This document shows positions 1-64,000 of a DNA stretch of 64,000 nt, piece by piece. The notes beneath the pieces were generated by a model that was not told the DNA's origin, did no database searches, and saw only the letters and a list, made by a program, of their open reading frames with translations. The DNA lies in contig OY843592.1 of the NCBI GenBank assembly GCA_963692865.2, positions 1,536,001-1,600,000 on the forward strand, read 5' to 3'. The translations under genes and the position numbers were made by a program. The DNA is from a bacterium (lineage in GTDB: Bacteria > UBA8248). Numbering within the stretch: the stretch's first letter is position 1; each line of letters opens with the position of its first letter.

Positions 1-1596
1 AAAACCGCGTCGGACGCCGCGAAAGCCGAGTATGATAAAGCTATGGCGGCAGACGTCACCGTCGCGGACGCCGAGGCGGCGCGGGACGAGGCGAAGAAAC
101 AAAACGGCATAGCCCAAGCGAACGACACGGGCGCCGGCGGCGCGGGTCCGCAGTATATGGCCGCGAAGGCCGCGGCGGACATGGCGGCGAAGGCGGCCAA
201 CACCCACGTCCTCGGGTTGTTCAAGATAGCGAACGCTTATCACATCGTGACGGCGGCCGATCCGGACGCCAACACGGATGACACGGAAGCCGGACTCATC
301 GCGAAGAACAAGGCTGCCCACGTGGACGCGGTGAGTTCCGCCATCGCCACGGCGGCAGCGGACGCGGACAACAGTCAGGGAACCACCAGCGTCACGGATC
401 ACAATACCGGCGGCGGGGCCTTTGACTCTACCGACGATACGGGAACCAGGTGGCCCTACAACGCCGACAACGACGCCACGAACGGTAGTGGCGACGGCAA
501 GATCACGGTCGTGGTAGATATCAATAACACGTCTTACACGACAACGCGGGACGACCCGAGCACCAAAGATACTGACGAAACCAACTTCACTTCAGAGGCG
601 GGTCTCGGCAGCTTCAACCACGGGTTCGAGATATCTCACGATACCGTCGAGCAAGGTGATGATAACACGAAGGTTGACGTGGGTGATACAAAGACCCGCA
701 TCCTCGTGTTCACGGACAAGAAACAGGGCAGCGCGAGGAAAGCCTCGGTTAACGTATCTATCAATAATCGCCCGGCTGTGGCCGGCCGGATACAGATAGG
801 TGCTACCGACACTGATTTAAGCAACGCTACTTACGACCACGACGGAGACGGGAAGAATTACCTCAGTGGCGCCACTTTCGCATGCCCAACCGGAACTGAT
901 TGCGACTATACAATTAGTGCTGGCAAGGTAACCACTATGACCGGTTACCGTGTCACCGTATCGGGCGTGATACCAGCGGTGAACCCCACGGAAGACCTGA
1001 GCTACCTTGCCTTCGGGATCTGGCTGCAGGAAACGCTGACGGCAGCCAACACCCCGAATACCTACCAATTCGGCGCCTTCGCCGACGGTGGGTCCGCGGT
1101 AACTGCAACTCTGGCGGGGGTTACAGGTGATGCGACCTACACGGGCAAGGCGGCGGGCGTCTACACCAACGGCGCCAAAGTCGATTACTTCGAGGGCGAC
1201 GCTAAGCTCACGGCCGACTTCGACGATTCGACCATCACCGGGATGATCAACAACATCGTGGCGGGCGGCGTGTCCATGACCGACGTCATCAACCTGAACG
1301 ACGATGGGACTCCTGCTGACGGCAACATTGGAAACGGCACCTTCAACGGAGACGCCCGGATGGGCACCGGCACGACGAAGGACAACGTCACGACGTATAC
1401 CTACAACGGCACCTGGAGCGGCCAATTCTACAATCCGGCCGATGAAGACGACGGCAATAATGCCATCAACAAGGCGCCCGGCTCCGCCGCCGGCACCTTC
1501 GGCGTTACCGGAACGGACAAAATGGGGACGCCGGACGACTCCAAGGACGACGTCACCACGAGTTACGTGGGCGCGTTCGGCGCGCACAAGCAGTAG
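1..1596 (+). CDS. TbpB-like (transferrin-binding-protein-like) surface protein, 5'-partial
   Basis: Frame is open from base 1. Ala-rich N-terminal stalk, then C-terminal beta-barrel motifs YLAFGIW, ATYTGKAAG, GTWSGQFY, AAGTFGV and terminal VGAFGAHKQ, typical of TbpB C-lobe/Slam-substrate barrels. Confidence 0.7.
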   Translation, partial: KTASDAAKAEYDKAMAADVTVADAEAARDEAKKQNGIAQANDTGAGGAGPQYMAAKAAADMAAKAANTHVLGLFKIANAYHIVTAADPDANTDDTEAGLIAKNKAAHVDAVSSAIATAAADADNSQGTTSVTDHNTGGGAFDSTDDTGTRWPYNADNDATNGSGDGKITVVVDINNTSYTTTRDDPSTKDTDETNFTSEAGLGSFNHGFEISHDTVEQGDDNTKVDVGDTKTRILVFTDKKQGSARKASVNVSINNRPAVAGRIQIGATDTDLSNATYDHDGDGKNYLSGATFACPTGTDCDYTISAGKVTTMTGYRVTVSGVIPAVNPTEDLSYLAFGIWLQETLTAANTPNTYQFGAFADGGSAVTATLAGVTGDATYTGKAAGVYTNGAKVDYFEGDAKLTADFDDSTITGMINNIVAGGVSMTDVINLNDDGTPADGNIGNGTFNGDARMGTGTTKDNVTTYTYNGTWSGQFYNPADEDDGNNAINKAPGSAAGTFGVTGTDKMGTPDDSKDDVTTSYVGAFGAHKQ

Positions 1597-1608
1597 AACG
1601 AAACGCGA

Positions 1609-1647
1609 CGCCTTCGGCCTCGGGCTTTGCGGCCCGGGGCCGGGGCG
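1609..1647 (+). terminator. GC-rich hairpin after the TbpB-like gene
   Basis: cgccttcggcctcgggc/gcccggggccggggcg stem 12 bp after the stop codon; weak U-tract. Confidence 0.45.
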
Positions 1648-1657
1648 GTTGAAGGAG

Positions 1658-1780
1658 AGCGAAAAGGGGGTTGCCCGTTGGTTGCTTCCCTCGTGATAAG
1701 CAAACTGTACCGCTCCCTGCTTATGAGTTTGAGTCCTCCGAGGAGGGAGCGGGAACAACCGGGCAGCCCCCGTTTTCGCT
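1658..1780 (+). ncRNA. Candidate structured RNA/DNA element of unknown class
   Basis: About 30-bp imperfect outer stem (1658-1690 with 1751-1780) enclosing several alternative inner helices. Confidence 0.4.
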
Positions 1781-2115
1781 TCATGCAATCAGGCCGACGC
1801 GCCGGATGCGAACAAGGCGGGCGCCGGCTCCGAAAACGGCGAGACCCGGGACCCCCTGACGGACGACCCGGCGGCGAGGCGGCCGCCGCGGCGGGGCGAA
1901 ACGCGCCGTTTAAGGACGCGAGGGCGGCGCTCGCCGCCCCGGAAGACGCAGCGAGCGGCGGCGGGAGGCCATGACCCGCTTCACGCAACCAGGCCGACGC
2001 CCCGGTTCGGCCCGGCCCGGTTTCGCCTCAGGGGTTGCGCCGCGCAATTCCCGCCTTCAGCCGGCCGTCGAGGGGCGCCCCGGCCCTTTTGCTTCGCAGA
2101 ACCCGGCCCCTTCAA

Positions 2116-3013
2116 GCGGTTGTTGAAAACCCCTCCTTGCCCGGTCGATTCCTCCCTCATCGCTCGGAACCGGCCACCGCCGTCATTGCCGTTTCGATTG
2201 TAGGGGCTGTTGTAGGTCAGACATATATGTCTGACATATCATGCGGCCCTGTTTTTTCGCCGCGCCCGGACGCGGGCCGCATACTATGCGGCCCCTACAG
2301 TCGTCAATCGAGGGGCGCGCAGGAACCGCGCACGGGGCCGCCGAACCTCCCCCGCCGGTCGGTCAGGACCCCGCCGCAGGCCGGACATATAGGTCCGGCA
2401 TACCATGCGGCCCTGATTTTTCGCCGTCCGAACGCGGGCCGCATGGTATGCGGCCCCTGCGGAAAGCAACCCTCGAGGGGCTGTTGGAAAAGTCCCTCGA
2501 TGCGGGAAAACCACCGTCATTCCGGCCTTGAGCCGGAATCCATTTTATGATTTTCGCTTTCGTTTTCGCATTTGATTCCGACTCGCTGGTGGGAGCGCCG
2601 CGCCCGGATCCGGAACGGATGAGGCGGATATATATGGGGCGTCCGTATCTTCCCCGTCCGGGAGCGAGGACGTCCGGTCGAAGGGCCAAAGACAAAGGCG
2701 AAAATGGATTCCGGCTCAAGGCCGGAATGACGATCAAAACCGTCGAACCCTCCCCGCAGGCCGGACATATATGTCCGACGTACCATGCGGCCCTGATTTT
2801 TCGCCGCCCGAACGCGGGCCGCATGATATGCGGCCCCTACGGGTGAAAGCCCGACCGGCGCGGGAGGGAATCCCGATCACCGAATTGCCCGCCGTCATTC
2901 CGGCGGCATTGGCGTTTCTGTTGTATGTCGGACATATACGTCTGACCCTGCGTTCCGAATGCGGGACGATGGCGCGCGGCGCCCGCTCCCGGGCCGGGTT
3001 TATCAACAACCCC
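2116..3013. repeat. Composite REP/MITE-like cluster
   Basis: gttgttgaaaa (about 2118) and tttatcaacaacccc (about 2999) ends; GTAG-tagged palindromes; 89-bp direct repeats 2374-2462 and 2754-2842; CGTC-type inverted pair 2515-2732. Confidence 0.85.
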
Positions 3014-3020
3014 TGGAGGC

Positions 3021-3185
3021 TCAGCCCTTCACCGCGCCGGCCGTCATGCCGGCGATGATCTGCCGCGCGGAGAAGAAGGTGAAGATCAGCGGTGGTATGA
3101 CGATGAGCGTGCCCATGGCCATGATGCGCCCCCATTCGGGGCCCGCGTCCGTGAGGAACAGGCTGGTGGCGGCCGGCGCGCGCAT
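3021..3185 (-). pseudogene. 3' fragment of carbohydrate ABC transporter permease (MalG-type)
   Basis: Translates MRAPAATSLFLTDAGPEWGRIMAMGTLIVIPPLIFTFFSARQIIAGMTAGAVKG*, a canonical CUT1 permease C-terminus. No N-terminal part or partner genes nearby. Confidence 0.8.
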
Positions 3186-3278
3186 TTCCCCGCAACTGCG
3201 ATGGCGTCAGAAGGGAAGAGCGCGCGTATGATGGCGGCGCCGGGCGGTTCGTTCGGGGGATGGGGAATTCCTGAAAAA

Positions 3279-3319
3279 TTGGATAAAATTGTATAAATTC
3301 AGGGGGTTTTTCGATAAAT
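3279..3319 (+). repeat. 41-bp AT-rich dispersed repeat, copy A
   Basis: 37/41 identical to the reverse complement of 10793-10833. Confidence 0.8.
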
Positions 3320-3556
3320 AGATGGCAAATTGTTTTGGGGGATACGGCGCCGCGGAATCCGGGCGCAGGGGGATTGTGGCGCGATCCGCCTCCCGCGCGA
3401 TGACGGCAAATGCGCGGAATTGCGGGGAATTGCGCCCCCGCCCGGGGCGCGCGCCCGGCGCGTCGAGAGGGCGTTCTCCCGGTCATGAACGCCGCGAGCG
3501 GCTCTCATCCCGCGCGCCGCGCCTGGGGGCGTTACGCCGTAAGGAATTGATATCGC

Positions 3557-4333
<777 letters not shown>

Positions 4334-4567
4334 TTCGTCGAACTCCTTTCGCGTTGCGTATACGGGGTTCTCCATTGCGAGGAGAAGTATGGAAACTCTG
4401 ATTCGGCGAGAAGATAGCTTATGGGACGGCGTTCGTCATCCGGTGATGCGACGGGAGGGATGATTGTAAAGAATTTCAGAAAATTTCCCGCGCCGGATTC
4501 TTTCCGTTCTACATGACAGGCGGATAAGTGAAAAAGAATCAGCAAGCTGAGTGAAAAGAATTTATTG

Positions 4568-4594
4568 TTAGCAGCCGGACGACCTGAGTGCTAA
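4568..4594 (+). promoter_or_regulatory. CIRCE element (HrcA operator)
   Basis: TTAGCAgcC-N9-GAGTGCTAA versus consensus TTAGCACTC-N9-GAGTGCTAA, upstream of groES. Confidence 0.85.
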
Positions 4595-4600
4595 TGGCGC

Positions 4601-4629
4601 TTGACAAACATTCACATTTTCCATATACA
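4601..4629 (+). promoter_or_regulatory. sigma70-type promoter of groESL
   Basis: TTGACA-N17-TATACA. Confidence 0.65.
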
Positions 4630-4745
4630 GACTCGCGCAGAAACATAGGGCCTCGTCTTCGGATAGCGCTTTCCCCCGAAGACGGCCCCGCAGTTCCAAA
4701 TATTTGTTTCCAATCGCAACAATTGCAATCCACAAGGAGGAAGTG

Positions 4746-5048
4746 ATGGCAAAGGTCAAAACCAGGATACAGCCTCTTCAGGACCGCATTTTGGTGAAAC
4801 GCCTGGATGCGGAAGAGGAGCAGATCGGCGGGATCATCATCCCTGATTCCGCGAAAGAGAAGCCCCAGGAAGGGGAAGTGATCGCCGTAGGCCCCGGCAA
4901 GGTGACGGATGACGGGAAGAGGCAGGCGCCCGAGGTGGGCGAGGGCGACAAAATTCTTTTCGCCAAGTATGCGGGCACGGAAGTCAAGTCCGACGGCGAA
5001 GAATATCTGATCATGCGCGAAGACGACGTGCTGGCGGTCATCAACTAG
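4746..5048 (+). CDS. groES: Co-chaperonin GroES
   Basis: [36 protein letters not shown]; AGGAGG RBS before ATG 4746. Confidence 0.98.
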
Positions 5049-6719
<1,671 letters not shown>

Positions 6720-6737
6720 GCATTTGCCTGGTGCTCA

Positions 6738-6767
6738 AGGGGGCCTCTCCGAGGCCCCCTTTTTTTG
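6738..6767 (+). terminator. Rho-independent terminator after groEL
   Basis: gggggcctc-tcc-gaggccccc followed by a T-run. Confidence 0.85.
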
Positions 6768-6908
6768 TGAAGATTCTCAAATGGATGTCTTGAAGAGGAG
6801 CAACTCGTCTCATAAGATGAAGCGTGGGGAGTGTTCGACGACTCGTTCCGACGATTCGCCTGCCGGCGCGTATTCAGCCGGTCGCGGAGATCGAATGGAG
6901 GGGAGCAT

Positions 6909-8168
6909 ATGAGGAAAAATGAGTCGAAAAGGCTCCCTCTCATCCTCTTCCTGATATCGTTATCGCTGCACCTGTTCGTCTTCGCGGCCTCGAGCCATGA
7001 ATACGTTTGGAGAAAATCGGCCCGGACGAATCGACCCATCAAGTTTCAGTTGGTATCCGTCGAAAAACCCGAGCAAAAACTTCTCCCGAACCCCCGAAGC
7101 CGGTTTTTATCCAATGCCAACCGAAAAGAAAGTGGCTCCGGCAAACCCGGCAAGACCCCGCGCCTAAAGCGCGAATCTAAAGACCAGATTCCATCTCGTA
7201 GAGGTAGGCTCGGCCCTGAGATTGCGCCTTTAGCGCCGGTTCCAAAACCGAAGGGCCAAGTTCCAGCCCTCCCGCCGGCGAGTCCAAAACCCCCGGCAGT
7301 CGTAACGCCAAAACCTGAGCTTAGAAAGGCGGAAAAACCGAAGGAAAGGAAATCTCCCGCAACTTCGGAGATAACGGAAACGCCCCGGCCGACGGAGACG
7401 GCGAGCCTGGCGCCGGCGCCAAAGCCTTCGGTCAGGGCCCCGTCGCCCGCGATTCCCCAAAAGGCGCAACCGAAGGCAAAGCCGCCGGCGGATAAAAAGC
7501 CGGAGAGAGAAAAAATAGAGGCCGAAGCGATTCCGAAGATAAAGCGCAAGCCCAAACCGGTGGTCAGGAAGAAAACGGAAAAAGTGGTCGTAAAGAAAAA
7601 GCCCCGAGAGAAGAACAGGAAAGCCGAGGCGAAGAAAAAGACGAAGGAGAGGGTTGAACTGGCCGCGTTGAAACCGGTTTCTCGACCCGTCCGACCGCGC
7701 CGTCCAGTTCCGAAACAGCCACAACCGAAAGACCCTTTGGCGCTGTTTCGAGTGAAGCCCCGGCCCGAAAGTAAACCCGAGCGCCCCAAATTCGGGCTCT
7801 CGGACGAGGCGGCGGACAGAATCGCGAAAAGAAGTTTGCCGGATGAAGATCTGAAAAAAGAAGAAGGCGATGCCATTTCGCTCGACACGCGCGATTTTCG
7901 GTACGCCTCTTATTTCGCCCATATCAAGAGGCGAATCCAGAACGCCTGGATTTGGCCTGTGGAGGCGCAGAAAAACAGGGGCGAACTGTTGTTGCGCTTT
8001 AAGCTGAGAAAAAACGGAACTTTGGAGGAAGTGCGTCTGGTCAGGTCCGCAGGGGTTCGAATTCTCGATGATCTGGCGATGGCCGCCGTCACCAAGGCGG
8101 CGCCGTTCGAGCCGTTTCCGGCAGGTCTTGAACGCAAGCCGATTACCGCCACTTTCGTGTATGAGTGA
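6909..8168 (+). CDS. TonB/TolA-family energy transducer
   Basis: N-terminal TM with SLSLH motif, long Pro/Lys-rich linker, TonB_C domain (YFAHIKRRIQNAW...LDDLAMAAVTKAAPFEPFP). Confidence 0.85.
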   Translation: MRKNESKRLPLILFLISLSLHLFVFAASSHEYVWRKSARTNRPIKFQLVSVEKPEQKLLPNPRSRFLSNANRKESGSGKPGKTPRLKRESKDQIPSRRGRLGPEIAPLAPVPKPKGQVPALPPASPKPPAVVTPKPELRKAEKPKERKSPATSEITETPRPTETASLAPAPKPSVRAPSPAIPQKAQPKAKPPADKKPEREKIEAEAIPKIKRKPKPVVRKKTEKVVVKKKPREKNRKAEAKKKTKERVELAALKPVSRPVRPRRPVPKQPQPKDPLALFRVKPRPESKPERPKFGLSDEAADRIAKRSLPDEDLKKEEGDAISLDTRDFRYASYFAHIKRRIQNAWIWPVEAQKNRGELLLRFKLRKNGTLEEVRLVRSAGVRILDDLAMAAVTKAAPFEPFPAGLERKPITATFVYE

Positions 8169-8209
8169 GCCGGGGGCATCGTTTCCGAATTTTGGGGCGA
8201 TCTGTTTGG

Positions 8210-8238
8210 TTGACACCCGCAAGTGCTGATTTTAGGAT
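8210..8238 (+). promoter_or_regulatory. sigma70 promoter for the DtxR-family gene
   Basis: TTGACA-N17-TAGGAT. Confidence 0.65.
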
Positions 8239-8278
8239 GATTTTTTCTGCGATTCACTGCGAATCAGAGGACTGCCCT

Positions 8279-8950
8279 TTGCCCGAATCATCGCCGCGGT
8301 TGAGCAAACAGATCGAAGATTATTTGAAGAACATCTTCAAGCTTCAACAGGAATCGTCTCCCGTGGCGACGAGCGCGATTGCGGAGTGCATGGAAATCTC
8401 GGCGGCGTCGGTGACGAGCATGGTCAAGAAGCTCGATCACCAGGGACTGCTCACATATACGCCGTATAAGGGGGTCGTCTTAAGCCCAAGGGGAGAGAAG
8501 GTCGCCCTGGAGATTATCAGGCACCACCGGTTGCTCGAATTGTATCTCAACCAAAAGATGGGAATCGAGTGGGACAAGGTGGATGTCGAGGCCGAGGAAT
8601 TGGAGCACGTCTTGAGCGAGGAGCTGGAAGCCGTTTTGGACAAGGAACTCGGTTACCCCACCCTCGATCCCCACGGGGATCCGATTCCCGCAAAAGACGG
8701 CACCATGGTTGACACGAAGGAAATTGGCCTCCTCTCGCTCGAGGCGGGGCGGGCCACGAAGATCACCCGCGTATTGCAGGACGATCCGAACATATTGCGC
8801 TACCTGGGCGAGCTTGGCTTTTTCCCCGAAATGCCCATCGAGGTCATCGAGCAATCGCCTCTCGCCGGCACGGTAACGCTGCTCGTAAACGGAACCAGAC
8901 ATACCTTGGGCCGCGATATCGCCTCTCGAATTTTCGCGCTGAATGAATAA
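8279..8950 (+). CDS. DtxR/MntR family metal-dependent transcriptional regulator
   Basis: EDYLKNIFKL, RHHRLLELYL, EAEELEH, DPHGDPIP and FeoA-like C-terminus. Start moved to TTG 8279, downstream of the promoter. Confidence 0.92.
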   Translation: MPESSPRLSKQIEDYLKNIFKLQQESSPVATSAIAECMEISAASVTSMVKKLDHQGLLTYTPYKGVVLSPRGEKVALEIIRHHRLLELYLNQKMGIEWDKVDVEAEELEHVLSEELEAVLDKELGYPTLDPHGDPIPAKDGTMVDTKEIGLLSLEAGRATKITRVLQDDPNILRYLGELGFFPEMPIEVIEQSPLAGTVTLLVNGTRHTLGRDIASRIFALNE

Positions 8951-8995
8951 AACCATCATCGCTGCGTTCTTGACGCAATTTCATTAGGAGAAGAC

Positions 8996-9559
8996 ATGCC
9001 CGCCAGGAAAAGGACCACCAGGGAAAAGACCGCCAAACAGGATTTCGACCACCGCTTCCGCGCCACCTACGACAAGGACGTCGAGTGGCAGGAAGACGTG
9101 AGCAACGAACTGCTGACCCTGCCGCCGGGGGTGAAGGTGAAGATTTTCGCCCATGATCCGGTGATGAAGCGGATCGACATGAAGGTGAAGTTCCCGAAAG
9201 GCTACGTGGAGCCTCGCCACACGCACAAGAGCTGGCATTCCATTCTGGTGACCCGGGGCAGGATGTGCGTGGCGGGCAAGGACTTGAGGCCGGGCGATTA
9301 CGTTTTCGGATGGGACTTGCCGCACGGCCCGTATGAATACCCCGACGGCTGCGAGGTTTTCGTCGTCTTCATGGGCGAGGGCACGCAGCACGTCTGGGAG
9401 GAAGAAAAGCACCTCAAGCACAAACTGAAATGGGAGGCGAGGTCGGCCGCGGGCAAAAAAGCCGTAGCCAAAGGCGACACGGCGAGGAAGGAAGCCTTGG
9501 CCGAAAAAAGAGCGGACGCGAGGTCCGCGGCGAAGAGAAAGACGCGCCGCTCGGGATGA
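8996..9559 (+). CDS. Cupin-domain protein (ChrR-like) with basic C-terminal tail
   Basis: EPRHTH, GDYVFG, HGPY cupin motifs; AGGAG RBS. Confidence 0.7.
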   Translation: MPARKRTTREKTAKQDFDHRFRATYDKDVEWQEDVSNELLTLPPGVKVKIFAHDPVMKRIDMKVKFPKGYVEPRHTHKSWHSILVTRGRMCVAGKDLRPGDYVFGWDLPHGPYEYPDGCEVFVVFMGEGTQHVWEEEKHLKHKLKWEARSAAGKKAVAKGDTARKEALAEKRADARSAAKRKTRRSG

Positions 9560-9563
9560 GACG

Positions 9564-10583
9564 ATGACGCCGCAGCGAATCGCCGTCATCGGCGCCGGCG
9601 CCTGGGGGACGGCGTTGGCGGATTTGTTCTCCGGTACCGGCCACGAGGTGATGCTCTGGGTTTTCGAGGCCGACCTTTGCGCCCGCATGGCGTCGGATCG
9701 CGAGAACGACTTGTATCTGCCCGGCGTCGCCCTGCACGAGAATTTGCGCTTCACCTCCGATCTGGCCGAAGCCGCCTCGGCGGGCCAGGACGTTCTCGTG
9801 AGCGTGATGCCGAGCCACGTCGTCCGGGCGGTGTGGACGAAGCTCGCGCCCTCGGTTCACGAGGAAACGCTCATCGCGAGCGCCACGAAGGGCGTGGAGG
9901 AGAAGACCCTCCTCCTGCCCACCCGGATTATCTCCGAATGCATCGGCGAGGCGGGCGGCGCCGAGCGCGCCCTCGCCTGCCTCTCGGGACCGACGTTCGC
10001 CCGCGAGCTCGCGGAGAGAAAACCCACGGCCATCACGGCGGCGTCGGACGATTCCGGGGCGGCGAAGGCGATTCAGGAGGCGCTCTCGGCGCCTGGTTTC
10101 AGGATATACACGGGCGCCGACCCGGTCGGCGTCCAGCTCGGCGGGGCGCTCAAGAACGTCATCGCCTTGGCGGCGGGTATCGCGGACGGGATGGAGCTCG
10201 GCTACAACGCGCGGGCGGCGCTCATCGTGCGCGGTCTGGCGGAAATCGCTCGACTCGGCGCCGCGATGGGCGGCCGGGCGGAGACGTTCGCGGGCCTGGC
10301 CGGAATGGGCGATCTGGTGCTGACGTGCACGGGCGACCTGAGCCGGAACAGGACGGTGGGCGTGCGGTTGGGCAGGGGAGAGCCTCTCCGGAAGATACTC
10401 GAATCCATGACGGCGGTGGCCGAGGGCGTATCCACCACGCCGGCGGCGGTGGGACTCGCGGATGAGCACGGCGTGGAGATGCCCATATGCCGCGAGGTGC
10501 ACGCCGTGTTGTTCGAGGGACGCAATCCCGAAGACGCCGTGCGCGACCTCATGGCGCGTCCGCTCAAGGCCGAACTTCCCTAG
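9564..10583 (+). CDS. gpsA: NAD(P)H-dependent glycerol-3-phosphate dehydrogenase
   Basis: GAGAWGTALA, GGALKNVIA, GDLVLTCTGDLSRNR. Confidence 0.97.
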   Translation: MTPQRIAVIGAGAWGTALADLFSGTGHEVMLWVFEADLCARMASDRENDLYLPGVALHENLRFTSDLAEAASAGQDVLVSVMPSHVVRAVWTKLAPSVHEETLIASATKGVEEKTLLLPTRIISECIGEAGGAERALACLSGPTFARELAERKPTAITAASDDSGAAKAIQEALSAPGFRIYTGADPVGVQLGGALKNVIALAAGIADGMELGYNARAALIVRGLAEIARLGAAMGGRAETFAGLAGMGDLVLTCTGDLSRNRTVGVRLGRGEPLRKILESMTAVAEGVSTTPAAVGLADEHGVEMPICREVHAVLFEGRNPEDAVRDLMARPLKAELP

Positions 10584-10792
10584 GGGGTCAAACGCGAGTG
10601 AGGAGCGAGCGTTTGCAGACCGAGGAGAGGGGGTGCCGGCGTGATGCGATGCGAGAGGAAATGCGGGCGGTTGCGGGGAAATGCGCGGTCGGCGAAAAAC
10701 TTTTTTTGCCGCCGTATCTGAGTGCCGGACGCTAAGATTTATATGACAACCCTTTTGATTACAACCACTTGCAAGAGATAAAATTTTCAGGA

Positions 10793-10833
10793 ATTTATCC
10801 AAAAACCCCGTGAATTTATACAAATTTATACAA
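10793..10833 (-). repeat. 41-bp AT-rich dispersed repeat, copy B
   Basis: Inverted copy of 3279-3319; contains ttatccaaa and two ttatacaaa. Confidence 0.8.
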
Positions 10834-10835
10834 AA

Positions 10836-10854
10836 TATCATTATTATCATTATC
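10836..10854. promoter_or_regulatory. Fur-box-like site
   Basis: TATCATTATTATCATTATC matches GATAATGATTATCATTATC at 16/19 positions. Confidence 0.5.
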
Positions 10855-11175
10855 AACCGTTTCCCTGTACCCACCGGCGTCGCCCCTCCGGCTGCGGCGG
10901 TCAAACCTTGGCAAAGAGCAAGAATCCATTCCAACCGAAGAAGCAGGAATTGACAGCCCGATGACGGGAGATTTCCGGGCCAAGTAAAAAGATTTGCCGT
11001 TTTCACTCCCGCCGCACCACTGAATCCCATGAGAAACCTCCGCTCTTTCCGTTCAATTCCAGACGATACGGGAAACCGCTTTCCCGCGCCGCGCGCACGA
11101 TACCGCAGGGCGGGATTTCGGGGGGAAGAGGAATTGCGGGGAAATGCGTGGGTGAGGCTGTATGGCGACGGGAAA

Positions 11176-11324
11176 CACTCCCCCCTTGAGGGGGAGTCAA
11201 CGAGGCAAGGGCGAAGCCCGCAGGCGAGTTGGTGGGGGGACATGCCACAGAAAAAGCTCCCCCCACCGAATCGGCCTTCGCACAAACCGCTCGGCCTCTT
11301 CGACTCCCCCTCAAGGGGGGAGTG
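11176..11324. repeat. 149-bp element with palindromic ends (cactccccccttgagggggagtc...gactccccctcaaggggggagtg)
   Basis: Same length and same ends as 25852-26000. Confidence 0.85.
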
Positions 11325-11426
11325 ATTTCACCAACGATTGGGCAGGAATTTTGCTCTTGTAGAGGTGTCGAATTTCCCCGAGGAGGGGAAGTTCGAGCGT
11401 GGCCGCCCGCGCTTCTTCGAGATTCC

Positions 11427-11718
11427 CGTCATTCCATTCAGGTTGCCGTCATTCCGGTGTCAGACCCGACTGGACAAGGAGGGTTTGACGGAATCCGGAA
11501 CGGATTTGGTGTGCGCGTTGCGGCGTTTCATCCGCCTGCCGTGAAGTCGGAAAACCGACAGAATAAAGGCAAAGGCAAACCAATGGATTCCGGCATACGC
11601 CGGAATGACGGCGATGGTGAATTCCGAGCTAGAAGGGGTTTTCAACAACTCCCTCAAGGGGAGTAATTCAGTCCTTCAATTCTTTCCCACAATCGGGCGG
11701 CTCACGAGCCGCCCCTAC
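11427..11718. repeat. REP/MITE debris cluster
   Basis: ggattccggcatacgccggaatgacg (11585-11610), ttttcaacaac end, gggcggctcacgagccgcccctac. Confidence 0.75.
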
Positions 11719-11804
11719 GCATTTCTCTCGTATAGAAACGAACTAGCGGGGGTATCGAATTTCCGATTTGATGGCGTGGTGCGAAATACACTTCATTACG
11801 GCGA

Positions 11805-12506
11805 TTACCTGAACTCAATGCTTCCACTCAGCCATTCTTTGTTGATATCGGCACTATCGATACGCATGGCAATATCACCGATGTCCCCGATGTCCAATTC
11901 AATATGGTCGGTTCCAATGATGAGGGGCTCAAAGACAAATCTATACTCTCTTTGGTGGCTATATTCGTCGCGCTTTTTGAAAATGGCTTCTTTGTCGGAA
12001 AAACTTCCATGGAAAGTTTCCGGGTCATAGTATTCAATTAATCTTCGACCAAATCGATAACCTTCAGATTTCGCGCTTTTTTCAATACGGTTAAAAAATT
12101 CAGTAACATTTTTAACCACAACCGCATATTTTCCGAGTTCCAGGCAGGCTTCAGGTATCTCTAGTTGCTTTCTGAGGAGGCCGGTGTTTTCAGAAAATAT
12201 ATTTTCTAAACCCAGATCACCGGTGTGGCCTGCATACACACAATAAATACATAAATGATTAAGCCAGTTCTTTTGTATTTCAATTGGGCCATCGAGGTCA
12301 GGGGTGAAATCTATGCCATTTAATACAAGATGACCTTGATCGGGTTGAAGCCAACTAACAACGCCTTCATGCCTATCATTACGATTGGCGCTTTCTGTAT
12401 CTTCAATTTTTTTGAAATAAGACAAATTTTTTGCGTAAATTTTTCCTCCAATCAGGTCATTGACGTGCTGTTCTTCTTTCAAAAACTTCACAAGGAAAAA
12501 TATCAT
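11805..12506 (-). CDS. Hypothetical AT-rich accessory protein (DUF2971-like C-terminal motif)
   Basis: Long ORF with atypical AT-rich codon use; motif FKKRDEYSHQREYRF; start placed at MIFFLVKF. Confidence 0.7.
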   Translation of the reverse strand: MIFFLVKFLKEEQHVNDLIGGKIYAKNLSYFKKIEDTESANRNDRHEGVVSWLQPDQGHLVLNGIDFTPDLDGPIEIQKNWLNHLCIYCVYAGHTGDLGLENIFSENTGLLRKQLEIPEACLELGKYAVVVKNVTEFFNRIEKSAKSEGYRFGRRLIEYYDPETFHGSFSDKEAIFKKRDEYSHQREYRFVFEPLIIGTDHIELDIGDIGDIAMRIDSADINKEWLSGSIEFR

Positions 12507-12640
12507 TTTTGGATTTCGCCTCCGTTTGCGGCGCATTTATAGTCAGCCCGTTTACGAAAGACTGTGAGTCCATCCCACGATATAGGGATACAAAAACCTA
12601 TTCAATTATCCCCCCAAAACCATCGAACGCACCCACTCGG

Positions 12641-12790
12641 GAAGGCCATTTCCGAATCAATCAGGGCGAATGGTTAATTGAAGATGAAAGAAGAAGAAAG
12701 CGCCGGAAACGAGAGTTACCGCCATCGTGATTTCCATGGGCGAGGTCGAAATGGTAGAGTTTTTGAACGCCCCTCCTATGAACGGATAAA
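12641..12790 (+). pseudogene. Truncated, frameshifted 3' remnant of a DUF6338-like gene
   Basis: EGHFRINQGEWL and, in a shifted frame, TAIVISMGEVEMVEFL match EGHFRITEGEWL and SAILIPVGEVEMVEFV of 13014-13622. Confidence 0.8.
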
Positions 12791-12800
12791 GAGACGTATC

Positions 12801-12938
12801 ATGGCCAAGGAACGAACACCGAGCCCTTCAGAATCGCCGGGAAGTACCAAACTGAAAACAGGAGGCGTGTCTCCTAAACCCGAAGGCGCTTTCAAACCCA
12901 AACCGCCTCCCGCCCCGCCTCCCAAGAAAAGTGATTAG
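12801..12938 (+). CDS. Small Pro/Lys-rich peptide 1 (45 aa)
   Basis: MAKERTPSPSESPGSTKLKTGGVSPKPEGAFKPKPPPAPPPKKSD; paralog of 13626-13754 in the same relative position. Confidence 0.7.
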   Translation: MAKERTPSPSESPGSTKLKTGGVSPKPEGAFKPKPPPAPPPKKSD

Positions 12939-13013
12939 CACCTTGCGGTATTTCTGGAAGTAGCGAGCAGGTGAGCCGGGCCGTATTGGTCATATTATGG
13001 GGACATATAGCGT

Positions 13014-13622
13014 ATGAATTGGGCATCCGGTGGAATCGTCGATGCGCTCAAGTTTCTTCTGCCGGGGTTCGTGTCAGCCGCCATTTACTATTCGTTCACA
13101 TCGCACTCCAAACCCGGCGAGTTCGGCCTTGTCGTTCAAGCTCTGATTTTCACCATCGTCGGGGAAGCGGTAATCACGGCGCTCTTGTTAATGGACTCCT
13201 TCGCCTGGATGAAAGGCCGGGGAGTCGTATTATCCGTTCCGGTCGCGGTACTCCTCGGGTTGGTGGCCGCTTACTTTTCGAACAATGATACGGTGCATAG
13301 GCTATTTCGCCGGCTGGGCGTTACAAGGGAAACATCCTACCCCTCGGAATGGTATTCCACTTTTGCGCGTACCGATTGCTATGTCGTGCTACACCTGAAA
13401 GGTGAACGCCGTCTCTATGGATGGCCCGAAGAGTGGCCCAGCCGCCCGGACGAAGGTCATTTCCGAATCACGGAGGGAGAGTGGCTTTTCGAAACCGGAA
13501 CCGAGGATGAATACCAGAAGAAGATGCCCGCGACGGAAATTTCTGCTATCCTGATACCCGTGGGCGAGGTCGAAATGGTGGAGTTCGTGAGCGCTTCGCC
13601 TGATGAAGAAACGGAGGAGTAA
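13014..13622 (+). CDS. DUF6338-like membrane protein (N-terminal TM helices, C-terminal small beta-barrel)
   Basis: LLPGF N-terminal motif, about 3 hydrophobic segments, YVVLHLKGERRLYGWPEEWP...ILIPVGEVEMVEF. Confidence 0.75.
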   Translation: MNWASGGIVDALKFLLPGFVSAAIYYSFTSHSKPGEFGLVVQALIFTIVGEAVITALLLMDSFAWMKGRGVVLSVPVAVLLGLVAAYFSNNDTVHRLFRRLGVTRETSYPSEWYSTFARTDCYVVLHLKGERRLYGWPEEWPSRPDEGHFRITEGEWLFETGTEDEYQKKMPATEISAILIPVGEVEMVEFVSASPDEETEE

Positions 13623-13625
13623 ACA

Positions 13626-13754
13626 ATGGCCAAAGAACCGATACCGCCACCTTCGAAACGCTTTGTCCGGGTTGGTGATGGCGTATCGTCCAAGCCCAGG
13701 AATTTCGCCAAACCCAAGCCGCCTCCCGCACCGCCGCCCAAGAAGCAAGCCTGA
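13626..13754 (+). CDS. Small Pro/Lys-rich peptide 2 (42 aa)
   Basis: MAKEPIPPPSKRFVRVGDGVSSKPRNFAKPKPPPAPPPKKQA; GGAGGAG RBS, ATG 3 bp after the upstream stop; below the ORF-track cutoff. Confidence 0.75.
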   Translation: MAKEPIPPPSKRFVRVGDGVSSKPRNFAKPKPPPAPPPKKQA

Positions 13755-13933
13755 CGTTCAGCGGCGCGTTCAGACCGAAGTGAAAAGCGCGAGCGGCTCG
13801 CGAGCCGCGACCTCCAAATCATCACCGCCGCCGAACTCCCAAATACCCGCGCAGGTTATCGGGGTAACCCATCGCCGCCTCGCCTCCGGCCGTGGTCGTT
13901 CGCAAGATCGGAACCAGTTGAGCCGAAGTCGTA

Positions 13934-13968
13934 TCGATTATGTCGATTATTGTATTTATCTCGATTAT
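13934..13968 (+). promoter_or_regulatory. Direct repeats TCGATTAT x3, putative autoregulatory operator of the HTH-PIN pair
   Basis: Copies at 13934, 13943 and 13961 in the AT-rich leader. Confidence 0.45.
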
Positions 13969-14019
13969 GATTTATATTTGCAATGTTTTGATATCTCAAG
14001 ATTGCAGGGGAGATTGGCC

Positions 14020-14484
14020 ATGATAGACACGGCAACCCGGTTCGCAACGGCGCTTCCCAGCCCTCGGGATGTGAGTCTCGCGCAGGCGTCCGCGCGGATG
14101 CTTACGCTAAAGCTCGGGGACCGTCCCGATAAGGTGGCGATTCGGCTCGCCGAGGATGAACGCGACGTCATTGAATTGCCCTTTGCGGCGGTTCGCCTGC
14201 TTATCGATCTGCTGGGCGAAATGTCCAAGGGCAACGCCGTATCGCTGATACCCATGAACGCGGAACTGACGACCCAGCAGGCTGCGGATTTGCTGAATGT
14301 CTCCCGGGGATTTCTCGTCAAACTTCTCGAGAATCGAGAGATACCCCATCGAATGGTCGGGACCCACAGGCGCGTTTTGTTCAACGACTTGAAGGCTTAT
14401 GAAGAGCGAACCAAACGGGCGCGCCTGAAGGCTCTGGACCGGCTTACGGAAGAGAGCCAGGAACTCGGAATCGGGTACGAGTAA
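14020..14484 (+). CDS. Excisionase-like HTH_17 DNA-binding protein (antitoxin)
   Basis: ELTTQQAADLLNVSRGFLVKLLE...VGTHRRV; start at MIDTATRF after GGGGAG RBS. Confidence 0.88.
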   Translation: MIDTATRFATALPSPRDVSLAQASARMLTLKLGDRPDKVAIRLAEDERDVIELPFAAVRLLIDLLGEMSKGNAVSLIPMNAELTTQQAADLLNVSRGFLVKLLENREIPHRMVGTHRRVLFNDLKAYEERTKRARLKALDRLTEESQELGIGYE

Positions 14485-14492
14485 GTTTCTGA

Positions 14493-15059
14493 ATGGCGTT
14501 TACCGCTCTGTTCGACGCCAATGTGCTGTTCCCGGCTCCGCTCCGCGACCTGCTGCTCCAGCTCGCGACCACCAAGCTGTTTCGCGCGCGCTGGTCGAAT
14601 GCGATCCACGAGGAATGGATGAGGGTCGCGAAGAAGACCAGACCGGACATCCCCGACACGAATTGGGATGAGCTTCGCAGGCTCATGGATGCGCACGCGG
14701 AGGATTGCCTCGTCACGGACTTCGAACCGCTAATCGAAACCCTCTCGCTCCCGGATCCGGATGACCGGCACGTACTGGCGGCGGCGATCGAGGGCCGGGC
14801 GGACGTCATCGTCACCTTCAATCTGAAACATTTCCCGGAAGCCGATTTGAACACATACGACCTCACCGCACAGCATCCGGATGTCTTTATCAGGCATTTG
14901 ATCGATATGGAGCCCGACGCCGTTGCGGAATCCGCCCGGATGGTGCGCGCCAGATTGAAGAAACCTTCCGTATCGGTCGACCAATATCTGAATACTCTTC
15001 ACAGGCAGGGACTGGTCGAAACCGTAACTAAGTTACGTTTGTTCCAAGAGGTTCTCTAA
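14493..15059 (+). CDS. PIN-domain protein (VapC-like toxin)
   Basis: DANVL, EEW, LPDPDDRHVLAAA, IVTFNLKHFP. Confidence 0.9.
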   Translation: MAFTALFDANVLFPAPLRDLLLQLATTKLFRARWSNAIHEEWMRVAKKTRPDIPDTNWDELRRLMDAHAEDCLVTDFEPLIETLSLPDPDDRHVLAAAIEGRADVIVTFNLKHFPEADLNTYDLTAQHPDVFIRHLIDMEPDAVAESARMVRARLKKPSVSVDQYLNTLHRQGLVETVTKLRLFQEVL

Positions 15060-15079
15060 CTCTTGCTTCTCTTTCTCCC

Positions 15080-15520
15080 CTATCCCCCGAGATACCCACT
15101 CAGATTCTCCAGGCACTCGGCCCAGCCTCCCCGGTGCTCGTCGCGCATGTTCTCGTCGGGGAATCCCTCGTGCGTCAGGACGACGGCGGTCTCATCGCCC
15201 TCCTGGGTGAAATCGACCCTCACCAGGGTTTCTGGATAATCCCAATCCCCCCGCTCCCAGCGGAAGGTGAAGACGAGACGCTCGGGAGGCCGTATCTCGA
15301 CGAACGCCCCGTTCAGGTAGAACGACTCCCCCTCGTCGGTCCGCATCTCGACGCGGTATTTTCCGCCGACGCTTACATCCATTTCGACCGAAGGCGCGGT
15401 GTGGCCCTCCGTTCCCCACCACTGCTTTAGCGCCTCGGCTTGCGTCCACGCGGCGAAGACTCTCTCCCTGGGCGCCTGGAAGGTTCGTTTGATGAGCAGC
15501 GTCATTTTCGTTTCGATCAT
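15080..15520 (-). CDS. SRPBCC/AHSA1-domain protein
   Basis: RTFQAPRERVFAAWT, PPERLVFTF, HRGGW. Confidence 0.9.
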   Translation of the reverse strand: MIETKMTLLIKRTFQAPRERVFAAWTQAEALKQWWGTEGHTAPSVEMDVSVGGKYRVEMRTDEGESFYLNGAFVEIRPPERLVFTFRWERGDWDYPETLVRVDFTQEGDETAVVLTHEGFPDENMRDEHRGGWAECLENLSGYLGG

Positions 15521-15867
15521 TTTTGAGTCTCCGTGTCTGTCGTTTCATCGAGATATCGGGCGAGGGAATCGAGTCCCTCCTCCCAGAACCGTTTGTGGAA
15601 ATCGAGCCATTCGGACGCCTCGCGCATCGCTTCGGCCTTGAGGCTCAGACGATGGACGCGGCCCCTTTTCTCTCTATGGATCAGGCCGGCGCGCTCGAGA
15701 ACGCGCAGGTGCTTCGAAATCGCCGGCAGGGAAATATCGAATGGCGCGGCGAGGCCGGTGACGGTCGCTTCTCCCCGGGAGAGACGCGAGAGGATGGCCC
15801 GCCTCGTGGGGTCGGAAAGCGCGGAAAAAGTCGCGTCGAGACCGGCTTGCGCGTTCATGATCGGCAT
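15517..15867 (-). CDS. ArsR/SmtB family regulator
   Basis: FSALSDPTRRAIL, ISLPAISKHLRVLERAGLI. Confidence 0.92.
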   Translation of the reverse strand: MPIMNAQAGLDATFSALSDPTRRAILSRLSRGEATVTGLAAPFDISLPAISKHLRVLERAGLIHREKRGRVHRLSLKAEAMREASEWLDFHKRFWEEGLDSLARYLDETTDTETQK

Positions 15868-15959
15868 GACCTCCTTGGTGAGAGGAATTCACTCCCAGCT
15901 AACGTGGTTGCGGGCTTCTCTCTTGAACAACATTGCTAACCAACGAGAGAGAAGAGAAT

Positions 15960-16039
15960 CACTCCCCCTCAAGGGGGGAGTGAACTTCCAAAGCGTGCGC
16001 GCAACCCAAATCGCTTCCCGGGACTTTTTCAACAATCCC
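15960..16039. repeat. About 80-bp copy of the right half of the 25786-26057 element
   Basis: Nearly identical to 25979-26057. Confidence 0.8.
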
Positions 16040-16081
16040 CCCCCGGTCGGGTCCAACCTTCCCTCATCGGTCAGGTTGTAT

Positions 16082-16600
16082 CTAAAACGCCCAGCCGAAA
16101 CCGGTGATGAATCCCCGGAGGTAGCATATCTGCCCGCAATGCTGGTGATAGTCGCTGGCTACCCTTCCCAGGTATTCTCCGGTTTTGATGGCGCCTCCTC
16201 CGATGTCGGTGATTTCCTTTTCGAGGTCTTCCGTCGAAAGTGATTTCAGGACCGGAGTCGTCCTCGCCCGGACGGCGTTGGCGTAGCCGATCACGTCCTG
16301 TTTCGTGACTTTTAAGCGCATCACCTGTTCGAGCGAGTCGCCGAAGCCGATCTGTTTCGGCTCTGCGCCCAAGTCGAATTTCTCGTGCCATTTTTCAGAT
16401 ATCCAGACCTGCTCCTCACAGGCTATCGCCGCCAAGGCGCAGTCCTCGACCCGCGTCTTGTGCCACATCAGCCAGCCGATGGGGTTGTCCTGGTCGCTGG
16501 GCCGTTTCATGAGGTCCGCATCATCGAGACCCTTCAGGGCCCGTTTCACGAGGCCGTCGCTCATCTCGAATGTGAAGGCGATCATTTGCGCTCCGTTCAT
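16082..16600 (-). CDS. DinB family protein
   Basis: NPIGWLMWH...ED, HQHCGQICYLRG. Confidence 0.85.
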   Translation of the reverse strand: MNGAQMIAFTFEMSDGLVKRALKGLDDADLMKRPSDQDNPIGWLMWHKTRVEDCALAAIACEEQVWISEKWHEKFDLGAEPKQIGFGDSLEQVMRLKVTKQDVIGYANAVRARTTPVLKSLSTEDLEKEITDIGGGAIKTGEYLGRVASDYHQHCGQICYLRGFITGFGWAF

Positions 16601-16680
16601 GGAAAGCTCCTGTCATTGAGTAGTGCGTGAAATGATTTAACGATGAATCATATAACTCCCGGTTTCTGGTTCCATGCTTT

Positions 16681-17097
16681 TCAGATGAATTTCTCTTCGC
16701 GGTGGATGAAGCCGATGCAAAGGCCGAACAGTCCGAATTGCAGCGCGAGATAGAGCGTTTCCATTAAGACAAACGCAGACGCGCCCGGCACCTGCTGCTT
16801 GGCGACGAAGGCGAGCACGTGGGAAGTCCAGAAGAAGGCGCCCGTGATGAGGGCGAACCTGAACCCTCGCCGGAAACTGCTTCCCCCGGTCTTCAGCATC
16901 GGAAACAGGGCGGAAAGCAGAACCCCCTGAAGCACGATGGTGAGCAGACCGAGGAGAAAATCCGGCTCCCCCTCGAAGTAGCCGAACGATTCGTATCTCT
17001 CCTTGAAAAGCGCCACATGCCAGATCACGGCGAGAGAGAACGTGCAGATCGTATAGGCGGCGGTCCCCATGACCAGCTTCCCGGCGCCCTTCATCAT
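16681..17097 (-). CDS. Hypothetical 4-TM membrane protein
   Basis: Four hydrophobic segments; start placed at MMKGAGK. Confidence 0.7.
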   Translation of the reverse strand: MMKGAGKLVMGTAAYTICTFSLAVIWHVALFKERYESFGYFEGEPDFLLGLLTIVLQGVLLSALFPMLKTGGSSFRRGFRFALITGAFFWTSHVLAFVAKQQVPGASAFVLMETLYLALQFGLFGLCIGFIHREEKFI

Positions 17098-17270
17098 GCC
17101 CCCGCGCCCGGTTGAATGGGGGATGTCTCGTCCGCTTTTGAAGCGGCGGAAGGCGGTCTTCTCTCCAGGTCGTCTCCCGCTTCGATGGCTCGGCCCGGTA
17201 TGCCGGAAACGATTTGCGCGCCGTTCATGGGAAGCTCCTGCTTTTGAATGGTCATGAAACGACTTAATGA

Positions 17271-17286
17271 TTAACCACATGGTTAA
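17271..17286. promoter_or_regulatory. Palindrome TTAACCA-CA-TGGTTAA, putative ArsR-family operator
   Basis: Perfect 7-2-7 inverted repeat at the head of the minus-strand cluster that ends in arsR-SRPBCC. Confidence 0.55.
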
Positions 17287-17354
17287 GTATATAGCTTTCC
17301 GATCTTTCGGTCAACACGCCGCCGGGACCGGATTTGCGACCGCCCGCCTTGCCG

Positions 17355-17547
17355 GGATTGTTGAAAAAGCCTCATCAATCGGGTTTGGTCTGTAGGGGCC
17401 GCATATCATGCGGCCCTGCCTTTTCGCCTTTACAATACGGGTCGCATGATATGCGTGGGGCGCTCCCTCCTCGGGAGCGCCACCTAGAAAAGCCACCCTT
17501 CCCGGTTATGCCGAACACTCGTTCATCGGGACTCTTTCAACAACCCC
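17355..17547. repeat. MITE-like element with ttgttgaaa/tttcaacaa ends containing a GTAG REP
   Basis: Inverted ends plus internal gtaggggccgcatatcatgcggccc. Confidence 0.75.
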
Positions 17548-17672
17548 GATGAGGGAGGAATCGACCGAGCTGGAAGGGGGTGTTCCGGCAACCCGCCTTG
17601 CCGGGGAGCGGGATATGGGCCATGCTTGCGTGGCGTTCGCCTCGCCGCCCGAGGGTTTGAGCGGGTGAGTCC

Positions 17673-18386
17673 ATGAAGCAGCTTCTCATGAGGCCCCTGG
17701 CCTGGATGGCCGCCGTATTCCTGCTGCCCGCCTGCTGGGGGGCGGCGGTCTCGTTCGCCAGGATTCTCCCGGCCGCATTTCTCGCGGGCGGCGGTTCGTA
17801 TCTGCCTGCGCCCGAGGGCTGGGCCTTCACCGCGGGCGTGGCCGCCTACGCCGTCTGGCACAGGCTGAAGCCGCCCGAGTTTCTCTACGCCTTCGTGCAC
17901 GAGTTCACGCACATGGCCTTCGCTCTGCTCACGGGGAAGAAGGTGCGCTCGTTCGAGGTGAACCAGGGCAGCGGGAAGGTCGGTTTGAGCGGCACGAACC
18001 CCGTGATCACCCTGGCGCCCTATTTCTTCCCGCTCCCGACGATGGTGGTCCTGATCCTGGGCGCGCTGCTCGACTGGGCTTTCGGATACCCGCTGATTCG
18101 GCAGGCTGCGGCGTTTCTCTCGGGCCTCACGCTGTGCCTGCACGTGCTCATGACGCTGCGCGCGCTGGGCGCGTCGCAGCCCGACATCGCGCGCGGCGGG
18201 CGGATTTTCTCCTGGGTCTTCATCTTTTTCTTCGGACTCGTCTTCATCGGCGGCGCCGCGCTCGTCTCGGCGGGGGGGTGGGGAGTGGCGGCCTTGTACG
18301 GCTTGTCGATATGGCGCGAAAGCCTGGATGCGTATGCGCTTCTGTTCGACCTGGTGGCGCGAATCGCATGGCGCATCGGTTCTTGA
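17673..18386 (+). CDS. M50B-like intramembrane metallopeptidase
   Basis: HEFTH zincin motif in a hydrophobic context, LAPYFFP, downstream Asp (SQPDI). Confidence 0.75.
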   Translation: MKQLLMRPLAWMAAVFLLPACWGAAVSFARILPAAFLAGGGSYLPAPEGWAFTAGVAAYAVWHRLKPPEFLYAFVHEFTHMAFALLTGKKVRSFEVNQGSGKVGLSGTNPVITLAPYFFPLPTMVVLILGALLDWAFGYPLIRQAAAFLSGLTLCLHVLMTLRALGASQPDIARGGRIFSWVFIFFFGLVFIGGAALVSAGGWGVAALYGLSIWRESLDAYALLFDLVARIAWRIGS

Positions 18387-18391
18387 ATCGC

Positions 18392-19000
18392 ATGGCGCAT
18401 GAATTGAGGTTCAGGCTTTGGTGGGCAGCGCTTTTGCTCCTCGGGACGACGGGCTGCGCCTATGAGATATCGACGATACAAGGCGTCGCCAGACCGGAGA
18501 AGATACGAGCGCTCGAACGCCTCGCCGTCGCTCCTTTTCGCTATCCGAACGATTGGACGGGGCTTTTCCGCGACGTCTACGCGCAGGCGGGGCTCCGGGC
18601 GCCCGATGTGAGGAAAATCGAGATGATAGAGGGCGCCTTCCTGATTCGAGACGCCTTGAGCGCCAAGGGCCATCTGGTCGTCCGCTGGCCCAAAAGTCTC
18701 GAAATAAAGAAGATGGACGATTTGCTAAACGAAGAAGGAGAAATCGCCGAGGCCCATCTTCCGTTGCTCGTGGATTCGGGCGCGCAGGCGGTGGTGGTCG
18801 CCCGAGGCGGGCGCGCCTGCCCGGACGTCGAGGTGTGCGCCGCGAGGGTGGAGATACGCCTGCTGGACTTGACTTCCCGGGAAGTGTTGTGGAGGTCGCA
18901 AGCCGCCGCGACGACGGCGTTCTCCCAGGGGGACGAGATGAAGGCCGCCGTCGCCGAGGCGCTCGACGCCTTTCCCGGAAAATCGGCTTCTTCCGAGTGA
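18392..19000 (+). CDS. Hypothetical lipoprotein
   Basis: Signal MAHELRFRLWWAALLLLGTTGC with lipobox Cys; start exact position uncertain. Confidence 0.65.
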   Translation: MAHELRFRLWWAALLLLGTTGCAYEISTIQGVARPEKIRALERLAVAPFRYPNDWTGLFRDVYAQAGLRAPDVRKIEMIEGAFLIRDALSAKGHLVVRWPKSLEIKKMDDLLNEEGEIAEAHLPLLVDSGAQAVVVARGGRACPDVEVCAARVEIRLLDLTSREVLWRSQAAATTAFSQGDEMKAAVAEALDAFPGKSASSE

Positions 19001-19030
19001 GGGCGGGAATCTCGCAGTGACGGATATCGG

Positions 19031-19157
19031 GTAGGGGCCGTTCGCGAACGTGGGGCGTTCATAAACGCCCCACCCGGAGAAACGGGCGCTTCACGAAGCG
19101 CCCCTACGCCGTCTCGGCCCGCAGATCATCGTCATTCCGGCTTTTGCCGGAATGACG
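19031..19157. repeat. REP cluster (GTAG inverted pair plus CGTC palindrome)
   Basis: gtaggggccgttcgcgaacg..., gggcgcttcacgaagcgcccctac, cgtcattccggcttttgccggaatgacg. Confidence 0.8.
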
Positions 19158-19332
19158 GCAAACCCTCCCGCATCGGGCTTTTTCAACGCTCCCGTTTTCC
19201 GCTGTTTGGACAACCCCCGTCATGACGTTTTGTCGTCACTGTCCGGCGTCTTGTGACAAAATGGCAACTCGGCCAACCAACGCACATTTGTATTTCATTG
19301 ATATGTAAGGACTTGTTTAGGTTTTTGGGAAA

Positions 19333-19348
19333 TGGCACGGGAATTGCT
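19333..19348 (+). promoter_or_regulatory. sigma54 (-24/-12) promoter
   Basis: TGGCAC-GGGAA-TTGCT is an exact consensus match. IHF-like site at 19291-19303 and inverted repeat ttttgtc/gacaaaa (19228-19261) lie upstream. Confidence 0.8.
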
Positions 19349-19358
19349 TTATATAAGG

Positions 19359-19577
19359 GCAAGCCGGCCGGAGCGTTCATGAGAAAGATGAACGCAGATG
19401 GAACCGTGCGGCGTCCAAACAACATATAATCGCTGATCGGGGCGTTCATAGGCGGCACGCCCCGGTTGGCAGGCGAGAGGAGTGGCCGATTGGGTCGGCG
19501 CTCCTCCGCCACGCAATCATACGTCTCGCGGCTATCCCCTGCGAGAGCCTCCTCCCGGAGACGGGAGGAGGTTTTTT
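19359..19577 (+). ncRNA. Candidate sigma54-dependent small RNA (~220 nt)
   Basis: Bounded by the promoter and an intrinsic terminator; four further hairpins with G-U pairs on the + strand; only a 16-codon ORF. Confidence 0.6.
19548..19577 (+). terminator. Rho-independent terminator
   Basis: cctcctcccg-GAGA-cgggaggagg-tttttt. Confidence 0.85.
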
Positions 19578-19709
19578 ATCGGCCTGATTTCCCTCCGCCC
19601 GGTTTTCAAGCGCGCGTCGTTGGGTTATGGTGCGTCCCGTACGAAATCATACGGCGTCCGTTCGATGAGACGCCGGGAATTCATCCATTCAGCGAGTGAG
19701 GAGTCAACA

Positions 19710-20708
19710 ATGGCTACGGACAAGGTGCGCCTCGCCTCTATCGGGCTGGGCTGGTGGGGCGGCGTTCTGGTGGAGGCGCTGGGCCGCAGCGGCGCGGGCG
19801 AGGTGGTGACGGGTTTCGCGCGCAGCGAGGACGCCCGCAAGGCGTTTTCCGAAAAACACGGCTGCCGGACGGCGGGCAGTCTGGACGAAGTCTGGAACGA
19901 CCCGGAAGTCGAGGGCGTCATCGTCGCGACGCCCCACTCCACGCACCTCGATATGATCTCCTCGGCCGCGTCGGCGGGGAAGCACGTGTTCGTCGAAAAG
20001 CCGCTCACCCTCACGGTCGATGAGGCCAAAAAGGCGGTCGAGGCAACCTCGAGCGCGAGCGTCACCCTGCAGGTCGGCCATCACCGCCGCCGCTTCGGCG
20101 CGAACCGCAAGATGCGCGAGATGATCGAGGGCGGCGAGCTCGGCATGGTGCACCAGGTGGAGGCGAACCTCTCGCTCCCCATGGGTTTCGAATCCAGGCC
20201 GGGCTGGCGCAACGACCCCGCCGAATGCCCCGCCGGCTCGATGACGGGCCTCGGCGTCCACATGATCGACAACCTGCAGTACCTCGCCGGCCCCGCGAAG
20301 CGGGTGGCCGCGTTCAGCAAGAAGCTGCTCGGCAAGACGAATCTGGACGACGCGACGAGCATCATCATCGAGTACGAGAGCGGCCCCCTCGGCCACATCG
20401 GCTCCTCTTTCGTCGTCCCCAAGATCTGCGACACGGCGGCCTTCGGCACGAAGATGCGCGCCTACAGCGAAGAAGAGGGCGGAAAGCTCTACGTGGCCAA
20501 GGTGGGCGAGGAGGCCCGCACGGAAGTCGAGGTCGTGGGCGGAGACGCCCTGGCGGATGAGATGGACGAGTTCTGCAAGTGCATCCGGGGCGAGGCGACT
20601 CCCGAGACGGGCGGGCCCGAGGGGCTCGAGGTCGTCGCCGTGCTCGAGGCGGTCGTGCGGAGCGCGGCGACGGGCGAGGTGGTGGACGTGGCGGCCCTTC
20701 GCGGATAG
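19710..20708 (+). CDS. Gfo/Idh/MocA family oxidoreductase
   Basis: IGLGWWG, ATPHSTH, HVFVEKP, GVHMID; GAGGAG RBS. Confidence 0.93.
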   Translation: MATDKVRLASIGLGWWGGVLVEALGRSGAGEVVTGFARSEDARKAFSEKHGCRTAGSLDEVWNDPEVEGVIVATPHSTHLDMISSAASAGKHVFVEKPLTLTVDEAKKAVEATSSASVTLQVGHHRRRFGANRKMREMIEGGELGMVHQVEANLSLPMGFESRPGWRNDPAECPAGSMTGLGVHMIDNLQYLAGPAKRVAAFSKKLLGKTNLDDATSIIIEYESGPLGHIGSSFVVPKICDTAAFGTKMRAYSEEEGGKLYVAKVGEEARTEVEVVGGDALADEMDEFCKCIRGEATPETGGPEGLEVVAVLEAVVRSAATGEVVDVAALRG

Positions 20709-20735
20709 CTTTTTGGAATTACTCTGGAGGAGACG

Positions 20736-22982
20736 ATGGCTCAGTTGACGCACGTCGGCGCGTCGCCGACGAAAGAGGACGCCCTGGCCAAGGCGGTCGG
20801 CGATACGGTCTACGGCGATGATTTCCACATGCCGGGCGAGATATACGGGAAAGCCGTCCGCGCCACGATGACGCCGGCGAAGATCAAGAAAATAGACGCA
20901 GGCGAGGCGCTCGCCCTGCCGGGCGTGCACTGCGTCCTCACGGCGAAGGACATCCCCGGACTGAACGCGGGCCGCTACCCCGATTACCCGGTGCTTGCCG
21001 AAGACCTCGTGGTCGACATCGGCGACGCGGTCGCGCTCGTGGCCGCCGACACCCGGGACTTGGCCGAAGAGGCGGCCTCGCTCGTGCGCGTCGTCTACGA
21101 GCCGCTGCCGGGCGCTTACGATTTCGCCGGTCTCGAAGAGGGCGAGGTGGTCTGCGACTGGAAGACGGACAAGGGAGACGTGGAGGCGGGCTTCGCCGAG
21201 GCGGACGTGATCGTGGAGAAGACCTATTTCTCCGCCTGTCTGGATCACGCCTTCATCGAGCCCGAAGGCGGCGTCGCCTGGGTGGACGAGCGCGGGGTGG
21301 TGAACATCCGCGTGCCCACGCAGATGATCGAGAACTACCAGAACGTGGCGCGCACGTTGGATCTTCCGCTCAGCCGCGTGCGGTACGACTGCCCGATGCT
21401 GGGCGGCGCGTTCGGCGGCAAGGAGCACCCCCTGCTCGGCGCTTTCATGGCGCTCTTGTCGATCCGGACGGGGCGCCCCGTGCGCATGGCCTACTCGCGC
21501 GAGGAGACCATGAACACCGGCAGCAAGAAGCACCCCTTCCTCATGAAGTACAGGACGGGCGCCACGAAGGACGGAAAACTCACCGCGATAGAAGTCGACA
21601 TCGTCGGCGACGCGGGCGGCTACACGGCCAACAGCAAGGGCCTGCTCCTGGGCGCGCTCGTGGTGAGCGGGGGGCCCTACGAGATCCCCAACGCCCGGGG
21701 CCGCGCGCGCGCCGTCAGGACGAACAACCCCTTCACCGAGGCGATGCGCGGCGTGGGCGCGAACCAGGTGTGCTTCGCCTACGAGGCGCAGATGGACGAA
21801 CTCGCCGCGCGGCTGGGGATGGACCCCCTGGAGTTCCGCGAGAAGAACTTCATCGCCAGGGGCGAGACCCTCATGCAGAACCAGCCCGTGCCCTCGCGCG
21901 TGATGCTGCCCGAACTGGTCGAGGAAACGAAGAAGCTCATCGGCCGCTCGGCGGGCCGGGTTCCCGAGAAGGATCACGGCCCCTGGCGCGCCGGCGTCGG
22001 GTACGTCGCGAACATCGGCGGTTACGGGAGGCCGAGGAACGAGGGCGAGGTCTACGTGGGCATCGACGCCGACGGCAGCGTGAACGTGCGCACCGGTGCT
22101 TCGGACGTGGGCGCGGGCCAGACCGAGACGAACCGCCAGATAGCGGCCGAAGCGCTGGGCATTTCCTTGGAGGACGTGACGGTCACGATGTCGGATTCCC
22201 ACGTCACCCCGCTCGTGGGCGTTACGGCAGGGTCGCGCCAGACGATGATCTCGGGCGGCTCGTGCTACCGCGCCTCGGCGGAGCTGAAAGACAGAATCCT
22301 GAAGGGCGCGGCTGAGCTTCTCGAAGCGAACCCGGAAGACTTGGACATCCGCGAGGGGCGCGTCTACGTGAAGGCCGCCGAGGAGCGCGGGGTCGCCTTC
22401 GGGGAAGCCGTGGCCCAGTGCAAAAAGATGGGAATCGACCTCCACACCGTGGGCAAGACGAAGCTCGGCGTCCACGAGTACGAGGGCAACGAGCAATACG
22501 GCGACGCGGGCGGCTGGATGGATTACGTGTTCGGCATCCACGCGGCGGAAGTCGAGGTGAACGTCGATACGGGCGAGCTTCGCGTGCTCAACTACTGGTC
22601 GGGCCACGACGTGGGCCAGTCCATCAACGTACAGCACGTGGAAGGCCAGTTCGAGGGCGGCACGATGATGGGCGTCGGCCACGCCCTGACCGAAGAGGTC
22701 CTCACGCAAAAGGGCGCGCTCCTGAACAACGAGTTCCACGGCTACCTCATCCCCACCTCGGTGGACACGCCCGAGTGGGACAACGTGATCCTGGAATCCG
22801 GCGAAGGCCTGGGCCCCTACGGGGCGAAAGGCATCGGCGAGCCGCCCTGCACGGCGGGCGCCGCGGCGGTGGCCTGCGCGGCGGGCCAGGCGATTGGGGC
22901 GCGCATCACGCGCATCCCCATCACGCCGGACCACGTGCTGGAGGTGCTGGGACGGCTCAAGACGAACGGAAGCCAAGGCTAG
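20736..22982 (+). CDS. Xanthine dehydrogenase family molybdopterin-binding subunit
   Basis: LGGAFGGK, AMRGVG, DVGAGQ, GQFEGG, GPYGAKGIGEP. Confidence 0.93.
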   Translation: MAQLTHVGASPTKEDALAKAVGDTVYGDDFHMPGEIYGKAVRATMTPAKIKKIDAGEALALPGVHCVLTAKDIPGLNAGRYPDYPVLAEDLVVDIGDAVALVAADTRDLAEEAASLVRVVYEPLPGAYDFAGLEEGEVVCDWKTDKGDVEAGFAEADVIVEKTYFSACLDHAFIEPEGGVAWVDERGVVNIRVPTQMIENYQNVARTLDLPLSRVRYDCPMLGGAFGGKEHPLLGAFMALLSIRTGRPVRMAYSREETMNTGSKKHPFLMKYRTGATKDGKLTAIEVDIVGDAGGYTANSKGLLLGALVVSGGPYEIPNARGRARAVRTNNPFTEAMRGVGANQVCFAYEAQMDELAARLGMDPLEFREKNFIARGETLMQNQPVPSRVMLPELVEETKKLIGRSAGRVPEKDHGPWRAGVGYVANIGGYGRPRNEGEVYVGIDADGSVNVRTGASDVGAGQTETNRQIAAEALGISLEDVTVTMSDSHVTPLVGVTAGSRQTMISGGSCYRASAELKDRILKGAAELLEANPEDLDIREGRVYVKAAEERGVAFGEAVAQCKKMGIDLHTVGKTKLGVHEYEGNEQYGDAGGWMDYVFGIHAAEVEVNVDTGELRVLNYWSGHDVGQSINVQHVEGQFEGGTMMGVGHALTEEVLTQKGALLNNEFHGYLIPTSVDTPEWDNVILESGEGLGPYGAKGIGEPPCTAGAAAVACAAGQAIGARITRIPITPDHVLEVLGRLKTNGSQG

Positions 22983-23013
22983 ACGAGCATATCAGCAGAC
23001 ATTCACTGAACAT

Positions 23014-23045
23014 AAAACGCCCCGCACGCGCTGCGGGGCGTTTTT
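23014..23045. terminator. Bidirectional intrinsic terminator
   Basis: aaaacgccccgca-cgcgc-tgcggggcgttttt. Confidence 0.8.
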
Positions 23046-23077
23046 GCGTCGTCCGTTAAGACGTTAAGAGAAAAAAA

Positions 23078-23481
23078 CCACTCCCCCCTTGAGAGCTGTT
23101 GCCGATTTAGTAGGGACAGGTCGCGACCTGTCCCTACAATTTGAAGGTCTCCATTTTCTTGCTCATAAGCCGTAGGGACAGGCCCCTGTGCCTGTCCTGA
23201 CGGGGGACAACCACGGGGGGTTGTCCCTACGGTTTCGTATTCTCCATAAGCCTGAATCGGTGATTGCCGTCATTGCGGCTTCGATTGTAGGGGCCGTTCG
23301 CGAACGGCCCTTACGGGTTCGTTTCGATCTATGAGGGGTGCGTAGCCGGACAGGCCCAGGAGCCTGTCCGGGGACCGACGTGTCCGCCCGATTGGCCGGA
23401 AAGAGCGGGAGAACACGTAGTCAGACATATATGTCTGACCCCACGAAACCGGATTATTCAACAACCTCAAGTGGGAAGTGA
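23078..23481. repeat. Composite REP cluster
   Basis: Five different GTAG-tagged palindromes lying between two halves of a cactcccccttgag...ctcaagtgggaagtg palindrome. Confidence 0.85.
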
Positions 23482-23581
23482 ATTCAAGCTCTCAAGAGAC
23501 CTCGCGCTCTGGTTATGCAGTTCGGAATCCAAACGGATGGAGCCCGCCGAAGGGAAGCGTTCGGTTTGAAAATCATGACAT

Positions 23582-24265
23582 TCACTGAATTCGCACATAT
23601 TTGAGCGCCTCGCGCCGGCTTAGATCAGAGAGCCCGGAATGGGTTTCGACGAACTCCTTCACCCAGCCCGGATCGGTCTTGGAGTACTCTCGCAACGCCC
23701 AGCCGATGCCCTTGCGCAGGAAGGACTCCGTCCCGCCGATGGATGGCCGGACCACGTCTGCCAGCAACTTCGTGTCCGTCGCTCGCCTGGCCCGGAGTTG
23801 AGCGAGAATGGCGGTCCGCCGCTTCCAGATGTCGTCGTCCTTCGCCCATTCGCGCAGCACGGCCTTCAGCGGATGAGGGTGGGCGGCGAGCATGGCGCCC
23901 ACCCCTCGGGCGGCAATCGCGTCCACGTAGTCCCACCAGGCCCCGGTAACGATTAACTCCTCGATCATGGGAATTCTGTCCGGCTCCAGCCAGCCGGAAT
24001 AGCGCTTGAAGAGCAGAAGTTCGATTGCCGCGTAGCGTTCTTCACGGTAGGCGGCCTTGCGCCACAGGGAGAGAATCGTCTCCTCCCAGGCGCGGGCGTC
24101 GGGCAGCGGGCGTGTCTCGTACACGGCAGTGGCGATACGCCGGCAGTGCGTTACGCCTACGCCGAAATACGGCATATCGGACTTCATGTAGGCCTGTTGC
24201 TTCGGCGCTCTGGCCGGGTCGGCGACTTTGCGCAATGCGGCGATAACAGAGTGCCGAATATCCAT
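23582..24265 (-). CDS. DNA alkylation repair protein (AlkD-like HEAT-repeat)
   Basis: AYMKS, REERYAA, WWDYVD, FLRKGIGWALREYSK. Confidence 0.88.
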   Translation of the reverse strand: MDIRHSVIAALRKVADPARAPKQQAYMKSDMPYFGVGVTHCRRIATAVYETRPLPDARAWEETILSLWRKAAYREERYAAIELLLFKRYSGWLEPDRIPMIEELIVTGAWWDYVDAIAARGVGAMLAAHPHPLKAVLREWAKDDDIWKRRTAILAQLRARRATDTKLLADVVRPSIGGTESFLRKGIGWALREYSKTDPGWVKEFVETHSGLSDLSRREALKYVRIQ

Positions 24266-24572
24266 TTCCGCCTCGTGGCCGGGATTGTATTCTGCGAACA
24301 ACTCGCGATTATCTCTTGCATACGGCATATCGAATTCTGCAATAATCCAGCGAAGCCCGCCTGGTCAACCCGCTTATCCTTTCAACTCTCGTAGCGCAGT
24401 TCTGCATTTCGATAAATGGAACCCGACCCTGTCCCAACATTAGACGGGTCGAGATCAAGGGTTCTGATGAACGGTTGCCGCCGATGGGGATGGACGGGAA
24501 TTACCGCTTGCCTTGCGATACGGAGGAGATTAACGCCGCCGGGACGGGAGCGATCAGGAGAGGAGACAGGCC

Positions 24573-25736
24573 ATGTCCACCACACTGTCGAACGAGGGCC
24601 CGGTTCTCCGGGCATGGGCCGTATCGAGACCGTTCCGGGCGTACGGCGCCGCCGTTCTGGCCGCCTGCGCGGTCGCAATCGGATTGCCGCTTGCAACACC
24701 CGCCGAGGCGGCGGGGAAGGGTTATCGCCTGAGCGGCCCCTACACGCAGGAAAATCTCGCCGTCTATCTGATCCACCGCGAGGGCCGAAACGCCGGCTCC
24801 GCGCCGCTCACCCTCGCCGAAGCGATGAGGCGGGACCTCGTCAAGGTCGTCGAAACCGGCACCGTCAGCCGGCTCATGGTCCGCAATCTGGGCGACCGCG
24901 AGGTCTTCGTCCAGTCGGGCGACATCGTCAAGGGCGGCAAGCAGGACCGCGTCCTGGTCGCCAGCCTAATCGTCCCCCCGAACTCGGGCTACATTCCCAT
25001 CGGCGCCTTTTGCGTCGAGGCGGGGCGATGGGCCCCGCGCGGATTGGAGAGCGTGAGCGCATTTTCGGCGTCCGCGTACCGCATGCCCTCTCGGGCCGGC
25101 AAGATTGCGATCATGAAAAGCATGCGGCGAGAGACCGCTCCCGAAGCCGGTCGAAGCGGGAGATTGGGGGAGAGATGGCCCGGATTGAGAATCAGGCCCG
25201 GGGCGCGGCGGCGCACAGGCTCGTACTATCAGGGCGAGGTGTGGCGCTCGGTCGCGATGATGCAGAAGGGGTTGGGCCGGGCGGTGCGGGCGCGCGTCGC
25301 CGACGAACGCTCGCGCATGAGCCTCCAGCTATCGCTCGAAAACAAGCGCCTCGCTTCGGCGCTGGGGGATTATGAAAGAGCCTTGGGACGCCTGCTGGAT
25401 GAGCACCCCGACGCCGTGGGTTATGTTTTTGCGGTAGGCGGCAGGCTCAACAGCGGAGACGAGTTCCAAAGCGCCGGCCTGTTCCGGAAACTGTGGCTGC
25501 GGCAGCTCAAGGCGGCGGCGACGGAAGCCATCGCCGAAAAAGGCGCGCAGAGGCACGAGCAGCCGACGCTCGCCGAGGTCGCCGCGTTCATCGACTCCGC
25601 GCGCGTAGCGAAGCCCGCCGGGAGAGCGATGCCGGGCGGCATGAGCCTGGAGACGCGCGTGGCGGACGGGTCGTTCTACATGGAAGTCCGTCGGGGGAAC
25701 GGCCATTGGGTGCACCGCAACTTCATCGCCCGCTAG
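24573..25736 (+). CDS. ARPP-1 (DUF6569) domain protein with signal peptide
   Basis: GDIVKGGKQDRV, FCVEAGRW, QGEVW motifs; hydrophobic N-terminus ending in AEAA. Confidence 0.75.
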   Translation: MSTTLSNEGPVLRAWAVSRPFRAYGAAVLAACAVAIGLPLATPAEAAGKGYRLSGPYTQENLAVYLIHREGRNAGSAPLTLAEAMRRDLVKVVETGTVSRLMVRNLGDREVFVQSGDIVKGGKQDRVLVASLIVPPNSGYIPIGAFCVEAGRWAPRGLESVSAFSASAYRMPSRAGKIAIMKSMRRETAPEAGRSGRLGERWPGLRIRPGARRRTGSYYQGEVWRSVAMMQKGLGRAVRARVADERSRMSLQLSLENKRLASALGDYERALGRLLDEHPDAVGYVFAVGGRLNSGDEFQSAGLFRKLWLRQLKAAATEAIAEKGAQRHEQPTLAEVAAFIDSARVAKPAGRAMPGGMSLETRVADGSFYMEVRRGNGHWVHRNFIAR

Positions 25737-25785
25737 CCCGGAGCATATCGAAACCAAAGCGCCAGAGAATCACTCCCCTCTTGAT

Positions 25786-26057
25786 GGGGTTGTTGAAAAA
25801 GTCCTTTCGGATCGAGCCGAACCATTCTCCCCTTGCAAAGCCCTCAACAACCACTCCCCCCTTGAGGGGGAGTCAACGCGGCAAGGACAATGTCCGCAGC
25901 CGCGTTGGTGGGGGGGGAGCTTTTTACTGTGGCAGTCCCCCCACCAGCTCGACTTCGGGCTTCGCCCTCGTCTCTCTGACTCCCCCTCAAGGGGGGAGTG
26001 AACTTCAAAAGCGAGCGCGCAACCGAAATCGCTTCCTAGAGGTTTTTCAACAACCCC
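25786..26057. mobile_element. MITE-like element, perfect 15-bp terminal inverted repeats, carrying a nested 149-bp element
   Basis: ggggttgttgaaaaa ... tttttcaacaacccc; inner 25852-26000 matches the ends and length of 11176-11324. Confidence 0.75.
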
Positions 26058-26078
26058 TTTTGGGTTCGATTGCAAAGC

Positions 26079-26218
26079 CGTCATTCCGGCGCATGCCGGA
26101 ATCCAGGGAATTTGCCTTTTGCTTTTCGCCGCTAATCCCGTTCGATTAAAGACGGAATGAAATACCGAAATGTGCCCACCCTTATCGGCTCTGGATTCCG
26201 GCATGCGCCGGAATGACG
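26079..26218. repeat. CGTC-type inverted REP pair (REPIN-like)
   Basis: cgtcattccggcgcatgccggaatccag ... ctggattccggcatgcgccggaatgacg. Confidence 0.85.
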
Positions 26219-26404
26219 CGCAAAGGCCACGGGGGACTGGCGCCAATCGACGAAAGAAGAGAATCACTGCCCTCGAAGGGGGTAATACCCTATCGGAGAG
26301 GGAGGGTCTCTTCTGGCTGTATCAGCAAGACCCGCCGTATCGCATCTTGTTTCTTATCCGTGTAGGATGCTTCCTACGCCCGCCCATTCGTAGAGACGCG
26401 CGTC

Positions 26405-28234
26405 ATGCTCTCGACTCTGGACTGGTCGCTCATCCTCGCCTACGTCGCGTTCGCGCTGCTCGTCGGCGCGCTCACTTCGCGCTCGGCGTCCAAGAGTCTC
26501 GCCTCATACTTCGTGGCCGGGCGCAGCCTGCCCTGGTGGTGGATAGGCGCCTCGATGGTGGCGACCACGTTCGCCTCGGACACCCCCCTCGTCGTGGCCG
26601 GCATCGTCGCCAAGCGCGGCATCTCTGGGAACTGGTTCTGGTGGGCGTGGGTCATCGGCAACGTGGGCGTCGCGGTGTTCTTCGCCCCCCTGTGGCGGCG
26701 CGCGGGCGTGGTGACCGACGCCGAACTCATCGAGCTGCGCTACGGCGGCGGCCCCGGCGCTTTCTTAAGGGGCTTCAAGGCCGTCTATTCCTCCCTCATC
26801 GTGAACCTGATCGTCCTGGGTTGGGTGTTCCGCGCCATGGCGAAGATAGCCGAGCCCTTCCTGCGGTGGGAGGAGATTCTGCCCCTGAACCTGTGGACGG
26901 CGATAGAGGCGCACTGGCCCGACGTCCTCACGATGGGAAGCGTGAACGAGAGCGTAACGGTCGCCCTGCTCGTCCTGATGATTGCGGCGTATTCGAGCGC
27001 GGGCGGCATCCGCGGCGTCATGCTCACGGATCTCTTCCAGTTCGTCATCGCGATGGCCGGCAGTTGCCTCTTCGCCTGGTACGCCGTCGAGGCCGTGGGC
27101 GGGCTGTCGGGCATGAGCGCGAAACTGGACGAGACTTACGGCGCCGAGGGCGCGGCGAATATCCTCTCCTTCCTCCCGCCCGAGGGCGCGGGATGGGCGG
27201 GGGCGCAGGTGATCCTCATCTACCTGTTCGTGGTCTGGTGGGCGCACAACAACGCCGACGGCGGCGGCTACATCGGCCAGAGACTGTGCTCGGCGCGCTC
27301 GCCGAGGGACGCCCAGGCGGGCGCTTTCCTCTTCACGGTGGCGAACTACGTCCTGAGGCCCTGGCCGTGGATATTGATCGGCCTCGTGAGCCTGATCCTC
27401 GTGCCCAAGGGGATGGACGCGCTCCCGGGCACCATGGAGGCCAGGATTCTCGCCGACCGCGAGGCGGCCTATCCCCTGCTGATGGAGAAGCTACTCCCGG
27501 CGGGGGTGCTGGGCCTGGTGATGGTGGGTCTGCTGGGCGCGTTCATGAGCACGGTGGACACGCACCTGAACTGGGGGATGAGCTATCTCGTGAACGACGT
27601 GTATGCGCGTTTCATCCGAAAGAAAGCGGGCGCGCGCGAAGTCGTCTTCGTGAGCCGACTGGGCGTGCTGATCATGGCGCTCGGCGCTTTCGCCGTGGCG
27701 GGGCAGATCAAGAGCATCGAGGTGGCGTGGAAGTTCCACATCTCGCTCGGGGCGGGGCTGGGGCTTCCGGTGATCCTGCGCTGGCTGTGGTGGCGCGCGA
27801 ACGCCTGGACGGAAATTTCAGGAATGCTGGCCGCCGGCGCGACCGCCCTCTATCTCCACTGGGAGGGGAAGCCGCCCGATTTTCCCGTATTGCTGGCCGC
27901 GGAGGTGGGCGTGGGCTTCGCCGCGATGATGATTGCGACTCTCCTCACGAGGCCCGCGCGCGTGGAAGTGCTCAAGAATTTCTGGAGCAAGGTGCGCCCG
28001 CCGGGCGCATGGGGGCGGGTGCGCGGGGAGGACAGGCGCGCAGCCCCCATATTCGCTCTCGCGGGCCTGTGGGTGGCTTTAAGCGTATTCGTCTTCGCGC
28101 TGATGTTCCTGGTCGGGGCGCTGCTCGTCGGGACCTGGGAGCAGGCGGGCGGACTCGCGCTCCTGACGGGGTTCGCCCTGTGCATGGCGTGGGGGATCGA
28201 TAGAAGATACAAGTACGGGATATTGTTCGTGTAG
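26405..28234 (+). CDS. Sodium:solute symporter family protein
   Basis: YFVAGRSLPWW, SMVATTFASDTPL, QRLCSARS, AFMSTVDTHLNWG. Confidence 0.93.
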   Translation: MLSTLDWSLILAYVAFALLVGALTSRSASKSLASYFVAGRSLPWWWIGASMVATTFASDTPLVVAGIVAKRGISGNWFWWAWVIGNVGVAVFFAPLWRRAGVVTDAELIELRYGGGPGAFLRGFKAVYSSLIVNLIVLGWVFRAMAKIAEPFLRWEEILPLNLWTAIEAHWPDVLTMGSVNESVTVALLVLMIAAYSSAGGIRGVMLTDLFQFVIAMAGSCLFAWYAVEAVGGLSGMSAKLDETYGAEGAANILSFLPPEGAGWAGAQVILIYLFVVWWAHNNADGGGYIGQRLCSARSPRDAQAGAFLFTVANYVLRPWPWILIGLVSLILVPKGMDALPGTMEARILADREAAYPLLMEKLLPAGVLGLVMVGLLGAFMSTVDTHLNWGMSYLVNDVYARFIRKKAGAREVVFVSRLGVLIMALGAFAVAGQIKSIEVAWKFHISLGAGLGLPVILRWLWWRANAWTEISGMLAAGATALYLHWEGKPPDFPVLLAAEVGVGFAAMMIATLLTRPARVEVLKNFWSKVRPPGAWGRVRGEDRRAAPIFALAGLWVALSVFVFALMFLVGALLVGTWEQAGGLALLTGFALCMAWGIDRRYKYGILFV

Positions 28235-28275
28235 GGTGAATTCCGAGCGAGGAGCCAGGGAAACCCCCGCCCCCT

Positions 28276-28423
28276 CATCCTGAGTAGGCCCGCAGGGCCG
28301 TATCTAAGGATGGGGGAAGGAGCGTCCCTTCGCCGGGCGCGCCCCTCGATACGCGGCTTCGCCGCTACTCGGGGTGAGGGGGTGCGGGGGACGGCGCAAG
28401 GACAGGTCGCGACCTGTCCCTAC
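28276..28423. repeat. Intergenic repeat cluster
   Basis: tcgatacgcggcttcgccgctactc is shared with about 31903-31927; also ggacaggtcgcgacctgtccctac. Confidence 0.75.
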
Positions 28424-28460
28424 GGGGCGCATGGCTCTCGGGCGACGGCCTTCCGCCCTC

Positions 28461-28937
28461 CTACTCGTCCACCTCCTCGAACTCCGCCGTGTATTCGACC
28501 GCGATGCCCCGCTGCACGCTCTGACTCGCCGGGCAGCCCTTCTCGTGCACGGCGAGGGCGCGCTCGGCGTCTTCGCGCTTGCCCCTGGGGATGCGGCACT
28601 TGTAGTGCACCTTGATCCGGGTGACCAGGGCCATGCCGTCCACGTTCTCGATGATGCCTTCGACTTCCGCCACGAGGTTGTCGGGGCTGCTCTTGATCCC
28701 GCGCGCATCCAGCGCGCCTCCCATGTTGCCGGTCAGTCACCCGGCGACGGCGGCGGCGAGGTGGTCCAGCGTGGCCGGACGCTCCTCTTCGGGTTCGGCC
28801 TTGTAGAAGTTCTTGATGCCCCCGTGGATGCCGTAGGGGATCGGCTCCTCGGGGAAGGCGTCGAGATAGCCCGTCTTCATGCCCCTGCCGGGCTCCTTGA
28901 CGATGCGGGCCTTGGTGACGTGAATGACTTCGCCCAT
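28461..28937 (-). CDS. OsmC-family peroxiredoxin-like selenoprotein (158 aa, Sec67)
   Basis: Two track ORFs are in frame across TGA 28737-28739 (LAAAVAG-U-LTGNM), at the first catalytic Cys position; second Cys in HEKGCPAS; AAGGAG RBS before ATG 28937. Confidence 0.85.
28701..28717 (-). promoter_or_regulatory. Bacterial SECIS-like hairpin
   Basis: GCGCGC-UGGAU-GCGCGC with the loop 25 nt 3' of the UGA and G at the second loop position. Confidence 0.6.
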
Positions 28938-29037
28938 CTTGTTCTCCTTGTCGGATGAGGATTCGAAAATTCCCTGAATAAAAAGACGCTCAAGGGTAGC
29001 ACCCTCATGAGGCGAGGGGAACTCTCCCCCGGCCTCC

Positions 29038-29946
29038 TCAGGTGATGACGACGATGGTGCCCGCAACGGTCAGGAGCGCGCCCAGGACGAGCCGGGGCGT
29101 GATGTTCTCCATCTCGCGCAGGAACAGCCAGCCGAGCGCCAGCACGATGAGCGGCTGGGCGGAAACGAGGGCCGTCACGCGAACGGCGAGCGTGTGGACG
29201 AACGCGAAGTTGTAGAACGGCACGGCGATCGACTGGCAGACGGCCGCGGCGAGAATCCACCTCCAGGCCGAAGCGGGTATGGGGCCGCGCGATTCCTCGC
29301 CCCTGCTCAGCGTCATCAGCAGCAAGGCCGTGGCGGCCCCCACCCAGAGCGCTATCGCGGCGGTGGCGAGCGGATGGAGGTTCAGTGACGCCTTTTTGAA
29401 GAAGATGGCGGCCACGCCCCAGAGCAGCGAGGTGACGCCCGCGGAAATCCAGCCGAACAGCTTCCACCTCGCGCCGCGGGTTTCGCCTTCCGCATCCCGG
29501 GATGGTTCGGCCTGAACGATGAGCGTGATGCCGACGAGGAGAATCGCGAGACCGGCGAAGATGGAGAGAGTCGGCGTCTCGCTCAGCATGAACGACGCCG
29601 CAACGGCGGTTATGGCGGGATACGTCAACGCGATGGGGATGGAGCGGTTCGGCCCGATGCGGTGGATGGCGCGGTAGTAGAACGAGCGCGATATGCCGAT
29701 GTGGAAAAAGCCCGCGATGAAGGCGAAAGCCAGAGTGGCCTTGGTGACGCCCTGAAAATCGTCGATAGAGATGAAGCCGATGGCGATGAGCGTCACGATA
29801 GCGGCGTTTACGGTCGTGACGGCGGCGGTGACCTTGAGGACGGGCGCGTTCATGAGCGCGCGCTTGATGAAATAGACGAACACCGCCCATGCGGCCGAGG
29901 CTATCGAGCCAAGCAATACGCCGTAGGCGTTCGATTCGGGGGTCAT
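29038..29946 (-). CDS. EamA/DMT family transporter
   Basis: Two EamA repeats, about 10 TM segments. Confidence 0.9.
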   Translation of the reverse strand: MTPESNAYGVLLGSIASAAWAVFVYFIKRALMNAPVLKVTAAVTTVNAAIVTLIAIGFISIDDFQGVTKATLAFAFIAGFFHIGISRSFYYRAIHRIGPNRSIPIALTYPAITAVAASFMLSETPTLSIFAGLAILLVGITLIVQAEPSRDAEGETRGARWKLFGWISAGVTSLLWGVAAIFFKKASLNLHPLATAAIALWVGAATALLLMTLSRGEESRGPIPASAWRWILAAAVCQSIAVPFYNFAFVHTLAVRVTALVSAQPLIVLALGWLFLREMENITPRLVLGALLTVAGTIVVIT

Positions 29947-30009
29947 CTCAGCGGCGCCGCGCGGACGGATGCGCCGCGCGCCGGGACCTTCGAGGGGCGG
30001 CCAATGAGG

Positions 30010-30633
30010 TTATTTGTCGGGATTGATGCAGAGCACCGCGCGCCAGTAGTCGAAGATGTTCACGCGCTCCTGGTGTTCGAGGAGCAGGTTGTTCGCCTCG
30101 AGGAGGGGCTCCAGGTCCAGCGTGGTCTCCCAGCCGAATTTCTTGCAGACGCCGTTGATGAGTTCTTCGAACTTCGCCAGCAGGAACTTCTGGCTCTTGA
30201 AATGGTTGATGAAGACGATGCGCCCGCCCGGCTTGCACACGCGGCATATCTCCGAGACGACCTTGTGCGGGTCGGGGGCCGCGCTCACCACGTAGCAGGC
30301 GGTCACGCAGTCGAAGGTGTCGTCCGCATACTCCATGTTCTGCGCGTCCATGACGGAGAGCTTTACGTTGTCGAGTCCGAGCTTCTCTATCTTCTCCTTC
30401 GCCTTCTCGAGCATTTTCGAGGAGATGTCGATGGCGATGATCTCCGACGTCGACGGGTAGAGCGGCAGGGAGAGTCCGGTGCCCACGCCCACTTCCAGCA
30501 GCTTCTCGCCCGGCTGGAGGTCGAGCATGTCGACGCAGACGGTTCGGCCCTCGTTAAACACGTCCTTGAATACGAAGTCGTAGAATTTGCCCCAGCGATC
30601 GTATATCTTGATGACAGAGTCCGGTGATTCCAC
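30010..30633 (-). CDS. Class I SAM-dependent methyltransferase, PmtA-like phospholipid N-methyltransferase
   Basis: YDRWGKFYDFVF, LLEVGVGTGLSLPLY, RVCKPGGRIVFINHF; GTG start after GAGGG. Confidence 0.8.
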   Translation of the reverse strand: MESPDSVIKIYDRWGKFYDFVFKDVFNEGRTVCVDMLDLQPGEKLLEVGVGTGLSLPLYPSTSEIIAIDISSKMLEKAKEKIEKLGLDNVKLSVMDAQNMEYADDTFDCVTACYVVSAAPDPHKVVSEICRVCKPGGRIVFINHFKSQKFLLAKFEELINGVCKKFGWETTLDLEPLLEANNLLLEHQERVNIFDYWRAVLCINPDK

Positions 30634-30832
30634 TTTACATCCCTCAATCAAGTTTCCGCGCCCGCAACTGCGCGGAATCCGTCGGGCGATGGCCGCAACT
30701 ACGGAAAAACGTCCGGGCGTGCTTCCCGGATTGATATGAGCCTCTTCCTTCCAACTTCGGAAGATATGCCATATTCTAGGCAAAATGAAAAAATTTTTCC
30801 ACATCCACGAACGATAGTGATTACGGGAGAGT

Positions 30833-31624
30833 ATGATCATGGCGTGGGAGACCATCGATTTCGAGGAGGAGAACGGCCTGGCCCTCGTTCGGCTCAACCG
30901 CCCCGAGGCGCTCAACGCGCTCGACCGCCAGATGGCGAAAGACTTGTACGAGGTATGCGAGCGGTGCGACGAACCCGAGGTCCGCGCGATGGTCCTGAGC
31001 GGGGCGGGGCGCGCCTTCTGCGCGGGCGGGGATTTGAAGGAAATCGAGGCGCGCATCCGGGCGGGGGAGCGTATGGAGGAGTTCCTCTGGCCGGACTATC
31101 AAAGAGCGCTGGCGAAGCTCCACGAGGTCCGCTGCCCGACGATAGCCGCCGTCCATGGTTTCGCCGTGGGCGCGGGATGTGATATCGCTTTGGCCTGCGA
31201 CATCCGCCTGGCGGGCGAGGGCGCCTCGTTCGGGCAGGTGTACTCGAAGGTGGGGCTCGTCCCCGATTGCGGGGGCACGTTTTTCCTGCCCCGCGTCGTG
31301 GGCGGTGCGAAAGCCCTGGAGTTGATACTGACGGGCGAGGTCATCGACGCGCGCGAGGCGCTGGCCATCGGTCTCGTCCGCTCGGTTCATCATGACGATG
31401 CCCTCATGGAGGAGGCGATCGCCTTCGGAAGAAGGCTCGCCGAGGGACCCTCGATTGCGCTTCGCGCGGCGAAGAAGCTCGTTCGCGGCTCGGGCGGCCT
31501 CGACGCGGCGACGGCGCTTCGCGCGGAAGCGGGCGCGCAGGCCGAGACCGTCGCCAGCCGGGATTTTCAGGAAGGCATCGCCGCTTTCCTGGAGAAGAGA
31601 AAACCCCGGTTCCGGGGCGAATGA
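30833..31624 (+). CDS. Enoyl-CoA hydratase/isomerase (PaaG-like)
   Basis: LNRPEALNAL, FCAGGDL, KVGLVPDCGGTFFLPRVVG. Confidence 0.9.
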   Translation: MIMAWETIDFEEENGLALVRLNRPEALNALDRQMAKDLYEVCERCDEPEVRAMVLSGAGRAFCAGGDLKEIEARIRAGERMEEFLWPDYQRALAKLHEVRCPTIAAVHGFAVGAGCDIALACDIRLAGEGASFGQVYSKVGLVPDCGGTFFLPRVVGGAKALELILTGEVIDAREALAIGLVRSVHHDDALMEEAIAFGRRLAEGPSIALRAAKKLVRGSGGLDAATALRAEAGAQAETVASRDFQEGIAAFLEKRKPRFRGE

Positions 31625-31658
31625 CGGCTCCCCGGCGGTTCGGGGCCGGCGCCATGCA

Positions 31659-31978
31659 GGGGCCGTTGGAAAACCCTGTTCCGGGGTCGGGCGGACACAC
31701 AGGTCCACCCCTGCGTTTCGTTTCGCAGAGGTTGGCAGGTCAGACATATATGTCTGACATATCATGCGACCCGTATTGTGAAGGCGACAAGGCAGGGCCG
31801 CATGATATGCGGCCCCTACGGTGAGATCCCGACAGGCTCGCAAGGGGTTTTTCAACACCCCCGAGAAAGGAGCGTTTGTATCGAAGGGCGAGCAGGCATC
31901 CTTCGATACGCGGCTTCGCCGCTACTCAGGATGAGGCGGAGAAGGGTTTTTCAACAACCCCATCGAGGGGGAGTCATT
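31659..31978. repeat. Composite REP/MITE cluster
   Basis: gttggaaaa left end, gtcagacatatatgtctgac, gggccgcatgatatgcggcccctac, two tttttcaaca right ends. Confidence 0.8.
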
Positions 31979-32065
31979 CCATGAGCGTATGTCGATTGAA
32001 AAATCCACTATCTGTTTATTTTTGGGATGATTCGACAATCCCCGCATAAAGGACGCTTCTCGGGC

Positions 32066-33028
32066 ATGGAAGCATATTTCTCGACTTTTCCCATCTGGGC
32101 GAATTTCATATTCTTCGCCGCGGGTCTCCTCATCATCACGAAAGGCGCGGACTGGTTCACCGACGGCGCCGTGGGCGTCGCCGAGATCACGGGAATTCCC
32201 AAAGTGGTCGTCGGCGCGACCCTGGTGAGCCTGGCGACGACGGCTCCCGAATTCAGCGTCTCCGTCATCGCGGCCTGGCTGGAGCATCCCGCCACGTCCG
32301 TGGGCAACGCGGTCGGCTCCACCATCTGCAACATCGGTCTCATTCTGGCGGTGGCGTTCCTGCTCGATTCCGTGCCGCTCGCCCGTGAAGATGTTCTGCC
32401 GAAGGGCTTTTTCATGCTGATGCTGGGCGTGCTGATCGTTCTGCTGGGCTGGGACGGGAAACTTGCCCGGGTGGAAGGAGCGGTTTTGTTCGCCCTGGCG
32501 CCCGTTTATCTGTGGTTCACCATGAAGCGTGGCACATGGTCGGATTTCGATTTCGCGAGCGCGATGATCGACCGGGAGAAACAGCACGTCGGGCTGCGGT
32601 TCATCGCCGGCTCGCTCGCGGTCGTTTTCGGCAGCGTGCTGCTCGTCCAGAACGCGGCCCATCTGGCCCGCGCCATGGGCGTTCCCGAACTGGTCATCGC
32701 CCTCACGCTCGTGGCGATCGGCACGTCGCTGCCCGAACTGGTCACGGCGGTTTCCGCGTCTTTGAGCGGGCACGGGGACATGGCCGTGGGCAACGTGCTG
32801 GGCGCGAACGTCCTGAACATCGCGTGGGTTCTGGGCGGGGCGTCGCTCATCGCGCCCCTGGGCATCGAGCGGCAATCGTTCGTTCTGGATTTCCCCTTCA
32901 TGCTCTTGATGATGGCCGCGTTCGTTCTTCTCGCCGTGTGGAGGCGCAGGCTCGGGCGCGGCGCGGGGCTCGCGCTCCTGGCGGGGTACGTGTGCTATCT
33001 GGCGCTCATGCTCGCCTGGTTCGTTTGA
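32066..33028 (+). CDS. Calcium/sodium antiporter (YrbG/CaCA family)
   Basis: Alpha repeats SLATTAPE/GNAVGS and GTSLPE/GNVLGAN. Confidence 0.93.
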   Translation: MEAYFSTFPIWANFIFFAAGLLIITKGADWFTDGAVGVAEITGIPKVVVGATLVSLATTAPEFSVSVIAAWLEHPATSVGNAVGSTICNIGLILAVAFLLDSVPLAREDVLPKGFFMLMLGVLIVLLGWDGKLARVEGAVLFALAPVYLWFTMKRGTWSDFDFASAMIDREKQHVGLRFIAGSLAVVFGSVLLVQNAAHLARAMGVPELVIALTLVAIGTSLPELVTAVSASLSGHGDMAVGNVLGANVLNIAWVLGGASLIAPLGIERQSFVLDFPFMLLMMAAFVLLAVWRRRLGRGAGLALLAGYVCYLALMLAWFV

Positions 33029-33133
33029 AGACCTCCGGCCCGGAAAACAATTTTCGCTCGCCGCCGTTTGCCGGTATATTGGGGGTCGGTTTTTCGGGAT
33101 TGTATTTCGGTGTTCGCAGAGAAGAGGAATGAG

Positions 33134-33988
33134 ATGGACGTGAAAAAGATATTCGCGCTCAGCGCGGCGGTTCTGCTCCTCGGCGGCCTCGGCGCCGAAG
33201 GGGCGAGCAAGAAAACCGGCCCCTCCAGGAAAGATATGGAGCAGGTCGTGGTCGAGGTGAACGAGAAGAAAATCACGCTGGGAGAAATCGAGGCGAGGCT
33301 CAAACGCCTGGCTCCCGCCGTGCGCATCCGCATCCGCAAGAACAAGGGGCGGTTCCTGGAAGGCCTCGTGCAGGGGGAACTCCTGTATCAGGAAGCGGTT
33401 CGCCGAAAAATAGGCGAGTCTGCCGAGATACGGCAAAGGGTCGAGCGCCTGAAGCGGAGACTCGTCATCGAGGAATTCCTGAAACGCGACGCGGAGGCGG
33501 CGGGCGCGTCCGAGCAGCAGTTGCGCGACTTCTTCCTCGCCAACAAGGAGCGGTTCCGCCGCAGGGAGTCGGTCACCCTCGCCCATATCGTGCTCAAAAC
33601 CGAAAAAGAGGCGTGGGACGCCGTCGCCGAATTGCGCAAGGGGACGCCTTTCGCGCAGGTGGCGAAGCGGCGCTCCATCTTCGAGTCCACGCGCGATTCG
33701 GGCGGGATGATGGGAACGGCCGAGCGGGGGGCGTTGGACAAGGCGCTCGAAGACGTGGTCTTCAAACTGCCCATCGGCCAGCCGAGCGAGCCGATTCGCA
33801 CCTCCGTCGGCTGGCAGGTGATACGGGTGCTCGAGCGCATCGGGGCTGCGGATGCGAAGTATGAGGACGTGGAGGACGACGTGAGGCTCGTATATTCGGA
33901 ACTCAAGCGAAGCGAGAGGTACGAGGGGCTGCTCAGGCGCCTGCGCGAGGGAGCGAAAATCAAGGTTCACGCGGACCGGTTCAAATAA
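33134..33988 (+). CDS. Exported PpiC-type peptidyl-prolyl isomerase/foldase
   Basis: Signal peptide, SurA-like N-domain, parvulin domain ([11 protein letters not shown]...FAQVAKRRS...GGMMG). Confidence 0.85.
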
Positions 33989-34061
33989 ACCGGCGGGCGG
34001 GCGGCGTCGCGCGCTATTCACATTTTTTCCACAGTTTCTCCCCCGAAGATGCACGAGCTAT

Positions 34062-34119
34062 CCACAAGAAATTGTGCTTTTGACCCAAAAAAGCGTTGAC
34101 GGAGCACTATATCTTGTGG
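34062..34119. promoter_or_regulatory. Tandem NrdR-box-like sites upstream of dcd
   Basis: ccacaagaaattgtgc (34062) and gcactatatcttgtgg (34104), 42 bp apart, versus consensus acaCwAtATaTwGtgt. Confidence 0.6.
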
Positions 34120-34385
34120 TTATATGGTTTCCCTCGAAACATGGTGAGCAAAAAGAATGCCAGGCGCGTCTCGCTCGTTTCGAGCCTGAGAAGCGCTTGC
34201 GGATCGCCCCCGTTTCGGGCGGACAGGGGTGGTCATCTGGGGGTGGGGGGAGTTGGTCTCCTCTCGCCCCCAGATATTATGCGTCCGGGTATTTCCACCG
34301 CCGACGCGCGGCGCTTCACGTATCTCCGGTTTCGGATGGAGCCGGGGGTTTTCGCCTCCCGCCCGGGAGGGTCGAGGTTCACGCG

Positions 34386-34940
34386 ATGTCGATAAAGTCG
34401 GACAAGTGGATATCGAGGATGGCGCGCGAGCGCGGCATGATAGAGCCCTTCGAGGACAAGCAGGTGCGCGAGGGCGCCATCTCCTACGGCGTCTCCTCCT
34501 ACGGCTACGACATCCGCATCGCCGATGAGTTCATGATCTTCACGAACGTGAACTCCACCATCGTGGACCCGAAGAATTTCGACGAGCGCTCGCTCGTCCA
34601 CGTCAAGGCCGACACCTGCATCATCCCGCCCAATTCCTTCGCCCTCGCCAAGACGGTGGAGTATTTCCGCATCCCGAGAAGCGTGCTCACCGTCTGCGTC
34701 GGCAAGAGCACCTACGCGCGCTGCGGCATCATCGTGAACGTTACGCCCTTCGAGCCCGAGTGGGAGGGTTTCGTCACCCTCGAGGTGTCGAACACCACGC
34801 CCCTGCCCGCCAGAATATACGCGAACGAGGGCATCGCGCAGGTGCTGTTTTTCGAGAGCGACGAGGAGTGCGAGACCTCCTACGCCGACAAGAAGGGCAA
34901 ATACCAGAAACAACAGGGCCTCACCCTGGCGAAGCTGTAG
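34386..34940 (+). CDS. dcd: dCTP deaminase
   Basis: [38 protein letters not shown]. Confidence 0.97.
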
Positions 34941-35130
34941 GCCATGTTGCATTTGTAGGGACAGGCCCCCGTGCCTGTCCAAGGTCGCGGCCCGCCCTTG
35001 TTTTTCCCTCCAAAACCCTTGTTTTTCTTTTCCCTTTTATGTTTCACGCTCCTGTTGTATGATGATCCCATCTTAGCCCGCCCGCAAAGCGGACTCTCCC
35101 GCTTCATCGATCTTCACGGGAGGCGTTCTC

Positions 35131-35616
35131 GTGCCCCAGGAACTCTCTCACGTCGACGGGCAGGGCCGCGCCCGGATGGTGGACGTCGGGGAGAAGGAGG
35201 TTACCCGCCGCGAAGCCGTGGCGCGCGGCCGCCTCGAGATGGCGCCCGAAACCCTGAATCTTATCCTGGCCGGAGGTATGCCCAAGGGCGACGTGCTGGG
35301 GACGGCGCGCATCGCGGGCGTCATGGCGGCGAAGCGGTGCGCGAGCCTCATCCCCATGTGTCATCCGCTGCGCATATCGAGCGTGGAGATGGAATTCTCG
35401 GCGGACGAGCCGCTCGGCCTGTTGCGCATCCAGGCCACCGTGCGCGCGCAAGACAGAACGGGCGTGGAGATGGAGGCGCTGACCGCCGTGAGCGTGGCGG
35501 GCCTGACCGTCTACGACATGTGCAAGGCGGTGGACAAGGGCATGGCGCTCTCCGATATTCGGCTGGTGAGGAAGACGGGCGGAAAGAGCGGAGATTTCAT
35601 TCTGGATGAAGCGTAA
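35131..35616 (+). CDS. moaC: Cyclic pyranopterin monophosphate synthase
   Basis: MVDVGEK, LIPMCHP, TGVEMEAL, YDMCKAVD. Confidence 0.97.
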   Translation: MPQELSHVDGQGRARMVDVGEKEVTRREAVARGRLEMAPETLNLILAGGMPKGDVLGTARIAGVMAAKRCASLIPMCHPLRISSVEMEFSADEPLGLLRIQATVRAQDRTGVEMEALTAVSVAGLTVYDMCKAVDKGMALSDIRLVRKTGGKSGDFILDEA

Positions 35617-35824
35617 GCATGTTCGGTGTCTTTATTTTTTGTGGGTGATACGTCCGACCCGCTCCCGCCCTTTGCCCGACACTGGAGGTGGAATGCCCCG
35701 AGCCGGGCGTTTCACGGTCGAAGGCGTTTTGGATTCCGCCTGAAATCACCACGAAACAAGGTTGTCTTAATATGCGATTGCTACTTTTACTGTTTATTCC
35801 TGAATATGGCGAAGGAAACATATT

Positions 35825-36904
35825 ATGAATGAAACCACCAAAAAGATGCCGGTGGAGACGATACCGGTGGAGAAAAAGGAGGAAACGAGCCGCCTGGGCC
35901 TGATTCTGGGCGCTCTGTTCATCGTTCTTTGCGGCGTCCTGGGCGCGGCGCTCGCCGAGGCCCTGCTCACGCCGGGCCGGATGGCCGGTCTGGCCGGAGG
36001 CGCCTTGACGGGCGTTTTGCTGCTGGCGCTCGCCAGGGAACTGGGCAAGCTCAAAGTCGGCGTTCTGGGCGGCGGGGCGGCCGGCCTGCTCCTGGGGCTT
36101 CTCGCCGCCTTGCTGGTCTGCGCTCTCATCGGCGAGGCGTTTGCGCAAAACGTCCGCCCCCTGGCCGCCGCGTCTACGGGTTTACTGTTCAGCGCTCTGG
36201 GCGTTTTTCTCGGCTCGTCGGCGGGGGGGCGGTATTCAACGCCTCTGCCCGCCAAGGGGCAAGACTCGGGCGCCAAGAAGCACCATCACGCCAAGATTCT
36301 CGACACCAGCGTCATCATCGACGGGCGCATCGCGGACATCTGCGAGGCGGGCTTCGTCGAGGGTCCCGTGGTGGTGCCCCAGTTCGTGCTCAAGGAATTG
36401 CAGCAGATCGCGGATTCCTCCGATTCCCTGAAGCGAAACCGGGGGCGCCGCGGCCTCGACGTCCTCCAGCGGATTCAGCAGAACCAGGACCTCAACATCG
36501 AGATCACCGAGATCGACTTCCCCCGCGTGAAGGAGGTGGACACCAAGCTCGTGCTCCTGGGCAAGGAGATATGCGGCAAGGTGATGACCAACGACTTCAA
36601 CCTGAACAAGGTGGCCGAGCTCCAGGGGGTGCGGGTGCTCAACATCAACGAACTGGCGAACGCGGTCAAGCCGGTCGTCCTGCCAGGCGAGGACATGAGC
36701 GTCTTCGTCATCAAGGAGGGCAAGGAGCACAACCAGGGCGTGGGCTATCTCGACGATGGAACCATGGTGGTGGTGGATCATGCGAAGCATCGCATCGGGG
36801 AGCAGATCCCCGTCTCCGTGACGAGCGTCCTGCAGACCACCGCCGGACGGATGATTTTTACGAAAATACGAGATGAATCCGAACTGTCGCGAACCGGCGC
36901 CTGA
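35825..36904 (+). CDS. PIN/TRAM domain membrane protein (YacL-like)
   Basis: [45 protein letters not shown]. Confidence 0.93.
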
Positions 36905-37637
36905 GCGCGCGCGCTCTTCTCCCGCATTGCCGAATCCCGACGAGGTGGCGGCGGTCGTTCCCGCCGCGGGCAGGGGCTTGCGCCTGCCCGGCTCGGTGGC
37001 GAAGCAGTTCAGAAGCCTCGCGGAAAAGCCCCTGTTCCATCACCCTCTTTTGCGGATCGCGCGCGCGCGGTTCGTGGGCCGGATCGTCGTGGCGATTCCT
37101 CCCGCCTCGGCTCCGCCCGATCTGCCCGACGGTCTGGATGTGCCCGTCGAGGTCGTCGAAGGCGGCGCGCGCAGGCAGGATTCGGTTCGAAACGGCCTCG
37201 CCGCCTTGGGGGAGGACGTCTCCTGGGTGGTCGTGCACGACGGGGCGCGGCCCCTCGTGACTTCCGAACTGCTTGAGAGGTGCCTCCTCGGCGCGGCGGA
37301 GACGGGCGCCGCGATCGCGGCCCTGCCCGTGGTGGATACGGTGAAGGCGGGCGACGCCGGGGGATTCATCCGGGCCACGCGCCCGCGCGAGGGCCTATGG
37401 CTCGCCCAGACGCCCCAGGTGGCGCGCCGCGAACTGCTCGCGCGCGCGATGGCGTGGGCGGACGCGAATGATTTCGAGGGAACCGACGAGGCGGCCCTGC
37501 TGGAGGCGGTCGGCGTGCGGGTGAAGCTTGTGGAAGGAAGCGCCGAGAACATCAAGGTGACGACGCCCGGCGACATGGCGCGCGCGGCGCGCCTGATGGA
37601 ACTCGAACGACATGCCGAAGCGGAGGCTTCCGCGTGA
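36873..37637 (+). CDS. ispD: 2-C-methyl-D-erythritol 4-phosphate cytidylyltransferase
   Basis: [30 protein letters not shown]; true start may be slightly downstream. Confidence 0.93.
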
Positions 37638-38116
37638 TTCGCGTCGGGGTAGGCTACGACGTCCACCGGTTCGAGGCGGGGCGCAAGCTCATACTCGGCG
37701 GCGTGGAGATCCCCTTTGAGCGAGGCCTCGCCGGACACTCCGACGCCGATGCCCTCATCCATGCGATGATCGACGCGCTTCTGGGCGCGGCGGCCCTGGG
37801 CGACATCGGCGCGCACTTTCCCGACACGGACGAGGCCTATCGCGGCGCGGACAGCAGGGAACTCCTCGCGCGAGTCGTTGCGCTGCTCGCGGAACGCGGC
37901 ATGAAGCCGAACAACGTGGACTCCGTGGTGGTGGCGCAAAGACCGAAACTCGCCCCCCATATCCCTGAAATGCGCGAGGTCGTCTCCTCCATTCTGGGAA
38001 TCCCGCCCGATCGGGTGGGGATCAAGGCGACGACGGGCGAGGGACTCGGCTTCACGGGGCGCGAGGAGGGCGTCGCCGCGCACGCGGTTTGCACGATCAG
38101 CGTGGATTCTCCTTGA
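37634..38116 (+). CDS. ispF: 2-C-methyl-D-erythritol 2,4-cyclodiphosphate synthase
   Basis: [26 protein letters not shown]. Confidence 0.97.
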
Positions 38117-38209
38117 CGCCCATCGGCGCGGCATGACAAATTTCCCCCCGAACGCGACCCGAAGCGCATGTTTCACGCCTGGATACACGCCGATACCGGA
38201 GAAAGCCAT

Positions 38210-39673
38210 TTGGGCCTTCAGCTATACAACACGTTGACGAAGAAGAAAGAGCCCTTCGAACCCCTGGAAGCGGGGCGCGTGAAGATGTACGTCTGCGGGG
38301 TGACGGTGTACGATCACTGCCATCTCGGCCACGCGCGCGCCGCCATCGTCTTCGACGTGATCCACCGCTATTTCGAATACCGGGGCTATGAAGTCAACTT
38401 CGTGTGCAACTTCACCGACGTGGACGACAAGATCATCGCCCGCGCCCGGCGCCTCAAGATTCCCATCAATGAACTGACCGAAAAGTTCATCGGCGAATAC
38501 TACGCGGACATGGACGCGCTCGGCGTCCGGCGGGCGGACGCCGCCCCCCGCGCCACGGAGAACATCGAGGGCATGATCGAGATGATCGAGAAGCTCATCA
38601 AGAAGGGAATCGCCTACGAGATGGCGGGCAACGTCTATTACGATATCGGGAAATTCGCGGGCTACGGCAAGCTCTCGGGCCGCAACACCGAGGAACTGGA
38701 AGCCGGCCACCGCATCGAACCGGGCGAGGGCAAGCGCAACCCGCTCGACTTCGCCCTCTGGAAGGCGGCGAAGCCCGGAGAACCCGAGTGGGAGAGCCCG
38801 TGGGGGCCGGGCCGGCCCGGCTGGCACATCGAGTGCTCCGTCATGTCGAGCCGCTACCTGGGCGAGCGCTTCGACATCCACGGCGGGGGGGAGGACCTGG
38901 TGTTCCCCCACCACGAGAACGAGATCGCGCAGAGCGAGGGCTGCTACGGCCACGAGTGGGTGCGCTACTGGGTGCACAACGGCTTCGTGCAGATCAACCA
39001 CGAGAAGATGAGCAAGTCGAAAGGCAACTTCTTCACCATCAAGGCGATTCTGGAAGACCACCCCGCCGAGGTGATCCGCTACTTCCTGTTGGGGACGCAC
39101 TACCGGCATCCGGTGGATTATTCGGATCAGGTGGTGGGCGACGCGAGAAAGGGACTCGACAGGCTCTACAACGTGCGGCTCAGGCTCGCCGGAAGCGGCG
39201 GAGAAGACTTAGGGAGCTGGCGCGAGCGGGTGGAGGAGGCGGTCGCCGCCTTCCGCGCCCAGTTCGTTGAGGCGATGGACGACGATTTCAACACCGCGCG
39301 CGCCCTGGGCTATCTCTTCGATTTCGCGCGAAGGGTGAACGGCTTCATCAACGAGGCGGGGGCGCTGCCGGAATCCGCGGCGCAGCCTGCGCGCGAGGTG
39401 TTCGAAGAAGTGGGCGGGGTGCTCGGCCTGTTCGCCCGCTCGCCCGAGGAGTGGTTCCGAAACGCCGCGGGCGTCTCGCCCCCGGAAGGAGAGGGGGATC
39501 AAAACGGCGTCCTGCGCGACGAGGAGATAGAAGCGCTGCTCGAACGGCGCGCCGAGGCCCGGGCGAGCAGGGATTTCCCGGAAGCCGACCGCATCCGCGA
39601 AGAACTCGCGGCGGCCGGCATCGTTTTGGAAGACGGCCCAGGCGGCACCCTCTGGAAGCGCAGGGCGCCGTGA
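38210..39673 (+). CDS. cysS: Cysteine--tRNA ligase
   Basis: CGVTVYD, HLGH, GRPGWHIEC, KMSKS; TTG start after GGAG. Confidence 0.98.
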   Translation: MGLQLYNTLTKKKEPFEPLEAGRVKMYVCGVTVYDHCHLGHARAAIVFDVIHRYFEYRGYEVNFVCNFTDVDDKIIARARRLKIPINELTEKFIGEYYADMDALGVRRADAAPRATENIEGMIEMIEKLIKKGIAYEMAGNVYYDIGKFAGYGKLSGRNTEELEAGHRIEPGEGKRNPLDFALWKAAKPGEPEWESPWGPGRPGWHIECSVMSSRYLGERFDIHGGGEDLVFPHHENEIAQSEGCYGHEWVRYWVHNGFVQINHEKMSKSKGNFFTIKAILEDHPAEVIRYFLLGTHYRHPVDYSDQVVGDARKGLDRLYNVRLRLAGSGGEDLGSWRERVEEAVAAFRAQFVEAMDDDFNTARALGYLFDFARRVNGFINEAGALPESAAQPAREVFEEVGGVLGLFARSPEEWFRNAAGVSPPEGEGDQNGVLRDEEIEALLERRAEARASRDFPEADRIREELAAAGIVLEDGPGGTLWKRRAP

Positions 39674-39743
39674 CGACGCGCGCGGGCGAGGCCGAAGGTT
39701 GCGCGCGCGCCGGGTCTCATCCCGTCCCCGAAGAGCATAACCC

Positions 39744-40511
39744 TTGAAACCGAAACCCGAATACGTCTGCGGGGCGCACAGCGTGCCGGCGGCTCTCGCG
39801 CGCGGGCCGGAGCGGGTGAGGCGGCTCCTGATCGCGGATGGCCGCCGGAGCCGCCGGGTGGCCGAGGCGGCCCGTCTCGCCGAGGCGCTGGGTATTCCCG
39901 TCGAGGCGCTCGACTCCAGCCGACTCTCGAAATTGGCCGCCACGGCGCAGCACCAAAACCTGGTGGCGGAAGTTCATCCCACCCCGCTGCTCCCGCTCGA
40001 TGCTCTCATGGAAGCCCAGCCGGAGTCGGCGCCGCCGATTCTTTTGCTCGACGGGGTGCAGGACCCGCGAAACTTCGGCGCCATCCTGAGGAGCGCCGCT
40101 GCCCTGGGGGCGGGCGGCGTCGTCTGGCCGAAGGATAACGCCGTGGGTCTCACGCCCGTCGCGACGAAGGCGGCCGCGGGCGCGCTGGAAGTCGTGCCCC
40201 TCGCGCGGGTGACGAATCTGGCCCGCGCCGTCTCGTCTCTGAAAGAGGCGGGCTACTGGGCGCTGGCGGCGGACGCAGAAGGAGAGAAGACCCTGGGCGT
40301 CGACGAACTGCCCCGGCCCTGTTGTCTGGTCATCGGGGCGGAGGGCAGGGGCGTGCGGCCGCTCGTGCTCAGGAGTTGCGACGCGCGCGTGCGTATCCCC
40401 ATCGAGGCGGACGCCGTATCTTCGCTGAACGCCTCCGTCGCCGCGGCCATCCTGCTCCACGGCCTCCGTGAGACTCACGTAGATAGGATATCTGGAGGTG
40501 AGAAGACGTGA
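39744..40511 (+). CDS. rlmB: 23S rRNA Gm2251 methyltransferase
   Basis: DPRNFGAILRSA, IGAEGRG, SLNASVA. Confidence 0.92.
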   Translation: MKPKPEYVCGAHSVPAALARGPERVRRLLIADGRRSRRVAEAARLAEALGIPVEALDSSRLSKLAATAQHQNLVAEVHPTPLLPLDALMEAQPESAPPILLLDGVQDPRNFGAILRSAAALGAGGVVWPKDNAVGLTPVATKAAAGALEVVPLARVTNLARAVSSLKEAGYWALAADAEGEKTLGVDELPRPCCLVIGAEGRGVRPLVLRSCDARVRIPIEADAVSSLNASVAAAILLHGLRETHVDRISGGEKT

Positions 40512-41371
40512 TTCAACCAACTGACTTTAACTTGAAAAGTCCGGCCGCAACCGAACCTTTGACTCGTTGGTTGATATCCAAAGCAACAAAAAGGGAGACA
40601 CTCACCTATGGAGAAGCAAGAGACCGTTTAGAAATAGAATGCGGTTTTGGCAGTATTGGCCAGGCATCGAAGATAGGGCCCATAGCGGAGGCAGCTCAGG
40701 AAAAAATACGCACACAAAACCCTTTAGCACCTGTCCTCAATGTGCTTCTTGTTCGAAAAGATACGAGAAAACCGGGCAGCGGTGCGCAAATACAGCTTTC
40801 CAAGCGCTTCCCCAGCAGGCGTTGGTTGAAGAAAAAGAATGCTCATGAACACCATCTTTGGGAACGTGTAGTTAATGAGGCGACTGAAGAGGTTTATGCT
40901 TATTCTGATTGGGAACGCCTCTATCAAAATGTCTACGAAAGAACTTATGAACCCGCTTTGTTCTACGCTGAGGAGGGAGCAAAGGGCGGTTTGCGACGTG
41001 GACGCGGGGGTGAGGGTAATAACCACAAAACTCTGCGATTATGGGTGAAGGGTAACCCGGGGCAGGTCGATAAGGAATTTCACAGTTTCAAAGCTCTGAC
41101 AGAAGTCGAACTCCTATCGGGAGACCGCGTCGACGGCGTGTTTTATGATAAGGGCAAAATTGTAGCCATAGAAGTCAAGTCCAGGGATTCGAATTGGGCC
41201 GATCTTCGGCGCGGCATTTACCAGTGCGTCAAATACAAGGCCGTCCTGCGCGCTCAAGACGACCGACTGCCCGTCGAATCATGGCTTGTTACCGAAACGG
41301 CGCTTGACGGCGATTTGAAAGCGCTCGCCAAAAAGCTGGGCGTTAAACATAAAAAAGTTTCACGATATTAG
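40508..41371 (+). CDS. Putative PD-(D/E)XK nuclease with N-terminal DNA-binding domain
   Basis: E...D(RVD)...EVK and QCVKY motifs; AT-richer codon use than its neighbours. Confidence 0.7.
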   Translation: MIQPTDFNLKSPAATEPLTRWLISKATKRETLTYGEARDRLEIECGFGSIGQASKIGPIAEAAQEKIRTQNPLAPVLNVLLVRKDTRKPGSGAQIQLSKRFPSRRWLKKKNAHEHHLWERVVNEATEEVYAYSDWERLYQNVYERTYEPALFYAEEGAKGGLRRGRGGEGNNHKTLRLWVKGNPGQVDKEFHSFKALTEVELLSGDRVDGVFYDKGKIVAIEVKSRDSNWADLRRGIYQCVKYKAVLRAQDDRLPVESWLVTETALDGDLKALAKKLGVKHKKVSRY

Positions 41372-41445
41372 AATGGGGGCAATTTTCCTGCGAACCCCAA
41401 TCGCGCGCTCCTTGCCTTTCGTTCTCGTAAGGAGGATAAGGGGGG

Positions 41446-41474
41446 TTGACAAGGCGAGCCGGTGGGCCTAATTT
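41446..41474 (+). promoter_or_regulatory. sigma70 promoter of the tRNA-tuf operon
   Basis: TTGACA-N17-TAATTT. Confidence 0.65.
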
Positions 41475-41489
41475 AACCCGCCTTTGCGG

Positions 41490-41565
41490 GCTGGCGTAGC
41501 TCAGCGGGTAGAGCAGCTGATTTGTAATCAGCAGGTCGGAGGTTCGAGTCCTCTCGCCAGCTCCA
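41490..41565 (+). tRNA. tRNA-Thr(UGU)
   Basis: Cloverleaf, anticodon loop tttgtaa, CCA end. Confidence 0.97.
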
Positions 41566-41730
41566 CGGCGGGACGCGCCTCCCGGACCTCGCCGGAGGAA
41601 TTCCCGGGGGAACTCCCCGCGTTTTCCCCATTCGGGCCTCGGTGGACATGGCGGCTTCGGGGAACGGATGGTTCCCTCGAAGTTTTTTTGATAGCCTTTG
41701 TGGTTGTTTTTGGGTAAATGACGGTTTTCG

Positions 41731-41815
41731 GGGGAGGTTCCCGAGTGGCCAAAGGGATCAGACTGTAAATCTGACGGCTCAGCCTTCGGAGGTTCGAATC
41801 CTCCCCTCCCCACCA
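41731..41815 (+). tRNA. tRNA-Tyr(GUA)
   Basis: Loop ctgtaaa, long variable arm, CCA end. Confidence 0.97.
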
Positions 41816-41862
41816 GCAGATGAATTGTCGAGACGACCAGGACGCGCGCTTTGGGTTCAGAG

Positions 41863-41938
41863 GCGGGAATAGCTCAGATGGTAGAGCATCAGCCTTCCAA
41901 GCTGAGGGTCGCGGGTTCGAGCCCCGTTTCCCGCTCCA
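41863..41938 (+). tRNA. tRNA-Gly(UCC)
   Basis: Loop cttccaa, CCA end. Confidence 0.97.
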
Positions 41939-42119
41939 GAATGATTCGAGGCTTTCGCCTTTTCTCGATATGAATTTTATTCGCGCGGATTTCGGCTCCC
42001 GGGGGTTGCTCCGGCCCGAATAAGCTGTATTATCCGCCCGGAACGAATGCCGGGGCGCAGGGTTCTCGGAGGTTGCTCCGGCTGAAACAAATGACGTTCG
42101 CGCGCCCGGGACGCAGCCG

Positions 42120-42195
42120 GCCCACGTAGCTCAGCCGGCAGAGCACTTCCTTGGTAAGGAAGAGGTCACCGGTTCAAGTCCGGTCGTGGGCTCCA
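42120..42195 (+). tRNA. tRNA-Thr(GGU)
   Basis: Loop ttggtaa, CCA end. Confidence 0.97.
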
Positions 42196-42434
42196 GGGCG
42201 GGCGGAATCCATTGAAATTTCGAGGGTCGTGCATTATTCTGCAAACCGCATGAAACGCCTTGGAATCCCTCGGGTTCGCATGGTTTCCCTTTGGCGATGG
42301 ACAAGGTTTCGCCCGAGCGGGTATAAAGGCGCGTTTTCCGGGAGCGGCAAGAAAGAAGGGAAATGGTTTTTCTGCTCCGGAAGATGTAATTTTTTGATTT
42401 TCCGTTAGTTTTCAATAGAAGGAGAGTTCAGGTC

Positions 42435-43613
42435 ATGGCGAAGGCGAAGTTTGAGCGCACGAAGCCGCACGTGAACGTAGGGACGATAGGACACGTGGAC
42501 CATGGGAAGACGACGTTGACGGCGGCGATCACGAAGCACCTCTCTGAGAAGGGGATGGCGGAGGAGGTCGGCTTCGACGAGATCGACAAGGCGCCGGAGG
42601 AGCGCGAGCGGGGTATCACGATAGCGACGGCGCACGTGGAGTACGAGACGGCGAACCGCCACTACGCGCACGTGGATTGTCCGGGCCATGCGGACTACGT
42701 GAAGAACATGATAACGGGCGCGGCGCAGATGGACGGGGCGATACTGGTTGTTTCTGCGGCGGACGGACCGATGCCGCAGACGCGCGAGCACATTCTTCTG
42801 GCCCGCCAGGTGGGGGTTCCCTACATCTGCGTGTATTTGAACAAGGTGGACATGGTGGACGACGAGGAGTTGCTGGAGTTGGTGGAGTTGGAGGTCCGCG
42901 AGTTGCTCTCGACGTACGAGTTTCCGGGCGACGACATACCTGTGGTTCCGGGTTCCGCGCTTAGGGCTCTGGAGGGGAGCGACACCTCGTCGATAGACGC
43001 TTTGATGGAGGCGGTGGACGGCTACATCCCGGAGCCGGTGCGGGACGTGGACAAGCCGTTCCTGATGCCGGTTGAGGACGTGTTCTCGATATCGGGCCGT
43101 GGCACGGTGGCGACGGGCCGGGTGGAGCGTGGGATCGTGAACGTGGGGGACGAGGTGGAGATCGTGGGCATCACGGACACGAGGAAGACGGTGGCGACGG
43201 GGGTTGAGATGTTCCGGAAGCTCCTGGATCAGGGCCAGGCGGGGGACAACGTTGGCGTGTTGCTGAGGGGCGTGAAGAAAGACGAGATAGAGCGGGGCCA
43301 GGTTCTGGCGGAGCCCGCATCGATCAAGCCGCACTTGAAGTTCAAGGGCGAGGTGTACATCCTGACGAAGGAGGAGGGGGGCCGCCACACGCCGTTTTTC
43401 AACGGTTACAGGCCGCAGTTTTATTTCCGAACGACGGACGTTACGGGATTGGTGACGCTGCCCGAGGGTCGTGAGATGGTGATGCCGGGGGACAACGTGT
43501 CTTTGGACGTTGAGTTGATCACGCCGATAGCGATGGAGCGGGAGCTTCGCTTCGCGATACGCGAAGGGGGCCGCACGGTGGGGGCCGGCGTCGTCACCGA
43601 GGTCGTCGAGTAG
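42435..43613 (+). CDS. tuf: Elongation factor Tu (copy 1)
   Basis: [18 protein letters not shown]. Confidence 0.99.
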
Positions 43614-43652
43614 AGCGGTTTAAGCGGTCGTTTCAGGACGTCAGGTTTTCAC

Positions 43653-43729
43653 AGGCCAGTGGCTCAATTTGGTAGAGCACCGGACTCCAAATCCGGCGGT
43701 TGGGGGTTCGAGTCCCTCCTGGCCTGCCA
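43653..43729 (+). tRNA. tRNA-Trp(CCA)
   Basis: Loop ctccaaa, CCA end, located before secE. Confidence 0.97.
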
Positions 43730-43789
43730 TGAACCCTGTGGCCGGTTCTTGGTTCGAGAGCGTCGGAAGCGGCTGCGGAGAGTGAATAG

Positions 43790-44005
43790 ATGAGTAACAA
43801 GGTGATGGGCTGGATTCATCAGGGGCGCGCTTTCCTGCGCGACGTGCAGAGCGAAGCGAAGCGCGTGACGTGGCTCGACATGCGCCAGACGGCGGCGCAG
43901 ACCGCCATGGCCCTCGTGTTCGTCTTCATCATTGCGATATATTTGGGACTCGTCGATCTGGCGTTGTCCAGGGCGGTCAGCTATTTCCTCAACTTCGGCT
44001 TCTAG
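43790..44005 (+). CDS. secE: Preprotein translocase subunit SecE
   Basis: EAKRVTW plus one TM; synteny. Confidence 0.93.
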   Translation: MSNKVMGWIHQGRAFLRDVQSEAKRVTWLDMRQTAAQTAMALVFVFIIAIYLGLVDLALSRAVSYFLNFGF

Positions 44006-44019
44006 GTCAGGATTCCGGC

Positions 44020-44547
44020 ATGTCCATGAACTGGTATGTGGTGCACACCTATTCGGGTTTTGAAAACAAGGTGAAACGCTCGATCGAAGAGCAGTTCCGC
44101 GGGGAAGAATACGAGGAGAAGCTCGGCGAAATCGTGGTTCCCACCGAGCAGGTGGTGAAGGTGAAGGGCGGGAAGAAGCGCACGAGTTCCCGAAAGTTCT
44201 TTCCCGGCTACATCCTGATCCGCATGGAATGCGACGAGGATACCTGGTACGTCGTCAAGAACACCCCGAAGGTGACGGGTTTTCTGGGCGGAACGGCTCC
44301 GAGTCCCCTCTCCGACGCCGAGATGGAGAACATCCTCAAGCAGATGAGCGGAGAGGCCGAGAAGCCCAAGCCCAAGATCGATTTCGAGAAAGGCGAGAAC
44401 ATCCGGGTGATAGACGGGCCTTTCGTGAACTTCACCGGCGAGATCGACGAGGTTCACGCCGACAGAGGAAAGCTCAAGGTCATGGTCAGCATCTTCGGTC
44501 GCGCGACGCCCGTGGAACTCGAGATGCTGCAGGTGGAGAAGGTGTAG
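44020..44547 (+). CDS. nusG: Transcription factor NusG
   Basis: WYVVHTYSGFE, FFPGY, KOW domain, SIFGRATPVEL. Confidence 0.98.
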   Translation: MSMNWYVVHTYSGFENKVKRSIEEQFRGEEYEEKLGEIVVPTEQVVKVKGGKKRTSSRKFFPGYILIRMECDEDTWYVVKNTPKVTGFLGGTAPSPLSDAEMENILKQMSGEAEKPKPKIDFEKGENIRVIDGPFVNFTGEIDEVHADRGKLKVMVSIFGRATPVELEMLQVEKV

Positions 44548-44650
44548 GGGAGAAAGAGCTCATCCGGGGCGCGCGGTTCGCCGCCGCCGGGAAACAGGAG
44601 AGACGCGAAGCCCGGGCGATATCCTGGTTTCGGTTTTTTGAGAGGGAGAA

Positions 44651-45076
44651 ATGGCGAAGGAAGCGGTTGGCATCATCAAACTTCAAATACCGGCCGGGCA
44701 GGCGAACCCCGCCCCGCCCGTCGGTCCCGCGCTCGGCCAGCAGGGCGTGAACATCATGGAGTTCTGCAAGGCCTTCAACGCGCAGACCCAGGGCAAGGAG
44801 GGCACGATCATACCGGTCGTGATCTCGGTGTACGCGGACAAGAGCTTCACCTTCATCATGAAGAGTCCGCCCGCCTCCGCGCTCCTCAAGCAAGCCGCCG
44901 CCCTGGCGAAGGGATCCTCCGAACCCGGGCGCGAGGGCGTGGGCAGCGTGACGCGCAGACAGCTCGAAGAAATAGCGGAGATCAAGAAAGAAGACCTGAA
45001 CAGCGCCGACCTCGAAGGGGCCGTCCGTATCATCGAGGGCACGGCCCGCAGCATGGGAATCGAGGTCAGCGGGTAG
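44651..45076 (+). CDS. rplK: 50S ribosomal protein L11
   Basis: [22 protein letters not shown]. Confidence 0.99.
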
Positions 45077-45091
45077 TTTTTATCGAACCTA

Positions 45092-45127
45092 GTGGGAGGC
45101 GTCCGCGCCGGGCGCCGCTCGAACCAC
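45092..45127 (+). promoter_or_regulatory. L1-binding leader (autogenous control)
   Basis: gtgggag...gaaccac rRNA-mimic hairpin immediately before the rplA RBS. Confidence 0.6.
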
Positions 45128-45144
45128 GAAGGAGGAGCCAGGAA

Positions 45145-45849
45145 ATGCCCAGACACGGCAAGAATTACAAACAAGCCAAGGAGCGGGTCGACAGGGAGAA
45201 GCTGCATCCGCTCTCAGAAGCCGTCGGCCTCGTGAAGGAGGTATCCTCGGCGAAATTCGACGAGACCGTCGAGATATCCGCCAAGCTCGGCGTCGACCCG
45301 CGCCATGCGGAGCAGATGGTGAGGGGCAGCGTCGTTCTGCCCAACGGCATCGGCAAGGAGGAGCGCGTCGTTGCGTTCGCCAAGGGCGAGAAGGTGGCCG
45401 AGGCCAAGGAGGCGGGCGCCGAATACGTGGGCGCGGACGATCTGGCCGAGAAGATTCAGGGCGGCTGGATGGAGTTCGACCGCGTGGTGGCGACGCCCGA
45501 CGTCATGAGCGTCGTGGGCAAGCTCGGGCGGCTGCTCGGGCCGCGCGGCATGATGCCCAACCCGAAATCCGGCACCGTCTCCTTCGACGTGGGCCGCATG
45601 GTTCGGGAGATCAAGGCGGGCAAGGTGGAATATCGCGTGGACAAGGCGGGCATCATTCACGCCCCGATCGGAAAGGTGAGTTTCGAGGAAAAGGCGCTCT
45701 CCGAGAACGTCTCGGCGGTCGTGGACGCGCTCGTTCGCGCGAAGCCCGCGGCGAGCAAGGGGGTGTACTTCAAGGGGCTCACCATCTCCAGCACGATGGG
45801 GCCCGGCGTGAAGGTCGACCACCAGTCTCTTCTCGCGGCGTTGAAATAA
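45145..45849 (+). CDS. rplA: 50S ribosomal protein L1
   Basis: [25 protein letters not shown]. Confidence 0.99.
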
Positions 45850-45861
45850 GGAGGCCCTGAA

Positions 45862-46422
45862 ATGGCGACGGCAGTAGTGGAGAAAGGGAGGCTGGCGGCG
45901 GGCAAGGCGCCCCGCGCCGACAAGATCGAGGCGATAGAGGCGCTTCAGACCCGTTTCAACGAGAGTACTTCTTTGGTGCTGTTCGATTATCGCGGGCTGA
46001 GCGTCGCGCAGATGACGGCGCTCAGGCGGCAGACGCGCGAGGCCGGCGTCCGGCTCTCCGTCGTCAAGAATTCGCTCACCGAGCGCGCGGTCGCGGGCAC
46101 GGGTTTCGAGGAGTTGCGAGGAAGGCTGAACGGACCGATTTCCATCGTGACGACCGACGGCGACCCCGCGGCGCCCGCCAAGATACTAAAGGATTTCGTG
46201 AAGGAAGAATCCGCCGGCGAGATCAAGGGCGGGGTTCTGGACGGCAGGTTCCTCGAAACCGCCGATGTGGAATCGCTTGCGGACCTGCCTTCGCGCGATG
46301 CGCTGCTCTCCATGTTGCTCTCCGCACTGCAGGCCCCCGTGGCGGGTCTGCCGAGAGTTCTGAACGGCGTCGTTTCCCAGTTCATCAACGTCGTTGACGC
46401 CATTGCCAAAAAGAAAGAATAG
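45862..46422 (+). CDS. rplJ: 50S ribosomal protein L10
   Basis: DYRGLSV, VVKNSL, LADLPSR. Confidence 0.96.
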   Translation: MATAVVEKGRLAAGKAPRADKIEAIEALQTRFNESTSLVLFDYRGLSVAQMTALRRQTREAGVRLSVVKNSLTERAVAGTGFEELRGRLNGPISIVTTDGDPAAPAKILKDFVKEESAGEIKGGVLDGRFLETADVESLADLPSRDALLSMLLSALQAPVAGLPRVLNGVVSQFINVVDAIAKKKE

Positions 46423-46533
46423 GTGTAATATATCTGATTGCCCTGAGAAGGGGGGCAAACGGCGAAATTTCCCCAAATAAAATGGCCATGACCTGGCCGA
46501 TGGTCTATTGCGAATGCGAGGAAAGGGCGAATT

Positions 46534-46917
46534 GTGGCGACCAAAGAAGAAGTAATCGATTTCATTGAAAACATGACGGTGATGGAGTTGAGCGAATTCG
46601 TCAAGGAGCTCGAGGAGAAGTTCGGCGTGACCGCGGCCGCGCCCATGATGATGGCGGGAGCGGGAATGGCGGCGGGCGGCGACGCGGGCGAAGCGGCGGA
46701 GGAGAAGACCGAATTCACCGTCACCCTCAAAGCGTTTGGTTCGGAAAAAATCAAGGTCATCAAGACCGTCCGCGAACTGACCAGCCTTGGTCTCAAGGAG
46801 GCGAAAGACTTGGTGGAAAGCGCACCCCAAGCCGTCGTGGAGGCGGTTCCCAAGGAAGACGCCGATGCCGCCGCCGAAAAGCTCGAAGCGGTGGGCGCGG
46901 AGGTGGAAATCACATAG
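46534..46917 (+). CDS. rplL: 50S ribosomal protein L7/L12
   Basis: [21 protein letters not shown]. Confidence 0.99.
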
Positions 46918-47011
46918 AGCTCACCCGGGATGCAGATGGCCTGATCCTCGCCGTTCGAGGCGGGGTCGGCGCTTTACTCGTATCGCCCCCACTTTCTTGA
47001 GGTGAGCCAAT

Positions 47012-51058
<4,047 letters not shown>

Positions 51059-51142
51059 ATTTGAATTTCCGAGCCTTTTTGTCCGGCGGTTCCATCCACC
51101 GCCGCCCAAGGGATGACGCATATACTCCCAAGGAGGGTTGAA

Positions 51143-55294
<4,152 letters not shown>

Positions 55295-55330
55295 ACCCTT
55301 GAAAATGTGTATTTTTTTGGACGCGCGAGG

Positions 55331-55358
55331 TTGACAAGAGCGCGTGTCGGGCTATAAT
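55331..55358 (+). promoter_or_regulatory. sigma70 promoter of the str operon
   Basis: TTGACA-N16-TATAAT. Confidence 0.8.
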
Positions 55359-55556
55359 CGCCGCTTCGTTGTCTGGAGTGCGCGGTTCTTGAAGTCGCAG
55401 GGCCTTATAAGTAATTGAAATAATTATGGATACTTGGCTGCCCCGTCTCGAGGCTCAGCCGAAGTCGAAATAAAAAGCCCCGAGATGAGGGCAAAGAACG
55501 CTTTGGTCTCGAAAGCGCAGGATTTTTCGGGGCGGTTTTCTCGTGATTCGGAGTGA

Positions 55557-55931
55557 ATGGTGCCGACGATCAGCCAACTGATACGCAAGGGACGCAAGCG
55601 GATTCAGACGAAGACCGACTCTCCGGCGCTGCGCAACTGTCCCCAGAAGCGCGGCGTGTGCGTGCGTGTCTACACGACGACGCCCAAGAAGCCGAACTCG
55701 GCGCTCCGGAAGGTCGCGCGCGTGCGCCTCACCAACGGAATGGAGGTGACCACCTACATCCCGGGAGAGGGCCACAACCTTCAGGAGCACTCCATCGTCT
55801 TGATTCGCGGCGGGCGCGTGAAGGATTTGCCGGGCATTCGCTATCACGTCGTCCGGGGGACGCTCGACAGCGTTGGCGTGGAAGCGCGCCGCAACGGGCG
55901 CTCCAAATACGGGGCGAAAAGGCCGAAATAA
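55557..55931 (+). CDS. rpsL: 30S ribosomal protein S12
   Basis: [18 protein letters not shown]. Confidence 0.99.
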
Positions 55932-55973
55932 GCGGCATTCTCGTTTGAGGTTCCGCAGGGAGATTCATTTTCC

Positions 55974-56441
55974 ATGGCGAGAAGAAAAAGGGCCACGAAA
56001 AGAACCGTTTTGCCGGATCCGAAGTTCAACGACCGGCTGGTGACCAAGTTCATCAACTCCTTGATGCTCAAGGGGAAGAAGAGCTTGGCGGAGCGCGTGT
56101 TCTACGGCGCGATGGACGTGGTGGAGGAGAAGATGAAGGAAGACCCCATCAAGGTGTTCAAACGCGCCATGGACAACGTGAAGCCCGCCCTCGAGGTGCG
56201 CTCCAGGCGCGTGGGCGGCGCCACCTATCAGGTGCCCGTGGAAGTGCGGCCCGACAGGCGCACGGCGCTGAGCATCCGCTGGATCATCCAGAACGCCCGA
56301 AGCCGGGACAGGAAGATAGCGAACGGCCTGGCCGCCGAGATCATGGACGCCGCGAACGACACGGGCGGCGCCGTTCGCCTGAGAGAGAACACGCACCGCA
56401 TGGCGGAGGCGAACAAGGCCTTTGCCCACTATCGTTGGTAG
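55974..56441 (+). CDS. rpsG: 30S ribosomal protein S7
   Basis: [24 protein letters not shown]. Confidence 0.99.
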
Positions 56442-56460
56442 GCCGAGGGAAGGATAGATC

Positions 56461-58566
56461 GTGCCCAGCGAAGCGCTCAGGAAAACGAGAAATATCGGCA
56501 TCATGGCGCACATCGACGCCGGCAAGACGACGACGACCGAGCGCGTCCTGTTCTACACGGGAAGAACCCACAAGATGGGCGAGGTGCACGACGGCGCGGC
56601 CACCATGGACTGGATGGCGCAAGAACAGGAGCGCGGCATCACCATCACGTCGGCGGCGACGCGCTGCGCCTGGAACGATCACGTCATCAACATCATCGAC
56701 ACGCCGGGCCACGTGGACTTCACGGCCGAGGTGGAGAGAAGCCTCCGCGTTCTCGACGGCGCGGTGGCGGTGTTCTGCGCCGTGGGCGGCGTGGAGCCGC
56801 AAAGCGAGACGGTCTGGCGCCAGGCGGAGAAATACGGCGTGCCGCGCCTCGTGTTCGTCAACAAGATGGACAGGACGGGCGCGGATTTCCAAAGAGTTGT
56901 GGAAGAGGTGAGGGAGCGTCTCGCCGCGAACCCGCTCGTGCTGCAGCTGCCGATAGGGTCGGAGGAGCACTTCGCCGGCATGGTGGATCTCGTGACCATG
57001 AAGGCGCGGGTGTTCGACGAACCGATGGGCGCATCCTACGAAGAGGCGGAAGTGCCCGAGGAGATGAGGGCGGAAGCCGATGACTTGAGAGAAAAGCTCT
57101 TCGACACGCTCTCGATGTTCGATGACTCGTTGATGGAGAAATATCTGGAGGGGGAGGAGATTTCTCCCGAGGAGGTCCGGGCCGCGATTCGACAGGGAAC
57201 GATCTGCGGCGAATTTGTTCCCGTCGTATGCGGCTCCGCGTTTAGGAACAAAGGCGTTCAGCTCCTGCTCGACGCCATCGTCGACTACCTCCCCTCTCCC
57301 CTCGATATCCCCCCCGTTCAAGCCGTTTTGTCAGATGAAGATTTGGAACTGGGCAGAAAGCCCGAAGAAAGAGCGCCCCTGGACGACGACCCGCTCTGCG
57401 CGCTGGCTTTCAAGGTCATGACGGACCCTTATGTGGGTCAACTGGTATTCATCCGTATATATTCCGGCGTGCTGAAGTCGGGTTCTTCCGTATTGAACAC
57501 GATCACCGGCAAGCAGGAGCGCGTAGGGCGTCTCATGCGAATGCACGCGAACAAGCGCGAGGAGATACAGGAGGCCCATGCAGGCGACATCGTCGCCGCC
57601 TTGGGCATCAAACAGGCCAAAACGGGCCACACCCTCTGCGCTCCATCCCACCCCATCCTCCTTGAAACGATCAACTTCCCCGAACCCGTTATTTCCATCG
57701 CCATCGAGCCGAAAACGAAATCGGATCAGGACAAACTCGGCAACGCCCTGGCGAGGCTCTCGGATGAGGACCCGACCTTCCGTGTGCGTTCGGACGAGGA
57801 AACGGCGCAGACCATCCTCTCCGGCATGGGTGAGTTGCACCTGGAGATATTGGTGGACAGGCTTTTCCGCGAATTCGCGCTGGAAGCCGGCGTGGGCAAG
57901 CCCCAGGTCGCCTATCGGGAGACGATTCGGGCCGAGGCCACCGCGCGCGGGCGTTTCGTGCGCCAGTCCGGCGGACGCGGGCAGTTCGGGGACGTGGAGA
58001 TCACCATCAGGCCGATCGCGCCCGGCGGCGGCTTTCAGTTCGTCAACAAGATTGTGGGCGGCGTGGTTCCCAGAGAATACATTCCGGCGGTCGAAAACGG
58101 CGTCAGGGAGGCCATGGAAAACGGAGTTTTGGCCGGATATCCGCTGCTCGATATCGAGGTCACGCTTTTCGACGGGTCGTTCCATCAGGTCGACAGTTCG
58201 GAGGTGGCCTTCAAAATCGCGGGCTCCATGGCCTTCCGGGAGGCGGCGAAGAAGGCGAAACCCGTTCTGCTCGAACCCATCATGGACATGGAAGTGGTGT
58301 GCCCCGCGGATTTTCTGGGCGACGTCATGGGAGACCTCACTTCCCGGCGCGGCCGAATCCGCGAGATGGAAGACAGGGCGGGCGCCAAGGTGGTGAACGC
58401 CTCCGTCCCGCTCTCGGAGATGTTCGGTTACGCCACCGACGTACGGTCGATGACCCAGGGCAGGGCGACCTATACGATGCAGTTCGGCCGCTATGAAGAA
58501 ATGCCGCGGCAGCTTGCCGAGGAATTGATGGCGAAGAACGTAGGCACTGCAGTCGAAACGGCATAG
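56461..58566 (+). CDS. fusA: Elongation factor G
   Basis: [26 protein letters not shown]. Confidence 0.99.
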
Positions 58567-58636
58567 ACAGGTATTTCGGGAGAGGGCGCGCGCGAGCGGC
58601 CCTCTTTGATTATCCAATAGAAGGAGAGTTCAGGTC

Positions 58637-59815
58637 ATGGCGAAGGCGAAGTTTGAGCGCACGAAGCCGCACGTGAACGTAGGGACGATAGGACACGTGG
58701 ACCATGGGAAGACGACGTTGACGGCGGCGATCACGAAGCACCTCTCTGAGAAGGGGATGGCGGAGGAGGTCGGCTTCGACGAGATCGACAAGGCGCCGGA
58801 GGAGCGCGAGCGGGGTATCACGATAGCGACGGCGCACGTGGAGTACGAGACGGCGAACCGCCACTACGCGCACGTGGATTGTCCGGGCCATGCGGACTAC
58901 GTGAAGAACATGATAACGGGCGCGGCGCAGATGGACGGGGCGATACTGGTTGTTTCTGCGGCGGACGGGCCGATGCCGCAGACGCGCGAGCACATTCTTC
59001 TGGCCCGCCAGGTGGGGGTTCCCTACATCTGCGTGTATTTGAACAAGGTGGACATGGTGGACGACGAGGAGTTGCTGGAGTTGGTGGAGTTGGAGGTCCG
59101 CGAGTTGCTCTCGACGTACGAGTTTCCGGGCGACGACATACCTGTGGTTCCGGGTTCCGCGCTTAGGGCTCTGGAGGGGAGCGACACCTCCTCGATAGAC
59201 GCTTTGATGGAGGCGGTGGACGGCTACATCCCGGAGCCGGTGCGGGACGTGGACAAGCCGTTCCTGATGCCGGTTGAGGACGTGTTCTCGATATCGGGCC
59301 GTGGCACGGTGGCGACGGGCCGGGTGGAGCGCGGGATCGTGAACGTGGGGGACGAGGTGGAGATCGTGGGCATCACGGACACGAGGAAGACGGTGGCGAC
59401 GGGGGTTGAGATGTTCCGGAAGCTCCTGGATCAGGGCCAGGCGGGGGACAACGTGGGCGTGTTGCTGAGGGGTGTTAAGAAAGACGAGATAGAGCGGGGC
59501 CAGGTTCTGGCGGAGCCCGCATCGATCAAGCCGCACTTGAAGTTCAAGGGCGAGGTGTACATCCTGACGAAGGAGGAGGGGGGCCGCCACACGCCGTTTT
59601 TCAACGGTTACAGGCCGCAGTTTTATTTCCGAACGACGGACGTTACGGGATTGGTGACGCTGCCCGAGGGGCGTGAGATGGTGATGCCGGGGGACAACGT
59701 GTCTTTGGACGTTGAGTTGATCACGCCGATAGCGATGGAGCGGGAGCTTCGCTTCGCGATACGCGAAGGGGGCCGCACGGTGGGGGCCGGCGTCGTCACC
59801 GAGGTCGTCGAGTAG
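58637..59815 (+). CDS. tuf: Elongation factor Tu (copy 2)
   Basis: Protein identical to copy 1. Confidence 0.99.
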
Positions 59816-59839
59816 GCGACGGAAGGATAGCGCGAGAAG

Positions 59840-60148
59840 ATGAGCCAGAAGATTCGGATTCGACTGAAGGCGTACGATCACCGTCTGCTGGACCAATCGG
59901 TGGGCGAGATTGTCGATACGGTGAAGCGCACGGGCGCTTCGCTCGTGGGGCCGGTGCCGCTGCCCACTTCCATCAACAAGTACACGGTGCTGCGCGGCCC
60001 GCACATCGACAAGAAATCGAGAGAGCAGTTCGAGATCCGGACGCACAAGAGGCTCGTGGACATCATGGAACCCACGCAGCAGACGGTGGATGCGCTCATG
60101 AAGCTCGAACTCGCCGCCGGCGTGGACGTCGAGATCAAGCTGAACTAG
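59840..60148 (+). CDS. rpsJ: 30S ribosomal protein S10
   Basis: [17 protein letters not shown]. Confidence 0.99.
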
Positions 60149-60158
60149 GCGGGATGAT

Positions 60159-60875
60159 GTGATGCAATTTTTACTTGGCCGGAAGATCGGGATGACCCAG
60201 GTGTTCTCGCCGGATGGCGGAGCCATTTCGGTGACGGTGGTCGAGGCGGGCCCCTGCACCGTCGTACAGCGCAAGACCGAAGAGAACGACGGCTATGCGG
60301 CCGTTCAACTCGGGTATTTGCCCCGAAAGGAAAAGGGTCTCTCAAAGGCGGCCCTGGGCCATTTTCAAAAAGCGGGTACGCAGCCTTTTCGCTACCTCCG
60401 GGAGGTTCCGCTGGAGGATGAGGACGCGGAACTCGAGGCCGGCAACCTCATCGACGTGACGATATTCGATCGCGGCGACCGCCTCGACGTGACGGGCACG
60501 AGCAAGGGACGCGGCTTCGCCGGCGTGATGAAGCGTCATGGATTCGGCGGCGGGCCGGCGTCCCACGGCGGCATGTTCGATCGCCTCCCGGGGGCGATGG
60601 GGGCTTCGGCATATCCCTCGAAAATCATCAAGGGGAAGAAAATGCCGGGCCAGATGGGGAACGAAAAGGTCACCACGCAGGGGCTTTTGGTGGTGGACGT
60701 CATCCCCGAGGAGAATTTGCTTCTGCTCAGAGGCGCCGTGCCCGGGGCGAACAATGGATTCGTGGTTCTGCGCAAGAGCGTCAAGGGCAACAGGGGCGGA
60801 CTGGAAAAACCGAAAGAGCAGGCCAGGAGCCTGAATCCCCTGAAGGCTTCCAAGCGGGCCGCGCGAGGGAGTTGA
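60159..60875 (+). CDS. rplC: 50S ribosomal protein L3
   Basis: GRKIGMTQ, SKGRGFAG, KMPGQMG. Confidence 0.98.
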   Translation: MMQFLLGRKIGMTQVFSPDGGAISVTVVEAGPCTVVQRKTEENDGYAAVQLGYLPRKEKGLSKAALGHFQKAGTQPFRYLREVPLEDEDAELEAGNLIDVTIFDRGDRLDVTGTSKGRGFAGVMKRHGFGGGPASHGGMFDRLPGAMGASAYPSKIIKGKKMPGQMGNEKVTTQGLLVVDVIPEENLLLLRGAVPGANNGFVVLRKSVKGNRGGLEKPKEQARSLNPLKASKRAARGS

Positions 60876-60883
60876 GGAGCGAG

Positions 60884-61510
60884 ATGCCCCAGATTGATGT
60901 GTATGACCTCGAAGGAGAGGTGGTGGAGCAGATGGATCTGCCCGAGTCCGTTTTCGACGGTGAGGTGAAGATGCACCTGATCCACCAGATGGTGAAGGCG
61001 CAACTCGCGGCGCGGCGCGCAGGCACGCATTCGACGCTGACGCGCAAGGAAGTGCACGGCACGGGAGCGAAGCCCTTCCGGCAAAAGGGCGGGGGACGCG
61101 CTCGGGCGGGCGACGTGAAATCCCCGATATGGCGCCACGGCGGGGTCACCTTCGGCCCCAAGCCGCGCGATTACAGCCAGAAGATGAACAAGAAGATGAA
61201 AAGCGGCGCGCTCAGGAGCGCCCTGAACTTGAAGTGGAAAGAAGGGAAGCTGCTCATCGTGCGCGACCTCAATCTGCCCGAGCCCAGGACGCGCCTCATG
61301 GTGGAAGTCATCGGGAATCTGAATCTGGGCCGAAAGGCGCTGATCGTGGATGACGGGGGCGAGCGGAATTTCGAGTTGGCGACGAGAAACATCAAGGGTG
61401 CGAAGCCGATGCGGCCCGAAGGCCTGAACGTATACGACATCATGGGCCACGAGCACCTCGTTTGCACCAAGGGCGCGCTCGGCGGCATCTCGGAAAGGTT
61501 GGCGGGCTAG
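60884..61510 (+). CDS. rplD: 50S ribosomal protein L4
   Basis: [22 protein letters not shown]. Confidence 0.98.
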
Positions 61511-61512
61511 GC

Positions 61513-61800
61513 ATGGAGAACACATCCATCATCCGCAGGCCCTGCGTGACGGAAAAAAGCATCGCGAGCACCGAGGAGGCGAACAAGGTCGTCTTCGAGG
61601 TAGCCGTTGATGCGAACAAGATAGAGATAAAAAAGGCGGTGCAGGAGTTGTTCGGCGTCACGGTGCTGAACGTGAACACGATGCGGGTGCCCGGAAAGAA
61701 GGTTCGCATGGGCCGCTACCAGGGCGTCAAGCCAGCATGGAAAAAAGCGATTGTGACGCTGCGCGAAGGCGACACCATCGAGTTTTTTGAATCCGCTTAG
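61513..61800 (+). CDS. rplW: 50S ribosomal protein L23
   Basis: [22 protein letters not shown]. Confidence 0.98.
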
Positions 61801-61817
61801 TTTTTGAGGCGAGCATT

Positions 61818-62648
61818 ATGCCGGTGAAAAAATACAAGCCGACTTCTCCGGGGCGGAGATTTCAGGACGTTCTCCTGCGGGAGGAGATTACGACGGATCG
61901 CCCCGAGAAGTCCCTGACCAAGGGGATGTCGAAGTCCGGCGGAAGGAACAACCGGGGCCGCATCACCACCTACCAGAGGGGCGGAGGCCACAAGCGCCGC
62001 TACCGGGTGGTGGATTTCCGTCGTGAGAAGATTGGCGTGCCCGGCAAGGTGCGCTCCATCGAATACGACCCGAACCGCTCCGCGCGCTTGGCGCTCATCG
62101 TTTATCTGGACGGGGAGAAGCGCTACATCATCGCGCCCGACGGCCTCGAAGTGGGCGCGACCGTCAGTTCCGGACCCGACGCGGAGATTCGCGCCGGCAA
62201 CGCGCTGCCCGTGGAGCGGATTCCGCTGGGCACCACGTGCCACAACATCGAGATGAAGCCCGGACGCGGGGGACAAATCGCCCGCAGCGCGGGCGTGAGC
62301 GCCCAGCTCATGGCGAAGGAGGGGAATTATGCGCAGTTCCGGCTCTCCTCCGGCGAGGTCCGCATGATTCACCTTGCTTGCTACGCCACGATTGGCGAGG
62401 TGGGAAATTCCGACCACAGCAACGTGAGCCTCGGCAAGGCGGGCCGCAAGCGCTGGCTGGGCCGTCGCCCCAACGTCCGCGGCGTGGCCATGAACCCGGT
62501 GGATCATCCCCTGGGCGGCGGCGAGGGCAAGAGTTCGGGAGGCAGGCACCCGGTGACCCCGTGGGGCAAGCCGACGAAAGGATACAAGACGCGCAAGAAG
62601 GACAAGCCTTCTTCCAAATTCATCGTGCGGCGAAGAAAATCCAGGTAG
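61818..62648 (+). CDS. rplB: 50S ribosomal protein L2
   Basis: [25 protein letters not shown]. Confidence 0.99.
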
Positions 62649-62674
62649 CCGGATTTCAGGGAGATTGGATAGCG

Positions 62675-62959
62675 ATGCCACGTTCTCTTCATAAGGGGCC
62701 ATTCGTAGACGCTCACCTTCGCAAGAAAGTGGAGGCGATGGACGAGAGCGGCGAGAAGCGGATGATCAGGACCTGGTCGAGGCGTTCCACCATCGTCCCG
62801 GATTTCGTCGGCCATACGTTCGCCGTACATAACGGCAAGAAATTCATACCCGTGTACGTGACGGAGAACATGGTGGGCTTCAAACTCGGGGATTTTTCAC
62901 CCACCCGCACGTTCCGCTCGCACTCGGGAATGACGAAGCGCCAGGTTACGCTGAAGTAG
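62675..62959 (+). CDS. rpsS: 30S ribosomal protein S19
   Basis: [21 protein letters not shown]. Confidence 0.99.
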
Positions 62960-62997
62960 GTTTTGGTGGATAAGGGCGATATAGGCAAGGGAATGAC

Positions 62998-63333
62998 ATG
63001 TCCAAGGCGATTTTGAAGTATTACAGAGCCAAGCCGCGCAAGACGCGCCAGGTAGCGGACATGGTTCGCGGCAAGCGCGTGGCGGACGCCCTCAACCTTT
63101 TGCGCTTGTCCACGCGCTCATCGGCCAAGGTGGTGGAGAAGGTGATTCTCTCCGCCCTCGCGAACGCCACCGACAAGGGTGAGCACGACGACCCCGAAGG
63201 TCTCGTCGTGAAGAGCATTCGGGTGGACGCGGGGCCGACGCTCAAGCGGTTCCGCGCGCGCGCGCGGGGGCGCATCGGCCGCGTCAAACACAGAAGTTGC
63301 CACATTCGCGTGGATATCGGCGAAGCGAGTTAG
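62998..63333 (+). CDS. rplV: 50S ribosomal protein L22
   Basis: SALANA, VDAGPTLKR. Confidence 0.98.
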   Translation: MSKAILKYYRAKPRKTRQVADMVRGKRVADALNLLRLSTRSSAKVVEKVILSALANATDKGEHDDPEGLVVKSIRVDAGPTLKRFRARARGRIGRVKHRSCHIRVDIGEAS

Positions 63334-63342
63334 GGAGACAAT

Positions 63343-64000
63343 ATGGGTCAAAAAGTTCACCCCATCGGTTTTCGGGTCGGAATCACCAGGGGCTGGAATT
63401 CGCACTGGTTCACCAAGCACAATTTCGGCGACCTGCTTCTGGACGATCTGCGTATCCGCAAGTACGTCAAGGAGCGCCTCTCGCACGCAGGCGTGAGCAA
63501 CGTGGAGATAGAGCGCGCCAGCCAGCGGGCGCGCATCAACATCTGGACGGCGCGGCCGGGCATCATCATCGGAAAGCGCGGCGCGGAGGTGGACAGGCTG
63601 AAGGCGGATCTGCAAGAACTCACCGGCAACCAGGTGAACGTGAACATCAAGGAAGTGCGCAAGGCCGAGATGGACGCCCAACTCGTGGCGGAGAACATCG
63701 CCATGCAGCTTGAACGCCGGATCGCCTTTCGCCGCGCGATGAAAAAAGCGGTGACCTCGGCCCTTCGCTTCGGCGCCAAGGGCGTGAAGATTCAGTGCTC
63801 CGGCAGACTGGGGGGCGCGGAGATTGCGCGAACCGAGTGGTACCGTGAAGGGCGCGTACCGCTCCAGACCCTTCGAGCGGACATCGACTACGGGTTCGCC
63901 GAGGGGAAGACGACGTACGGGATCATCGGCGTGAAGGTCTGGATATTCAGAGGCGAGATGATCCGCCAGGCGAGAAGGACGCCTTCCCAGACCCTGGGTT
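63343..64000 (+). CDS. rpsC: 30S ribosomal protein S3, 3'-partial
   Basis: [11 protein letters not shown]..., [11 protein letters not shown]; runs off the window end. Confidence 0.98.

Follow-up and report, generated by a model that had tools for sequence, protein, structure and literature searches.

A conserved gene for a short polyproline peptide accompanies genes for predicted DUF6338 membrane proteins in bacteria

What does the short proline-rich open reading frame behind a DUF6338 gene encode, and does its product belong with the neighbouring membrane protein? The question is raised by one locus in the window, the 64,000-nucleotide stretch of bacterial DNA analysed here. A sequence-only reading had proposed that a dedicated peptide-membrane protein pair lies at this locus, in the order DUF6338 remnant, peptide, intact DUF6338 gene, peptide. 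All four elements were found in that order on the + strand (window 12620..13754), and coordinates, tblastn and translations agree on the arrangement. The results establish that the DUF6338-peptide pair is real and strongly conserved.

The remnant (12620..12789, +; stop codon at 12787-12789) is the 3' part of a second DUF6338 copy and corresponds to amino acids ~138-196 in the intact protein; a 13-nt gap and a change of frame interrupt it. In tblastn searches, 12620-12682 matches amino acids 138-160 (61%) and 12691-12777 matches amino acids 168-196 in another frame (59%); three-frame translations of the remnant agree on the frame change. Position 12641 is the point where DNA-level repeat identity starts (repeat D4). 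The remnant is also found at the same place in a same-genus genome (G032; locus L096, 1064..1210). Among the window and 80 related loci, tblastn with E up to 1e-3 returned a second partial DUF6338 copy in the window only. At locus L010, a short C-terminal DUF6338 relic precedes a second peptide.

Peptide 1 (12801..12938, +; ATG at 12801, stop at 12936-12938) has 45 residues, MAKERTPSPSESPGSTKLKTGGVSPKPEGAFKPKPPPAPPPKKSD, and a net charge of +5. The ORF list shows it solely as the end of an 86-aa TTG ORF (12678..12938), and its orthologue is unbroken in G032, a second species (L096, 1271..1408). The intact DUF6338 gene (13014..13622, +) encodes 202 amino acids. Its last codons (E-E) hold a Shine-Dalgarno-like GGAGGAG (13613..13619, +), with the ATG of peptide 2 six nucleotides after it. 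Peptide 2 (13626..13754, +; taken from the ORF list) starts 3 nt past the DUF6338 stop and has 42 residues, MAKEPIPPPSKRFVRVGDGVSSKPRNFAKPKPPPAPPPKKQA, and a net charge of +8. As the sequence-only reading had noticed, MAKE, GVSxKP and an identical KPKPPPAPPPKK are common to the two peptides; of the 36 nt coding for the last, 4 differ, all of them synonymous third codon positions, and the duplicated DNA flanking these tail codons is just 73-76% identical (DNA repeats D1 and D4). A tentative promoter-like TTCAAA-17-TATCAT lies upstream of the remnant and peptide 1 (12478..12506, +); it came from a consensus scan that returned 4 sites against 1.3 expected, which reflects consensus likeness only and is no sign of function. 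A terminator scan of the + strand past peptide 2 gave nothing convincing, and a search of 9000-17000 gave no Rfam family at gathering score and no tRNA. No RNA sequencing run matching 12600-13800 is listed, the matches being four DNA-type rows from a single study.

The sequence-only reading had suggested scanning the flanks of DUF6338 homologues for further short proline-rich ORFs. In a strict scan of 80 related loci from many phyla, an ORF with a polyproline tail lies downstream of DUF6338 in 75; none was found in 80 opposite-strand windows or in 154 further same-strand windows from these loci. The adjacency is not chance. Of the five loci without a scored tail ORF, one is at a contig end and four have weaker tails visible by eye. 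The peptide ORF starts within -20 to +30 nt of the DUF6338 stop at 60 of 72 loci, and a spacer of 3 nt is the commonest in the family (24 of 72). One peptide gene per DUF6338 gene is present at 61 loci, two at 12, and three and four at one locus each. One to four peptide genes per membrane gene (three in Pseudomonas stutzeri) is odd for a 1:1 partner or an antitoxin. The family is patchy, occurring in 6 of 51 genomes of the phylum and in 15 of 400 genomes of another class.

Peptide 2, a basic, proline-rich product of fewer than 50 residues encoded directly after DUF6338 on the same strand, falls into the aligned peptide family (alignment A3), and close relatives of it are annotated as proteins in public data (P0123, P0126 and P0131). 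The family consensus is MAKEPNPPPSRR..GVSPKP..KPPPPPPPPPKK, with a variable middle between conserved ends, and the median net charge is +7. The longest proline run is at least 8 in 47 of 92 tail ORFs, with a mode of 9 (28 of 92); the run is followed by K or R in 86 of 92 and ends 2-4 codons ahead of the stop. The polyproline is maintained in a genome of 37% GC (L110). At L097, L102 and L103, the best fits to the Pfam model among the sampled members, the small ORFs are poorer in proline. The full-length protein alignment (A7) omits the peptides, which are misaligned onto the barrel region when mixed in (A6).

Codon position entropy and dN/dS indicate that selection acts on the encoded peptide, as had been proposed. 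Entropies at the first, second and third positions are 0.79, 0.81 and 1.66 bits for N-terminal codons 2-12, and 0.60, 0.50 and 1.68 bits for the tail codons. Compared with the same-genus orthologue, dN/dS is 0.05 for peptide 2 and 0.18 for DUF6338. With a dN/dS of 0.38 (Nd 14, Sd 11), peptide 1 is under weaker constraint than peptide 2. The remark that peptide 1 stayed intact is correct, also for the second species, but needs to be qualified by this relaxed constraint.

Peptides of this kind accumulate as proteins in P. stutzeri, where a gene for a DUF6338 protein of ~194 aa is immediately followed by genes for three proline-rich small proteins, SEP1, SEP5 and SEP2 (PMC10433244). The three are basic, have 36-47 aa and end in ...PPPPKK, ...PPPPPKRDSK and ...PPPPPKKGG; digest-free mass spectrometry yielded 85, 114 and 44 PSMs with 98-100% coverage (PMC10433244). 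The DUF6338 protein was undetected where the peptides were abundant, membrane fractions being outside that study (PMC10433244). In the available text of the report, the peptides are considered P. stutzeri-only, unconserved beyond it and possibly de novo genes, and no function is proposed; an antimicrobial role is raised and DUF6338 is placed in biosynthetic clusters (PMC10433244). The architecture is like that of the window, a DUF6338 gene and then a proline-rich basic ORF. In contrast to the P. stutzeri report, the present analysis finds the pair conserved throughout the family and in different phyla; its peptides share a three-motif architecture, and fusions as well as copies on a prophage and a plasmid occur. 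Our literature search on the pair found nothing besides PMC10433244. The statement in the sequence-only reading that no function had been described holds, yet such peptides had already been detected beside DUF6338.

The 202-aa protein belongs to Pfam DUF6338 (PF19865; E 1.7e-11, 44.5 bits against a cut-off of 26.5), a family of about 1,300 representative clusters at 50% identity. Residues 12-196 match profile positions 12-204 of 205, as confirmed on the genome. The protein is predicted to have three membrane helices, two short helices and a five-stranded Sm-like barrel (residues ~104-196). In the AlphaFold2 model (pLDDT 74), the barrel consists of a helix (111-117) and strands 122-128, 132-140, 149-159, 178-182 and 186-193; this modelled helix with a strongly bent five-stranded antiparallel sheet is the arrangement of the Sm/LSm/Hfq fold. 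The modelled domain superposes on whole Sm/LSm/Hfq chains (VIA Z 8.5-6.0, rmsd 2.0-2.4 A over 60-76 residues; Foldseek E 5e-4 to 5e-3) at 8-16% identity, which supports the small C-terminal Sm-like barrel proposed earlier. The best 50 structural matches are Sm/LSm/Hfq, none being SH3, and Pfam searches at E up to 1 gave neither an LSM or Hfq family nor an SH3 match. SH3 and Sm are related folds, which makes a similar way of working conceivable. Basic or proline-rich tails are likewise present at the C-terminus of eukaryotic Sm proteins. The DUF6338 domain differs from Sm/LSm/Hfq proteins in being tethered to three predicted membrane helices, and to our knowledge its conserved GWPEEWP, GHF and EWL are not Sm1 or Sm2 motifs. 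The C-terminal part has a net charge of -13 in the window protein and a median of -8 across loci (n=62). A search of PADLOC-DB 2.0.0 with E up to 0.1 returned 0 families for DUF6338 and both peptides, and neither Pfam nor PADLOC gave a known toxin or antitoxin family for them; PHROG gave no match for DUF6338. Outside PF19865, the closest ESM Atlas clusters consist of unnamed hypothetical proteins, some of them viral, and serve as leads only.

The pair is mobile. In 9 viral contigs it lies with recombination genes on one side and methyltransferases or integrase on the other. Further copies are on a plasmid of the planctomycete Paludisphaera, beside integrase and ParDE, and in a lambdoid E. coli prophage, within the nin region. 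The peptide gene is absent from the RefSeq/PLSDB annotation of the prophage and the plasmid. In the GenBank phage collection, tblastn with the window protein and with a viral-contig homologue returned no match. One natural form, P0220, is an in-frame DUF6338-peptide fusion whose exact sequence occurs on 9 contigs; hhalign aligns its tail, residues 207-246, with the peptide profile (probability 85%, E 5.9e-6). A second fusion, P0247, is partial. AlphaFold2 models the linker of P0220 with pLDDT 54-60 and the last 18 residues (polyproline-KK) with 82-86; the high value of the polyproline may mirror local regularity instead of docking. A fold search of BFVD with the fusion model gave a full-length match to one siphovirus protein, itself uncharacterised (E 1.6e-7), and matches to many Sm-like domains of phages, none with a function name. 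Proline-rich fused tails are present in 3 of the 150 representatives listed, and 0 of the 120 nearest homologues have a run of at least 4 consecutive prolines, which would betray a fusion. The viral, plasmid and prophage copies and the natural fusion, together with the 75 of 80 loci, bear out the proposal of a dedicated pair.

The neighbouring genes lie outside the module. A low-GC (39-42%) ORF of 243 aa (11805..12536, -), which belongs to a phage-associated family (phrog_26561, E 2.2e-37) and had no match in Pfam or PADLOC, abuts the truncated DUF6338 copy; it is missing at this place in G032, where a 296-aa ORF is found instead. Downstream, an HTH_17 protein (14020..14484, +; Pfam E 1.3e-10), with a weak mad1-like HTH match in PADLOC (E 4.7e-4), and a PIN_3 protein (14493..15059, +; Pfam E 4.2e-12) are, judging from these domains, a toxin-antitoxin-like pair. 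Each flanking gene family occurs in at most 10 of 81 loci, and the commonest co-directional downstream family in 5 of 81. The absence of a conserved flanking gene implies that the module stands alone. The setting had been called a defence-type islet; the nearest downstream gene is indeed of defence or mobile type in 11 of 77 loci, but the context varies, the others being metabolic or without a Pfam match.

How might the two products work together? We give an even chance to a mobile membrane accessory module in which the peptide serves the acidic Sm-like domain as a basic tail that can detach, or as a regulatory subunit. This self-contained, horizontally mobile module would be anchored in the inner membrane by the three helices of DUF6338, and the positive-inside rule suggests that the acidic, aromatic-rich Sm-like domain lies on the cytoplasmic side. 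The peptide gene would be translationally coupled to DUF6338 and would yield a disordered, strongly basic small protein with three conserved proline motifs, MAKEPNPPPSRR, GVSPKP and KPPPPPxPPPKK. Its polyproline and lysine end may dock on an acidic, tryptophan-rich surface formed by GWPEEWP, GHF and EWL. The pair would probably serve mobile elements as an accessory function at the membrane. Phage exclusion, abortive infection and toxin-antitoxin-like control are the likeliest roles; in the last, the peptide would restrain the membrane protein. Extra peptide genes such as that of peptide 1 would be paralogous spare partners from tandem duplication. The charges of the two partners are complementary (domain median -8, n=62; peptide median +7), and across loci they covary weakly, without reaching significance (Spearman -0.20, p 0.12, n=62). 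A complex prediction for DUF6338 (A2) with the peptide (A3) scored 0.02 against a mark of 0.32 and, being run without controls, speaks neither for nor against binding. The presence of the module in temperate-phage accessory slots and on plasmids makes a phage exclusion or addiction role plausible.

A more elaborate version of this mechanism is quite doubtful. The Sm-like domains might build a membrane-tethered ring that opens the membrane, with the polyproline-KK peptide as its plug or clamp and spare peptide paralogues such as peptide 1 setting the threshold. Nine consecutive prolines need EF-P and healthy ribosomes, so an attack of any kind on translation in the host, phage takeover for one, would halt the peptide first and free the effector; failed polyproline translation would thereby trigger abortive infection. 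The module would then be a membrane effector with its own translational fuse, carried by prophages, plasmids and islets.

Several known systems offer partial parallels. MscS has three membrane helices followed by a cytoplasmic domain of Sm-like fold in a heptameric ring, and by analogy would be the nearest known joining of these two elements. DUF6338 differs in being much smaller and lacking the alpha-beta domain, and we know of no partner peptide of MscS. A Pfam search with E up to 1 gave no MS_channel match to DUF6338, and an MscS chain is absent among the Foldseek and VIA matches listed, which are filled by free Sm proteins. SH3 ligands have a PxxP core flanked by a basic residue, a pattern that is recognisable in KPKPPPAPPPKK of both window peptides. 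The likeness to SH3-PxxP recognition lies in the pairing of a small beta-barrel, in which Trp, Tyr and acidic residues abound, with a ligand-like K-P-x-P-P-P-x-P-P-P-K-K; the difference is that the structural matches of DUF6338 are to Sm/LSm, not SH3. Lambda RexAB, a prophage-encoded two-part membrane exclusion system, is likewise a small module in temperate-phage accessory slots that combines a multi-pass membrane protein with a cytoplasmic partner. There is no sequence similarity to it (PADLOC and PHROG gave no match), and the partner here is a disordered peptide of 40 aa.

The peptides could also be the active product, exported or bioactive in the manner of a PrAMP, a bacteriocin or a signal, with DUF6338 as immunity, export or receptor protein. 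We consider this unlikely. It would account for tandem peptide genes beside one small membrane protein (two to four at 14 of 80 loci), for the variable middle and conserved ends, for the orphan peptide kept beside a truncated membrane gene and, in P. stutzeri, for abundant peptides beside an undetected DUF6338 protein; the antimicrobial role and biosynthetic clusters raised by the authors in the available text point the same way (PMC10433244). An in-frame fusion to the cytoplasmic end of DUF6338 is nevertheless ill-suited to a secreted product, no signal peptide, double-glycine leader or hydrophobic stretch is visible by eye in alignment A3, and no conserved transporter, protease or modifying enzyme is found nearby, each flanking family being confined to at most 10 of 81 loci. 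Moreover, the nine-proline run between lysines is unlike the alternating Pro-Arg pattern of known PrAMPs. Eukaryotic polyproline ligands include PxxP-plus-basic and PPPY motif classes; the tail fits the former and some viral-contig versions contain the latter. Many carrier genomes are metagenome-assembled and from apparently host-associated lineages, so that symbiont peptides might mimic ligands of SH3, WW, EVH1 or profilin, with DUF6338 as an accessory. This is highly improbable, given that the pair occurs in free-living P. stutzeri, on the plasmid of a peat-bog planctomycete, in an E. coli prophage and in genomes of another class, with no secretion signal and no conserved secretion-system gene nearby; this reading would also give no reason for the close coupling to a bacterial membrane protein.

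The small ORF might, finally, be chiefly a translational device, in which an EF-P-dependent stall adjusts how stable or how well expressed the DUF6338 mRNA is, or gauges translational capacity, and the released peptide itself has no role. Runs of 8 or more prolines, seen in about half of the tail ORFs, are described as among the strongest EF-P-dependent stall sequences (PMC11611912, PMC5811046, as far as the available texts go), and the position of the run close to the stop, together with the coupling of the start to the DUF6338 stop, would suit such a device. We judge it quite unlikely: conservation at the protein level extends beyond the run to MAKEP.PPPS.R, GVSPKP and the flanking K and KK, fused DUF6338-peptide forms exist, and full-length peptides accumulate in P. 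stutzeri (PMC10433244). Arrest peptides of the SecM, MifM and RAPP types are similar in being short ORFs with a proline-containing, stall-prone C-terminus that adjoin a membrane-related gene, but in the available accounts they lie upstream of the gene that they regulate (PMC10987492, PMC12992588), whereas the DUF6338 peptide ORF lies downstream, is conserved along its full length and gives a stable product in P. stutzeri (PMC10433244). An upstream regulatory arrest ORF was considered and rejected, the ORF being downstream of DUF6338 and the commonest family behind it being shared by 5 of 81 loci. A stall function and a binding partner can coexist, as a "fuse" layered on top of the detachable-tail module.

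What had been a species-specific proteomic curiosity, possibly of de novo origin, becomes a conserved, mobile two-component system. The partner gene of DUF6338 has mostly been missed by annotation pipelines, and few natural polyproline sequences from bacteria are as extreme as its product. The role of a membrane-tethered Sm-like domain in bacteria can now be tested, as can polyproline recognition in trans, as with eukaryotic adaptor domains, and EF-P-dependent translation as a sensor. If the phage exclusion or addiction role is true, the pair would add a component type that is new to current defence catalogues.

On the forward strand of the window, the intact DUF6338 gene (13014..13622) encodes a protein of 202 residues that matches Pfam PF19865 over residues 12-196 (E 1.7e-11; 44.5 bits, cut-off 26.5). 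The 42-codon ORF of peptide 2 (13626..13754, +; product MAKEPIPPPSKRFVRVGDGVSSKPRNFAKPKPPPAPPPKKQA) begins after a spacer of 3 nt, and a GGAGGAG sequence lies at 13613-13619 (+), within the final codons of the intact gene. Upstream is the remnant of a second DUF6338 copy, recovered by tblastn with the intact protein as two plus-strand pieces, 12620-12682 (residues 138-160) and 12691-12777 (residues 168-196); translation confirmed that they are in different frames. The remnant stop codon is at 12787-12789, and the 45-codon ORF of peptide 1 (12801..12938, +; product MAKERTPSPSESPGSTKLKTGGVSPKPEGAFKPKPPPAPPPKKSD) starts 11 nt past it. The duplicated DNA of this tandem is 73-76% identical. Within the 36 nt coding for KPKPPPAPPPKK, common to both peptides, there are four differences, all third-position and all synonymous. 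The tblastn remnant, the peptide ORFs and these synonymous tail differences bear out the layout proposed in the sequence-only reading, except that the remnant begins slightly earlier than was claimed there.

The pairing of DUF6338 with a small peptide ORF is general. Of 1765 candidates close in length to the window protein, 1357 are related to it at E <=1e-3, and when 1.84 billion representatives were searched with a profile, 1302, 855 and 340 proteins matched at E <=1e-3, 1e-10 and 1e-30, respectively. From 124 confirmed loci in species-representative genomes, the best 80 were taken; they have 40-64% identity to the window protein and, by record title, include members of the Binatia, Dehalococcoidia and other Chloroflexota, Alpha- and Gammaproteobacteria, Acidobacteriota, Nitrospinota, Nitrospirales, Opitutales and Rhodothermales. 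These 80 loci were scanned for ORFs of 18-90 aa that start at -100 to +600 relative to the match end and have at least six prolines in a nine-residue window within the last 25 residues. Such an ORF follows DUF6338 in 75 of the 80 loci, and this strict scan found none in 80 opposite-strand or 154 other same-strand control windows. One of the five misses (locus L042) is a contig that ends inside the peptide; the other four (L055, L074, L063 and L076) have weaker or longer-tailed peptides that are recognizable by eye. A single tail ORF is present in 61 loci, two in 12, three in one and four in one. Among 72 loci with single-frame matches, 60 have the ORF start within -20 to +30 nt of the DUF6338 stop, most commonly after a 3-nt spacer (24 loci), followed by an 8-nt overlap (nine loci).

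Several loci depart from the simple arrangement. A variant peptide, MAKVPNL(A/S)PSNRGKG.KGASQKPLNIK(R/K)PP(L/I)P(V/A)IKR, which has no long proline run, occurs in tandem with a canonical polyproline peptide in locus L032 (3604-3714) and alone, as two copies, in L063 (3608-3718 and 3764 onward). Locus L010 has a second peptide gene (3939-4112) about 310 nt behind the first, preceded by a short in-frame relic resembling the DUF6338 C-terminus (VEYPEQPERT); this tandem recalls the window arrangement in opposite order. The DUF6338 genes of loci L045, L047, L072 and L112 contain a frame change, seen as two-frame tblastn pieces, or an internal TGA, and may be pseudogenes or assembly errors. The peptide ORF is intact behind the first three of these.

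Judged from its sequence, the small ORF is a protein-coding gene. The tail ORFs have a median length of 42.5 aa, net charge of +7 and proline content of 35%, and the longest proline run is most often nine residues (28 of 92 ORFs). The alignment consensus consists of MAKEPNPPPSRR, about eight variable residues, GVSPKP, four residues and KPPPPPPPPPKK. Across 50 sequences selected solely for a MAK start, N-terminal codons 2-12 have nucleotide entropies of 0.79, 0.81 and 1.66 bits at the first, second and third codon positions. The corresponding values for the tail block (93 sequences) are 0.60, 0.50 and 1.68 bits; sequence selection partly fixes the first two but does not account for the near-maximal variation at third positions. 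The peptides are sometimes present among public gene calls (65 matches, E <=0.01), and none of these 65 has a Pfam domain or functional name.

A same-genus genome, G032, has the same order of remnant, peptide 1, intact gene and peptide 2 (locus L096). Comparison of the window genome with G032 by the Nei-Gojobori method gave a dN/dS of 0.18 for the intact DUF6338 gene, 0.05 for peptide 2 (Nd 5.5, Sd 19.5) and 0.38 for peptide 1 (Nd 14, Sd 11); thus, peptide 2 is very strongly constrained and peptide 1 more weakly so. The peptide 1 ORF is open in both species, and the G032 copy is without part of the tail motif (PLPNK). Both peptide genes are orthologous between the two genomes, unlike the DUF6338 part of the G032 remnant, which is nearly identical to the intact copy of G032 itself (L096 1050-1420 versus 1870-2240). 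This combination points to gene conversion between the tandem DUF6338 copies in G032, ending before the peptide.

An AlphaFold2 model of the window DUF6338 protein (33 homologues, pLDDT 74) has hydrophobic helices at residues 3-28, 36-66 and 70-90, short helices at 93-100 and 111-117, and five strands between 122 and 193. Foldseek against the PDB matched Sm/LSm proteins (E 5e-4 to 5e-3), and a second, independent structural alignment against representatives matched Sm, LSm and Hfq chains over model residues 104-196 (rmsd 2.0-2.4 A across 60-76 residues). The Z-scores of the latter ranged from 8.5 to about 6; a Z near 8 can arise from a common arrangement, but the two methods are concordant and whole Sm chains are covered. 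Neither SH3 nor MscS chains are among the structural matches listed, and Pfam and PADLOC searches with the module gave no match to a known toxin-antitoxin, defence, SH3 or MscS family. Compared with LSm and Hfq, the soluble domain is Sm-like by predicted fold, yet fails sequence membership. The third helix is followed by a strongly basic stretch, HRLFRRLGVTRE, which suggests a cytoplasmic location for the barrel. Net charge in the barrel region is -13 (family median -8, n=62), and 13 of its 103 residues are aromatic.

A physical link between the partners is found in natural fusions. Among 150 listed representatives, 51 are at least 232 aa, and three of these have a proline-rich C-terminal extension; many other long representatives have disordered tails with a cluster of basic residues at the end. 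In one family representative, P0220 (248 aa), the alignment of residues 207-246 spans the peptide profile in full (hhalign probability 85%, E 5.9e-6); a second one, P0247, aligns over the tail only. The exact P0220 sequence is present on nine contigs and is therefore a natural fusion rather than a single sequencing slip. In the model of unaltered P0220 (49 homologues, mean pLDDT 86), the linker (201-230) has a pLDDT of 54-60 and the last 18 residues, comprising the polyproline-KK end, 82-86, which is suggestive of docking, although a polyproline stretch by itself might also be modelled with high confidence.

The distribution of DUF6338 is patchy: within the window's phylum the family occurs in 6 of 51 genomes, within the genus in 5 of 23 (the window's own genome counted), and in a sample of 400 genomes from another class in 15. 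In all 15 other-class loci the gene is followed by a small basic ORF that contains prolines, and so is a second copy, with a better fit to the Pfam model, in an alphaproteobacterial genome; one of these loci is from a 37% GC genome. The three best Pfam-fitting members have ORFs poorer in proline, yet with a common G-Y-x-P motif, and the ORF is degenerate in one locus that has an internal stop. The pair also occurs on nine IMG/VR contigs (36-43% identity), all nine with the peptide; in the three annotated in this analysis, recombination/SSB genes lie on one side and DNA methyltransferases or an integrase on the other. On a Paludisphaera borealis plasmid (locus L091, NZ_CP019084), an annotated DUF6338 gene is near an integrase and a ParDE pair, and an unlisted 49-aa ORF (4692-4841) terminating in RPLPTPPPPPPKQS overlaps the end of the 238-aa DUF6338 ORF. 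An S8 peptidase and an ATP-binding protein are encoded directly upstream on the same strand. Among 5426 E. coli genomes the pair was found in one strain, represented by 2 records; it lies in a lambdoid prophage, within the nin region, and the peptide ORF (locus L116, NZ_CM132959, about 7581-7718) is absent from the annotation. Across 81 loci, every flanking gene family is limited to 10 loci or fewer, and every co-directional downstream family to five or fewer. The nearest downstream gene belongs to a restriction, defence, toxin or transposase type in 11 of 77 cases; the remainder are metabolic or have no Pfam hit.

In the window, a low-GC ORF of 243 aa (11805-12536, -; 39-42% GC versus 55-60% around) adjoins the truncated DUF6338 copy. 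It strongly matches phrog_26561 (E 2.2e-37), a phage family of unknown function, whereas Pfam and PADLOC gave no hit. The ORF is missing at the same place in G032 and is probably a later insertion. Immediately downstream of the module, an HTH_17 protein (E 1.3e-10; weak PADLOC mad1 hit, E 4.7e-4) and, 9 nt later, a PIN_3 protein (E 4.2e-12) form a toxin-antitoxin-like pair (14020-15059, +). Two co-directional ORFs of 146 and 116 aa with a 4-nt overlap follow (15080-15867, -), the upstream 116-aa one of which resembles an ArsR-type HTH regulator in the look of its product and may encode one. A 21-nt near-palindrome, ACTCCCCCTCAAGGGGGGAGT, often occurs in inverted pairs about 126-140 nt apart that resemble a small REP- or MITE-like element. 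Five copies are in the window (0 expected), at 11177-11197 (-), 11303-11323 (+), 15961-15981 (+), 25853-25873 (-) and 25979-25999 (+), and 108 in the 4.15-Mb genome (58 forward, 50 reverse; reversed control 0). The islet containing the module has a full element to its left and half an element to its right.

The window module is an operon type seen once, in Pseudomonas stutzeri (PMC10433244). There, three small ORFs (36, 47 and 41 aa) lie behind a 194-aa DUF6338 gene and end in ...PPPPKK, ...PPPPPKRDSK and ...PPPPPKKGG, and digest-free mass spectrometry detected all three peptides (85, 114 and 44 PSMs; 98-100% coverage). The authors regard the peptides as possibly de novo and unconserved outside P. 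stutzeri (PMC10433244). The present data agree that they are translated and disagree that they are not conserved. Literature searches found neither the pair described as a conserved system nor any function for it, and we rate the module as far from every characterized kind of system, with one earlier sighting of an instance.

The pair is autonomous, translationally coupled, horizontally mobile and under purifying selection. It joins a membrane protein with a predicted acidic Sm-like domain to a basic, disordered three-proline-motif partner, to which it is occasionally fused. We are confident that the two are a real co-functional pair. Direct binding of the peptide to the DUF6338 protein is slightly favored, and the peptide may be a detachable tail or regulatory subunit whose polyproline-lysine end binds the Sm-like domain. 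Alternatively, the peptides might be exported or otherwise bioactive, and DUF6338 might be their immunity protein or exporter, which we consider unlikely. The proline runs also allow for a small ORF that is purely an EF-P stalling device, an explanation given a little less credence; stalling can be compatible with the main reading, in its boldest form as a translational fuse. Host-directed polyproline mimicry is very improbable. The module does not fit the arrest-peptide class, since the ORF is downstream and is not followed by a conserved gene.

Taken together, co-function, direct binding and a defence or addiction role form a reading that we hold to be evenly balanced; the last of these, by itself, is put forward tentatively. 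The DUF6338 protein may assemble into an Sm-type ring, and the module would act at the membrane on behalf of the mobile elements that carry it; the most plausible roles are phage exclusion, abortive infection or toxin-antitoxin-like control.
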